From: Haliotis rufescens
Taxonomy: Eukaryota
Length of the DNA stretch: 64,000 bases
Direction: 5' to 3'
NCBI RefSeq assembly: GCF_023055435.1
Contig: NW_025963791.1
Span: forward strand, 6,200,001-6,264,000
Made by a program: the position numbers and the translations under genes. Positions 1-64,000 of this stretch are shown piece after piece; the stretch's first letter is position 1, and the number at the start of each line of letters is the position of its first letter. Under the pieces are notes generated by a model. It ran no database searches. It was not told the origin of the DNA and saw only the letters and a list, made by a program, of their open reading frames with translations.

Positions 1-631
1 GTAGACCCTTCAAACTAATAGAATGTTCGACACGATAAGCACGCCCTGCACGAGCAGTGGCCGTGCGTCCGTGAAGTGTTTCACGCTATATGCCATTAGG
101 GTACATAGGCATAATTGTGGCAATGAAGAGGAATGCCAAATATGACAATGATTCTTCAACGAGCTCGTTAAACGAAAACGATGTACAAAGATCACGTTGG
201 TTCGGTTGAAATGCCTTTCGGTGGCTCAATATATGATAAGATTTGTTTGTGTTTTTCAATGTTTTTGAATTTATGGTAAATGGATTGGTGAATCGTGACG
301 TTGGTTCTTAAGTATTATCATTGATTACTCATAGGGCATTTTTCATATGTTGGTGTTCTACCTTGTTCATACGTGTATTTGAGATGCGGTAAAGAAGTGA
401 AGGCCTTTTCGACCTCACTTCGAATGTTTTCAATTAATTTTTTTTTTTAAAAACTTGTCTTGTTTGTTTTTTTGCCAATTGAAACTTCTAGCATTATTAA
501 ACGATCTTCTATAAAATAACATTCCCCAGCAGAACATACCCAATTTTATTAGATATGCAATTTTCGAAAACAATTACTTGGCATTTGAATAGATCGTGTA
601 TGTTTATTTGTTATAGATAATCAGTTATATA

Positions 632-798
632 GTGAGTGAGTGAGTATGGTTTTACGCCGCTTTTAGCAATATTCCAGCAATATCACGGCGGGGGTCACCA
701 GAAATGGGCTTCACACATTGTACCCATGTCGGGAACCGAACCCGGGTCTTCAGCGTGACGAGCGAACGCTTTAACCACTAGGCTACCCGACCGCCACC
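632..798 (-). mobile_element. SINE family A (tRNA-Asp-like head, (TCAC)n tail), full length
   Basis: A box TAGCCTAGTGG, B-box-like GGTTCGGTTCC, GTC anticodon remnant; 13-bp TSD aatcagttatata (619-631, 799-811). Confidence 0.9.
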
Positions 799-1659
799 AA
801 TCAGTTATATAATACCTATAAGGGATCATATGAGATACGGAGTCATTAGGACTTTCAACACGATCAGTAAATTACACATGTGGTGATAACAAACCTGCGC
901 CAGTGTTTGAAAAGTGCCATGGAAACACTAATTAACACAATTAAGCATAAACCGTAGAAATAACAACTGGCTGTTGACAAAGCCTTTCTGCTTTACCAAC
1001 GTGTTAATATAGAGATGAACGATGCTCTCCTGGTGCTATATTCCCTGGACTGGTTAGGTAGGTTGGACGCGGCTCCGGTAGCGGAAGAGCTGCATGCTAA
1101 TGCTGGTGTTTTAGCAAACCAGCTGCGACGTTAATCATTCATAGAGGAACGGAACAATGAAGGACCTGGTACACTGGTGCATCACGCACGTATTGAGAGA
1201 CGGAAGGAAACGGACAACTGTCAGGGGATTTGAGAAATTGGAAAAACAGGAAATCGAAGAGGGACATCAAAAGTAAAAGTTAACTGGAGTCATTTATAGA
1301 TTGAACCATCAATAATGTATAGTCGATTTAAAGAAATCTTGTTCATATTTTTTCATTCTTGTTTTTTTTTAAGTTATGAAAGAATGTATTGGAGTAATGT
1401 TTTGAAATCATTTTTGGGAAGGTTTCGTAACATTGATCCATAAATAAACGGCTTATGTGTGATGTATTAATCTTTTCCAGACATAATTCTATATCTTCTT
1501 ATGGAGACCTAGCTCGCCTCACTGGCCGAAGCGAGTGTCTTAGCCTGTTATCGACCGCTAATATCAGTGGAGATGGTCCCCTAGAAATATCCACCTTTTC
1601 CATTACGACGACAAGCAAGTCTTAAACCTTTGCTTACAAGCCCTTGTGCTCATAAATGC

Positions 1660-1974
1660 GTCCTGATTGGATGTCCGTCTGAATACAGTGTAATTGATTG
1701 GCTATATTTTCTCTGTTTTAGCGCTAGTGGTCAACGCTCGTGACGAAGTGTTCTCGCTGTCAGCCACGTGACCATACAACGTCGCCGTGCGCTGCCGCCA
1801 ATTAGAGCAGGATACTGCTCGCTGACAGTAGTCGCGCATTCGTCACGTAATCGAAAGTAGAGTCACAAGTCTCTGGTGGTAACTTGTGCCAAGTTCCAGG
1901 TGTGTCAGCCCGCCTGTCAGTGTGGCTGATCGGCGTGATGCATTGTGGGCCTGGTTCAGACAGGGGCCCCGAGG
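1660..1974 (+). promoter_or_regulatory. CpG-richer region upstream of the start codon (proximal promoter or 5' UTR)
   Basis: ATTGG/CCAAT boxes near 1666, 1697 and 1798, CACGTG near 1765, locally high CpG. A strong acceptor-like ttttctctgttttag ends at 1721, so this may instead be an internal UTR exon. Confidence 0.35.
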
Positions 1975-2352
1975 ATGTGTTGTTTCGCGACTGCTTGTTT
2001 GGGAGTAGTGTTGTTCACCTGCGTCTTCGTGGCACCGTTGGTCTCAGCAGTGACAAACATAACCATTGGATACCTTACAACTTCCAAAGCGGACACATTT
2101 GTCCGAAACATGCAGGGTCGACTTATTTCTGGTGCCATTACTTATGCTATCAAAAAGATCAATGAAGAGAATATGGTACCTGGGTACCGGTTCAAACTCG
2201 TATGGAACGATACCCACGCTGATACCCTGGTATCCCTGAAAAGTCTGGCCGAGCAGTGGAAGGCCGGGGCGGTAGTCTTCTTTGGACCCGAGGATAGCTG
2301 TACCGTGGAGGCTCGTCTCGCTGCGGCTTTTAATCTTCCCATCATATCTTAT
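1975..2352 (+). CDS. Receptor-type guanylyl cyclase (Gyc32E/Gyc76C-like), first coding exon: signal peptide + start of ANF-receptor/periplasmic-binding-protein-like ectodomain
   Basis: ATG at 1975 (aggATG); hydrophobic leader MCCFATACLGVVLFTCVFVAPLVSA; motifs ISGAITYAIKKIN, WNDTHADTL, FFGPEDSCTVEARLAAAFNLPIISY typical of invertebrate rGC ectodomains; ends at TAT|gtaagt donor, phase 0 (126 codons). Confidence 0.9.
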
Positions 2353-2783
2353 GTAAGTATTTTAGTATTCTCACACATTTCGTCATCTGTTTAATCCTAG
2401 TTTATATTTATTTCATCGGAATGAAACGTTTATGACAGACCTTCAATTCAAGAACAGATATTTTAAACATTACTCAAACATTTGACTGGATTATATCACA
2501 AACGTGTAAGTCATACCTCAAACATGTAACTTGATTTTATCACAAACGTGTACATCAAACGTGTATATCAAACGATTCTAAATTATATAATAAACGCGTA
2601 AATCGTACCACAAACATGTGACGATTACAAATATGAAAATTATACTTTAAACATGAGATCACACACGTGTAAATCATATATAAAATATGTATCTAAATGA
2701 TATAACAACTCAAACAGGTATTTGACTGATATTACAAACAAGCAAATCATACATCAAGCATGATTTTAAATAATATAACATAG

Positions 2784-3142
2784 CAAACGTGTAAATCACA
2801 AATCAAACATGTATCAAAATGATATCACAAACGTGTAAATCACAAATCAAACATGTATCAAAATGATATCACAAACGTGTAAATCACAAATCAAACATGT
2901 ATCGAATTAATATCAGAAACGTGTAAATCACAAATCAAACATGTATCGAAATGATATCAGAAACGTGTTAATCACAAATCAAACATGTATCGAAATGATA
3001 TCAGAAACGTATAAATCACAAATCAAACACTTATCAAAATGATATCACAAACGCGTAAATCACAACTCAAAGATGTATCGAAATGATACCAGAAACGTGT
3101 AAATCACAACTCAAACATGTATCGAAATGATATCACAAACAG
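2784..3142. repeat. 44-bp minisatellite, about 8 copies (degenerate back to about 2474)
   Basis: caaacgtgtaaatcacaaatcaaacatgtatcaaaatgatatca at 2784, 2828, ... Confidence 0.9.
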
Positions 3143-3239
3143 GTTGATCATACCATACAAAATGCAACTTAATTCTATCACACAGAAAGTAAATTACAGA
3201 CATGAAACGGAATTATATCACAAAGTTCTGAGTCAAACC

Positions 3240-4232
3240 ACAGACATGTAACTGGATGATGTCATTAGCATATGTCATACAAGAAACATGTACCTGAATT
3301 GTCATTAACATTTGTCATACCAGAGACATGTACCTGAATTGTCATTAACATTTGTCATACCAGAGATGTGTACCTTAATTATGTCATTAACATGTGAGTC
3401 CTCCCACGGACATGTAACTGGATGATGTCATTAGCATATGTCATACAAGAAACATGTACCTGAATTGTCATTAACATTTGTCATACCAGAGGCATGTAGC
3501 TGAATTGTCATTAACATCAGTCATACCAGAGACATGTACCTTAATTATGTCATTAACATGTGAGTCCTCCCACGAACATGTTACTGAATTATATCATTAA
3601 CATATGTCATACCAGAGATATGTAGCTGAATTGTCATTAACATCTGTCATACCAGAGACATGTACCTTAATTATGTCATTAACAGGTGAGTCCTCCCAAA
3701 GACATGTATCTGAATTGTCATTAGCATGTGTCTTACCAGATATATGTACCTTAATTGTCAATTACATGTTCATACCAGAGACATGTACCTTATTTATGTC
3801 ATTAACGTGTCAGTCCTCCCACGGACATGTATCTGAATTGTCATTAGCATGTATCATACTAGAGATATGTAACTGAATTATGTCATTAACATATGCATCA
3901 TACCACATACATGTTTCGTTTGTTGTTGTTTAACGCCGCACTCAACACTATTCCAGCTATATGACGGCGGTCTGTAATTAATCGAGTCTGGACCAAACAA
4001 TCCAGTGATTGATATCATGAGTATCGATCCACGCAATTGGGGTACGATGACATGTATCAACCAACTCAGCGAGCCTGACCACCCGAATCCCTTAGTCGCC
4101 TCTTACGACATGTATGGTTTACTGATTTATTCTAACCCGGATCTTCACGTGTACCACAGACATGTAACTGAATTATGTCATTAACATGTGAATCATACCA
4201 CAGACAAGCAACTGAATTATGCCATTAACAAG
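3240..4232. repeat. 40-44-bp minisatellite interrupted by family B
   Basis: cataccagagacatgtacctgaattgtcattaacatttgt variants. Confidence 0.85.
3915..4151 (-). mobile_element. Family B short retroposon (structured non-tRNA head, (AAAC)n tail), single-hairpin type, inserted in a minisatellite
   Basis: Flanks taccaca(t/g)acatgt at 3901-3914 and 4152-4165; 5' end at cacgtgaagat. Confidence 0.85.
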
Positions 4233-4574
4233 AAACTCAATATGAAACATAGGGCTCTTATCAAAATTAAAGGAATCATTCCACAACAATCTCTCAAACA
4301 CAACTAATGTTATAAAACGTCATTGCGAGTGCCAGCGTCAAACTGATTATTGTCAGCTGCCAGTCAATAAATAAAGGAGGGTGATGAAAGCAAATAACTT
4401 GTCGACCTTGAGAGACTGTTCTGGGTAGATGTTGTGCTACGTTGCCCTTAACCTTTGAACAAACGCATTCAGCAGTAAGGAGACGAGATGAAGCGTCAAA
4501 TAGCTTTGAATTGACCCATGTTATGTAAAAGTATATTTGTACTTGGGTATCAGAGAATCCGCGGTTTGATAGAA

Positions 4575-4990
4575 ATAATTTGACTTCAACTGTCCATGAA
4601 TGAACTTCCCCTTAATGTCGAGCAATATTCTTGCAGCTCCAGCCTTTGGCATTTACATTTCACAACTTTTCAGATTCAATCGAGCGAGCTCTTTCTGCCT
4701 AGATATCAAAGAGCGTTAGATTCTTGCTCAGAAGCTGTTTGATCAAGGTTACATTCAATGCCTCAGTAATATGTGATAGACACGGGGAGGATATTTCCAA
4801 ATATGACACATTAGTGACAAAAATTATGTCCGATGGAATTCCCAGGTTTTACTTGTACCATTTGTTCTCGTGTTTGTCAGGTTTACTATTGACTTCCCTA
4901 TACCCGATATCATCACTATTTGATAGTGATTCATGAACACATGCTCATGATATAGATGGAATCGTACAAGCGACTGTTAATAAATAATAT
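4575..4990 (+). mobile_element. Naiad-like PLE 3' fragment
   Basis: NFPLMSSNILAAPAFGIYISQLFRFNRASS...LAQKLFDQGY plus 3' UTR shared with 45780-46250. Confidence 0.75.
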
Positions 4991-6199
4991 TGCCAAAGGT
5001 TTAACAAAACCAAAAAGTACCAACTGGATCTTCTGAATGTCTTGCGTATGTGCCAGTGGGTGACATAATATCCTAGTTTTTGCTCCCCAAACTGTAATAC
5101 ATACACCGCAAAACACCTACCCTGTGACCAAAACCGGGTGATTACTAGATACAGTTCCGATCAATCCATAAACACATTCATGGTTAATCTGCATGCATAT
5201 AACTTAATCATATCAGGACAAAAACAATTTTGAACCTTCCCGAAAAATGCGCTTTTTAAAACAAAGAATAGTTAGTTCAGAGGAATGTACACTGTAATAC
5301 CGTAATGTCTTGAAAATTGGCTGTTTCCAGGAAGTAATGTCATACCGCGTAATTTACCGTACTGATAGAACGTACGCTGTATGTGGTTAGTAAACGCATC
5401 ATAACATTGCACATGTGTGTCGGATATGCAAGAGAGAAAATACATGACACTCTTGTCTTCACCCTCCAGGTCGCCCTGTTACTGAGATTAAAGACATCTG
5501 GTATAGACAATATACACACGTAGTTGCCAGTACAAATTACAGTAATACATAATCTGCTATTCAAAACAAACGCCCCATCAATCGCAACCGGGGCGCGAAT
5601 AATTCTCCTCCCAGCCGTCATCGTCTTCCTCCCCATCATCACACAGTGACTGAAATTATAGCCATCTAGCGAATATTACACACGCATACTTACAAATAGA
5701 ATCGAATTGCCCGCTATCAAAAATAGTAACTAATACATAAACTACTGTTCAAAACAAACGTCCCATCGATCGCGACCGGGGCGCGAATGATTCGCGATCG
5801 ATTCGTGATCGATGAGACGTTAGTGTGTGTCTTCATTTCCCTCATCACACAGTGACTGAGATTAGAGACATCAAGCAAAAATTATGCACGCGTACCTACG
5901 AATAGAATCGAATTACCGAAATGATGTCAAAATAATATAACCAATATGCACCACTGTTCAAAACAATTCGCGTCCCGGTTGCGATCAACGGGACTTTTGT
6001 TTTTAATAACACGGTATATGCTTAAGAAGCAGTTGCGTTGATATTGATAATAATGAGTAACTACCTGGAACTGCTTTGTCATGGTACCTGTATTTATATG
6101 TACACTGCCAGGCAAAGGAAAGAATACGCTTGAAAATTTGAAACAATCGTTTTTCAAACCTTTGATACCCGTAGCGAACCATTTCTTTCTTCTTCTTTT

Positions 6200-6230
<31 letters not shown>

Positions 6231-7454
6231 GTGTTATTGGCCACGACCAATGTTGGGTGTATGCTTTCTTTGCTTAATTCACAAAGGTATTACTATTTTG
6301 TACAGATGAATACAACTAAATTAAAATGTACATATCTTACTTTCATATTCCTCAAGACAATCGGTGGGCTGGATAGGCCTGTTGTCTGAGCAGAATTGCA
6401 CCCCTCAGTCGCCCCAGGATACACTGATCGTAGTTTCGAATCCAAGATTCGTATTTATAATGATCCTTGATTTGTGAACCCTGATGTGTCAAGTAGTAAT
6501 GTCTACGGCCTGTGTTTATTTTGGGCGTTACAACTTGTTCACTATTATCCATCACTAGCTATGCGGATACGACGCGCAATGTGCCTCGTCTACTTGAATT
6601 CGATTTATTCGGTTTATACGATGTTATCGGGGTTAGGTCCAGGAAGTGTTCTGATCGACACAAGGATCTTATAGCGGCGCTGCGCTCAAACATCACGTAC
6701 CTCGATATAATGGTCTACTGGATTTCAGTTTAACGAGTTTACACTGTACGGACTGTATTGCCCTGACACGTGAATGCACTCATTCCCAGTTACACATCCA
6801 CATGTTAATATTCTAAACGAGTAGTTATAATGCAATAAACGCAGAAAAAAATAACATTTTATCAAATATGTCACTGAATTTGAAATGTACTAATATGTAT
6901 AAGTTGTAACATCTGCACTACAATAATGTTTCTACATCATTGGGAATTATGGTCCTATTTATTTAGTATATAAAAAACGAAACAAAGGATGCATTTGTCG
7001 AGATATACGATTATGTAATTTTAAAAAAACGAAAATATATTAGGAACAACATCTGGCTGGCAATGCTTTATATAACATTTTTGTGAAATTTGATATTCAT
7101 TTTTTTCATCTACGATCAATATACGTGAAGAGACCGTACAACACTAACTGCTGACAGCAGTATATGGCAAATCGCATACGGCACAGGGCGATGAAGTAAT
7201 AAGCGTAAAGTCCAATTTGCGTGATTTTGTGTTAGCATGAGGCACGAATAGCCACGTGGTATAAAGCGTTTAAAGTCCATGTGAATAGTTATATCCCTTA
7301 GCTGTATCAGGATTCGCTGTTACCGGGTTAGAATTCTAGGTTTGCCCAAAATATGGTCGTTTGTTTGTCATTACCACGAGCTCGGTGGCGATATGGTAAA
7401 CGTTTGTATCCTTTCTCATTTTGTGCGTTCCGTTCACAACACATGAATAAGCGT

Positions 7455-7674
7455 GTGAGTGATTTGGGTTCAACGCCACTTTCAACATTATTCCATTTAT
7501 ATAACTGCCTGTCAACTTCATCTGTGAGGAAATTGATTCAGGTCTTAGACGTTTACCACTTTGGTGAAACCCACGAGCACGGATATGGTGCTGACAAACC
7601 TAGAAACATAATCGCGGTCAACCGGGAGTCGAACTCACGATCATTGGTTTCTGTCGTTTCTTAGGTACGCAACT
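7455..7674 (-). mobile_element. SINE family D, 3' part
   Basis: ggtgaaacccacgagcacgg..tggtgctgacaaacctagaaacataatc matches the reverse complement of the 61921 copy. Confidence 0.75.
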
Positions 7675-8022
7675 GACCGCCTCCGTGGTCGAGTGGTAGA
7701 CCGTCCGCCCGGAGAGCGGAAGGTCCGGGGTTCGATCCCCGGCCGTGTCACACCAAAATACGTTAAAAGATGGTACTTGTTGTTACCCTGCCTTGCGTTC
7801 GACATTAAGGGGCTAAAACAAGGACTGGTCGGCTTGGAAGCACACTGAGTCTGAGTGTGACAAAAAACTGCGGCATGGTATCTCAGATGGCTAGCACTGT
7901 GAAATCGGCATTGGTCCGGACTTCACACACACACTAACACACACACATACACGTACGTGTGCAAACACGTCGCTATAAGAGCGATCATCTTGGACGCGAC
8001 GTTGAACCCCATTTCACCTCAC
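7675..8022 (+). mobile_element. SINE family C (tRNA head, Meta-like central domain, (CA)n, CACCT tail)
   Basis: A box TGGTCGAGTGG, B box GGTTCGATCCC, then gtcacaccaaaatacgttaaaagatggtacttg resembling the MetaSINE domain; abuts or interrupts a family D copy. Confidence 0.85.
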
Positions 8023-8362
8023 TTAGAGACGCTGATCAAGACGGGATGCAACACAACTGAGTCACCTTACGTCCAGCGCATTTTATTTCGGTATGAACCA
8101 CCCAGGTGAAAACAACTCATGACGCTCCACATAGGGGCACTTATACGTTTTGAAAGATATATTAGACTGTTTCTTCAGAGTGAGTGAGTTGAGTTTAAGC
8201 TCAGTGTTAGTTTTGGCCTCTTGCAAGGTATGCTGGTCGTAAGACCAGTTGAATCGGGTTGTCAGGCTCGGTGACTTGGTTGATGGTGTTTCATCGTTAT
8301 ATGGCATAAACTGTTTAGCATTTGAAGGCCTAAGGGATACTAACAAATGTCATACCATTACA

Positions 8363-8524
8363 GTGAGTGAGTATGGTTTAACGCCGTTTTTAGCAATATT
8401 CCAGCAATATCACGGCGGGGGACACCAGAAATGGGCTTCACACATAGTGCCCATGTCGGGAATCGAACCCGGGTCTTCGGCGTGACGAGCGAACGCTTTA
8501 ACCACTAGGCTACCAAGCCGCCTC
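8363..8524 (-). mobile_element. SINE family A, full length
   Basis: 12-bp TSD cataccattaca (8351-8362, 8525-8536). Confidence 0.9.
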
Positions 8525-8580
8525 CATACCATTACATATTTATACATATCACAAAGAATCAGCTCGATGTGTCATGAAGC

Positions 8581-8676
8581 AGGTCGGGTAGCCTAGTGGT
8601 TAAAGCGTTGGCTCGTCACACCGCCCTGATATTGCTGGAATATTGCTAAAAATCGTCTAAAGCCCCACTCACATTC
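8581..8676 (+). mobile_element. SINE family A, internally deleted
   Basis: A-box head joined directly to tail; tgtgtcatg on both flanks. Confidence 0.75.
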
Positions 8677-9179
8677 TGTGTCATGGAATACCATCCTGTC
8701 ATGGTAGTGCTGTATAGGCCTGGTTCCTGTTGCAAGGGTTCCCCTAGATCTCGTTACTGTCGTTCCATCTAACGACGTAGAAACCTGTCATGGAATTCTT
8801 CTGTCCCGTTTAAACATGTGATAACCTTTCACTTGTCTGCAGCTTTCACTCTCAAGTCCTTAAAAAAGTTGTGTCATCACTTCCTGTTTTCCTGGCCTAT
8901 TGTGTCTGCCATCCAACCACCGCACCACTGACTTCGTTACATAACACTGTTACGATCAGTCAACATCTCTCGTTGTTGAATTGCATAAGGTATTTACAGG
9001 GAATATATGCACCTGGAAAATAACTAAGCACCTCTAATTTTAAAAATCGTATGAAACGCATTTGTTTTTGTTTACAATGAATGAATGAATGAATGAATGA
9101 ATGGCATGTTTTGTAGCCGTTCCATGGCAATGTTCTTCGACTTCCTCTTTAATTCTCTTCTCGCGTGATATAAACAAGT

Positions 9180-9415
9180 CCTTGCGACCATGTGCCACAA
9201 GTGGTGTCTCCTTGGGCAAGTGACTCTGTTCACCCAGCATTAAATGGGTACCCCGTAGAATAAGATAGTAATGTGACTGTTAAACCGTCTAGCACCTCAA
9301 ATGAAGTTGTATACTCCTCGGGAAGCTGAGAATGAAAATCGATCCATTGACCGGGTCAATAATAATGCAGCGCTTCGAGCTTACATTGCGTGTAGTTATG
9401 CGCTTTATTATTATT
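9180..9415 (+). mobile_element. Old CORE-like SINE fragment (family E)
   Basis: ccttgggcaag...cacccagcattaaatgggtacc (CORE-like) and agcgcttcgag...gcgctttat (L2-type tail); related copy at 34780-35030. Confidence 0.55.
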
Positions 9416-9514
9416 ATACAGATTAGAATAAATAAATGCAGCAAAGAGGGTTTGGGTGGTCCTGGCACAGTCAGGCTGGTTAGGTTCATCTTCAGCTCAG
9501 GGCCTTTGCCCCTT

Positions 9515-9842
9515 CTACACGCAGCCCAGACAACCAATGGGACTTCTCCCAGGAAGCGCTGACAAATCGAATCCACTGAAAACTTTTCGGAGAATGTGAA
9601 GACTCCCCAACACTGAAGCCTTCTGCATTACCCAGGTTGTCAGAAGGGCTTTATTCTTGGCAGCAAATCCGGGTATTCTCCCAATGTCAGTCAACAGATT
9701 GGGAGGTACCAAACCTAAGGCACCGAGAACAATGGGGAGTCGGACAACTTGGTAATTTGGATGCAAGCGTGACATTTCGAAAGCGAGGTCCACATATTTG
9801 CCATGTTTTTCCTGAATCTTGTCAATGACATTGGTGTCAAAA
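9515..9842 (-). mobile_element. 3' end of a restriction-like-endonuclease (R2/R4/NeSL-group) non-LTR retrotransposon
   Basis: FDTNVIDKIQEKHGKYVDLAFEMSRL...PIVLGALG...MQKASVLGSLHILRK (KxxKY..L and GALG motifs). Confidence 0.75.
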
Positions 9843-10809
9843 ATGGAGGAGTGGAGCTTTATAACTTTATTCCAGTTTTATGATCCAAGGTCAACAGTGT
9901 GGTTTAGAACATAGCCCCTTCAACTCAAAACGCAATGGATGTCAACATTAAAGTGTTTATGGACTTGTATGGACATGGCCTGTGCTCATGGTTTACATAA
10001 ATATCGGTTTTGTGTTGAGCTGTAATTTTACTTTATACCACATGTAACTCCTTCAGGCTCCCACTCTCTGTCTGGCCGCTTAATATGAAATTGGCTCCAT
10101 TTTGTTGGCGTCGTCGGAGGAGAGACACAATCGGTTTCAGTCGTGATCGCAGCCGTGGGGTAACTGTACGTTGACTCGGTGCCACAGAATATAGATTATC
10201 AAATATTGATATCAATCATTCTGTTTTTATTAATAAAACATAAGTTTAATAAACATGGTCATACTTGACTTCCTTGTCGTCCCACCCTTTGTCAACGTAT
10301 TAATTGATTTCTCTGTGGTATGTTGAATTGATGTTTCAGCACAAATGGAAAATAATGATAATGCTCTAAGGATGAATTCACGAGATCAAAGTAGTTCTTC
10401 ATCATTACCCACAAAGACACCCGTGTCAATACATGTTGGGTGTATATAGGGATACGAGATAATAAATTGTGTCTGGTCCACTAGAGTGCTTGTTTATGAA
10501 AAAAACATGTTATTAGTTTGTAATAGCCAAATATTATAATAATCCATCCGAAGTGTAAAGATATCTGAATCTGATATTCTGTTTTATGTAGTTTTAATAT
10601 AGACTCACCGTCAGCAGAAACGCGAATTATAGACACAGATAGAAATACGTACGTTAATAAGAGATGTTCCATTGTGTACCACTTAATGACAAAACTAACA
10701 ATCAGTCAAGTGTTACCACAGAGTCATTATTCGTGTCACGATATCCTGCACGTGATTTCAAAACTTCACACGCTAATCCTGCACGAGACAAATTATGCAT
10801 GTCGAGTCA

Positions 10810-11530
10810 TGTGTATCCTGCCCCATCGATGGCACTTGTCACAAACACATGCAAAGTCAATTGTTTCCTGAAAGAAAACACGGGAACAAGTCAAAATAGG
10901 GAATTGCATCATTTTTGCCACTGATGTGTCAGATTGGGAAATGTCCTCCACATGTCCAACATAAAACCTTCTGAAAGCTTCACTGAGGCCTTGAATGATG
11001 TAGACCGCCTCCGTGGTCTAGTGGTAGAGCGTCCGCCCGGAGAGCGGAAGGTCCGGGGTTCGATCCCGACCGCGTCATACCAAAAGACGTTAAAAGATGG
11101 TACTTGTTGTTACTTTGTCTGTTGCTCGGCATTAAGGGGATAAAACAAGGACTGGTCGGCTCGGAGTCAGTATACTGTGTCTGAGTGGGGTATTCATGTT
11201 AAACCGCGGCATGGTATCTCAGTGAGCTAGCACTATAAATCGGCATCAGTCCGGACTAGTACAAGCAGCCACAGACACACACACACGTGCATGCACGTCG
11301 CTATATAAGTGCAATAATCTTGGACGCGACGTTAAACCCCATTTCACCTCACCACCTCACCACCTCACCACCTCACCTTGAATGATGTAACCGTGTCCAA
11401 ACAACTTTTGAGGAAGAATCGTATGACGCGCTTTGAAATCGTGCTAGAAAGAGCACGCTCGACTGCATCTCAAATGTTAAAATGAAATGTAGACACCACG
11501 GGATGGAGCTATTTACTATTTACATGATCT
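10810..11530 (-). mobile_element. Naiad-like PLE 3' fragment split by SINE C
   Basis: Reverse complement of the RT thumb/3' UTR sequence. Confidence 0.7.
11003..11375 (+). mobile_element. SINE family C, full length, inserted in Naiad-like remnant
   Basis: 14-bp TSD ccttgaatgatgta (10989-11002, 11376-11389). Confidence 0.9.
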
Positions 11531-13189
11531 TAATACCAAACAATGTACATGCTCCTAACACCAAACTATTCATTTTCCATTTTGCCTACTTGGCAAGTAT
11601 CCACTAAGTTCCTTATTGTCACTTTGTATCTGTAGCTGATTCAGCAGCAACTATCCAGGACACCAAACAAGTATCACTAACATTCTAATCTTCAATAACG
11701 TAACCACTGACGTGAACTACTGGATCTGCAAGTCTTGTTTGGTGGTCCGTTACTGCAAAGGTTTTCTGTTTAGTGTTGTAGACTACTAAAACACCGATAA
11801 ACGCCACAACGGAGAAGCAGCAGCTCGTATAACCTCATTAACTATACATGTATTTCACATTGGTACTTTAAGCTCGTTATAACAAGCCCCTGCACACTCT
11901 GTGTGGTATCAGACTGACAATTCTCACAGTCTTTAAAAGAAGTTTTCTTGTCCATTTGGTCCTATATGTCCTTATTACATTCTGGACGCTGACACTAATG
12001 TCCTTGGGTCTGGACAGTTGGGCAATAACGACTAAGTAAGGACCGACCATTTGAAAAAAAACCTGTTCCCGACAATTCTGGAATGACATATTTTTTCTTT
12101 GGTTGTACACAAGAAAAAAATCATACATAGGACATAGAAGGTCGTTTTACGAGACAGCATGCGATTCATGAATACTTTACTCTTGGCATGTTAGAAAACA
12201 TATTCCCTCTTCAAGCTGATTGAATAAAAGCAAAACCAAAAAAACGTTTAGTACGTTTGACTTAAATGTAATTGTGACCAGTGACCTTTTGCGCATACCG
12301 GCAAGAAATAGATTTTTACGGTTAATTTCCATACACTTTTAGATGTCATCCTTTGATATACTTGTAACATTTTGTATTGATACACGACTTCACTGTACGG
12401 TACAAGTATCAGTTCAGGGTACTGCGATTCATCGATCGTTCGGTGATCGTTGCATCCTACCAGTAGACATGGTCTATCTCTTCTCAGGCTGCCAGTATTT
12501 CGTTAACACTTTGCTCAAAGAACCATTCCTAACGTTCTATAGAGTCGTATTGCTACAATTAAAATATAAGTGTTCGTCTACCTCGCGTTCTAGGAGACGA
12601 TTTGCTAGACAGCAGTTATTCGAGAAACAAATACATATGGCAACAGTTTCTGAATATTTCTTGTACTAGTCACTCCTTCTTGCACTCCCAAGAATCTAAT
12701 GCAGTGTTTGGAACCCTATTGAACTCCAGATGTCATTAGTGGAAGTCACTGTATGTGTTAATCTTTATGTACATATTGGAGGCGACAGACATGCCCCTTT
12801 CATTGGCACCTTGTACGTAGCCCTGTGTCATGTTTACATATATTGATGTTGGTTCTTCTACCAACGCTATATCAGGTGACTGGTGATATACTTACATCCT
12901 TTGCCCTGACACTCATCACCTGCACACATGTGTCAAATACTCATCATCGGTTGTTTATATGCCCTTGTTCCCGTCAGTTCCAGTGTTGTGTGTGGATGTT
13001 TCTGGCGTAGGTTCCCTTAATTGTTTCTTTGATCTTGTCGACGTGGCTTGACTACGGTCTATGCCCACTCACTCACTGCGAACTGGTCTGTGTAACACAT
13101 GTTCATAACTCCGCACTCCTATTTCTAATACTATATTGCCAATTCCTCTTTGTATTGTGGGTTGTCTTGTCATTCCAGGATTACATGTG

Positions 13190-13560
13190 CCTTTCATGTT
13201 ACCCCGCATGTATCGTGCACCCTACGTTACCCATGCACCATGCGTGTAGCCTGCGTTGTCCACGTACCATACATGTTATTTGATGTTTGACATGTGCCAT
13301 TCATGTTACCCTGCATTTCCTATGTATCGTGCACCCTACGTTGCCATGTACCATGCGTGTAGCCTGCGTTGTCCACGTACCATACATGCTATCTGATGTT
13401 TGCCATATGTTATTCGTGTTACCCTGCATTTCCTATGTATCGTGCACCCTACGTTGCCATGCACCATGCGTGTTAGCCTGCATTTCCCACGTACCTTGTC
13501 TATTGTCCGACGTTTCCCATTTAACATATGCATTGCCCTATACTTCCCGTGTGTATACTA
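13190..13560. repeat. ~111-bp tandem repeat, about 3 copies
   Basis: tgtatcgtgcaccctacgtt recurs at about 13209, 13323, 13436. Confidence 0.8.
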
Positions 13561-13903
13561 TGCCACATGTGATTGTCATTTACCTTCACTATTTATGATG
13601 CCTCGTTAATATTATTCATAAAACATATTTAGAAGCACACATGTTTGTTTTAATGAAAGGTCCCTTGCTTATCTGTACAAAAAATAAGTGTTTATTGTCT
13701 TCGACAGCGCTTAACATCGTAAACTCAACAGCTATCCTGGTCACTAAAAATGATAATGTCTATACTCCATATGTGGTCCGTGCCCCAGGCCCCATGATTG
13801 AAGGAAATGGCTTATCATAATACGTCACATGTCTACAATTGCATTCGGGAGTGGACAGTTCTTTGGTGTGGCTAAAGCTGACTGACATCGAAGCCAAGAT
13901 CAG

Positions 13904-13992
13904 GGTGCCGTTGTACAAAGCGATCTTAGCGCTAAGGTGACCTAACTCCCACACCTTAACATAGCGCTAAGATTGTTTTGTACAACGACACC
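13904..13992. mobile_element. Palindromic mini-MITE with CAG TSD (Harbinger-like)
   Basis: ~31-bp TIRs ggtgccgttgtacaaagcgatcttagcgcta / tagcgctaagattgttttgtacaacgacacc; cag on both sides. Confidence 0.65.
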
Positions 13993-13995
13993 CAG

Positions 13996-14410
13996 ATCAG
14001 GCTCGGTGACTTAGTTTACTGGAAGTCATCGTAACTCGACGTCATGAGACGTTGTTCACGTTATCACCAACAGATTTGTACTGGTCCAGACTCGATTCTC
14101 CACAGCCGCCATCGTTAGTTGGGACCCCGTGAAGATCCGGGGTAGAATATGTCTTCATCAACCAATGCTTGCCGCAAAAGGCGACTATGCTTGTCGTAAG
14201 AGGCTGACTTGGTTGATGCATGTCATCGTATCCCAATTGCGTGGATTGATGCTCATGATGTAAATCACTGGATTATCTGGTCCAGACTCGATTATTTACA
14301 GACCACCGTCATATAGCTGAAATATTGCTGAGTGCGGCGTTAAACAACAAACAAACAAATCATATAGTTGGAATGTTGTTGACTGTGGCTTTAAACTACA
14401 AACACACAAA
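13996..14410 (+). mobile_element. Old headless family B copy interrupted by a younger B copy
   Basis: Body 13996-14124; tail resumes about 14360-14410. Confidence 0.7.
14126..14358 (+). mobile_element. Family B, duplicated-hairpin type, small internal deletion
   Basis: Starts cccgtgaagatccggggtagaat; ends gttaaacaacaaacaaac. Confidence 0.85.
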
Positions 14411-14484
14411 CCATGATCCACCAATTTGTTGCTTTAAGATCCTGTTCAAGTCCCAGAAAGTGATATTGGCGCTTCGTCTGTGTT

Positions 14485-14785
14485 AACTCTTTATTTCCTT
14501 TTATGTCGAGCAATATTTCTGCAGCTCCAACCCTTAGTGTCCACTACTGAAGTACAGTTGAGTATGCTCTTTCTTCAAAGATTTCAAAGAGCGTCATGCG
14601 ATTCTTGCTGAGAAGTTGTTTTATAAAAGTTACAACATACCCCACTTTCCTCGCCTGGTTTCACCACTAGTTCATAGTGATTCATTAACACGTGCTCATG
14701 ATATAGTCGGAAACGCACAAACGACTCTTTTGGCAGCGATTTCTTATGAATATGGAAAGGGTTTTGTCGCCTGTACTTAACATAA
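14485..14785 (+). mobile_element. Naiad-like PLE 3' fragment
   Basis: FPFMSSNISAAP; DFKERHAILAEKLF; shared 3' UTR. Confidence 0.7.
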
Positions 14786-15580
14786 ACTCGTCCTAGCGCT
14801 ATGATCCCTTTGGTGAAAGGTACCCAGGGCTGAAAACTGCATAAAGACCCATAACTCACACGCTGTGAGGTCAGCGGAACCGTTCCAAATATAGCGTATA
14901 TACGTACCCTTTAGCAATGAGCTCTGTTACCGAAGTAAGGCAGTCGTCTTAAACATCTATTGTGGTCGTTACTGTCGTCACCGTTCCTACGCCCACTTTC
15001 CTATCTACTCAGGCGACTGATGACATCGGTTTGGTATGCTGAGTGGTATTTAGAAGACAAGCACAAACGAAATGACTGTACTTCAACACGCATCCTTGCC
15101 ACCGACATATTTCCATATATCATCATACTGAGTGGGTGAACACGATTTAGCCCAACAGCATTGCAGGTATAATAAATGATGTAGCTCTCAAAGACTCAAA
15201 CCTTCGTCTTCGTTCTTCGTAATGGTTATCTCGAAGTACTGTAGATCTCGTGAAGTTGTATCTAGGGTGTGATCTTGAACTCGAAGGAGCTGTCACCTTG
15301 AGATAATAGTTATCTCGAGGTAATGGCTATCTCGAAGTAATAGAAATCTCTAAGTAGTAGCTATCTTGAAGTAGTGTTTATCTGAGGTAGGAGTAATTGT
15401 TGTCATCGCAAGGTAGGGGTGATCTCTTGGTTGTTGGGGTGTCAAAGCATCGGTTATGTCGAAGTAAATCCATTTCTCATAATTGTTAAGTCTTTTTAAT
15501 TTCTCCTCTGGTTTCGATACAACAGAAGTCTACTATGGCCCCACGTCCTTGCCTTTAAAACCTTCGCACTAGTTTTATAA

Positions 15581-15814
15581 GACCCATTAAGATCCGGGTT
15601 AGAATAGGTCTTTAGCAACCCATGCTTGCCGTAAAAGGCGGGTCGCATGGTCAGGTTCACTGACTTCGAAGCATGTTATTGTTTGTATCCCAAATGCGTA
15701 GATCGATGCTCATGATGTCAATCCCCGGATTGTCTGGTTCAGACTCGATTATATACAGACTGCCGCCATAGAGCTAGAACATTGCTGAGTGCGACGTTAA
15801 ACAACAAACAAACG
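15581..15814 (+). mobile_element. Family B
   Basis: 10-bp TSD agttttataa (15571-15580, 15815-15824). Confidence 0.85.
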
Positions 15815-15859
15815 AGTTTTATAATGTAACAGCGATTACAACATTATTGGGACATCGTT

Positions 15860-15860
15860 A

Positions 15861-15905
<45 letters not shown>

Positions 15906-15925
15906 CACTACTACTACTACTACTA
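15860..15925. repeat. (TAC)n microsatellite
   Basis: Direct reading. Confidence 0.95.
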
Positions 15926-16203
15926 TAATGTGTTTGGATACTCCGTGGTGATTCAGGCTAGGGCCCCCTCGACCTATACTTGTCGTTGAACGAGTAGTCA
16001 GGCTTGGCAGTTTGGTAGCTTGGTGGATGACGGAGTGGGACATGGCACATGTATCATATCTTGTGCATCCAGGCTGGATTATGTAACGGACGCCGTCATA
16101 TAGCTGGAACATTGCTGAGTGTGGATAAAACACAACAAATACATTAGTTCAGCCAAAACATGACGTAAAGGGACATTAGTCTTGTATTTTTTATTCATGG
16201 CAA

Positions 16204-16318
16204 CGTATCCCAATTGCGTGGACCGATGCTCATGATGTCAATCACTGGATTGTCTGGTCCAGACTCGATTATTTACAGGGCGGACTTAAACAACAAACAA
16301 ACAAACAAACAAACAGAC
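16204..16318 (+). mobile_element. Family B 3' fragment
   Basis: cccaattgcgtgga...ctggtccagactcgattattt and (AAAC)n. Confidence 0.75.
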
Positions 16319-17409
16319 AGACTAATTACACACGTGTTGAACGGCGTTCTTTCAATGGCAATGTTCCTATGTAGAGTCTGGAGAAAATCAGAAAGGCACA
16401 GCTGGAACTGATCGCGAATACAACAAAATGCATAATAAATAATGTTGGCCTCACCCTGTGCTTTCTAGCAATATCATGCCATTTTAAACTAGTTCTTGTA
16501 ATCGTTGAAAGCCTGACGCTGCTCTTGACCCTCTGTGTGGCTACAGGGTCCAAGTAGGACGTAACGGATTACACCAGGTCAGAGCGGCTTAAGTACGATT
16601 CGTGACCAGTGACGACGTCCTTGGCCGCCGTTGTGGTCGTTGTAGCAGTCGATGGAGTCTCTGACAAGAGGCTCTTCATCCGACACCGCTCACTTCTCAT
16701 TACCGTCACAAGTACTGTCACATCTGTCAGACAAAGGAGATCGTCCGACCTAAAATCATCGACCAACACCTCGTTTGATCCCTACATATATCCAATGAGT
16801 TATCAGCTATAATAATGCATTGGGGGTTCTTTCTGACAGGAGTCCACTTTAGCGTCTTGATAATGAGCTGACCTTGGATTCTGGTTAAAGGTTTGATTGA
16901 AGCTATACAGGAACATAGGCTAGAAGTTACCCGTTGACGTCGGTTTCGTGGTGGGTTTTTTCTTAGAAGGCACCAAGAATCTAATTGAGCTTTCTTCCCG
17001 TGGAACATTTTGGCTTCATGGGCAATGGGTCTGATTATCGGAATGTCTACAACTGTTGTGAAAAAGAAGCTGTTTTGGTGATGTAATTGTTATTCCATAT
17101 ATGTTCCCCTTGATCTCGATTTGAGGGGATTCAAGTGCACTTACCTCAAAGAAGCAATTTTGCAAGGAATACATCATTGTGTGTGCTCTTGTTATGGGGA
17201 ACGAGAAGGACATAAACTGTCAACTTGTAAGGCATATTACGACGCTCTGTCAACGTCAGTGCAACGTTGGCACAACGTTAATGGACGATTTCCGACGTCA
17301 GCTCGACGTCATCCTGCGGTACAGGAACCGTTCGTATTTTGTAGTGCCTCTGTGTATCTCAAGAAGTTTTTTTTTATCAATATAATATCATAGTTTTTAC
17401 GTCAATATG

Positions 17410-17910
17410 GAAAGTACAATGAAAGCGACAAAACCATTTCCATATTCATAAGAAATATCTGCAAAAGCAGTGTCGAGTGCATGATTCCTACTTTACATGA
17501 GCATTTGTTTATGTATGATTATCAAATAGTGATGACACCAGGCGTTCGCGAAAAGGTGAGCGTATCCTGCCCCGCCGGTGGCACCCGTCACAAACGCATG
17601 CAATGGCAAGTCAATTGTTCACCTGAAAAACTCGAGTATAAGTTTAATTAGGGAATTGCATCGGACATCATTCTTGTCACTGATGTGTCAGATTTGGAAA
17701 AAAAAGTCATTCACATGTACACTTTTTGAAAGCAATACTGGGGCTTTGAATGTTGTTACCTTGATCAAACCCCTTTTTGCGAAAGGCTTGTATGACGCTT
17801 TTGTTAAAAAGAGCATGTTCGATTGCACCTTAAACGTTGAGAAATGTAGACACCAAGCCTGGGACGGACTATTGGAAAGTTAAAGTCATTAACATTACTT
17901 ATGAAATTCG
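17410..17910 (-). mobile_element. Naiad-like PLE 3' fragment
   Basis: Thumb plus 3' UTR containing the conserved GC-rich motif at 17529-17591. Confidence 0.7.
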
Positions 17911-17991
17911 CATTCGATTGAACAATACTATTTACAACTCAACTCGTTATAGCGGACGTTTCCTTATACCGAATTCGTCATAAGTAACAAG

Positions 17992-18622
17992 GTGAAATGT
18001 CGAAAAGCAAAACCTCGTAAAAGCAGACACACCACACAAAGTGAAATTTCGAAAAACAAACCCTCGTAAAAGCAGACACACCACACAAAGTGAAATTTCG
18101 AAAAGCAAACCCTCGTGAAAGCAGACACACCACACAATGTGAAATTTTGAAAAGTAAACCCTCGTGAAAGCAGACACACCACACAAAGTGAAATTTAGAA
18201 AGGCAAACCCTCGTGAAAGCAGACACGCCACACAAAGTGAATTTTCGAAAAACAAACCCTCGTGAAAGCAGACACACAACACAAAGTGAAATTTCGAAAA
18301 ACAAACCCTCGTGACAGTAGACACACCACACAAAGTAAAATTTCGAAAAGCAAACCCTCGTGAAAGCAGACACACCACACAAAGTGAAATTTCGAAAAAC
18401 AAACCCTCGTGAAAGCAGACAGACAACACAAAGTGAAATTTCGAAAAACAAACCCTCGTGACAGCACACACCACACAAAGTGAAATTTCGAAAAGCAAAC
18501 CCTCGTGAAAGCAAAAACACCACACTAGGTGAAATTTCGAAAAGCAAACCTTCGTGACAGCAGACACACCACACAAAGTGAAATTTCGAAAAGCAGACCC
18601 TCGTGAGAGCAGACACACCACA
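17992..18622. repeat. 49-bp minisatellite, about 13 copies
   Basis: gtgaaatttcgaaaagcaaaccctcgtgaaagcagacacaccacacaaa (18041, 18090, ...). Confidence 0.95.
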
Positions 18623-19449
18623 TTCCTGACAATATCACAGTCCTATTCGTGTCATTCAGGAAAGCACGTATCACTGCATTATGGTAACATATGTCACCCA
18701 AGTTTACTTTGTATTTTCCTTCAGCATCGTTTGTGCTATTATCCACGTCGATATTGTATTCTTTCTTTGGACTAAATGCTCGTGTCGAGGAATAGAAGAT
18801 GTAAAGTGCACATTTGGTAAATTCAGCAGATGCAACAGATGTTATGGATTGCAGTGAGGTATTTCTCTCCGGCGTCTGTTGTCCACTGAATGATTATTAG
18901 CAGTTGTCTGGAGAATAGCTGTCACTTGTCCTACCTCGTAAATAATGAACAGCCTGTTGACGACGTTGTGCGTTGAACAACGGACTTATTCTTTCGAAAA
19001 CTGCTTCCCACGACAGATTCTAATTATTTATCTGACACTTTGGCTTTCTATACCTGAAGGGAATATTATTTTGTCGAGATATATTTGTTTTATTACCGGA
19101 CGATTTCATTAGTTTAGGGTTGGCGATTTGCGTTGGAATATGAAGTTCGTTATTTCTCCTGATACCCAATTACGTATAATACGTTTATAGTGAAAACCAG
19201 TTATACCATAAACCGGTTTTCCGGGCAGTTACCTCGAACAGGCTTATTTACAAAGACATAAACCCATGATTCGTCAGTACTGACATTTGTTATTCCCGAC
19301 ATTTTCATCGAGAACGGGGTTTCAGTGTTTATCAGTGATGTGCCAACGCATGCAAAATACGTTAAGCGTCATAACGTTAATTTAGAATCATGGAATGGTG
19401 TTACCATCGCGTAATTATCTTATAAAAGGCTTGTCACACTTTTTTATGC

Positions 19450-19580
19450 AAGTTGTGTGAGTGGTGGTGCCGCCTGGAGGGCAGGACATGCTTACTCCTT
19501 TCGCGAGTACTTGGTGTCGTCACTGATTATCAGTGATCCATTTATATCATTTTCAACACTGTTTTGCCTTTTACGATTAA
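19450..19580 (+). mobile_element. Related PLE 3'-end motif fragment
   Basis: gggcaggacatgcttactcctttcgcgagtacttggtgtcgtcac. Confidence 0.55.
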
Positions 19581-19765
19581 GTTGAATTTGTTTCAGAAGA
19601 TGGTTGAGGCTCATTTTCTCTTGCGGGGTTTTGAATTTCCCCATGACCAAGCATGTCTCTCCCAAGAAATAACAAAACTATTATCATACAGTTGTTTTTC
19701 TATGGCGTTGACCTGTAATATGTGTAAGCAAAATCTATAAACGTATTTAGGGTGTATGTGTATGT

Positions 19766-20078
19766 GAGGTGAAATGGGGTTTAACGTCGCGTCCAAGATC
19801 ATTGTACTTATACATCGACGTGCATGCACGTGTGTGTGTGTGGCTGCTTGTACTAGTCCGGGTTGGTTCCGATTTTATAGTGCTAGCCCACTGAGATACC
19901 ATGCCGCAGTTTAACATGAATATCCCACAGTATACTGACTCCGAGCCGATGAGTCCTTGTTTTAGCCCCTTATGCCGAGCGCCAGACATGGTAGCAACAA
20001 GTACCATCTTTAAACGTCTTTTGGTATGACGCGGCTTGGGATCGAACCCCTGACCTTCCGCTCTCCTAACAGGCGGTC
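19766..20078 (-). mobile_element. SINE family C, A-box region deleted
   Basis: TSD gtat(g/a)tgtatgt (19754-19765, 20079-20090). Confidence 0.85.
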
Positions 20079-20326
20079 GTATATGTATGTACAATCTGTA
20101 AAATCTGTGTCATAGCAATAAATGACACGAATTGATTGTCCATCACACTTTAAATGATCATACTGCATCATCTACAAAGTAGCGGATCGTCATTTACGAA
20201 TCCCAGATTCGCCCGATTGTGATCACTGATTTGAGTTTCAGCGGAGTGGATTTGGCTTCTAAGACTTACATCGTTTTGATCTGACAGGCCGTGAAATGAT
20301 AAAAATACTGTTGGTGAAGCTTATTG

Positions 20327-20582
20327 TTTGTTGTTTAGCGCCGCACCTAGCAATATTCCAGCTATATGACGGCCGTCTGTGAATAATCGAGTCTGAACCA
20401 GACAATCCAGTGATTGACAGCATGCGCATCGATCCACACAATAGGGATCGATGACGTGTATCATTCAAGTCAGCGAGCCTGACCACCCGATCCCGTTAGT
20501 CGCCTCTTTTTAAAAGCATAGTCGCCTTTTACGGCAAGCATGGGTTACTGAAGACCTATTCTACCCCGGATCTTCAGGGGTC
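20327..20582 (-). mobile_element. Family B, duplicated-hairpin type
   Basis: 12-bp TSD tgaagcttattg (20315-20326, 20583-20594). Confidence 0.9.
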
Positions 20583-21834
20583 TGAAGCTTATTGACGAGA
20601 GGGTGACTTCTGAAATGAATTAATATACCTGTCGCAATATATGATCTACCTTGATAAATAAACGTTTGATTAAAATAATAATCTAACAACAGCCAAAATA
20701 AAATATATAAGCTTTCAAACATTAATTGACACCTTCCTTCCACCATATAAGCTTGTCTCCACGGGAGCTATCGCTTGGGTGAAATTAAGAGATCGTTCCT
20801 TGGAGATATCACCGCCGTGAAAAACCATCATAGTGTTTTGCATCACTTATCACTACCAATAGAATCTCATCCTCGTGTCTTTTGATTATCAAATATATCA
20901 ACACTCGTCAGTAAAAGTTTCAAACTGATCAAGAAGCTTGGTGTTTTGGACTGTTATCGTCTCGTGTAATTACATTTGATATCTTAAGACATTCGGATGA
21001 ACCGCCGTCATATAGCTGGAATATTGTTCGGATGAGATTATCTATTTCTCACAAGTAGACATTCAGCGAGCCGAAAAATGTTTAACTTCTTGGGTAATAA
21101 CCGACGTAACGGCAAAACATGAGCCCTTTAACTGAAAACGAGTCACGAGCAGAGAGACATCCATTCCTCGTAACCATGGGCATAAACGGATCCGTTGACT
21201 TAAACCAATGATCTGTCACCTGCTGGCGGCACCTCGTTTACCTCGGATATAATCATGCCTTCACACCCTCAAGCCCTCAAGAATTGTGAGAATGTTTTCC
21301 ATCTGAAACAGCTACAGTTTCAAGGGGAAATATTAAGTAAGTGTTAATTCCACTGGAGCGAATATTTTTACACATTTTTGAAACTTCATCTCGTTGTTAT
21401 TCCCACTGGAGAAAGTCAATGAAATCAGAGTATCGGCAACTTGGGGATCAGGTTATTCAAGAAACGTGATTATTGGGGCAACTGAGATAACATGTATCCG
21501 ATGGTCAGAGAAGGAAAAATCTGCCTTCAAGCGTTACCCATTGGTGAACATTGATTTCTCCTGAGTGTGGCCTACATATTGATTGATACACCTTCCTGTA
21601 AATTGCGGGAAACTGCGACCCAAGCGGGTGTAAAAAATCCTTGTTAACAGATTTGGCTTAGTCGAGTGATACTTCGTGGACATTCAGCTCAAAATGGGTT
21701 GTACAAAAAATACTTCAAACCAAAAAAGGGTGCCTTGCTCTTCATCGGATCAAAAAATCATTCACGAAGTTGATTGCGTGATAGACTGGATTCAGTGCGT
21801 CTTTGATATCTCTAGACTGGCTACAGTCTGTTTT

Positions 21835-22175
21835 CAACTTTCCAAACGTTTTATGGTAGACATGTGGAGGACATTTCAAAATTTGACGCATCAGTGGTAA
21901 GAATTATGTCCGATGCAATGACCTATTTTGACGTGTACAGTATCTTCCCAAGTTTTATCAGGTGAACAATTGACATGCCCGTGCATGTGTTTGTGACGGG
22001 TGCCAGAGGCGGGGCAGGCTACGCTCACCTTTTCGCGAACATCTTGTATCATCACTATTTGATAGTGATTCATAAACACATGCTCATGATATAGTCGGAA
22101 TCGTACAATCAACTCTGCTTTTGGCAGAGATTTCTTACCAATATAAGGGGTTTTGTTGCTTTTATTTATCGTAAG
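21835..22175 (+). mobile_element. Naiad-like PLE 3' fragment
   Basis: FYGRH-like end and 3' UTR nearly colinear with 45960-46270. Confidence 0.75.
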
Positions 22176-22283
22176 ATAATTTTTAAAATCTATCTATGTT
22201 TCAACTTTTTTCAACAGTTTTTGTTGTTTCATTAATTAGATGTAGTTTAACACATTAATGATAATTCAAATAGGATAGTTACT

Positions 22284-22402
22284 GAGTGAGTGAGTATGAT
22301 CTTACGCTGCTTTAAGCAATATTCCAGCAATATCACGGCGGGGGACGCCAGAAATGGGCTTCACACATTGTACCCATGTCGGGAATCGAACCCGGGTCTA
22401 CG
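22284..22402 (-). mobile_element. SINE family A, 5'-truncated
   Basis: TSD taggatagtta(c/t)tgagtga at 22271-22289 and 22403-22421; A box missing. Confidence 0.85.
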
Positions 22403-22425
22403 TAGGATAGTTATTGAGTGACAAG

Positions 22426-22642
22426 CCTGTGAAGATCCGGGTTAGAAGTGATCTTCAGTAACCCAAGCGTGTGGTAAGAAGCGACTAAAGGGATCTGGTA
22501 GTCAGACTCGCCAACTTTGTTGATCGTATCCCAGTTGCGTTAATAGATGCTCATAGTGCCAATCAATGGATTGTCTGGTTGATATTTTAATAGTTACAGA
22601 CCACAGTCACAACTGTAAAATTGCGGAGTGCAGTGTTAAACA
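22426..22642 (+). mobile_element. Family B, diverged single-hairpin type
   Basis: Head cctgtgaagatccgggttagaagtgatcttcagtaaccc; degenerate tail. Confidence 0.8.
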
Positions 22643-22726
22643 TTAAAATATATATAAGTGACTCTGACACCTCTTACGTTCTTCACACATTTTGTCCATG
22701 TTCGGAATCGAACTCAATTGAAGTCA

Positions 22727-22903
22727 TGAGTGAGTAAGTATGGTTGTACGCCGCTTTAAAACAACTTTTAACAACATTCCAGGAATATTACGGTGGGGGA
22801 CACCGGAAATGGGCTTCACACATTGTACCCATGTGGGGAATCGAACCCTGGCCTATGGCGCGACGAGCGAACGCTTTAACCACTAGGCTACCATAGACCC
22901 GCC
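22727..22903 (-). mobile_element. SINE family A, diverged
   Basis: Full-length similarity to other A copies. Confidence 0.8.
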
Positions 22904-23416
22904 TACATGACAGTGTGATGTTAAACATGGTTCTAGTGCAAGCATGTGCGAGAAACTGTAAAATCCCAGAAATTCAAATCGTGGATGGATAGCATCAAAC
23001 TATCTTCCTCAGGAACATCTGGTCGCCCCTCCCATTAAATACAGTGTTCAGCAACTGCAACTGTTGCATCACATAAGTCATCTTCACCCACATGAACGTC
23101 GCCGCATGCTAATCCCCGGATAAGAATATCGATTAGCTGCCATAGATTTAATTCCTCCAGGCAAGCTGTTACATTTCCGTTTTAATGTAACGAGACAAAT
23201 TGCTTATAAAGACGACCACTAGTTAGACTAATTACAGCATAGATATAAAATCTCTCACGACTCGGCGTAAGGGTGGCTGTTCAACTTAAACAGCTTTCTC
23301 AAACAGGCGAGCGAAAGCTCTTGTTGAAACTTAAACAGGAAATTAAGCACACCTCCTGCGGTAAATCGACAATGTAATAGGTATTTCCTCTTATAGACGC
23401 TTAGCATACAGGCATA

Positions 23417-23438
23417 TTACTACTACTACTAATACTAC

Positions 23439-23490
<52 letters not shown>
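23417..23490. repeat. (TAC)n-(TAG)n inverted microsatellite
   Basis: Direct reading. Confidence 0.9.
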
Positions 23491-23693
23491 CCCGCTATAT
23501 GACGACAGTCTGTAAATAATCGAGTCTGGACCAGACAAACCACTAATTGACATCATGTGCATCGATCCACGCAATTGGGGATACGATGACATGCATGATC
23601 CAAGTCAGCGAGCCCGACCACCCTATCCCGTTAGTCGCCTTTTACAACAAACATGGGTTGCTGACGACAAATTCTAACCCGGATCGTCACGGG
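23491..23693 (-). mobile_element. Family B, single-hairpin type, tail end replaced by microsatellite
   Basis: Head cccgtgacgatccgggttagaatttgtcgtcagcaaccc on minus strand. Confidence 0.85.
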
Positions 23694-24259
23694 TTCGTCT
23701 GTAACAGGAACTACAGTACATCGTTGATGCAAAGAAAACTAAAAGCTGTATGCTTGTAAAAAAATAAAAGAAAATATTGTTTTCAATCAGGAAATACTAT
23801 TCAGGCGCACAACTTCTAAAGTAATGCTCGAGGATATGGTAGAAATAATCGATAGCGGCCACGTGTTACATGAATGCATTTTGTCAATGTAGAGATCCGT
23901 GGGTCATTAATAACTGCTCTTGAAGAATCACTTCCGCAGTCGTGTGGCAATAAATGATCAAATCGAATAGTGTTTGTTGATCCTTCCATATGACATTGTA
24001 ACTGTGCCCTCATTCATATCAATGTTTCATAGCTGAAGCCTCCGCTCATCTCGTCGAATACCCGGGTTCGGCTCTTTAGTGTCCACGGTATTGCTAAAAT
24101 AGGCATTGAACCAAACTTTAATGGGCATCGTGTTTAAAGCATTCGGTGATAGACGCTGTTAAAAAGTCTATGGACAGGAATTTATCAAGACCTGCTCATT
24201 TCGCTCCGTCACTTGCTTCTACGCCATTGCGTCATGTTGACGCCCTCTTCATTGGCTCA

Positions 24260-24565
24260 CATGTACGCCCTGCGTCACTAAATCAGATCTACGCCCTGCG
24301 TCACTAAGTCACGTCTACGCCATACGCTACTGCGTTACGTCTACGCCCTGCGTCACCAAGTCACGTCTACGCCATACGCCACTGCGGTACGTCTACGCCC
24401 TGCGTCACTGCGTCACGTCTACTCACTGAGTCATTGCGGCACGTCTATGCCCTGCGGCACTGCGTCACGTCTAGTCACTGAGTCATTGCGGCACGTCTAT
24501 GCCCTGCGTCACTGCGTCACGTCTACTCACTGAGAAATTGCGTCACGTCTATGCCCTGCGTCACT
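24260..24565. repeat. 26-bp CpG-rich minisatellite
   Basis: ctacgccctgcgtcactgcgtcacgt variants. Confidence 0.9.
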
Positions 24566-25400
24566 TTGTGGTTTCCTTCAGTATTCTACTGCTGCGACGT
24601 GATTTCTCTAAAATGCTGGTGAAAATTGCGTTATTCCCCCGCATGAAAGTCTATCACAGAATGATCGACACGTGGAACTACGATAAATACGCCTGCATAA
24701 TATTATGTTCAAAACAAAATTGTAATAATAATATATTCCGCGTTTCGCAAAAGGCGATCGATATTATTTTGTTTTTTTCTCATTAGAGGGAGCGATGGGT
24801 CTGAACAAAATAAAATGAAATAACACCTGTCTTTTGTTGAGAATAATATGGGTTAGTTGATTGATATCAGGAGAGAGTGAGGGGGGGGGGGGGGGGGGGG
24901 GTAGGGGTATTCACATACACAGAAAGAGAGAGAGAGCTTCACATACACACACATAGATATATTCACATACAGAGAGGGAGAGAGGGGGTGCGGTATTCAC
25001 ATCACAGAAAGAGAGAGAGACAGACACAAACTTAGATTCACATACAGAGGGGGGTGTGGGGGGGGGGGGGGGGGGAGAGAAGAGAGAGAGCGAGAGCGAG
25101 ATGTGGAAAGCCAGTGCTTGGTGTCCCCCAGCGTGTAGGAATATTGCTACAGCCGTCATAAAACTGATCACAGTCAGTGTGACCACAAACCGCCATGCAG
25201 GTGTCCCGTATTCGGTCTATATTTAGGTTTCTGTGTGTGTTGTAAGAGATTTTATTGAACTGTTTTAAACGTTCGATGTGGCCTAACTAAATAAAGAATC
25301 ATTTCCACTGGTTAATATTTGCAAAAGCAAATTGACATAATATCGGTCTGATTTCCTTCCGTTGTCTGTAGAGATCCAGCTATGATAGCTTACAAGCAAG

Positions 25401-25496
25401 GTGAGCTGAGGTGAGGTGAAATGGGGTTTAACGTCGCGTCCAAGATTATTGCACTTATGTAGCGGCGTACATGTACGTGTGTTTGTGGAGGCGGTC
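25401..25496 (-). mobile_element. 96-bp mini family C (first 10 nt fused to 3' tail)
   Basis: Perfect 12-bp TSD cttacaagcaag (25389-25400, 25497-25508). Confidence 0.85.
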
Positions 25497-25613
25497 CTTA
25501 CAAGCAAGAGAATCAGTAACATCAAGTAGTTCAATGTCGTTACCATTGTGTGTATCATGCCTTCTGTTGCACTGTAAAAGGAACATGTGAGTTGGTCATC
25601 CTCGATCATCCAG

Positions 25614-25874
25614 GACCGCCTCCGTAGGCTAGTCCTCCCGGAGAGCGGAAGGTCCGGGGTTCGATCCCCGGCCGCGTCATACCAAAAGACGTTAACTTTA
25701 AAGATGGTACTTGTTGTTACCCTGTCTGGCGCTCGGCATTAGGGGCTAAAACAAGGATTGGTCGGCTCGGAGTCAGTATACTGTGTCTGAGTGGGATATT
25801 CATGTCAAACTGCGGCATGGTATCTCAGTGGGTTAGCACTATACATCGGCATCAGCTCGGACTAGTACAAGCAG

Positions 25875-25929
<55 letters not shown>

Positions 25930-25979
25930 CACGTAGCTATATAAGTGCAATAATCTTGGACGCGACGTTAAACCCCATT
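25614..25979 (+). mobile_element. SINE family C with expanded (CA)n
   Basis: Imperfect TSD tcctcgat..; (CA)n at about 25877-25926. Confidence 0.85.
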
Positions 25980-26734
25980 TCCTCGATTAACCAATAAATT
26001 ATATCGCCATTTGAGCCTGATTCGGATGACTCTAACATAGCCGTTCAATCATATTACACTGAAGTGCGAGACATATTCTGTGCTAAGTGGATGATAAGTA
26101 AGATGGATAAAAATTATACTGACGTCACTTCCGACACGAAGCTATGGTGGCGAATAGGTCATGGGTATTTACTATAATGGAGTGAAGATATTATACCCTG
26201 GATAATCGAGGATGGTTTGGGATATTCAGTTGTTAATGTTCAGAACCTGTACTATCAACTATTTTTATTATTATTGATAAAGCATTGATAAAAAGTACTA
26301 CTTAGTGTCCTTCAACACACTAGTTGTAGTGAGTATGTTGAGTAAGGGTGGCGTGTGGGTCTTTTTCAATTTTTAGCCCTGAAACCAATATCGCATTTAA
26401 AGAACCATTTGTACGGAATGGTGTTCTGTAACATTGTAAAACAATTCTGATATGATTTAAATTATAGCCACCACAGCGGTCATCAGATTTGTACAATTTC
26501 TATCACATCTTAACTTGTCAAGACAACTTATAAAAATACGTGTTTAAAAAACTACATATTTTACCTCCCCATCGACATATATGTGTTAAGGGTAGGTTGA
26601 TGCAAACACTTGTATGTCTGTTGTCCTACTCGCGATCACTTATAGCGCTGCAGTCTTTCAAGAAGTCGTTTGAAGACCTAGAAACGATAATTAGTTCACG
26701 TTGTAGTGGGAAAATATTATCTCCTTCAGGAACT

Positions 26735-26970
26735 TGGCCTTGTCACCTCAGGCATTGCAATTCACTGTACAGATCTGCACCCGTAGGACGTGTCGGATAC
26801 CTGTGATCGTATGTTCGAATCCTGGTTAGCCATGATTATATTAGGTTTGTCCTGAGGGTTTTCACCAAAGTGGTAAACATCTGAGGCTTGCATCACTTCG
26901 GACTTTCCTCCCACAACAAACTGACAACCGCTATATGACTGAAATAGAAAGCTGCGTAAGACCAACCTTT
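26735..26970 (+). mobile_element. SINE family D, old copy
   Basis: gttcgaatcc B box; gcatcacttcggactttcctcccaca. Confidence 0.7.
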
Positions 26971-27744
26971 CCCATTCACCATTGTCTCCTTGTTATGAAA
27001 TGGACATAACACACATCGGTCAAAGAAAATAGATCTGAAGACCTATCGCTGACGAATCATCACTGATGTTAAAAACAAAATGATGAAGCCATCAACTCCT
27101 CAACACGCCATCATCTCTCAAGGTACCATCTCCCGAGCCATCGTTGCAGGAGACCTGTAAGCCACCGTGCTGAGACTTGAGTAATCAGTCTCCGACAATA
27201 TTTGTCCACGATGCTTTCAACCAGTGCGGAATTAATCCCAAGCTATAAGTCTTCATCAGTGGGTAAGCACAAACGTTGCTGCATGGATATAACGTGTCAC
27301 GACTGATGAATAGTGGAATATTATGACAAGATATGGTGATGGAGTTGACTGGAGTCTAATTAAGCCATGTACCAGTGCAATATGAGGGTCCATGTATTCT
27401 GAAGATGACTAGTCTTGCCTGCAAAGTAGTTGAAGCGACGACCTGTCAGTTTACATGCTTGTTACACGCCCCTAGAGATTCCGGCCAGAATGGGACCCCG
27501 TGACATGCTTGTAACGAGTCTTCTGAAACAAGGAGCGGTCGGTTACCATGTGTAACATGGTTGACAGTGTCACTGTACCCGTGTCTCGTGCCAGTATAGA
27601 CGTGTGCGAGAGGCCCTGTGGGGTTCAATAGGTCCCCATAACAAGCGTGTTTAAGGTCTGAAATGAGGATCGGTTGTCGGATGTGGATCCTGGCTGAAGG
27701 GGTGTCATCGTGTCCCGATGTGTGAATTGTTGCTTGCTCTATCA

Positions 27745-28000
27745 ACCACTGTGGTCTAGTGGTAGAGCGTCCGCCCGGAAAGCGGAAGGTCCGGGGTTCG
27801 ATCCCCGGCCGCGTCATACCAAAAGACGTTTATTTAAAAGGTGGTACTTGTTGTTACCCTGTCCGGCGCTCGGCATTAAGATGCTAAAACAAGGACTGGT
27901 CGGCTCGGAGTATTCATGTTAAACAACGGCATGGTATCTCAGTGAGCTCGCAATATAAATCGGCACCAGTCCGGACTAGTACAATCATTTCACTTCACCT
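27745..28000 (+). mobile_element. SINE family C, internally deleted
   Basis: A/B boxes and Meta-like domain present. Confidence 0.8.
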
Positions 28001-29504
28001 TTTGTTCAAGGCTTGACAATATACAGGTACTACCTTTTGGAGGGCTGACAGTCTCTTAAATGAATGTTTACGTCGCAGAAAGCAATATGCCATCTATACC
28101 AACAAGGCATTTATAAGATCGAGTCTGGTCCAGACAAACCAAAGGTTGATGTTATGAGAGATGTCCCATGCAGTCGGCGTACGTTGGCACGTAGATATAC
28201 AGACATGGAAGCACATGTATAAACACTAAACAGGTATATGCTCAGACGTCATGATGTTAAACCTTCAAACTCCATACATACACAGTGTGAAACACGTACA
28301 GCTTTTTCCTTGATGTCATGTGGAACACCCTTTCTAGCCAACCACGCGGCTTAATGTAGATAGCTCCGCAGATTTGTATCACGAATATTAACTGGTATAT
28401 TGAGACAACCTGCTACAAACAACAAGCAGAGTACATTAATTCAGACTTTATTATTGGTGGGGAAATCTCTTGTATTGCAGAGGAAGCAAACTGAATGTTG
28501 GATATTTCGGATACACATCCTAATTTAGACAATTAGAGATTCCTATAGCCGTTTCCAAGGGAAATACGCGGAGTATTTTGATCTAGACTTATTGTTCAAA
28601 ATAGAGCTATGTATATCGGATTTTTTATTTGATCGATGTACATATCGATTGACAGAGATACAGGGTATACAAAAGAAAAAAAGGTATTCTAACTATTGTG
28701 AAAGAGATTGAATAGATATTCTAGTTGTTGTTTTTTTATAAGTGTCAGGGCTAAGGGAATTTGTTAGACTGAAGATGTTTTTTAGAGTGAAACGGTTTTA
28801 GATAGGTTAAATAAAATCTATATGTTGAATGTTTCTTGTTTCCCATCTGTTTAGTTATTCTGTAGAGAGTCAGTGGTTCATTTTCCCATCGTTATTAGGG
28901 GTGTACGTGTAAATATAATTGAAGGGGGTTGGGGTGGGGTATTATTCTAACCCATATCATCAAAATTTCTATTAATTTTTAGTTATTCATAAAGGATGCG
29001 GATAAGGGCCTTTTGGGCCCGCGGAAAATTCGAACTTTGAATTGAAAGAATACTGAAATATTAGTACGAATATGCTCATATGCGTTCAAATGAACAATTA
29101 AGATTATATTCTTTCTAACATTTGCAGGGTTTTGACTTTTTACGTAATCAAGTAAGAAAACGTTTGGCTATAACTTGGGGCAAGGGCCGAACTGTAAGTC
29201 ATTGACCCATAAGTAAACTGCCTTTACTTTGCTCTCCTTTGCCTTTTACGCCTAATGGAATCTGTTTCATCTGACTTATTGTTCTCTGACGTTGGCGTTT
29301 TATATTTACATATCTCAGGGAAATCAACCGCCGTAAAAGACTTGCTCACGTATTCCATGAACGCTTCCTACAAACCTTTACATCAACCTTTTGGTTTGTG
29401 CTGATCATGCTCAAGTACAGGATGGAATCTAGGGATGTAACGTGTCACCGAATGTTCGATTCATCGCGATACCTTGCATCGATACACAGCGATTCAATCT
29501 TTTA

Positions 29505-29605
29505 CACTACTCAAAAGAAGTTAAAGAACACACATTGTTATACATGACATATTAACAAAGGCAATATGAAAGAATCGTGTGTTCTTTAACTTCTTTGTAG
29601 AAGTG
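29505..29605. mobile_element. Tc1-like mini-MITE
   Basis: TA|cactactcaaaagaagttaaagaacacac ... gtgtgttctttaacttctttgtagaagtg. Confidence 0.6.
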
Positions 29606-30199
29606 GCGACATGTAAAATGAACATAGAATGAAAACTACTGTTTTCGGCTTTAATGTACAAGAGTGCTCAAGCAAATGTTATAAAAAATTACTCAAATGT
29701 ACAAAATCGTGTTTAGTTGCGTTACTTATAATGTCCTTGGGTGTTGGAATTTGGTTCCTTAAAATAACAGGTCTCAAGTTTTATCGTATTCAATCATGAC
29801 TTAAGCTTTCGAGATGTATCGTATAAGAGTACCGTTATTAACATAGATTAACCCTATGTGGGTCAAAAGTTCATCAGTGTCAACATAATCGTTGGATGCA
29901 GTCTCACGTATGCGTCTTCCAATATCTATTTATATCCCCCGTATTGACTGTTTATAACTTGTGAATACAATCTATGTACATCTTAATTTCCGAACTATTT
30001 TCATCAATGCACTATAGCACCAGATGTGACACACGCGTTGGTGTACTGCGTGTGTCCCTCGACGTAAACACATTTCATTAGATTGACACTGTGGCTATAT
30101 ATCGTGTTACAGTAGGCAAATGTTTCCACGGAAATGGTGTTGTGTTCATATTTCCTATAGCATCGCCGTCAAAAGCTGATAAAACCTTTAACGCTACCA

Positions 30200-30350
30200 G
30201 CTGGTTTCAAGTGGTCAAAGCGTTCGCTCGGCACGATGAATGCATGGGATCGATTCCGGCCATGGGTACAATGTGTGAAGTCCATTCCTGGTGTCCCGTG
30301 CTATGATATTGCTGTAACATTGCTAAAAACGGCGTAAAACCATAATCTCC
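30200..30350 (+). mobile_element. SINE family A, old copy
   Basis: Degenerate head, catgggtacaatgtgtgaag body and tail. Confidence 0.75.
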
Positions 30351-30392
30351 CTCTTACGCCCGCGGTCACCAAATCAAATCACAAAATGTTGC

Positions 30393-30830
30393 ACTCCGTG
30401 ACGATCCGGGTGAGAGTGTCTTCAGCAACCCATGCTTTCCGTAAGAGTAGACTGTGCTTGTCGTAAGTGAGTGAGTGAGGCTTTACGCCGCTTTTAGCAA
30501 TATTCCAGCAATATTACGGCGGGGGACACCAGAAATGAGCTTCACACATCGTACCCATGTCGGGAATCGAACACGGGTCTTCGGCGTGACGAGCTAACGC
30601 TTTAACCACTAGGCTACCCGACCGTCCCGCTTGTCGTAAGAGGCGACTAATGGGATAGGGTGGTCAGGTTCACTGACTTGGTTGATGCATGTGTCATCGT
30701 ATCCCAAATGCGTGGATCGATGCTCATGACATCCATCAGTGGATTGTCTAGTCCAGACTCGATTAATTTCAGATTGCCGTCATGTAAGTGGAATATTGCT
30801 GAGTGCGGCGTTCAACAACAAACAGACAAA
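30393..30830 (+). mobile_element. Family B interrupted by SINE A
   Basis: TSD cacaaa(a/g)tgttgc (30380-30392, 30831-30843). Confidence 0.85.
30468..30628 (-). mobile_element. SINE family A nested in a family B copy
   Basis: 12-bp TSD gcttgtcgtaag (30456-30467, 30629-30640), which is family B sequence. Confidence 0.9.
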
Positions 30831-31349
30831 CACAAAGTGTTGCTATTTTATTTTTTATTTTTTTTAAATTTAATATTTTGTTAACGACCTATGTCCTAAT
30901 CGCGCTATTACCTATAACTACATCTGCAGGGTGTTTCTTCATGGAGAAACACGTTCATGAAATAATGAAACAATGACATACCTTTAGAGTTTTTTGTTCC
31001 TGCCTAAAGACGTACAAACAACTCAATATTTTGAATCGACAAAACTCATCTTATTTCAGAATATATATGTTCAGTGATTTATGTTAATATCGGCACTTAT
31101 TGGGAGATTTATGGTATCCTGGTTCTCCACGAGCTATACATGTTTATTTGTTAAAGATGTAAAATTTATCAATATCTCTGTCAATATATATATAAAATGA
31201 TGTGCTGCGTCGCACATAACAATTAGATTAATATCGTACGATTTTTAATTTTCGAAACACAAAATACTTAAACCTCCTTTTGCCGTAAATATGAAATGTC
31301 AACCCCCGAGGATAACCATCCTCAATTATCCGACGAAACAGATTCCACT

Positions 31350-31470
31350 GGGAGTAAAGGGCAAAATAGCGGTGAAAATTATGAATGAATCACTAAAAAC
31401 CAGTGATGACACCACGTGTTCGCGAAACGTGTAGGTATGTCCTGCCCTACCAGTTGCACCCGCCATGCAC
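31350..31470 (-). mobile_element. Related PLE 3'-end motif fragment
   Basis: gtgatgacaccacgtgttcgcgaaac...cctgccc...gcacccgccat. Confidence 0.55.
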
Positions 31471-31936
31471 ACAATTTGCATTAAAAAGTATGTGAATTCA
31501 TGAAAAGTATTTGCACTTGATGAACCTTGGAAATTCACTTTTTGATGAGACTTATTATTCTATGAGATGGATATGGCCTTTTCGTTTAACAACACCGGAC
31601 TTAGTTTGTATTCATGGCCGCGGCCAGCTGACCTGCCAATAGTAATATGTTTCTCCACGGCAAGATGTTGTACATCGTTTGCCTCCTATGAATATCCAAC
31701 TAATGCCCATTGCTACCAGACAGATATGTCGTCCGTGACAGAACTGCCACGCGATTGTACCGCTCTCTACCCCGCTAGGTTAATGCTTTTGTCTTCCTCG
31801 CACGCACAGCCTATATGCATTATGCATGATGATGTTGTTACACAACTGGCCCTTAGTCTGCCAGGGTAGAGAGCATTCGGGCCGCGATCTTCTTCTGGGA
31901 TTCTACTTGTGCAATCCGTCTGTCTAAAGGCAAATA

Positions 31937-32165
31937 CCCATTGGGGTTTCCGGATTAGAATATGTCCCAAGCAATATATGCTTGTCGTATGAGGCGAATT
32001 AATGTATCGGTTGGTCAATATAATCTAGTTGATAGCGTTTCCTGTTACCCCGACGGCGTCGATCGTATCTTATAACATCACTAGCTTGTCTGGCCCAAAC
32101 ACGATTATTTCAGGCCGCCCTCCTATGGCTGGAATATTGCCAAGTGCCGTTTTAAACAACCAACA
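31937..32165 (+). mobile_element. Ancient or divergent family B relative
   Basis: Colinear with B: ccggattagaata, atgcttgtcgtatgaggcga, ttgtctggcccaaacacgattatt, gctggaatattgc...ttaaacaac. Confidence 0.75.
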
Positions 32166-33383
32166 TATCCGATATACAGTTTAAAGACCAGGGACGTCGA
32201 GGAATTTTTTATTTCTGAAACAATTTCTGGGTCACACGGTGCCAGTATCACTAAAGGAAATTTACCAGAATAGCTTTTTTAGTTTAGAATACATGTGATT
32301 TTCTCATCTTGGCGTCATGCGCCGATCAATCTGTCCCACTTACCGCTGTGCTATGTCTCTCATTGGTCTGTGGAGTAATCAGACTGAACTGAATAGGATT
32401 TGCCTTCCACTGAGCAGGGTCTAAGCATTTGAAGATGAAGATATGTAATTGTCGTTGTTTGGTTTTAAAACATGCTTACTGCTGTGAGGGGCAAGGAGTG
32501 CAAGGAACTTATGATGTTTCTAGATTCGCCAGCAACATACCCATGCTCGTTCTTACAGGTTTCACCACAGTGGTAACGTGTAAGACTTGCACCTCTTTCC
32601 TCTCACATTAAGCTGTCACGCCGTGATAAAACTGAAATCCAGTTCATAACGGCATTAACATCACAATTACTCTTTTAAGCGTTTGACGACCGTGATATAT
32701 AATCATACCCATGATTGCTGCATGTTCCGTTGTGCGATATATAACTGTATTGCTTGGCCTTGTAACAATTGCAACTGTTTGTTCCAGAGCATGGTCTTCA
32801 ACCTCTGACAACTGTGTAATATCATTTTGTTGTTGTTTGGTCATGGCTAAATATGACCAGATATTAACCATCCTGGACTATCTCCATGGCAACATAGTGA
32901 TGAAAATCATAATCAGTGATGACATGTCTTTTCGAAAGGGTCAGCATGTCCTGACCGGTAGATGCTCGAGAGAGCATGGTCATCTGAAGTTTCAAACGTT
33001 ATTGCTTGGTCGGAAACAGTCGTGGGTGAAATATCCTTCATGATCCTAAATGCATGTTTTTCAGCATTTAAACACTGTGCCATATACCCGTTATTTCTTG
33101 TTATGATGTACTACTATACAGTGTGAACCTGGCACGTTGATTGGTTTGTCACAAAAACATCCGCTTCCTATTCTGGTTGAGACAGCTTTTGCTGGGATGA
33201 TGCTTGTCTGAAAATGACAACGCCACAATGGGTTGGAATGTCTCGCGCCATGATAAGGATATAGTGTCAGAAGCACCTGGAACTAAACAAATTAAGGCAA
33301 AATAAATGCTTGATAAGTCAAGATAAATAAATGACATAAGCAAACATGTACCCGTTTTCGTACTCAGCCAGTATTAAAGCTGC

Positions 33384-33621
33384 CCCGTGAAGATCCGGGT
33401 TAGAATAGGTCTTCATCCTACGTTTGCTGTAAGATGCGACTATGCTTGTCGTAAGAGGCGACTAACGGGATCGGGTGGTCAGGCTCGCTGACATGGTTGA
33501 CGGCAGATCGATGCTCATGATATCAATCACTGGGTTGTGTGGTCCAGACTCGATTATTTACAGACCACCGTCTTATAGCTGGAATATTGCGGCGTTAATA
33601 ACAAACAAACAAACAAACAAA
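33384..33621 (+). mobile_element. Family B, duplicated-hairpin type
   Basis: Starts cccgtgaagatccgggttagaataggtcttca; (AAAC)n tail. Confidence 0.85.
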
Positions 33622-33653
33622 AGTGTTTAAGATCTTCGTCTTATCATAGGTGT

Positions 33654-33811
33654 GGGGCGGTGGTGTAGCACTGTAGTTAAACCGTTCGCTCGTCACGCCG
33701 AAGACGCAGCTACGACTCCAGTCATGGGTGAATCCCATTTCAGGTGCCCCACGCTGTGATAATGCTGGACTATTGCTAAAAGAAATGGTTGAAACCATAC
33801 TCGCTCACTCA
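33654..33811 (+). mobile_element. SINE family A, old copy
   Basis: cgttcgctcgtcacgccgaagac head, diverged tail. Confidence 0.75.
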
Positions 33812-33824
33812 ATATCGTTACCTT

Positions 33825-34361
33825 GACTTGTCTAGCGGTATAAGGCGTCGGGACTCTCTGTGCAGAGTTGGGCCCTTGACGTTGCCAGGATACACTTGTC
33901 GCAGGCTGGAATCCAGAACCTCCCCAATAATACCATGGTCCGTCGGCATCATGCCCGCACTCGTTCATTTCACCAAAGGGGGCATGGGTGGCCCATTCGT
34001 CTAAGGCGCCGCGATTCGCTGTGCAGAGTTGCGTCCCTTGGGCACGCCAGAAACCCATGACTGTGGGTTCGAATCCCGGTTCGCCCCGATTATGTTTCTA
34101 GGCTTGTCAGCACCATACCCGTGCTCGTGGGTTTCACCGAAGTGGCAAACGTCTGAGGCCTGCATCACTTGGGGCTTTCCTCCCACATTAAGCTGACACA
34201 CCGTGCGATAACTGGAATACTGTTAAAAGCGGTGTTAAACCCAACTCACTCGCTCACTCACCCAAGCGCTACAAGTCTACGATTGGATCCCTTTTGGCTT
34301 GCAGTCATCTGACCCGTCGTGTTTCTGACATACTGCTGAAACGACATTGAACCCCAAGCAC
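33825..34361 (+). mobile_element. Very old family D copy split by a younger D copy
   Basis: Head and body 33825-33977; degenerate tail resumes 34261-34361. Confidence 0.6.
33978..34260 (+). mobile_element. SINE family D, full length
   Basis: tRNA-Leu-like TCTAAGGCGC, B box GGTTCGAATCC, V-like tttcctcccaca, shared tail. Confidence 0.85.
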
Positions 34362-34454
34362 GTATTCTGCCTGGAATAAAATGCATAAGACACAAGAATT
34401 TACATTCTCTTTACATCGTCGTATTGATACCGTATAACTATACAATTACCGGTT

Positions 34455-34666
34455 ATGGCTAGGTAGCCAGTATAGGGTGCAGCAATTCTCTGTGCAGAGT
34501 TGCTCCCTTGGGCACGCCAGAAACATGTCATCGTGAGTTCGAAACCCGGTTCACCCCGATTGTTTCTCGGTTTCAGCACCATATCCGTGCACTACATTTG
34601 TAAATGTCCCACTTTAAGCTGACGAACCGTGATATACCTCGTCTGGAATACTGTTCAAAGCGGCGG
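34455..34666 (+). mobile_element. SINE family D, degenerate
   Basis: tgtgcagagttgctcccttgggcacgccagaaac. Confidence 0.75.
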
Positions 34667-34779
34667 GATAAACGTCTCAGGGTCACTGTAATTTTGATTT
34701 TGTCATCGAAAGTGGATTGACCGCCTTATGAATACTCTCTGAGAATTTAGTTAAGATTAGAGCCTGCTTTTAAAGTGTA

Positions 34780-35030
34780 TAACTTTCTTGGCAATGTATG
34801 CTTGAAGCGCTACATTGTCATACCCCCGGGCAATGAATCAGTGTGCACTCGAGTATTCATTCTGAGCTCCCTGTGGAGTATCAAACCAAAGCTGCCTGTG
34901 AGGTTAACAGTCACATCACCATCCCATCATCTACCGGGGACCCATTCACTTCTTGGTGAACACGAAGACTTAGAAACTCTCAGGAGCCAAAACACCGAAC
35001 ACAGTCACCCATCCGAATTCAAGTTCGTAT
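34780..35030 (-). mobile_element. Old CORE-like SINE fragment (family E)
   Basis: Reverse-complement similarity to 9180-9415 (aacagtcacat, acccatt...ggtgaac, aagcgct). Confidence 0.5.
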
Positions 35031-35299
35031 CTGATCGATTTTAATGTCGTTTTTTGGCAGATGTAATACTTCAAAACACCTCCTCAAACTGTAGCTGATT
35101 GGCTCACAGAGCTGTGAATTATGCAATATAAAAAACGGCATATCCAATCGTAGTATTTCTTAAGCCTGTTATGCTGATCGAAGTCACACGTGTTGAACGT
35201 CATTTCCGTCAACGTAAGACATCATTCAGTTTATCATGTTAACATCTTTTTCCTCAACGTATTTTGACACCATTTTGATCCATATTTTACCTGCAATTA

Positions 35300-35830
35300 C
35301 CGGAAAGTGGTTTAGCACCATTCTACATGGTCTTTCACCTCAATTGTTGTTGTTTTGCACCTTTTAACACCATTCTGTTCAACGTGTTAAACAACAATTT
35401 CCTCAACGTGTTTAACGCTTTTTTCCTTAATGTGGTTTATGCTCGGAGTATTTAAAAGCATATTCTTGTGTGTTTTTGTAGGTTTTGCACCTTTAAACAC
35501 CATTCTGTTCAGCGTGTTTAACCGTATTTCAACACAATGCATCTGGTCATCATGTTTCACACGATTTTCCATTGTGTAATTTGACATGTCTCTGCACAGA
35601 GTGTTTCATTATTGGGCGTGTTTCAACACCAGTTTCAACAACGTAAGTTTCCAAAGTGTGTTTGTACATCTTTCTAGTGTTATAACACCATTTTCCTCAA
35701 CGTGTTTTCAGACCTTTCTGTTCAACACCATTTTCCTGAGTGTATGTTTTACATCTCTCTGAGCGTATTAACACAATTATCCTTCGATCCCTTTATCACC
35801 ATTCTTCTAAGCGTGTATTAACACAACTCC
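35300..35830. repeat. Degenerate minisatellite
   Basis: Recurring aacaccatt..tcaacgtgtt. Confidence 0.6.
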
Positions 35831-37373
35831 TCAATTTACACATCTTATACTTCAAAATGTTTACATCGCGTCAGGACAAGCAACTGTTCCAATAATCCCA
35901 AAACAGAGGATACAATGAAAACCAGTAACCCACAGAAACCGGTATCTTCACATGGCTCTTAAGCACACACCACTTCTTGAGATAACTGTTCATCAAATGC
36001 TAAACGTTGATCGTTCGTCACATCCTGGCGTGTCTACTTCAGACGCATGCCAACGTTATAACGAATAATAACAAGTCAATGATAAACGACCTGGTCGTAA
36101 AAATGCAGTGTCACTTGTGCTAATCACAAACTGTAGAAACCTCCTCTCCTCCCACTGGAGTGAAGTGCTTTCCTAAAACTGCTAATAAAGACACCCATCT
36201 CCTAAACGATGCCATATTCCACATGACTGCTTTTACTGGTTGTTAAAGTAGTTGACCGAGAAGCGTTAGAAAGAGAAAAACAAGTCGTATTTTATAGTGT
36301 TAGGATTTCGTCCTTGTTTGAATCCTGATCTCTCATATTCCGAGTGCGGGTTATAAATACCCTATAACGTTGTTTCGTATCGATCTCACTCGTACGGTTT
36401 CATCGGCAAGACCGGAAACGAAGGTAATTGGCGAAATAGAACGCCCACAAACGTTGTGCTTATTTCATCAGGCATTGTTGGAGATAAGTTGTTGCAGAAT
36501 AGGACAGGTTTCGCCATGACAACGAGAACAGTTTTCAACATGCCAATGATTGAAGATATATGCTGACGCTTTCATTTGTCAATGTCTTGAATTGAACATA
36601 CTATCATGATGTATTGATACATCGGTCAATTGAAACACTATCAGAACGGTGCAAGAACGTCTTCAGACTTTGCGGTAAAACGACGACGCCAAGAACCTTT
36701 TTTTTCAAATGAAATATATAAAAAATGTCCACACAATTTCTTCCTGAATTATCTTTGAAATTGCATGCATTTATTTTATTTTCAAACTTAAGAAATGTCA
36801 AACGTGGCAAAATTAAAAGTTCGTGCGACAATTGGTCACATGAAGAAGTAAACATTTTATTGTTTGATTTCTACGAATTTTTATGATTTTGTTTAAACAA
36901 CAAACAGATGGAATATTTTTAATATTTTTGGTCTTTCAACAATTCTGTAAAAAAGTCAAGCTTTGAGTGGAAGATGAATAAAGTACCATGGTTGTATAAA
37001 GTTTCTGTTAATCCGCAGAATACACACAGTTTATATTAGAATCTTCGTCACCATAGCAACTGTCGCTTAGCTGTTCATGATAATATTTTGTACGAACCTT
37101 ACCAATGAACGTATTATTTATGAAATGGCAATATCTGATTCATTTTAAACACATGTGGTCTTTACAAAGGTCTGTGTAGTATATTGGAGATCTTATTCCT
37201 CTGTGTTGTCTGTGATAAATTGCTGTGACAGTCCTGTTTTAACAGCAAATATTCAATTGCCATGTATTGGTTTAATACTCTGTAACAAACCATGACACAC
37301 AAAGCTTTTATCAACCACAACTGCCAACAAACATTTAAAATAGCTTTTAACTTTCTTAACCATTCACCTCAGT

Positions 37374-37712
37374 GACCACATTCTTGATTTATTGGATAGA
37401 CCGTCTGAGGAGCGGAAGTTCGGTGGTTCGATTCCCGACCGCGTCATACCAAAATACGTTAAAATATGGCACTTGTTGTGAACTTGTCTGGTGCTCGGCA
37501 TTAAGGGGCTAAAACAAGTTCTTGTCGGCTTGGATTCAGTATACTGTGTTGAGTGGGATATGTGTAACTGAAGCACGGTATCTCAGGGGGCCAGTACTAT
37601 AAAACCGACATTAGTCCGGACTAGTACAAGGAGCTTCACACTCGTGCATGCATGTCACTATAATAGTGCAATAATCTTAAATTCGACGTCAAACCACATT
37701 TAATCTCAACTC
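37374..37712 (+). mobile_element. SINE family C, old copy
   Basis: Colinear, diverged. Confidence 0.8.
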
Positions 37713-37983
37713 CAACGTATTTCTGTTCCATTTTAGACAACTCCTCTGAAACAGCACGGTTTATGATGGCGAAACTTAGTATGGATGATCCATGCAATGA
37801 TCTAAACTTGCTCATCTGATTTTTAAGCAATTTTTAGCCATATCTGCTTATCCTCTTGATCGTCACACACTCCCATGTAGCTAGATTTACTGCTCATCTA
37901 CAACCTCTGGCGTTGCAAATGAATTATAATAAATTTTGATTTGCCAAGACCTTGCATGAATGATCCTTGCATTAATGTTTTAA

Positions 37984-38170
37984 TGGGGACCTCTCCCAGG
38001 AAGCGCTGGCGAGTCGAACCCACCCTGAACTTTTCGGAAAATGTGAAGACTCCCCAACACTGCAGCCTTCTTCATTACCCAGGTTGTCAGAAGGGCTGTA
38101 TGTCTGGCAATAAACCCGGATACTCTCCTAATGTCATTCAACAGATTGGGAGGTAGCAAACCTAAGGCAT
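37984..38170 (-). mobile_element. Second 3' fragment of the same RLE LINE family
   Basis: Colinear with 9538-9722 (ctcccaggaagcgctg...aatgtgaagactccccaacactg...gattgggaggta). Confidence 0.75.
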
Positions 38171-38649
38171 AATTTCATTGGATTTGTGAAAAAGGACAAG
38201 ATCAGGTTTGTTGGCCTGGATAGGTCTGAGGCTGTATACGGGCATATTCCAAAGGATTTTGTATTTATCATTTCCTTGACGCCCTCTATATATCCTTGGT
38301 CGTATTATGGATGGACCTCTGTGTCAAAACCACAAGTTAGGCGTCCCCTAACCGTTCCAGGATCGGTCGTGGATTCGAATTTCAAATTTCCTCGATTATA
38401 AACTTTGGTCTGTCACCATCTTATCACGTACACTGCCTGCCCCACTGTGAACCTTCCTCTAACCCTAAGTTGCCACACCATGACACAACATTGTTCAAAG
38501 CGTATTCCTTAGTCTGTATAAAATATATACATTGACTTATTCTTTCATCACGTTTTACCAAATTATTTCTAAAGGAATATTAGGGTATTTAAACATAACG
38601 CCACCCTACTAGTAGGTAAGGCTATATGACACCTTACACAAGCAGTTAA

Positions 38650-39230
38650 AGACCCAGGACGCTGATGCAGATTGGCTATAAAAGATGACATCTAACACAA
38701 TTAAGTCACATCTCTCTCGAGAAATAGATGTCTGAAAGCTGTCTGCGTGGACCTCAAAGCCCTATCACTAGCACATGGCGATAGAAGCTGACAAAGTACC
38801 GTCCATCATCACAAACACACCATCAAGACAGATCCGTCGTCTCAGAACACAGGAAAGATTATGCCAAAGTGACACAGTCAGTACGGCAATTAAACAGAGT
38901 TTGACAATATGGCTCTGGTGTAGTCCCCCCAATGCTGGTATTAACACAGTTCCCTTTGATGGAACTGACGTTTTGTCCGGTCCGCCGACGGACTCGTGTG
39001 TCACTGCCAAAGCAATAATAGTTCATGTCCTGCTCAAAATGTCCCCATCCGTTAACTGTTGTAAATCCCCCGGCTTCAATCACAAGAGTCTTCTGTTGAG
39101 GTCTTGGAAACTTCATTTTAGACGTAGTCGTCAACGATGCAACGACATCATGCACGACTTTATAAGGCTTTGATCTCTTTCGATTGTGCTCAAAGTGACA
39201 TTGTTCTCTACAACCGACTCTTTCATGTCA
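38650..39230 (-). mobile_element. Decayed Tc1/mariner-type transposase remnant
   Basis: Frameshifted VTLSTIER...; GSDTRVRRRTGQ..CV.TSIGG; DGTLSA resembling Tc1 motifs; no intact DDE. Confidence 0.45.
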
Positions 39231-40500
39231 TCAACAAGCAAATACAATTACTTTGAAAACTTCATTTATTAAATTAAAAAGCTCGAGACGTGTAAAACCT
39301 GACAGCCGTTGTACGACTTCAATCGGATTAAAACTATAAGACAGAAACGTTAATGACTTGGTTTTAAAATACCAAAGGAATATTTTGTCTGATCTATATT
39401 AATTAGTTTTAATTGAAAATATTAGTTTCACTCCATGGAAGAAAGGAAATCATTCTGATTGATTTTCTTACAGGTACGTGTGGCAATACAGAGAGTACTG
39501 TGGAGCTCTCCCATTGTACAGTTGATAACGTGGGCAATTATGATTGGCACTTCTTAGATCGCTGAACATCCACAAATGTCTTTTCTATTCAGGGACACGC
39601 AGGAAACAACAATTCGTGCTCCTTAGCTGTTAACATCGGCTGATCGGGGATTGGAATTCCAGAAGGGGCCCGATTATGATCTGCAGTGTCCTGTTTGATT
39701 CAAGTCTTTCCAACACCACTTTGTTTTGTCTGCTGTCTTAAATTGCATGCTGTTGATCATTACACTATTACCCTAATTGCACCGAGAAATGGTTCAATTA
39801 CAACGTCTAGACTTAGACTGGAAATGGGCACTAGAGAGTATAACATAGTTCCCTTTAAGCATCCTGGCACGCTTTGATATAGGTGAAAATAATGTTCAAT
39901 GCTGCGTTAAACTTTTAAAATTGACTCCTTTCAAAATGTCTTTGTATGCAGGATATTTTCAACACTTGACATAAAAGATGGCTCGGTTACAACTTTGTTT
40001 TCATCGACTAAAGAGAGACGTATTGTGTTTTGAGGGCAGATGATGTTTTGGGGAATAGACCAGTAGCAGTTACGACGGTCGTAGCGCTTTGGTCGTTTTG
40101 TACCGAATGGACCATGAATTTGAATCGAAAATTTCAATACTTCAATAGTGAGGTTCACATTTTGTCACAAAAGAAAATGTTCAAAAGAGGACAATTAAGT
40201 TTGAAACCACATTTCAGTAAAAATGTATTCATATAAATAATTGTAGAAAGTACAATGATGAGAGCCGGTGTTTTCATAATCCAATTTTCAGTAAATCAAC
40301 ATGAGTGTATTGCTGATGCTGTAGCAACAACCCACTATATTCCAATATTACGTGTTAAAGCCACTTGCTAATAGGAGTACATTATTTTCAGGAAATAAAT
40401 AAATAAATAAATATTCGATTCCCTCATGAGTACAATATGATTCCCGTTTGTCCGGAAACCGGAAATGTCCAGCTAATGATGTTATATTTATCTTTTCCAG

Positions 40501-40804
40501 AAATGCTCAGATTACGAGGTATCCGACAAGAAACTTTATCCGACATTCGCCAGGACATTTCCCCCCGCGACTCAAGTGACGAAATCTATTATCTCTCTCC
40601 TGCTGCATTTTCATTGGCACCGCTACACGCTCGTCGTAGGATCGTCACACCAGGATCAGACATTTGCCGACAAACTTTCGGAATTGTCGAAGCGTCACAA
40701 CATCACCATCAACAAGCGGATGAAGTATAAAGAGCCTCACATCCCAGTCATTACAGGAAATCCATTCCCTGGCATCGTAGATGAAACCTATATCGGAACT
40801 AGAG
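40501..40804 (+). CDS. Receptor guanylyl cyclase coding exon 2
   Basis: Acceptor tttatcttttccag| at 40500; reads KCSDYEVSDKKLYPTFARTFPPATQVTKSIISLLLHFHWHRYTLVV...DETYIGTR, continuing exon 1 in phase 0; donor G|gtagga, phase 1. Confidence 0.9.
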
Positions 40805-40826
40805 GTAGGAGTATCACACTTATTTA

Positions 40827-41119
40827 TGGTCGACTCCGGATGTATCGAACTCCAAGGCTTCTAGGTTCGTTGTATTCGAAATCCATTATTCTTAAACAAT
40901 TGTTATTGTAATGGGGACCATTCGAAGAGATGAACTGTCTTCTTAGTTGTCTGGATAAAAGGTAGGGTTGATTTCCATTAACAGTCGAGTGAAAAATACA
41001 TTCGCTGTATCCGAAATTCGCTAGTCCTGTTAACATTCTTAACACTATTTGTAACTGCACGACGAGCAGGACTAGCTGTATTTCGTCATTAGCGAATTCG
41101 ACTCATCCGGAGTTAACTG
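40827..41119. mobile_element. MITE, pogo/Tigger-like, about 22 bp downstream of exon 2
   Basis: Imperfect ~26-bp TIRs tggtcgactccggatgtatcgaactc / gaattcgactcatccggagttaactg; TA on the left. Confidence 0.65.
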
Positions 41120-43726
41120 ACAGTATTGTTTCCGATTATATATTCATTGACGTTGACATATAGACCGGGAAAAGTTCGCATCGCATACTGGTTATTCCCA
41201 TATGAAATAGACATTTTTAAGACCGCATCCTGTATAAATTTAATTGTCTGATAGTAAATGTATTTTTTCTTCAGGTGACATACTCAAAATGAAATGCACA
41301 AACCGAAAACGATTGACTAATGACATGCTTGTACCCGTTTTATGGCAATAGTTAATTCACAGCCCTTTCAAGTACTTCCTATGCTTTTTGGAGTACATGT
41401 ATATGATGTGACCCAGTGCTGGCGACTCTCTGGAAGAACGTGAACATTTCCTCGGGTCACAGTGGTATCATTGCCATGGGGTGCATGGTCAGTGTCTTAA
41501 GTCAATATTTACAAAAGACACATAGGAAGATAGGTGGCGCTTAGTTTTTTATCCAAAGGAATCCCATTACGGCCATTCTTGCTGTTGTTGAAAATTCCTG
41601 ATTCAATGCTGAATTTCACGGTGCTATGTTGAAAATTCAAGACACTTTGCAATAATAATGTTGAAGTATTTATTTATTATCTTAATTTTCGACACGGTGT
41701 CATAAATGTTCAACATACTATATTAGTATCTTGATTTTCAGATTAGTATCTAAATCGTGCAAGAAAAATATATATGGCACTAATGGGCTACCGTATATTT
41801 CAGATGTATATAATATTAAACTTTAAGTATAATTGTGAATTCACCTTTCTTTAATGTCGTATTTGTTGACCTCATGTGTGACGATGCAAGCATATGTGTG
41901 GTCAGTGTTCTAGGTGAAAGGTTAAAACGCCTGCTCGTCCTGCAGAACATCGAGTTCGAATCCTAACTTGCAATGCGCCATGCCATGTCATAAATATCTC
42001 ATCTGATATTGATGTCATATTGACCAAGCCTAACATGTCTTTTCTTTACCAAAAATGTACAACGGAGTTCTTGACCCTCGTTGGTACTGATTGACCTTCG
42101 TCGCCGTTCACATTTCCTTCCAGCTTTATCTGGTTTAATGGCATGAAGATGATTCATACTCTGACAGATTGGAAATGTTGTTTTTCCTATCAATTATGTT
42201 TCTTGAACGACTCGAAGCATTCTGAAGGGACATCATAGTTTTAAGAACACAGGGCAGGCATGACCTTGACCAACCTGAATATCAGTTTAACACAGTTTGT
42301 ATAATCCACGAGTTGTTCTAAATAGGTTTCCATGACAATCTATAAATAAATTTGCATTTTAAGGTGAAATCATGTTTACATTTTCTCTTTTGGCAGTAAA
42401 GCTGCTTCTATTTTTTTCTCGGTTTACAAACATGCTCGTACGTTTCCTTTAAGTTTCCAGAAATCGCTCCAATCTACATTTTAATATGGCTTTAAACTCA
42501 ATAGCGACACGCATTATGTTTTTTCAACATAATTACATCATATATCAAATAGCACTTGGGCAGGACCACTCTCAATGAGAAAGGCCTTAATTCGATTCAA
42601 ATGTCTTTGATTTTCCTTCGTTCTATTTTTATGAATGAGCCTGTAGAAAATGCTACGTCTCTCCCATTTGCATTTACATTAGCTTTTTCAAAAATAGGCA
42701 GTTTCCAGACCTTCTTTGATTGCTGTGTCTTAGTTACATTCCCAAAATATATGGGTCAACGCTCTATTGACAAGTGACGTATTACGTTCTAAGAACGACA
42801 TTTATCTCAATCAGCTGTTCGTTAAGAATAAATGAGATATTAAATGAAATGGTATTGGTATCCTGTTTGTTCGATATATAAATGGTCACTTTGCATTTAT
42901 CATTTACTATGAATTAATGACTGGATTGTAACGGTAGGCAAAGTAACCTTCTTTGTCTGTTGAAGACGCTTACCAAGGTGAAGATTTTTATGAGAGTTTG
43001 TATTTGATGTCTCTAGAATAATGAAGCCTTACCAGTACATCGGATTGTTTGAAATACAGTTTTGTATCATGTGTATGACTCCGCGAAAGCTAACGCTAAT
43101 CAATGCATCAAAGAGTTCCAATATTCAAGTTCATTCGCTTCAGTTTGATCTTAAAATAAGGTATGTAGCTGATTGTCGAGATGAAAGCTGTTTATATGGT
43201 TTTGAGGATCTCTATGAATATTTATAAGAAGCCAATTCCTATTGACAAGTCCGTTGCCAGGGGCAGGTTGCTTGTATTTCTGGTACTTGTCCATATCCGT
43301 CGGTTAATGGCATAATGTTGATTGTAGTAATTCATTTATGTTCTTTAGACCGTCGTTTCGCACTGACTTCCTTGTCTCAAATTTCACCAGAGAGACAATA
43401 ATCGAGTCTAGACAGTAAATCAGTGGTCGAAACCATGTAGAATAACCTACGTCATCGGGGTGTGATGACACGCACTCTGTCACGTCACCGGGACTGGCAA
43501 CGTTCGCACGACTTTTGCCGGCTTTTAGGTTGAGAAACACAACAGCGATTATCGACACGAGTCAACCAGGATAGATTTGGTATCAACAGAAATGTTTTAA
43601 ATAGTGTCTACCAACGTTTCTATTTTGAACATCGCTCCATATTTTACATGGAAGTTACGATATTAAAGAAAATATGCTATCCATCTAATAGCCTCAAATG
43701 CAGTCGACCTTATAGGATTGTCAGAG

Positions 43727-43891
43727 TGAGTGAGTAAGTATGGTTTTACGCCGCTTTTAGCAATATTCCAGCAACATCACGGCGGGGGACACCAGAAATG
43801 GGCTTCACACATTGTACCCATGTCGGGAATCGAACCCGGGTCTTCGGCGTGTCGAGCGAACGCTTTAACCACTAGGCTACCCGACCGCCCC
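43727..43891 (-). mobile_element. SINE family A, young, inserted in Naiad-like remnant
   Basis: 16-bp TSD tataggattgtcagag (43711-43726, 43892-43907). Confidence 0.9.
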
Positions 43892-46271
43892 TATAGGATT
43901 GTCAGAGAAAATCAATGAATTCGATGATTGTGTACAGCAATGTCATGTGGATGTAATACAAAAACAATAATAATCAAAGAACTGGCAACGTCAGGTTAAT
44001 GGGAAAGTATAATTATTGTTTCCGGCATCCCAAAGATGGCACCACAGTCATGGTCACAAGAAAAGACGAAGGTCAAATGATGCCATTGATGTGGAAGGTC
44101 TGCTGCCCTCCTTCCAGGAACCATAATGATTGTAACTGCACAAAATAAGAACAAGACAATTCTCTGTGTCGCTGAAAGCATTCAAACGACGCTAGCAACT
44201 TTTGCTGATGGATGGGTCTACAAACAGTAAGAGGCCACGTCTTGACTAGAGAGTAGTTCTTGATATTGCTTTCAAACGTTTGGCAAAACCAGAAACAGAC
44301 TCCACTAAATCAGAAAAAGACCTCATTTTCCTGAATTTGGAATTTGTAAACAAGTGAATCGATGCTTTAAGCTTGAGTAACATTTTCAGACACACTTCAG
44401 TTCCCTAAAGGTCCTACAATATTTCAAATTCTAGACACCACCAACAGTGTCAATTCCTATACGAACACCATCTGATCCAAGTTGTTCAATTATAGGAACG
44501 TGTTGCCAAATGTTGCAGCTGAGAGTGTAACTTCTGCTACTTGTGGTGATTCAAATATGGCCCAATATATGGTGAACACCCTGCTTCCAACTGGGATCAC
44601 AAAACATAATTATGGATGCTGTCGTAACTTACGCCAAAAGGTGCGCCAGTAGAGAAGATGAACCTGTTGAATGTCTTGCAGGATTAAGTCTGTGAGTGAT
44701 GTTGTCAATGGTAGAATGCACAAACTGAAAAAGAGAAAACAAAGTTGGAATCAGCCCATCTGTCCCGGTCAAGCTGTCATCCAGAGAATAGCTGCCCTAC
44801 ATGAAAAGTTTGTAGTTGTCCCCACTGACAAGGCCTGAAATAACATAACCATTATATGTAAGTATCAATATATCTCTGTTTGGTCAACTTACTTGGTATT
44901 AGTGGCATATCAAAGAATGCCACATATAAGACCAGTAAGTTAACTGAGGAAGACATTTGCCCAAACGCATCAGTAATATCAACTTTGGTTTGACTCTAAA
45001 CCTGAAGAATTATCCATTCCACTTTTGTACTGGATTCCAAGCATCCATAAAAATCCGTACAAGGAGAGATATATTGCTTTCTTTATACTCGCAGACAGTG
45101 AGACAAGTGGAGTTAATTCCATGTGGATACTCAAAAACTCAAAGGATTTGTTTGGGGTTTTTTTTGCAACCTCAGAAAACCATTTAATTATGTCAAGACA
45201 TTTGATATTTCATTTTTGTACTCCACTGTCCCACACGACAAACTTAAAGAAAAAAATAAATTCCTTGACCCATGAGGCTCTCTGTCCCCACCGGCAGCAG
45301 TGACGACACTATGACCACGTGATTACTGGTGACCGCAAGTCCACGACTATGTCACTCTCAGCATTCAAACTCTGCTTAAATAGAATGTCTCGCAAATCTT
45401 TATGATTTCTTGCACCGTGTCTATTTCAAATCTGTTAGAAGTTGCAAGAACAGGAAGTCATGAAACATGCATGACAACTCATTTGTTGATGGGTCCTGAA
45501 TGTATTTTTCAATAAATCCTTTTTCATCGATACGTTGTTTTGGGAATGCGTTTCTGATCAATATGAGTCATATATTAGTGCAACTCAAAGTTTAAGAAAA
45601 GTTCTTTTGGAATATGTCAGTCCATGCACACTGGAACTTAGGTAAAAAAACCATGATACTCGTGGCCTTTTCCTGTTTCACGACCATCGATACACTGTGA
45701 CAGCCTTGTATCATTGTCGGTTTGGTTCTACAGCAGACAACGCTATAATCACGTTAGGAAGCTGTACATCCATGCTCAGTCATAGTGAACTTTCCCTTCA
45801 TGTCGAGCAATCTTTCCAGCGGCTCCAGCTTTTGGCGTTTACATTTCACGACTTTTCAGAGACAATCGAGCATGCTCCTTCAACCAAGATTTCAAAGAGC
45901 GTCACACGACTTTTGCTCAGAAGTTGTTTGATCAAGATTACAACGTTCAAGGCCTCGGTGAAGCTTTCAAAAAGTGTTATGGCAGACATCAGGAAGACAC
46001 TTTCCAATTTGACGCATCAGTGTCAAAAATGATGTCCGGTGCAATTCCCTGTTTTGACTTGTATCATATTTTATCAGGTGAACAATTGACATGCCTACGC
46101 ATGTGTTTGTGACGGGTGGCAGTGGTGGGGCAGGATACGCTCACCTTTTCGCGAACTACTGGTATCCACACTATTTGATAGTGATTCATAAACACATGTT
46201 TTATGGTAAAGTCGGAATCGTACGGTCGACTTTCTTTTGGATATTGAAAGGGTTATGTCGCTTTTATTATA

Positions 46272-46433
46272 GGAGCGGTTGGGTAGCCTAGTGGTTAAGG
46301 CGTTCGCTCGTCACGTCGAAGACCCGGGTTCGATTCCCGACATGGGTACAATATGTGAAGCCCATTTCTGGTGTCCCCCGCCGTGATATTCCTGGAATAT
46401 TGCGGCGTAAAACCATATTCATTCGCTCACTCA
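46272..46433 (+). mobile_element. SINE family A, inserted in 3' end of Naiad-like remnant
   Basis: 13-bp TSD cgcttttattata (46259-46271, 46434-46446). Confidence 0.9.
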
Positions 46434-47697
46434 CGCTTTTATTATACAGAAATACAACAACCAACTACTACTGATCGTGAGGCTCATTGGTTGTTTTAAT
46501 TACAGGAGACATGCGCCTGGGTGTTGGGTGGGTGAATGACTCCTTATGGCATTGGTAAACTGTCGAACATGGATAGTTAGTGAGGTTGGTCTAATGCCGC
46601 TTATGTAGATCAGCTTGATGGGGAAGGAATATCCTGATGCGGGTCGTAGAAGTTTACCACTTTTTACCACGAACTGCTGAACTTTCGACGACTGGGCCAC
46701 CATAAGTTCTGAATGAAAATAAACAATTTCCAATTATTGTTTGAAGTTGCTTATGCATATGTCCTTTTTCGACGCTGTAAGCGTGGATATCGGTTGTCAT
46801 TTTGTAAAAGGTTATCCATATTGTACACAGTTTACCCTCTTCATTTTCTCTCACGTGAATCTGATCTGCCACTGCTATCACAGTTAACATGCAAACTATG
46901 AAGCTAACGATAGATTGAATCGGTTCATAATTTGCCAATGCTGACGATTATTGATATCCTCTTTTGGTTTCACTGTATGTGGAGGCAGCGAGAATGAAAG
47001 CGACTATAATGATAGAGAGAGAAGATTCAGTCTTCACATACAGTGGAGGCAACGCCCAATACAACAGAGTCACCCGCTTGCTCTTATATTATGCGGCCAT
47101 GTGATTACATTCAAAACGTCAATACCACAGAACAACCAGCCTCGCCTAAACAGACCCTCTGCGCGCAAAAGGCAAAACATCGACGAAAACCACACGACTG
47201 CCTTTTCGATCCAGATTTCATAGAACCAATTCATCCTGGAAATTAGACACTGCACGTCACTCAATTTATACAATAGGTCGAAGTGTCGATTAATTATTTT
47301 TGTTTACTGTCATCAAGATGCGGGAATGGGATCAAAAAGGGGGCGAGGAGTTGTCATGAGTATCCCCAATCTTACATGCGAGTCATTTAATTAATCATGC
47401 GACTGCGTCTTGAGTATCTGTTATATCCCTGCATCTCCTTTTCCATTTACAATCAATGCATTCACATTGAAATCACATTCCAAATACAGAATTAGAAAAG
47501 GAAATTAATTAAAGTCCTTTTTTTCTGTTGCTTGCAATTTTTAATCATTTATAAACCTGAAATAAATACGCGCCAATGCTTCTTTTTTTATATATCCCAA
47601 TGTTCGATGTATTTTTTTTAAGATAATAGGGTGACGCCTACCTGCTGAAAAGGTCATACAAGTATATGAATGTTTCTCCAGACTGTCACAAGAACTG

Positions 47698-47862
47698 AGG
47701 GCTGTGGAGAAGCCTGGTGGACAAAGCGTTCGCTCGTCTCGCCGATGACCTGGGTTCGATTCCCGAAAAGGGGACAATGTGTGAAACCCATTTATAGTGC
47801 CCCCCGCTGTGATATTGCTGGAATATTGCTTAAAGTGTCGTAAAATCAAACTCACTCACTCA
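47698..47862 (+). mobile_element. SINE family A, diverged
   Basis: B box GGTTCGATTCC, shared tail, (CTCA)n. Confidence 0.8.
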
Positions 47863-48964
47863 GTGGGCACTGCTTCATATCAGCGATGCAAAGAAGCGGA
47901 GGATGTAACTGAAACGATGGTCAAATAGGGATGGAGCAGTAACAAAGCATGTCATGAGATAATATGGTTTGGGGTTTTTGTAGTTCAATATGAGTATGTC
48001 AGTTTTGAAACAAAATTTCTTCTTCAGAGAAAAAAACAGTACATTTTTAATGGCTATTTTATATTGGAATATCTGGAAAGCAGTGCTTTTCTTTTTTGCA
48101 GGTGTATCTTGCACACGGAGATCTTCTGTTGGTTGTTTTATATAGCAAGTAGATTTCTGAATGAAAGCGGCTGAATTCGATAATGACATAGATCGTATTT
48201 ACGTATGTTCTCTGTTATGGAAATGAGGATGCGTTAATGGCTATATCTGGGGTTCCTGTCTGTCCCGTTCCATCGTTTAAGGTTATTTCTAGAATCGATT
48301 AAGCAGGTGTTGGTATAACCATTTAGCCCGGGATAGACATGTCGGCGGAAGTTCTATTCATATCTTACGTTGTTAAAGGCTATCGAATCATTGAAGACGT
48401 TAGTGCACATAAAGCTGTCTACACGTGTTATCATTTGCCAGTCAGAATGTGTACAAACATCTTTATGGAAACGAAGCTAATGAAAGATGTGATGCAAAAC
48501 TTCAAAGCAATAGGAGATATGACCATATTTCTTTTATTACGACGTTTTTGTGGATATGCAACAACGTTTATGTTAGTAAATCACATTCATAACTATTTAC
48601 GTCAATTCAAATGTTCTGTACACGCAAACCTCATAATTGGAAACGCGGGTTATTGTTGTAATGAAGCTAAAAGCATATGTTCTCTTGGGTAATTTACCCT
48701 CATTATACTCCAAATGAAATATTGAATATACAGCCAGGCTGTGATCAGATTGCAAAAACTCCTCTGCATCTTATTTGGGTTTTTTTTTATACTGAGATAG
48801 ATTGTCCTTGGCCGCGTTCAAGAAAGCGGTCTCAGCGCAACAGCGATCGTAAGTCTAAAGTAGGGGAATTACGATCACTTGGCCCCAACATCCCTTCGTG
48901 GTACGAGGCCTGATAACTTGATTAAAACATTATTCATATCAAGTAATTCATGCAATAAGTTTGA

Positions 48965-49133
48965 GTGTGTGAGTGAGTGAGTGAGGTTTTACGCCGCTTT
49001 TAGCAATATTCCAGCAATATCAGGGCGTGGGACACCCCAAATGGGCTTCACACATTAAACCCATGTCGGGAATCAAACTCGGGTCTTCGGCGTGAAGTGC
49101 GAACGCTTTAACCACTGGGCTACCCGACCTCCC
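48965..49133 (-). mobile_element. SINE family A, full length
   Basis: 13-bp TSD gcaataagtttga (48952-48964, 49134-49146). Confidence 0.9.
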
Positions 49134-49404
49134 GCAATAAGTTTGAAAACCTATAAATTTATGTATTACAAAAACTGTAAATATTAAACGCAGTATTCGT
49201 TATGTTTCACATTTATGAAACCTTTGCTATTATCAAATATGAATGTAACTATTTAAACTAACTTTCATTAATCATTATTGTTCATATGTATTGAAATTAT
49301 TTCCAAACATGTCAGCCGTTTTAAGTAGATGCGCATTTCAAGATGTTCGTATCGTATGTATCTAGATGTAGAAACTTTCTCAATTACTACCATGACTTAT
49401 GAGC

Positions 49405-49626
49405 TGAGAAAATCCGGGGTAGAATTGGTCTTCAGCAATCCATGCTTGCCGTAAAGAGACGACTAACGGGATCGGGTGGTTAGGTTCGCTGACATGGTTG
49501 ATGCATGTCATCGTATCCCAATTGTGTGGATCGATGCTCATGATATCAATCACTGGATTGTCTGGTCCAGACTCGATTATTTACAGACCGTCGTCATATA
49601 GCTGGAACAACAAACAAAACCAAAAC
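49405..49626 (+). mobile_element. Family B, single-hairpin type
   Basis: Eroded 5' end, intact body. Confidence 0.8.
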
Positions 49627-49822
49627 ATTACCCACTGAAACTTTTGAAATAGGTTCCACGTGATTTCAGGTAATTTATAAAGTCAATGACGTCATGGTTC
49701 AGTTAAACCCCAATTATCCACACTGCACTGTTTCATGTGAGTGCGCACGGATTGGCACTCGTCCAGATTAAAGAATCATTGGTACGAAGACTTTGTGACA
49801 TATATATGCTACCAAGAGTAAA

Positions 49823-50046
49823 GGGGGCACGAGTGGCCCAGGCGTCTGAGGCGCCGCAGTTCGCTGTGCAGAGTTGCGTCCCTTGGGCACGTCAGAAACC
49901 TATGATTGTCGGTTCGAATCCCGGTGCACCCCGATTATGTTTCTAGGTTTGTCAGCATCATACCCGTGCTCGTTAAGCTGACACGCCGTGATATAACTGG
50001 AATAGTGTTAAAAGCGGCGTTAAACCCGACTCACCCACTCACTCAC
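49823..50046 (+). mobile_element. SINE family D lacking the V-like domain
   Basis: Head intact; cccgtgctcg joins directly to ttaagctgacacgccg tail. Confidence 0.85.
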
Positions 50047-50070
50047 CCAACAGTACATGTAAGCGAACTG

Positions 50071-50240
50071 AGGGTCGATTGGGTAGCTTTGTGGTCAAAG
50101 CGTTTGCTCGTCACGCCGAACGCCCGGGATTGATTCCCTAACTGGATACAATGTGTGAAGCCTATTTCTGGTATCCCCTGCCGTGATATTGCTCAAATAT
50201 TTCTAAAAGCATCGTAAAAACATATTCACTCACTTACTCA
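50071..50240 (+). mobile_element. SINE family A, diverged
   Basis: Full-length similarity to family A. Confidence 0.8.
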
Positions 50241-51408
50241 GTGTAACCGTTCGAAAATTCTCGGGTATTTCTATGCAAAAGTTACAGAACAGAAGACTTA
50301 CTCACTCACTGACTACTTTAACATTGGCCTTATAAAGTTTCCTTCTGCCACCTAAGTCCAGGAAACATCTTTTTGTAGTGAAGCCGGTTTCATACATACT
50401 CATTTGATGCATCAGTTCCCAGCATACGAGGGCATAGTAGATCAGTAGTCACAATAGCAGCGTGGACAGTTGTTCATGATATCAATCACTGGTTTACGCG
50501 ATTATTTCGAGGCAGTCGTCCATGTACAGGGATAGTACTGACTGTTATTCTACAAGCAAAATACCTTTTCAATTAAGTCAATTTCTTAGAACGGTAAAAC
50601 CGTTTTCGTGTTTATTTCATACAAGATTTCCATAATACAAAAGAAGGAGTCGCCACATTTGACATTTTCTCAATCGTAGGTTTCATTAGTTCAATGTGTC
50701 TGAGCCAGTGCTTGTGTGTATTGTTTCAAGGACACCGAAATGTCATTACACTTTGCAACTCGAAGTTGTCAGAAATATTGGTGTTTTAAAATCAAGGTAA
50801 TAGATAACAAATCGATATATTTGATCAGTAGATGACAAGCCATAATAGGGTGTTCATGTCTAGTGTTGACATTAGCTTCCGTTGTGATCTAGATTACCCA
50901 GCAGTCTCTCGATGGCGTGTTCCATGACTAAAGCTGCATGCTGCGTTATATCATTGTCTAACTGGTCATTCCGTACTGTTTCCGGTCAACGTCTGGCATA
51001 TAATTAATAGGAAGGCGACGGTCGCTGTCTGATGGCGCCGACTTTGTGATATTTTTAATTCTTTTATGAATAAGACTGAAATCCTGATTGTCATTTCTTA
51101 AAAATCTGCCTTCTGTGCTTCGGGAAGAAAGGTGATAAGTTCTCTTTTGTGTCCTTAGTACTTATCAGGGCTTTGCTGTGCTATCTGCTGGATGCATTTC
51201 AGAGGAGAGATATTCAGTAATATCAGTCACATATCTGTGACCGTCTATATCCAACATTACCAGAGAACATCTGTGATTGACTGTGTCAAACCACAACCCA
51301 GACCAGCTCTTCAATACTATGTCCCTGCAGTCACAGATTGAGGTTTATGTTCTGTGATAATGTGCGATTCAAACGGTCACAGATGTTCAACATCGGCTTA
51401 CTGTGACA

Positions 51409-52175
51409 CACATAAACATGGTGCTGTGTATTCTGGGTCACATTCAACCATGCCGTTATGGAGTCTGAGAAACACATAAACATGGTGCTGTGTATTCTGT
51501 GTCACATTCAACCATACCGTTATGGAGTCTGAGAAACACATAAACATGGTGTTGTGTATTCTGGGTCACATTCAACCATGCCGTTATGGAGTCTGAGAAA
51601 CACATAAACATGGTGCTGTGTATTCTGTGTCACATTCAACCATACCGTTATGGAGTCTGAGAAACACATAAACATGGTGTTGTGTATTCTGTGTCACACT
51701 CAACCATGCCGTTATGTAGTCTGAGAAACGAATAAACATGGTGTTGTGTATTCTGGGTCACATTCAACCATTCCGTTATGGAGTCTGAGAAACTCATAAA
51801 CATGGTGTTGTGTATTCTGTGTCCAACTAAACCATGCCGTTATGGAGTCTAAGAAACACATAAACGTATTGTTGTGTATTCTGTGTCACACTCAACCATG
51901 CCGTTATGTAGTCTGAGAAACGAATAAACATGGTGTTGTGTATTCTGGGTCACATTCAACCATTCCGTTATGGAGTCTGAGAAACTCATAAACATGGTGT
52001 TGTGTATTCTGTGTCACATTCGACCATACCGTTATGGAGTCTGAGAAACGCATAAACATGGTGTTGTGAATTCTGTGTCACACTAAACCATGCCGTTATG
52101 TAGTCTGAGAAACAAATAAACATGGTGTTGTGTATTCTGTGTCACACTCAACCATGCCGTTATGTAGTCTGTCAC
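51409..52175. repeat. 64-bp minisatellite, about 12 copies
   Basis: cataaacatggtgctgtgtattctgggtcacattcaaccatgccgttatggagtctgagaaaca (51411, 51475, ...). Confidence 0.95.
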
Positions 52176-52959
52176 ACAGGAACAGAGCGGTAGGTATTCT
52201 GTGGCACGCGTTCCTGCGTTTGTGAACGTGGATGGGACGCTAATATTTACGCTCCAAAAATTTCTTATTACAGGCCCAACTTCACTTCATCTACTTCTAA
52301 TTCAGAGTAGTTATTATGCATGCGATGTATTGATTTTGAAATCATAATGACTGAATTTGTAAGCCATAAGAAGGGACATAGTTCTTCCAGAACTGTGCAA
52401 CTTCGAACACCCATGATTATTATCGACTCGATTAGTAGCTCAAGGAATGTTGTGTTCTTGAAGACTAATTGCCCGGAATGACGAGGCCTTCTAACGAGAC
52501 GCCATTGTCCACAAGAGGGAAGTGATTTCCACCGAATTGCCGATGGTGGCTGTATTTTAATACTCACTTGTCCCCAGTATATCGTCACCACTGCCCAGAT
52601 GATATTTGACTATTTTCATGAATGGTTTAAAAAACTAGTTTAAAACTTTAAATATGCAATTAGGAATTTGTTGTAGTTTGGCATACTTTTTAGTTTTATG
52701 TTATAAGCCAAATACTATCCATGATTAATTTTAAGATTTCAACATTTCTGGCAACAAAACAATTAATACGATATGATATTTCACCATGACGATGTTTTTC
52801 CTGTTCTACGAATCCCCTTGTGTTTCAATCAATCGTTGTACCTCATTCGATACTGATCAAATATTTCTAAATGCTAAAAGCCACCCACGTAAATTGATAT
52901 CCATTCACGTTGTGTTTTAGGCCTCACATCGCCCAGACCCCCGCACCACCCGCGCTACC

Positions 52960-53597
<638 letters not shown>

Positions 53598-54797
53598 CTA
53601 AACACAGATATTTCCCTGTAATACTTTATTGCACTCACTCAGTGTGCTAGAGAGCTTTGACCCATGCCACGCTGCTAAAAAGCTCCCTCCACGTGGTTCC
53701 TATATCTATACAAATAATTTACAACCTGTTTTTACGTCTTAAATGTCTTTACCCTAATTTCATATCACGAATCATGATCGAAGAAGACATGTGAGTAAAT
53801 CACATTCCGAGAAATATGTTTCTTTTTTTTTTAAAATGCGCACCAAATCCGGTCCAGGAAACACTTTGAAAGCCCGCAACATTAACGACGAGGTTGTAAC
53901 GTCACGGATTGTTGACGTGAAGACGTTACACGCGATGGCATCCCGGCAATATAACGTCTTTCCATTGCTTGTTTCCATGAAACGCCTATTCCTCCTGATT
54001 TCCATCTCTTAACTCGGATACATCAAAGCTTCTTTGCCGCTTCATCGGATAAAATCAACGCCTTGCGTGTGAGCCAGTCATAAATTACAAAGATGTGAAA
54101 CAGCACCTCGTGAAATATGAAGTGAGTGATCCTGGTTGTGACGTCAAGTGGTATAAATTCAGATCTTGACTTAGATGGTCAAGCTAAAATGGAAGAATAT
54201 AGCATTAAAATAGCGTTAGATTTTCTCTTGATTACGTGAAGTCAAACGTGATCTCTCCACCTGTTGAGGGTATCCTAACGTGCTAGCTGAGATACAACGT
54301 GGCACTCTCTACCAGAACCGGCGCTGAATCTTCAGAACTAATCCGTGCTTAGAACATTGGCGAATAATCTGCTTACTCCTACTGTTAAGCGATCACTTTG
54401 ATTACAGTGTTTAAGCACAAGGCTGTAAGGACTGGCAATTGTTTGCTAAAGCAGTTCGTCAATATCAGAGGATTTTTTGAGGCGCAAAGGAAATGAAGAT
54501 CGCATTATCAATCAGATCCTTTCAAGAACGTCTTTGATTAGTTCATTTCCCTGATTTAATTCTGATCGAATACATCTTGTCCGGCAAGTTCTTACAAACT
54601 CGGCGTATGAATGACCAACATTTTATGTTGTATCACGATCAACTAATCGTGGATTCGAATCCCATAGTGTGATTCTTCGTCTGTCAGCACTTAGCTTCAT
54701 TTCGGGGCATTAGCTGCCATTAGTCTAAGGCACCACACGTGCTCCCTAGGTACCATGCTCCGAGATTGCACGATGTGATCCTATAGTGGCTCCAATT

Positions 54798-55045
54798 TTT
54801 GTTTGTTTGTTGTTTAACGCCACACTCAGCAATATTCCAGCTGTATGACTGCGGTCTGTAACCAGACAATCCAGTGAATATCATGAGCATCGATCCACGC
54901 AATTGACATCGATGACATGCATCAACCAAGTCAGCGAGCCTGACCACCTGATCCCGTTAGTCGCCTCTTGCGACAAGCATAGTCGCCTTTTACGGCAAGC
55001 ATGGGTTGCTGAAGACCTACTCTAGCCCGGATCTTCATGGGCCTC
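54798..55045 (-). mobile_element. Family B, duplicated-hairpin type
   Basis: 9-bp TSD gctccaatt (54789-54797, 55046-55054). Confidence 0.9.
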
Positions 55046-55097
55046 GCTCCAATTACCTACCTTGGTCTGTCAACGCTGTACCTAACAGCACTGATCA

Positions 55098-55220
55098 GTG
55101 AGTGAGTGAATTATGTTTTAGCGTTACGTTGAACATATTTCAGTCATATTACGCCATTTCAGCTTGATGTGCCGGGAAGGCCGGAAGTGATGCAGGTCTT
55201 AGAAGTTTACTACTACGGCC
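55098..55220 (-). mobile_element. SINE family D 3' fragment
   Basis: gaagtgatgcaggtc and (GTGA)n. Confidence 0.6.
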
Positions 55221-55251
55221 TACGTCACTCTATTCTTACCTCCCATATTAA

Positions 55252-55367
55252 GTGAGTGCGTATTGTTTTACGACGCTTTCAGCAATATTCCAGCAATATC
55301 ACGGTTGGGGACAGCATACAGATGTGGGGAATCGAATCCGGGTCTACTTCGTGACGAGCGAACGCTT
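55252..55367 (-). mobile_element. SINE family A, cut by assembly gap
   Basis: Tail and B box present, runs into Ns. Confidence 0.75.
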
Positions 55368-55505
55368 NNNNNNNNNNNNNNNNNNNNNNNNNNNNNNNNN
55401 NNNNNNNNNNNNNNNNNNNNNNNNNNNNNNNNNNNNNNNNNNNNNNNNNNNNNNNNNNNNNNNNNNNNNNNNNNNNNNNNNNNNNNNNNNNNNNNNNNNN
55501 NNNNN
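55368..55505. other. Assembly gap (N run)
   Basis: Direct reading. Confidence 0.99.
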
Positions 55506-56279
55506 CCACATTAGCAACATAATATTCAAACATGTCATTGGAAAACAATACAAATCACAATTGCACCTTATATCACTGACTATTCTCCAACGGTTAAATA
55601 AATTCCCAAAACGAATGTAACCCCATGTGTATTATTCGTGTATACAAATATATCGATGCAATTACATTTGGTATGTCCAACTCAATCACCCGATTCAGAT
55701 GTCGAAACTAATTCCTTTCCCTGAACCACCAGCATTTTCTGCCCTTCGTATAACCCAAGATGCCGAGGGCAGACTTGAGAATGGAAAATATTACAAGAGC
55801 ATACCGATACCTAACGATTTACCCTGGATCGGGTGCTACTAAGAAGCATGGTTAAGAATCAGGAAATGTTTTGAATTCGGGAAGCTGGAAACGATTTTCT
55901 TCTTCCGTTGTGTCCTCTGGCCATCAAGACACGTCGCATAACCCAATGAGACAGTTTTCGATCGAGGCGGCACCAGATCTGGCCTCTAGATCCGCGTGGC
56001 AGCTTGTCTCTCTAACGACCAGGAATTAAGCTCAGGGTTAGGCCTTATAATCCGTCTGCGATTTGTGCCAGAGCCATGAGAACGTGCTACCTCAGAAGAG
56101 CAAGAAGGGGAGGGCATCGTGTTTGATCCTTGAGGCGTGTCGCAAATACCTCTGTCAATTTTGAGAAAGTGGGTGGCAATCATTGCTTCAATTGAGAACC
56201 CTTGACTCTAACCGAGACACCAACTATCCTTGATACACTGCAACCATATTTTATTTTGGGAATTTACTCCTTGCAATCA

Positions 56280-56830
56280 ACCAACACCTACGCGTAGAAC
56301 TGAGTCTTGTAATGCAACTTCTTTGATTGCGTGACATTGATCATAGACCTGCTTATAAGCAAATAAACTATATTGGAACGTCAGGGGCTTGAATGTACAT
56401 TGATTTTTTACACTCAAGAACTTGGCCCAAGAACTCGGTCCAACCCTCTTCATATGGATGTAGTTGGACCCTATATATAACTTCACGATACCAGTACTAT
56501 TTGCTTGCTGTCGTAGAGAGATGGACCGTTGATGGTAACAAACTTCGGCATAAACAATATTTTTTGTAAGGGGGTGTTCGCATGTAGGTGGCCGGTATGG
56601 GACGAGGGTGGAGGGTTTTCTTATGAGACAAGCACAATGTGTTTTCAGATTAACGGTGTTAATGAGTTTTTCTTTCAAGGTATTTTGCACGTGGAAATGA
56701 CGACGTTCACATGTTTCCGAATATCTTATACACTGTAACGCTCGCAAACAAGAAAACACATGGTGTTTGTTTATTAAATACATGTTTTGGTACATGTACA
56801 ACATTCTCATTCCACGGGCATTCAACACTG
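56280..56830 (-). mobile_element. Decayed GIY-YIG endonuclease of a second Penelope-like (C-terminal EN) family
   Basis: ORF 56277-56828 contains CAC...C..PLTKNIVYAEV...KLYIGS...KR. Confidence 0.5.
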
Positions 56831-57111
56831 ATTACGATATCCATGACGTCATGCCGAATAACATAATCTTCTCAAAAAAAGCTTTCAAAATAAGATAACT
56901 TTCAGATGATTTCCAGGTTTCGAATCTTATTCAACATCAATAATATTGCGTTTCCACTCCAAGCCGTTTTCCAATTAATGATATTTCTTGATTAACGCTA
57001 CATTATGCTGCATCCTATTTATGATTATAAACGTTAGCGTCTTGGGTGTTTTCATTTTCATAAAACCATTCACGAAAACTACAATGTCTAATAATAATGA
57101 AGTTATTCGAT

Positions 57112-57425
57112 GATGACATTAGGTGTTCCCGATCGCATCGATTAATGATGACGATATTATCATGACACCAGGTATTCTCGGTCGCATTGATAAATGATGA
57201 CGTCATTATCATGACACCAGGTGTTCCCGATCGAATCGATTAATGATGACGTTATTATCAATGACACCAGGTGTTCCCGATCGCATTGATAAATGATGAC
57301 GTTATTATCATGACACCAGGTGTTCCCGATCGCATCGATTAATGATGACGTTATTATCATGACACCAGGTGTTCCTGACTATGATGGCTAATATGAAATT
57401 ACGGCGATGACACCAGGTGTTCGCG
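57112..57425. repeat. 49-bp minisatellite, 5-6 copies
   Basis: atgacaccaggtgttcccgatcgcatcgattaatgatgacgttattatc (57162, 57211, ...). Confidence 0.9.
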
Positions 57426-59510
57426 TAGGTATTAACATCTGAAACATCGCTACCAACTGAATAACGTCAGTGCCAGCATCCTCCCCTGCTCTCATTGAAA
57501 GATGCTGGTCACCAACTTGATGCCGGTCTTGTTTCCACACTGTCGCTGCACAGTAGCTTCAGCCTTCTTGTCATCTGATACAACCACCTGACTGGCGGCG
57601 TTCGCGTGGGTAGTATCGATCATCTGAGTTGTTTTTCTTAAATCAAATGCCATTGTGCCAATAATCCATTGTTTCGGCTCAATTTGTTATTCGTGGATCG
57701 ATCAACCTAATTCAACATGTAGTTAGTGAAAATATAGCAGAACCAAGAAACGATGAGAAACGTTGCTTTACCTTAAGTACCAAGAGAGACATCTTTTGTG
57801 GACACTGGAACTATAAAAACAATATTTTGTTCTATTTCTTTTCCGAAACCATCTTTCCAATTATCAGAAACCCTAGATCTATATGTGTGGCTGTCTGTTT
57901 CAAACGGATTTATATCTATTTGAATTTGAACACTGATGATTGTCTTGTAAATGGTGCTGTCGAAGAACGTGATGTTAAAGTGGATGTTTTTCTTGTAATT
58001 TCTTTACAAAGATTTCTACTTTCCTCTACTTCAAAGTCGTCGATTTAAGCATGATTCACACTTTTTATCTTACAATTTCTTTTCCTTAGTGGTCAATTAA
58101 AACTTTAATTGCCGCAAATGATTTCCGTCCAAACATAATGTAAGAGATTTATTATTGTGAAAAACAACTTTGCATTTTTTGTGTATTCATGATTCAATGT
58201 AAACAGAGACGACATGCACTGTAAAGGATGATTTGACTCCATGATCCCATTTTTCGTCTTGATCTAGTCGTTGTTATTAGACATTTGACTTGCCTTTGCA
58301 TGTGTTTGTGATACAGTCATCCTTTCGCCAACACCTGGCATCATCATTAATTGAGTCTCATTATGATGGACGCGCTGATTTTACACAAAATCCTTTCCAT
58401 GGCCACAAACATGGTGCGGGAGTGACTTGATCCCATTGGTGCCATAGACTTCCTTTTTAAGTTTTTTTTATTCATTTCAGAATGATGTTACATTTTCACT
58501 TGTTTTCACGTACATACTTATGATGAGTATGTGACTGAGACGCATTCAGACAGATTGCATGTAATATTCTGTACAGAAAAGTAGTCACGTTTCTTGACAC
58601 ATGGACACGGTCTTACATTAGTCAGAGCATAAAAATAAAGGCATATACATGTGTATATACATACCTGGCAACTATTTCTTATTTAAGTATTTCAGTAATT
58701 GCTTTGGCCATTTTTCCTAAAAAACTTTGCAATACTGCTTTCTAGCAATACAGTGTGTCACTTAAACAATATCTTTAATCACTCTTAAAAAAACATCCAA
58801 GTTAAGTTTATTGTTGTTTTTTACTAGATAAATATAACAGACTTGTGCATAGTTACGTTGTCCTGTTAGAACACACATTTAGTGAGTTCAGCTTTGATAT
58901 TCTCACGCAGTTCCCTAAACGGATTAGCATAACATTGGCTTTTTCCACGAGAAGAATTCCATTGAAATCCCGGAAAACCGAAGCCATCCCCTAGCCAGCT
59001 GATGGAACAGAATTTGTCTTCTTCCGGGGAGGAGACGTTAGATTTCCCCACTGTTTTGACTGTTGTTTAGTCCCTTGGTGGTAATGGCGAACCCAAGACT
59101 CATCCATAGTTACGAATCTGGACCCTTGGAAATCAGCGTGCTTTGTCATTCATTCCTTGACTGTCTCCTACTGCTTTGGCTCTGTGACGTGCGGTGAATC
59201 AACGACCTTCCATAATCATATGTATTTTATCAACATTTTCCTTAGTGGTGGCAGTTGAAGGTGTTCCTGGTCTTGAATCATCTCCGAGGTACTCTCTCCC
59301 CCCCTGCACACCTCTTAACAGTGGTGCAGGAAGAAGCAGCATCCCCTTAAGATGATGACGCAATGTCCGCATAGATGTCTGTAGGAGTTCGCCATGTCAG
59401 TATTGCCAGTTGACTGCCCTAAGCACTGGCTCTTGATTTATCTGGAATAGAAAATACGCAGCGCAAAACCGTACTCACTCGCGTATGTATGTGATCCTTC
59501 TGAAGCGATG

Positions 59511-59722
59511 AGAGGTAGGAAGGTCGGTGGTTCCGACCCCGCCACGTCATACCATAAGATGGCACTTGGGGATAAAACAAGGACTGGTCGACCGGTGTCA
59601 GTATACTGTGTCTGAGTGAGTTATCCAAATTACAATGCAAGTACAGACTAGTACAAGCTAACACACATACATACATGCAAGTCGTTACATAAATGAACCT
59701 TAAACTCCATTTCACCTCACCT
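59511..59722 (+). mobile_element. SINE family C, degenerate
   Basis: aaaacaaggactggtcg...cagtatactgtgtctgagtg...catttcacctcacc. Confidence 0.7.
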
Positions 59723-60564
59723 CTGAAGTGATGAAGACGAATAGGTTTAATCGTGAAACCAGTTTGAACGAACTCTTGTAACGATGTAGCAAAGTTTGAT
59801 TGAATGTAATTTTGGCGATATTTTAGTGTCACATGACAAATATCTGCAATATGCCTAAATGGCCCTTTTGTGATTTTGCTTAAAACACGTACCAAGTGAG
59901 ATGCTTTTGTGCAACGCAGCATTAGCAGTTTTTTATCTATTATTAGTGACCTAGATATTTGTTTAAAAAACGTTGATAGAGAAAGACTTCTGTTACATCA
60001 TGCCTCCTTTATTGCAAAGAGAAAGAGAGATCAAATTTGTAATTTTAATTTAATTTTACCCAGGATAAACGTGCCCCTGGGGAAGGAATAATGGTGCTCG
60101 GCCCGTTCCTAATGTTGGAAGAAAATGGAAGAAAAATGAATGCGAATATCTCCTGTGGTTTCCATCACCTGAAATCACGATGGCCTAGCAGACAGGAAAT
60201 GAGTTGGGAGTTAAGGAGGGAAAACAACGACACTTAATTTGTTTTTAATTCCGTTAGGTCCTCTTGTGCTATGTACGTTAGCAAATGGGAATCACTTGTA
60301 AATTCATGGTTGAAACGTTCGGGTTTACTAATGAAATGAAAAAGATATTTTTTTTATTATACTGTAAAGCTTTTTGAGGTTAGTTCGTGGTGAAGCGCAA
60401 GATACTACCTCTATAATTAGGTATACTTATCATCTCAAAAAATCAGTGACTAAATGTTTTTGGTCCATCGATCACTTGATTGTCTGGTTTGCTTACCGAC
60501 CGCCGTCACATGATAGGGGTACTGTTATGCGACGTCAGTGACCAACACTTTTTTATGCAAATTG

Positions 60565-60720
60565 TTAGCGTTGTGGCTGCTATCGGTAGCACAGAACATG
60601 CTTACCCTTTTCCCCAACACCTGGTGTCATTATTGATTTTCATATGTTTTTCACCGCATATTTGCCTTTTGAGCCCAATGGAATGTACAAATGTATTTCG
60701 GCGGTTAATCGAGTCTGCTT
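60565..60720 (+). mobile_element. Related PLE 3'-end motif fragment, degenerate
   Basis: cagaacatgcttacccttttccccaacacctggtgtcat. Confidence 0.45.
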
Positions 60721-60828
60721 ATTCTATGACGTTGACGTTTTATATTTTGTTGGTTCGACTCCTTAGTGTGATATTTCCAGCGGATTCCCCAAGGTAGTTT
60801 ACGTCCATATTGCCTGGTCCTTTGGATG

Positions 60829-61090
60829 CCCGTAAAGATCCGGGGTAGAATCTTCAGCAACCCATGCTTGCCGTAAAAGGCGACTATGCTTGTCGTAAGA
60901 GGCGACTTACGGGATCGGGTGGTCAGGCTCGCTGACTTGGTTGATGCATGTCATCTATCCCAATTGCGTGGATCGATAATCATGATATCAATCACTGGAT
61001 TGTCTGGTCCAGACTCGATTATTTACTGATCCCGTCATATAGCTGGAATATTGCTGAGTGCCGCGTTTAACAACAAACAAACCTACCAAC
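60829..61090 (+). mobile_element. Family B, duplicated-hairpin type, ending about 55 bp before exon 3
   Basis: Starts cccgtaaagatccggggtagaat; full body and tail. Confidence 0.85.
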
Positions 61091-61146
61091 TATTCAGCAA
61101 TTCAATGAATTACAAAGCGTACTCTAAAACTGACCGTGTTTTTCAG

Positions 61147-61293
61147 TGTACGTGTTCCTGGGCGAGGTGAACGGTGTAGTGGACTTGATGACCAACTTGT
61201 ATGACCGTGGGCTGCTGGACACTGGCGACTACATCGTCATCTACGTCGACCACAACACCTTCGACAGCAAGGACCCTCTGAAATACTTCAAGA
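61147..61293 (+). CDS. Receptor guanylyl cyclase coding exon 3 (gene continues beyond window)
   Basis: Acceptor gtgtttttcag| at 61146; G+TG completes Val giving TRVYVFLGEVNGVVDLMTNLYDRGLLDTGDYIVIYVD...KYFK; donor A|gtaagt, phase 1. Confidence 0.9.
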
Positions 61294-61737
61294 GTAAGTC
61301 TATCAGTCTTGACATCTTATTTCTTCACTTTCTATAAACAATAGCACGTTAATTTAAGGGGTCATAAATCTTCACACATCCCCACCCCCACCCTTTACAA
61401 AAAACACAGTCCGTAACAGTTGTTTTGTGTTGAGCTTTAGAGGTTGCATGATTAGAAAACATATTCCGCTAACAATGTAACATAACAATATGAATAATTC
61501 ATTTTTATTTATTTTTTTACGTGTTTGTATCGTTATCTATCGTGTAGTTGTCCGATTTTCGATCACGAACGTTGATACTGCTTAATTTCGTTTATCCGAC
61601 ATACCCGTTAATCATATGCAACCAACCATGTCGGATTAAGGGGGCTTGACTGAATTGACAATTGTTCACTGAGTGCGCGGATCTTCGTACTGAAGCAACT
61701 TGATGCTAGGAAACATAGGGTTGTTTTAAATGTCCAC

Positions 61738-61860
61738 TGTACGGAATCCTGGAAGGGACATTGTCGCGTTGTCGCAAAAAGTGCGAAAATTAACCCAAGC
61801 GCGACAATGCGATAACAACGTTTTGAAAACGCGACAATGTCCCTACTACGATTCCATACA
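61738..61860. mobile_element. Palindromic MITE
   Basis: TIRs tgtacggaatc...agggacattgtcgcgtt / aacgcgacaatgtccct...gattccataca. Confidence 0.6.
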
Positions 61861-61920
61861 AATGTCTATCATCGTAACCCTATGAAAGTCTTGGTTAATA
61901 AAGTATTTCGTCAATCACAG

Positions 61921-62211
61921 GGGGGCACGGGTGGCCTAGTCTTCTAAGGCGCCGCGATTCGCTGAGCAGAGTTGCGTCCCTTGGGCGCGCCAGAAACCTG
62001 TGGTTGTGGGTTCGAATCCCGGTTCGCCCCGATTATGTTTCTAGGTTTGTCAGCACCATGCCCGTGCTCGTGGGTTTCACCGAAGTGGTTAACGTCTGAG
62101 ACCTGCATCACTTCGGGCTTTCCTCCCACATTAAGCTAACACGCCGTGATATAACTTGAATACTGTTAAAAGCGGCGTTAAACCCAACTCACTCACTCAC
62201 TCACTCACTCT
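61921..62211 (+). mobile_element. SINE family D (tRNA-Leu-like head, V-like domain), full length
   Basis: TSD tca(a/g)tcacag (61911-61920, 62212-62221). Confidence 0.9.
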
Positions 62212-62660
62212 TCAGTCACAGACGTAGCACGTGTATTTCTGTGCCCTATTATTGCTACATACACAGTAAATATATATTTTTTTATTAACTAATATGAATG
62301 AATAAACTAAACCAAATAAATTATTAAACTATTTGACACAATTTCATACAAATCGTAATCATTATTATTATCTTCTAAAAATGAAAGAGTACAACAGTTA
62401 AGACTGCACAACTTGTTCAGAGTATCCAGTTGCTATAGGGCTGAAAAATAATGCCGATGCGACGTTAAATTTTCACTCACTCACTCACTCACTCACTCAC
62501 TCACTCACTCACTCTTGCGTGATCTGCTGAGCGTCAGTTTGAATCCAAGATTCGTGCCGGTTATGAACCTTGTCCCTCCAGAACTCTACTCGAATTTCTC
62601 TAGTCGAGTAAAATCCAACCCTCTCACTCAGTCACTCTATGTAAACACATGATGGGGATG

Positions 62661-62925
62661 CCCGTGAAGAGCCGGGTTAGAATAGGTCTTCAGGAACCAA
62701 TGCTTGCCGTAAAAGGTGACCATGCTTGTCGTAAGAGGCGACTAACGGGATCGGGTGGTCAGGCTCGCTGACTAGGTTGATGCATGTCATCGATCCCAAT
62801 TGCATGGATCGATGCTCATGATGTCAATCACTGGATTGTCTGGTCCAGACTCGATTATTTACAGACCGCCGTCATATAGCTGGAATACTGCTGAGTGTGG
62901 CGTTAAACAACAAACCAACAAACAA
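62661..62925 (+). mobile_element. Family B, full length reference copy
   Basis: Perfect 14-bp TSD acatgatggggatg (62647-62660, 62926-62939) places the 5' end exactly at CCCGTGAAG. Confidence 0.92.
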
Positions 62926-64000
62926 ACATGATGGGGATGACTCGAATCTATAAACGTCCTGCATCCCTTTGGACTTTTCTCCCACATCAACACCCCGTTA
63001 CTGAAATACTGTTTGAAGCGACATTAAACCTATGCGCTCACTATAAACACTATAAATAGTCACTTGGTTATACACATGATTACCGTTTTTAACGTGATTT
63101 TTCACTTTTGTAAGTTATCACAAGTGTTCAAGTACGCACATATAGCCATTACCCCGACTTACTAAAAATACAAATATGTTCTCATGTCTATAAGACATAA
63201 TTCTATTGGAACGCTACGCCGTTAGTTTAACCAGGTTCCAGACCTGATTGTGTTGTAGAAGCCACGGGTGATATTATGAGGCGACCTATTCCACGAACTA
63301 GCTGACACGGGCATAATACAATAACGCCCCATAAATAATCATTATCGCCATCCTGAAAATTACCAGACCGTACATAATATCTATTTTGAGCTGACTGTTT
63401 TCAATAATCTGATAATCTTCACCAAAGCACAGGCTGACTATGTTTTGCCCATCACCGCAACAGACAATAGAGTTAGACAAAGACAGTTTGCTTCACTTCA
63501 CTCACGAGTCGGAATCTATATAAACAATAGTGTGCCACGCGTGATTTATCCTCGTAAACATTCATGATGAATTCAGTCAATGTTGATCTGATTTCTTTAT
63601 TACTTTACAAAGTTTTTTTCGAAAGATATTTTTTCGAACAATGAGAGCTGATGGATATGTTGTTGTTTTTAATGAAAAAATAGTTCTTGAAGATATATAA
63701 AAGTCTATATTTCTCCAAATAGACGCAGTGTATGCAGCGTTAGAGACGGGTGCTATATTTTCTATGTATTTCTAAATTGACACATAGCTTTCAATAGGTT
63801 TAAATTTGCTTAAGTTTTAATAAGGAGGCTTGTGTCCTCTATGGTAGTAATATAGCTGAATATGGCTTTTCAAATAAATAAAAGCGAAAAAACCCTTTCC
63901 TTATTCATAAGGAATATCTGCCAAAAACAGATTCGATTGTACGATTCCGACTGTATCTTAAGCAGGTGTGTATGAATCACTATCAAATGGTGGTGATACC

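What the first reader, a model, noticed from the sequence alone, without database searches (positions are those of the whole stretch)
62661..62760. Family B retroposon begins with a conserved pseudoknotted RNA: candidate new ribozyme or structured head replacing the tRNA promoter
Seen: about 13 head-bearing copies of a ~240-265-bp element with TSDs and an (AAAC)n tail but no tRNA A box. TSDs put the 5' end at, or within 0-4 nt of, CCCGTG (62661, 4151, 15583, 20580, 30395, 55041). The consensus head folds as a closing stem CCCG/CGGG, an 8-bp stem UGAAGAUC/GGUCUUCA whose loop CGGGUUAGAAUA pairs (GGGU(U)/(A)ACCC) with the sequence just 3' of the stem as an H-type pseudoknot, a linker AUGC, a hairpin UUGYC-GUAARA-GGCGA, and an unpaired CUAA before the closing strand. 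Compensatory changes occur between copies (separate findings at 23640 and 31937). Established: many non-LTR elements (R2, RTE, L1Tc/ingi) use HDV-like ribozymes at their 5' ends to release themselves from read-through transcripts. Inference: the hairpin-CUAA-closing-stem end recalls HDV P4-J4/2-P2, but there is no upstream P1 and no 3-bp P3/7-nt L3, and it does not map onto hammerhead, twister or pistol. It could be an undescribed self-cleaving, 5'-protecting or promoter module that lets this element mobilise from host introns. Alternative: GAAGATCCGGGTTAGAAT resembles the tRNA B-box region of family A (GAAGACCCGGGTTCGATT), so a tRNA-remnant or Pol III origin is possible.
Basis: partly seen in the sequence, partly recalled or inferred. 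Interest (0 to 1): 0.85.

Follow-up and report, generated by a model that had tools for sequence, protein, structure and literature searches.

The report
LINE-derived head of an abalone SINE
The ~85-nt start of this very abundant short retroposon is not a new ribozyme as far as can be tested; it is the 5'-terminal piece of a LINE's untranslated leader, a kind of element ("LP-SINE") already described in abalone, and only one of the four proposed helices is supported by comparison.

Summary
The element is real. There are 13 head-bearing copies in the window, with target-site duplications (TSDs) and an (AAAC)n tail. There are over 3,200 candidate copies in this 1.33-Gb genome, which looks like a Haliotis genome.

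Of the proposed fold, only the 7-8-bp stem (UGAAGAUC/GGUCUUCA) around the conserved loop GG(G/U)UAGAAU is supported. It is rewritten with pairing kept in several older copies here and in a metagenome contig. The pseudoknot, the closing stem and a fixed register for the second hairpin are not supported. No copy folds more stably than shuffled sequence.

No Rfam family matches, ribozymes and tRNA included. A permissive HDV-like descriptor finds nothing.

The same head forms the sharp 5' boundary of a second repeat family. In that family it is followed, 0.7-1.0 kb downstream on the same strand, by an intact gag-like CCHC ORF1 whose only relatives are Haliotis proteins. This matches the "LP-SINEs" of Matetovici et al. 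2016 (LINE-5'UTR heads, reported in Haliotis).

First readers noted the same motif on other pieces of this genome.

The parts
62647..62660 (+). 5' target-site duplication ACATGATGGGGATG of the copy in question
   Evidence: Exact repeat of 62926-62939.
62661..62925 (+). Family B retroposon, long subtype. This copy starts at CCCG and lacks the usual GA.
   Evidence: It is 93-95% identical to at least 40 other genomic copies.
62661..62664 (+). CCCG, the 5' strand of the proposed closing stem
   Evidence: Invariant in family B, with no covariation. The partner strand is missing in other lineages.
62665..62672 (+). Stem 1, 5' strand (UGAAGAGC here; family consensus UGAAGAUC)
   Evidence: Covaries with 62685-62692.
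62673..62684 (+). Conserved loop CGGGUUAGAAUA, with core GG(G/U)UAGAAU
   Evidence: Conserved in family B, the LINE-type heads and the metagenome relative.
62685..62692 (+). Stem 1, 3' strand GGUCUUCA
62693..62703 (+). Linker GGAACCAAUGC. It contains the proposed pseudoknot partner and a possible GCA/UGC mini-helix.
   Evidence: The pseudoknot is not conserved. GCA/UGC is sequence-invariant, so it is uninformative.
62704..62725 (+). Extra copy of the hairpin-2 unit: the 22-nt duplication that defines the long subtype
   Evidence: Absent from the short subtype copies.
62726..62741 (+). Hairpin-2 block UUGUCGUAAGAGGCGA
   Evidence: The sequence is conserved from the LINE to the SINE and the metagenome relative. 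The pairing register is ambiguous.
62742..62749 (+). CUAA plus CGGG, the 3' end of the head module
   Evidence: Homology between the LINE and the SINE, and the 74-nt tandem unit in L052, both end about here.
62865..62907 (+). Tail domain shared with the tRNA-headed SINE families A and C
   Evidence: 45 tail-only matches, most of them attached to tRNA heads.
62905..62925 (+). (AAAC)n-like terminal repeat
62926..62939 (+). 3' target-site duplication
60829..61090 (+). Family B copy
54798..55041 (-). Family B copy
33384..33618 (+). Family B copy
20326..20580 (-). Family B copy
14126..14359 (+). Family B copy with an internal deletion
15583..15813 (+). Family B copy with an internal deletion
3912..4151 (-). 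Family B copy, short subtype
22426..22642 (+). Family B copy, short and older subtype
23482..23693 (-). Family B copy, short subtype, with stem 1 pair A-U changed to C-G
30395..30832 (+). Family B copy interrupted by an inverted family A tRNA-SINE
49408..49607 (+). Family B copy, short subtype, with a damaged 5' end
31937..32170 (+). Divergent relative with stem 1 rewritten as UUGGGG/GUCCCAA

Best explanation
Family B is a LINE-mobilised, non-autonomous retroposon of the LP-SINE type. Its first ~85 nt (GA-CCCG, stem-loop 1, the GCA..UGC linker, the GUCGUAAGAGGCGAC block, CUAA) are the 5'-terminal module of the 5' UTR of an I/Nimb-like LINE living in the same abalone genome. This module is joined to a body and to a 3' tail domain that tRNA-headed SINEs here also use.

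Shown:
- the homology of the head between the SINE and the LINE-like family;
- its position at the 5' boundary of both;
- one covarying stem with a conserved loop.

Inferred, by analogy with I, jockey and L1Tc 5' ends:
- The module is carried because it lets each copy make a full-length RNA that starts at its own first base, as a downstream (internal) Pol II promoter.
- The stem-loop acts in the RNA, for example as a 5'-end mark bound by the LINE's proteins.
- It is not a tRNA remnant, and no evidence found here shows that it cleaves itself.
For: 1. A head-like sequence at L030:1056 (minus strand) is followed by a non-SINE leader and a gag-like CCHC ORF.
2. At least 39 genomic copies share that head, and their homology starts sharply at the same base. 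In at least 12 loci the head and the ORF1 region are collinear.
3. Head and intact ORF1 (open frames of 470 and 490 aa at C445 and C46, 265 aa at C201) lie on the same strand, 695-1016 nt apart, at C46:6462186/6461491, C445:31610603/31611298 and C201:4223615/4224631.
4. The ORF piece matches only Haliotis proteins among 1.84 billion representatives. These have the RRM-plus-CCHC-knuckle layout of LINE ORF1.
5. PMC4758252 describes TSD-flanked SINEs with ~70-bp heads taken from Nimb/RTE LINE 5' UTRs, including in Haliotis. In some, the body or tail is shared with tRNA-headed SINEs. Here the tail domain is shared with families A and C.
6. Stem 1 covaries. UGAAGAUC/GGUCUUCA in family B corresponds to UGGGGAC/GUCCCCA in L027, L039, L036, L038 and the LINE type, to UUGGGG/GUCCCAA in w31937, and to UGAGGAGC/GCUACUCA in metagenome contig L052. 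One family B copy has A-U changed to C-G.
7. No tRNA or ribozyme family matches.
8. Head units occur as tandem monomers in L052 (3+1 and 1+1 units) and in L039. This resembles LINE promoter monomers and is awkward for a unit that cuts itself off at its own 5' end.
Against: - No transcript data were available.
- Identity with the published Haliotis LP-SINE, or with Nimb-17_LMi, could not be checked. Figures and Repbase are not held.
- Family B has no polyadenylation signal before its tail repeats, unlike several published LP-SINEs.
- A DNA promoter by itself does not explain why the stem keeps its pairing.
- The start GACCCG does not resemble an arthropod initiator. This last point rests on my own knowledge.
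Confidence: 0.6

Rival explanations
1. The head is a self-cleaving ribozyme of an undescribed class. It cuts read-through host transcripts just 5' of GA-CCCG and so defines the 5' end of both the LINE RNA and the SINE RNA. HDV-like ribozymes do this in R2, RTE and L1Tc, and twister variants do it in Perere-3.
For: - The 5' end is fixed in both the SINE and the LINE-like family.
- There is a covarying stem with a conserved loop and conserved single-stranded blocks.
- There is a precedent for a ribozyme with no conserved upstream strand: in Perere-3 the P1 5' strand comes from the flank (PMC8501958).
- Loose resemblances exist. CUAA lies before a G-rich strand, as in HDV J4/2-P2. A 2-purine start is followed by a C-rich strand, as in a twister cleavage product.
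Against: - No ribozyme family in Rfam 15 matches at E up to 10.
- A permissive HDV-like descriptor gives 0 hits in four head variants, while 65 of 200 shuffles give at least one hit.
- The pseudoknot and closing stem that would form a compact core are not conserved.
- Stability is no better than that of shuffled sequence.
- Tandem heads persist in elements.
- The first base is G, where twister needs A (own knowledge).
Confidence: 0.12
2. The head has no promoter or catalytic role. It is an RNA handle bound by the LINE's ORF1 or ORF2 protein, comparable to the 5' protein-binding motif of R2. The SINE would keep it to be picked up and copied to full length, and transcription would come from neighbouring host promoters.
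For: - Pairing in stem 1 is kept while its sequence changes, which points to a role in RNA rather than DNA.
- The SINE has borrowed both ends of LINE-type RNA: the head and the tail domain.
Against: - Nothing here shows binding.
- It does not explain the exact GA start unless another process defines the end.
- An estimated copy number near 10^5 (about 60 heads in 264 kb, extrapolated) is easier to reach with a portable promoter. This last point is inference.
Confidence: 0.2
3. The head is a decayed tRNA 3' half (variable loop plus T arm). Its B-box-like GGGTTAGAAT still recruits TFIIIC, so the element would be an ordinary Pol III SINE.
For: - GAAGATCCGGGTTAGAAT resembles family A's GAAGACCCGGGTTCGATT. 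Local alignment gives p of about 0.005-0.008 for that subtype.
- There is no TTTT run inside the element (read from the sequence).
Against: - No tRNA model matches at E up to 10, and ARAGORN finds none.
- There is no A box.
- The box would lie at +15, too close to the start for a type 2 promoter. The critical C56 position is A (own knowledge).
- The youngest subtypes read GGGGTAGAAT.
- The LINE-type heads show no significant similarity (p 0.08-0.26).
- The same head leads an ORF1-coding element that Pol III would not transcribe.
Confidence: 0.03

Closest known systems
LP-SINEs (SINEs with a LINE-5'UTR-derived head; Matetovici et al. 2016, PMC4758252)
   Same: - Short, TSD-flanked and ending in short tandem repeats.
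- No head derived from a small RNA.
- The first ~70-85 nt are shared with the 5' end of a LINE leader.
- The tail is shared with tRNA-headed SINEs.
- Reported in Haliotis, and this genome looks like a Haliotis genome.
   Different: - Sequence identity with the published Hdi/Hmi_LP consensus could not be checked.
- Family B has no polyadenylation-signal hexamer before its (AAAC)n repeats.
- The paper did not describe the covarying stem-loop.
Pr77 / L1TcRz at the 5' end of the trypanosome L1Tc, NARTc and ingi elements
   Same: A ~77-nt 5'-terminal module is shared by autonomous and non-autonomous elements that otherwise differ, and it defines the RNA start.
   Different: Pr77 is a proven promoter and an HDV-like ribozyme. 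Here no HDV-like fold can be drawn, and neither activity has been tested.
Twister variants at the 5' end of Perere-3 (Schistosoma; PMC8501958)
   Same: A structured RNA begins exactly at the TSD boundary of a non-LTR element, and it needs no conserved upstream strand.
   Different: The conserved twister loops (UAA, GC, GUCCCAAGC, GUAAA, GAGGG) are absent, and the Rfam twister models do not match.
R2 5' RNA (HDV-like ribozyme plus 5' protein-binding motif)
   Same: A 5' RNA structure of a non-LTR element that is used at the RNA level.
   Different: R2 is site-specific, and its fold is a double pseudoknot. Here only a single hairpin is supported.
tRNA-derived SINEs (families A and C of this genome)
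   Same: They share the 3' tail domain and probably the same LINE partner.
   Different: Families A and C have A and B boxes and match the tRNA model. Family B does not.

Membership tests
LP-SINE | Short element with variable TSDs and 3' terminal short tandem repeats | tested here: met
   TSDs were found in 33 of 52 copies, with an (AAAC)n tail.
LP-SINE | Head homologous to the extreme 5' end of a LINE 5' UTR | tested here: met
   The head lies at the sharp 5' boundary of a multi-copy family that has a leader and a gag-like ORF1. An ORF2/RT was not shown.
LP-SINE | Similarity to the published heads (Nimb-17_LMi, I-3_DR, RTE-9_CPB, Hdi/Hmi_LP) | not testable with these tools
   Figures, supplements and Repbase are not held.
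LP-SINE | No tRNA, 5S, 7SL or snRNA head | tested here: met
   Rfam at gathering threshold and at E up to 10, and ARAGORN, find none.
LP-SINE | Polyadenylation signal just before the terminal repeats (seen in several, not all, published families) | tested here: not met
   Family B ends ...GCGGCGTTAAAC(AAAC)n with no AATAAA-type hexamer. The metagenome relative L052 does carry AATAAA.
HDV-like ribozyme | Nested double pseudoknot: P1 starting at the cleavage site, 3-bp P3 with a short L3, P2 closed 3' of a C-containing J4/2 | tested here: not met
   The descriptor gave 0 hits in 4 head variants, while 65 of 200 shuffles scored. The Rfam HDV, CPEB3 and drz models did not match.
Twister / twister-sister / hammerhead / pistol / hatchet | Match to the family covariance model and its conserved core nucleotides | tested here: not met
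   No match at E up to 10. The twister loop sequences from PMC8501958 Table 1 are absent.
Self-cleaving ribozyme (any class) | Site-specific self-scission | not testable with these tools
   This needs a bench assay or end-specific RNA sequencing.
tRNA-derived SINE | tRNA-like head with A and B boxes at type 2 promoter spacing | tested here: not met
   Only a B-box-like 11-mer is present, at +15, in one subtype.

The most novel reading that the evidence does not exclude
The stem-loop with its GG(G/U)UAGAAU loop, together with the invariant GCA...UGCUUGUCGUAAGAGGCGAC-UAA blocks, is the core of an undescribed catalytic or 5'-end-defining RNA. Nimb/I-type LINEs and the SINEs that copy their heads would share it, possibly across several animal phyla.
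Probability: 0.12. Interest if true: 0.8.

Novelty: new member of a known kind. Interest (0 to 1): 0.38.

Why it matters
LP-type heads show that a SINE can borrow a LINE's 5' end in place of a Pol III gene. Nobody has yet tested what that ~70-85-nt module does.

This genome offers three useful things:
- a very large, young family for study;
- LINE-like copies that carry the same head followed by an intact ORF1;
- one clearly covarying stem-loop to mutate.

Showing whether the module is a promoter, a protein handle or a ribozyme would explain how such elements reach very high copy numbers. The estimate here is about 10^5 copies, by extrapolation. It would also explain why unrelated LINE clades share this 5' end.

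As reported, however, the finding is a rediscovery with an over-drawn fold.

Tried and rejected

Searches that gave nothing:
- The protein atlas search on the 55-aa ORF piece.
- Pfam on the two short ORF pieces.
- The RVT_1 search of the genome. It listed 150 of 16,953 candidates, and none lies next to the three head-plus-ORF1 loci.
- RNAalifold on a plain MAFFT alignment. It missed stem 1 because the 5' strand was misaligned, and it returned only GCA/UGC and a GUCGU/GCGAC hairpin.

Readings considered and dropped:
- An HDV-like reading with P2 = CCCG/CGGG, J4/2 = CUAA and P4 = hairpin 2. It has no P1 strand, and the closing strand is not conserved.
- A P1 of GACCCG/CGGGUU. Only 8 nt lie between its strands, and it is lost in the young subtypes.
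- A twister-like reading with P2 = CCCG/CGGG, P3 = stem 1, P4 = GCA/UGC and P5 = hairpin 2. The conserved loops are missing and no model matches.
- G-C to A-U changes in the GUCG/CGAC register of hairpin 2, seen in 3 copies. Both changed positions are CpG decay sites, so I give these little weight.

A caution on the counts: the figures on alignment A4 come from an alignment fitted to the model. About 80 of its rows are one lineage, so they overstate the number of independent events.

Full report
**What is there**

The stretch 62661-62925 is one copy of a 235-267-bp retroposon. It is flanked by a perfect 14-nt TSD at 62647-62660 and 62926-62939. The window holds 13 head-bearing copies.

A search of the window's own 1.33-Gb genome gave 3,202 first-look candidates. 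All 40 that were scored are 93-100% identical to this copy over nearly its full length. In 359 kb of held sequence, a covariance model of the head found 112 matches. About 60 of these lie in 264 kb that was not chosen for containing a copy. If that region is typical, the genome holds on the order of 10^5 copies; this is an extrapolation.

There are two main forms. A short form has one GUCGUAAGAGGCGAC block. A long, evidently younger form has a 22-nt duplication of that block.

**The 5' end**

In 52 full-length copies, position -2 relative to CCCG is G in 40 and position -1 is A in 41. Positions further upstream are unbiased. Among 33 copies with a detectable TSD, the gap between the TSD and CCCG is most often 2 nt (17 copies); 10 copies show gaps of 3-5 nt.

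The copy at 62661 is one of the few without the GA.

**The proposed fold, helix by helix**

I then repeated the count on 112 model-aligned matches.

Stem 1 (UGAAGAUC/GGUCUUCA) is the only helix with real compensated change:
- L027:2170(-) reads UGGGGAC/GUCCCCA, a perfect 7-bp stem.
- The same GGGG/CCCC type occurs in L039:2833, L036:608 and L038:8222, and in damaged form in the L030 copy.
- The window relative at 31937 reads UUGGGG/GUCCCAA.
- The copy at 23693(-) has A-U changed to C-G.
- A metagenome contig from another organism (L052) reads UGAGGAGC/GCUACUCA. It has two further compensated pairs and one mismatch.
- The loop core GG(G/U)UAGAAU stays constant throughout.

One caveat applies. 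The roughly 80 family B copies are a single lineage, so the number of independent events is perhaps five to eight, not the 107 cells counted. That alignment was also fitted to the structure.

The closing stem CCCG/CGGG pairs in most family B copies but never covaries. Its 3' strand is missing in w31937, the L045 family, L050, L027 and L052.

The pseudoknot GGGUU/AACCC exists only in the older GGGTTAG subtype. The abundant young subtypes read GGGGUAG or UUCCGGGGUAG. The L034 subtype reads AGGCU without compensation. L052 and w31937 have no CCC partner at all.

Hairpin 2 is a strongly conserved sequence block. Different relatives favour different registers:
- GUCG/CGAC;
- CUGGUC-GUAA-GACCAG, at window position 8204.

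The three G-C to A-U changes in the second register fall on CpG sites.

Minimum free energies of ten heads have z-scores between -1.56 and +0.22 against shuffles. The predicted structures also differ from copy to copy.

**Known RNA families**

Rfam 15 gives no match on any head. I searched the window at gathering threshold and four regions at E up to 10. The only tRNA hits belong to the other SINE families. ARAGORN finds nothing.

A deliberately permissive HDV-like descriptor gave no solution for four head variants. It required a perfect 6-7-bp P1 starting in the first 6 nt, a 3-bp P3, an L3 of 5-9 nt, a P2 of at least 4 bp and a C in J4/2. The same descriptor scored in 65 of 200 shuffles.

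The twister loop sequences tabulated in PMC8501958 are absent.

The B-box resemblance to family A reaches p of about 0.005-0.008, but only for the GGGTTAGAAT subtype. It is not significant for the young subtype, for the LINE-type heads or against family C.

**Where the head comes from**

A weak hit at L030:1056(-) has the head followed by sequence unrelated to the family B body, and then by an ORF.

The evidence on that second family is as follows:
- At least 39 copies share this head, and their homology starts at the same base. That base aligns within 2-3 nt of the family B start.
- In at least 12 loci the head and the ORF region are collinear. These loci carry about 600 nt more than L030, which has an internal deletion.
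- The 55-aa ORF piece matched only six of 1.84 billion representative proteins.
- The four I looked up are annotated in Haliotis asinina, H. rufescens, H. cracherodii and H. rubra.
- They show the layout of non-LTR ORF1 proteins: an N-terminal RNA-binding-like half followed by CCHC knuckles. The assignment to ORF1 rests on that layout and on my knowledge of I/jockey/Nimb-type ORF1.
- The H. cracherodii protein matches this genome at up to 97% identity. There are 4,512 candidates, and many have open frames of 450-500 aa.
- At three loci, a head lies 695-1016 nt upstream of such an ORF1 match on the same strand: C46:6462186/6461491(-), C445:31610603/31611298(+) and C201:4223615/4224631(+).

I could not show the RT ORF downstream. 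No more genome letters were available, and the RVT_1 listing did not include those loci.

First readers of other windows of this genome noted the same motif at the exact 5' end of a "Nimb-like LINE". I treat those notes as agreeing leads only.

**Literature**

Matetovici et al. 2016 (PMC4758252) described "LP-SINEs". [quoted passage not shown] They were found in Littorina, Haliotis, oysters and scallops, sometimes sharing a body or tail with tRNA-headed SINEs.

The authors proposed a promoter role. They also pointed to L1Tc Pr77, which is both a promoter and an HDV-like ribozyme, as a parallel. No later paper in the held library uses these terms.

Family B fits this description. Its ~45-nt tail domain is shared with two tRNA-headed families in the window. 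The published sequences could not be compared because the figures and supplements are not held.

**How it probably works**

Shown here:
- the head is a module shared between the LINE-like family and the SINE;
- it lies at the 5' boundary of both;
- it contains one hairpin whose pairing has been maintained through sequence change.

Inferred:
- The module gives each copy a defined RNA start. The most likely mechanism is an internal Pol II promoter, as in I, jockey and L1Tc elements.
- The hairpin works in the RNA, for example as a binding site for the LINE's proteins.

Tandem head monomers fit a promoter-monomer picture better than a unit that removes everything 5' of itself. L052 has 3+1 and 1+1 units of 74 nt, and L039 has two heads. 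DNA-level duplication after insertion cannot be excluded, however, and the two-head arrangement of L039 is not a large family.

A novel ribozyme remains possible but has no positive support. I put it at about 0.12.

**Verdict**

This is a new member of a known kind of element. It has one new and modestly interesting detail, the covarying stem-loop, and it leaves a long-open functional question that can now be tested.

Noticed in passing
window 8370-8525(-), 43743-43886(-), 649-800(-); also L015, L037, L046 and other loci: Family A is a ~150-bp tRNA-headed SINE ending in (ACTC)n. Its ~45-nt pre-tail domain, CCGCCGTGATATTGCTGGAATATTGCTAAAAGCGGCGT, is the same module as the family B tail. The two families probably use the same LINE partner.
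   Followed up: partly
window 61900-62200(+), 49900-50050(+); L004, L007, L016, L029 and other loci: Family C is a longer tRNA-headed SINE (weak tRNA-Sec-like Rfam hit at 61920-62030). It carries the same tail domain and an (ACTC)n end.
   Followed up: no
G000:C2:27726594-27728013, C57:836055-836289, C223:30916106-30916700 (coordinates only): Head-derived units occur as tandem arrays with periods of about 61-70 bp, so satellite-like DNA has been built from the head.
   Followed up: no
L052 (metagenome contig FXBE01019355.1), 330-1020(-): In another organism, 74-nt head monomers stand in tandem (3+1 and 1+1 units). They lie in front of a ~250-bp body with AATAAA and a 19-mer terminal repeat, which looks like an LP-SINE with a variable number of monomers.
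   Followed up: partly
window 30468-30628: A family A SINE is inserted in inverse orientation into the head of a family B copy.
   Followed up: no
L044:483-578, L045:3377-3472, L046:2562-2657: The 3' half of the head (GCUUGUCGUA...CGCGACUAACG..AUCGGGUGGUCAGGCUCGCUGAC) also occurs inside a different repeated element that has no stem 1.
   Followed up: no
window 61730-61866: A long, near-perfect inverted repeat (GGGACATTGTCGCG...CGCGACAATGTCCC) gives weak miRNA-precursor-like Rfam hits. It is probably a small foldback or MITE-like element.
   Followed up: no
window, around 55305-55440: A run of 138 N lies next to a family A copy. I left it as it is.
   Followed up: no
G000, genome-wide: There is a very large load of apparently intact non-LTR genes: 16,953 RVT_1 candidates, many with open frames of 1260-1279 aa, and 4,512 ORF1 candidates with open frames of 450-500 aa.
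   Followed up: no
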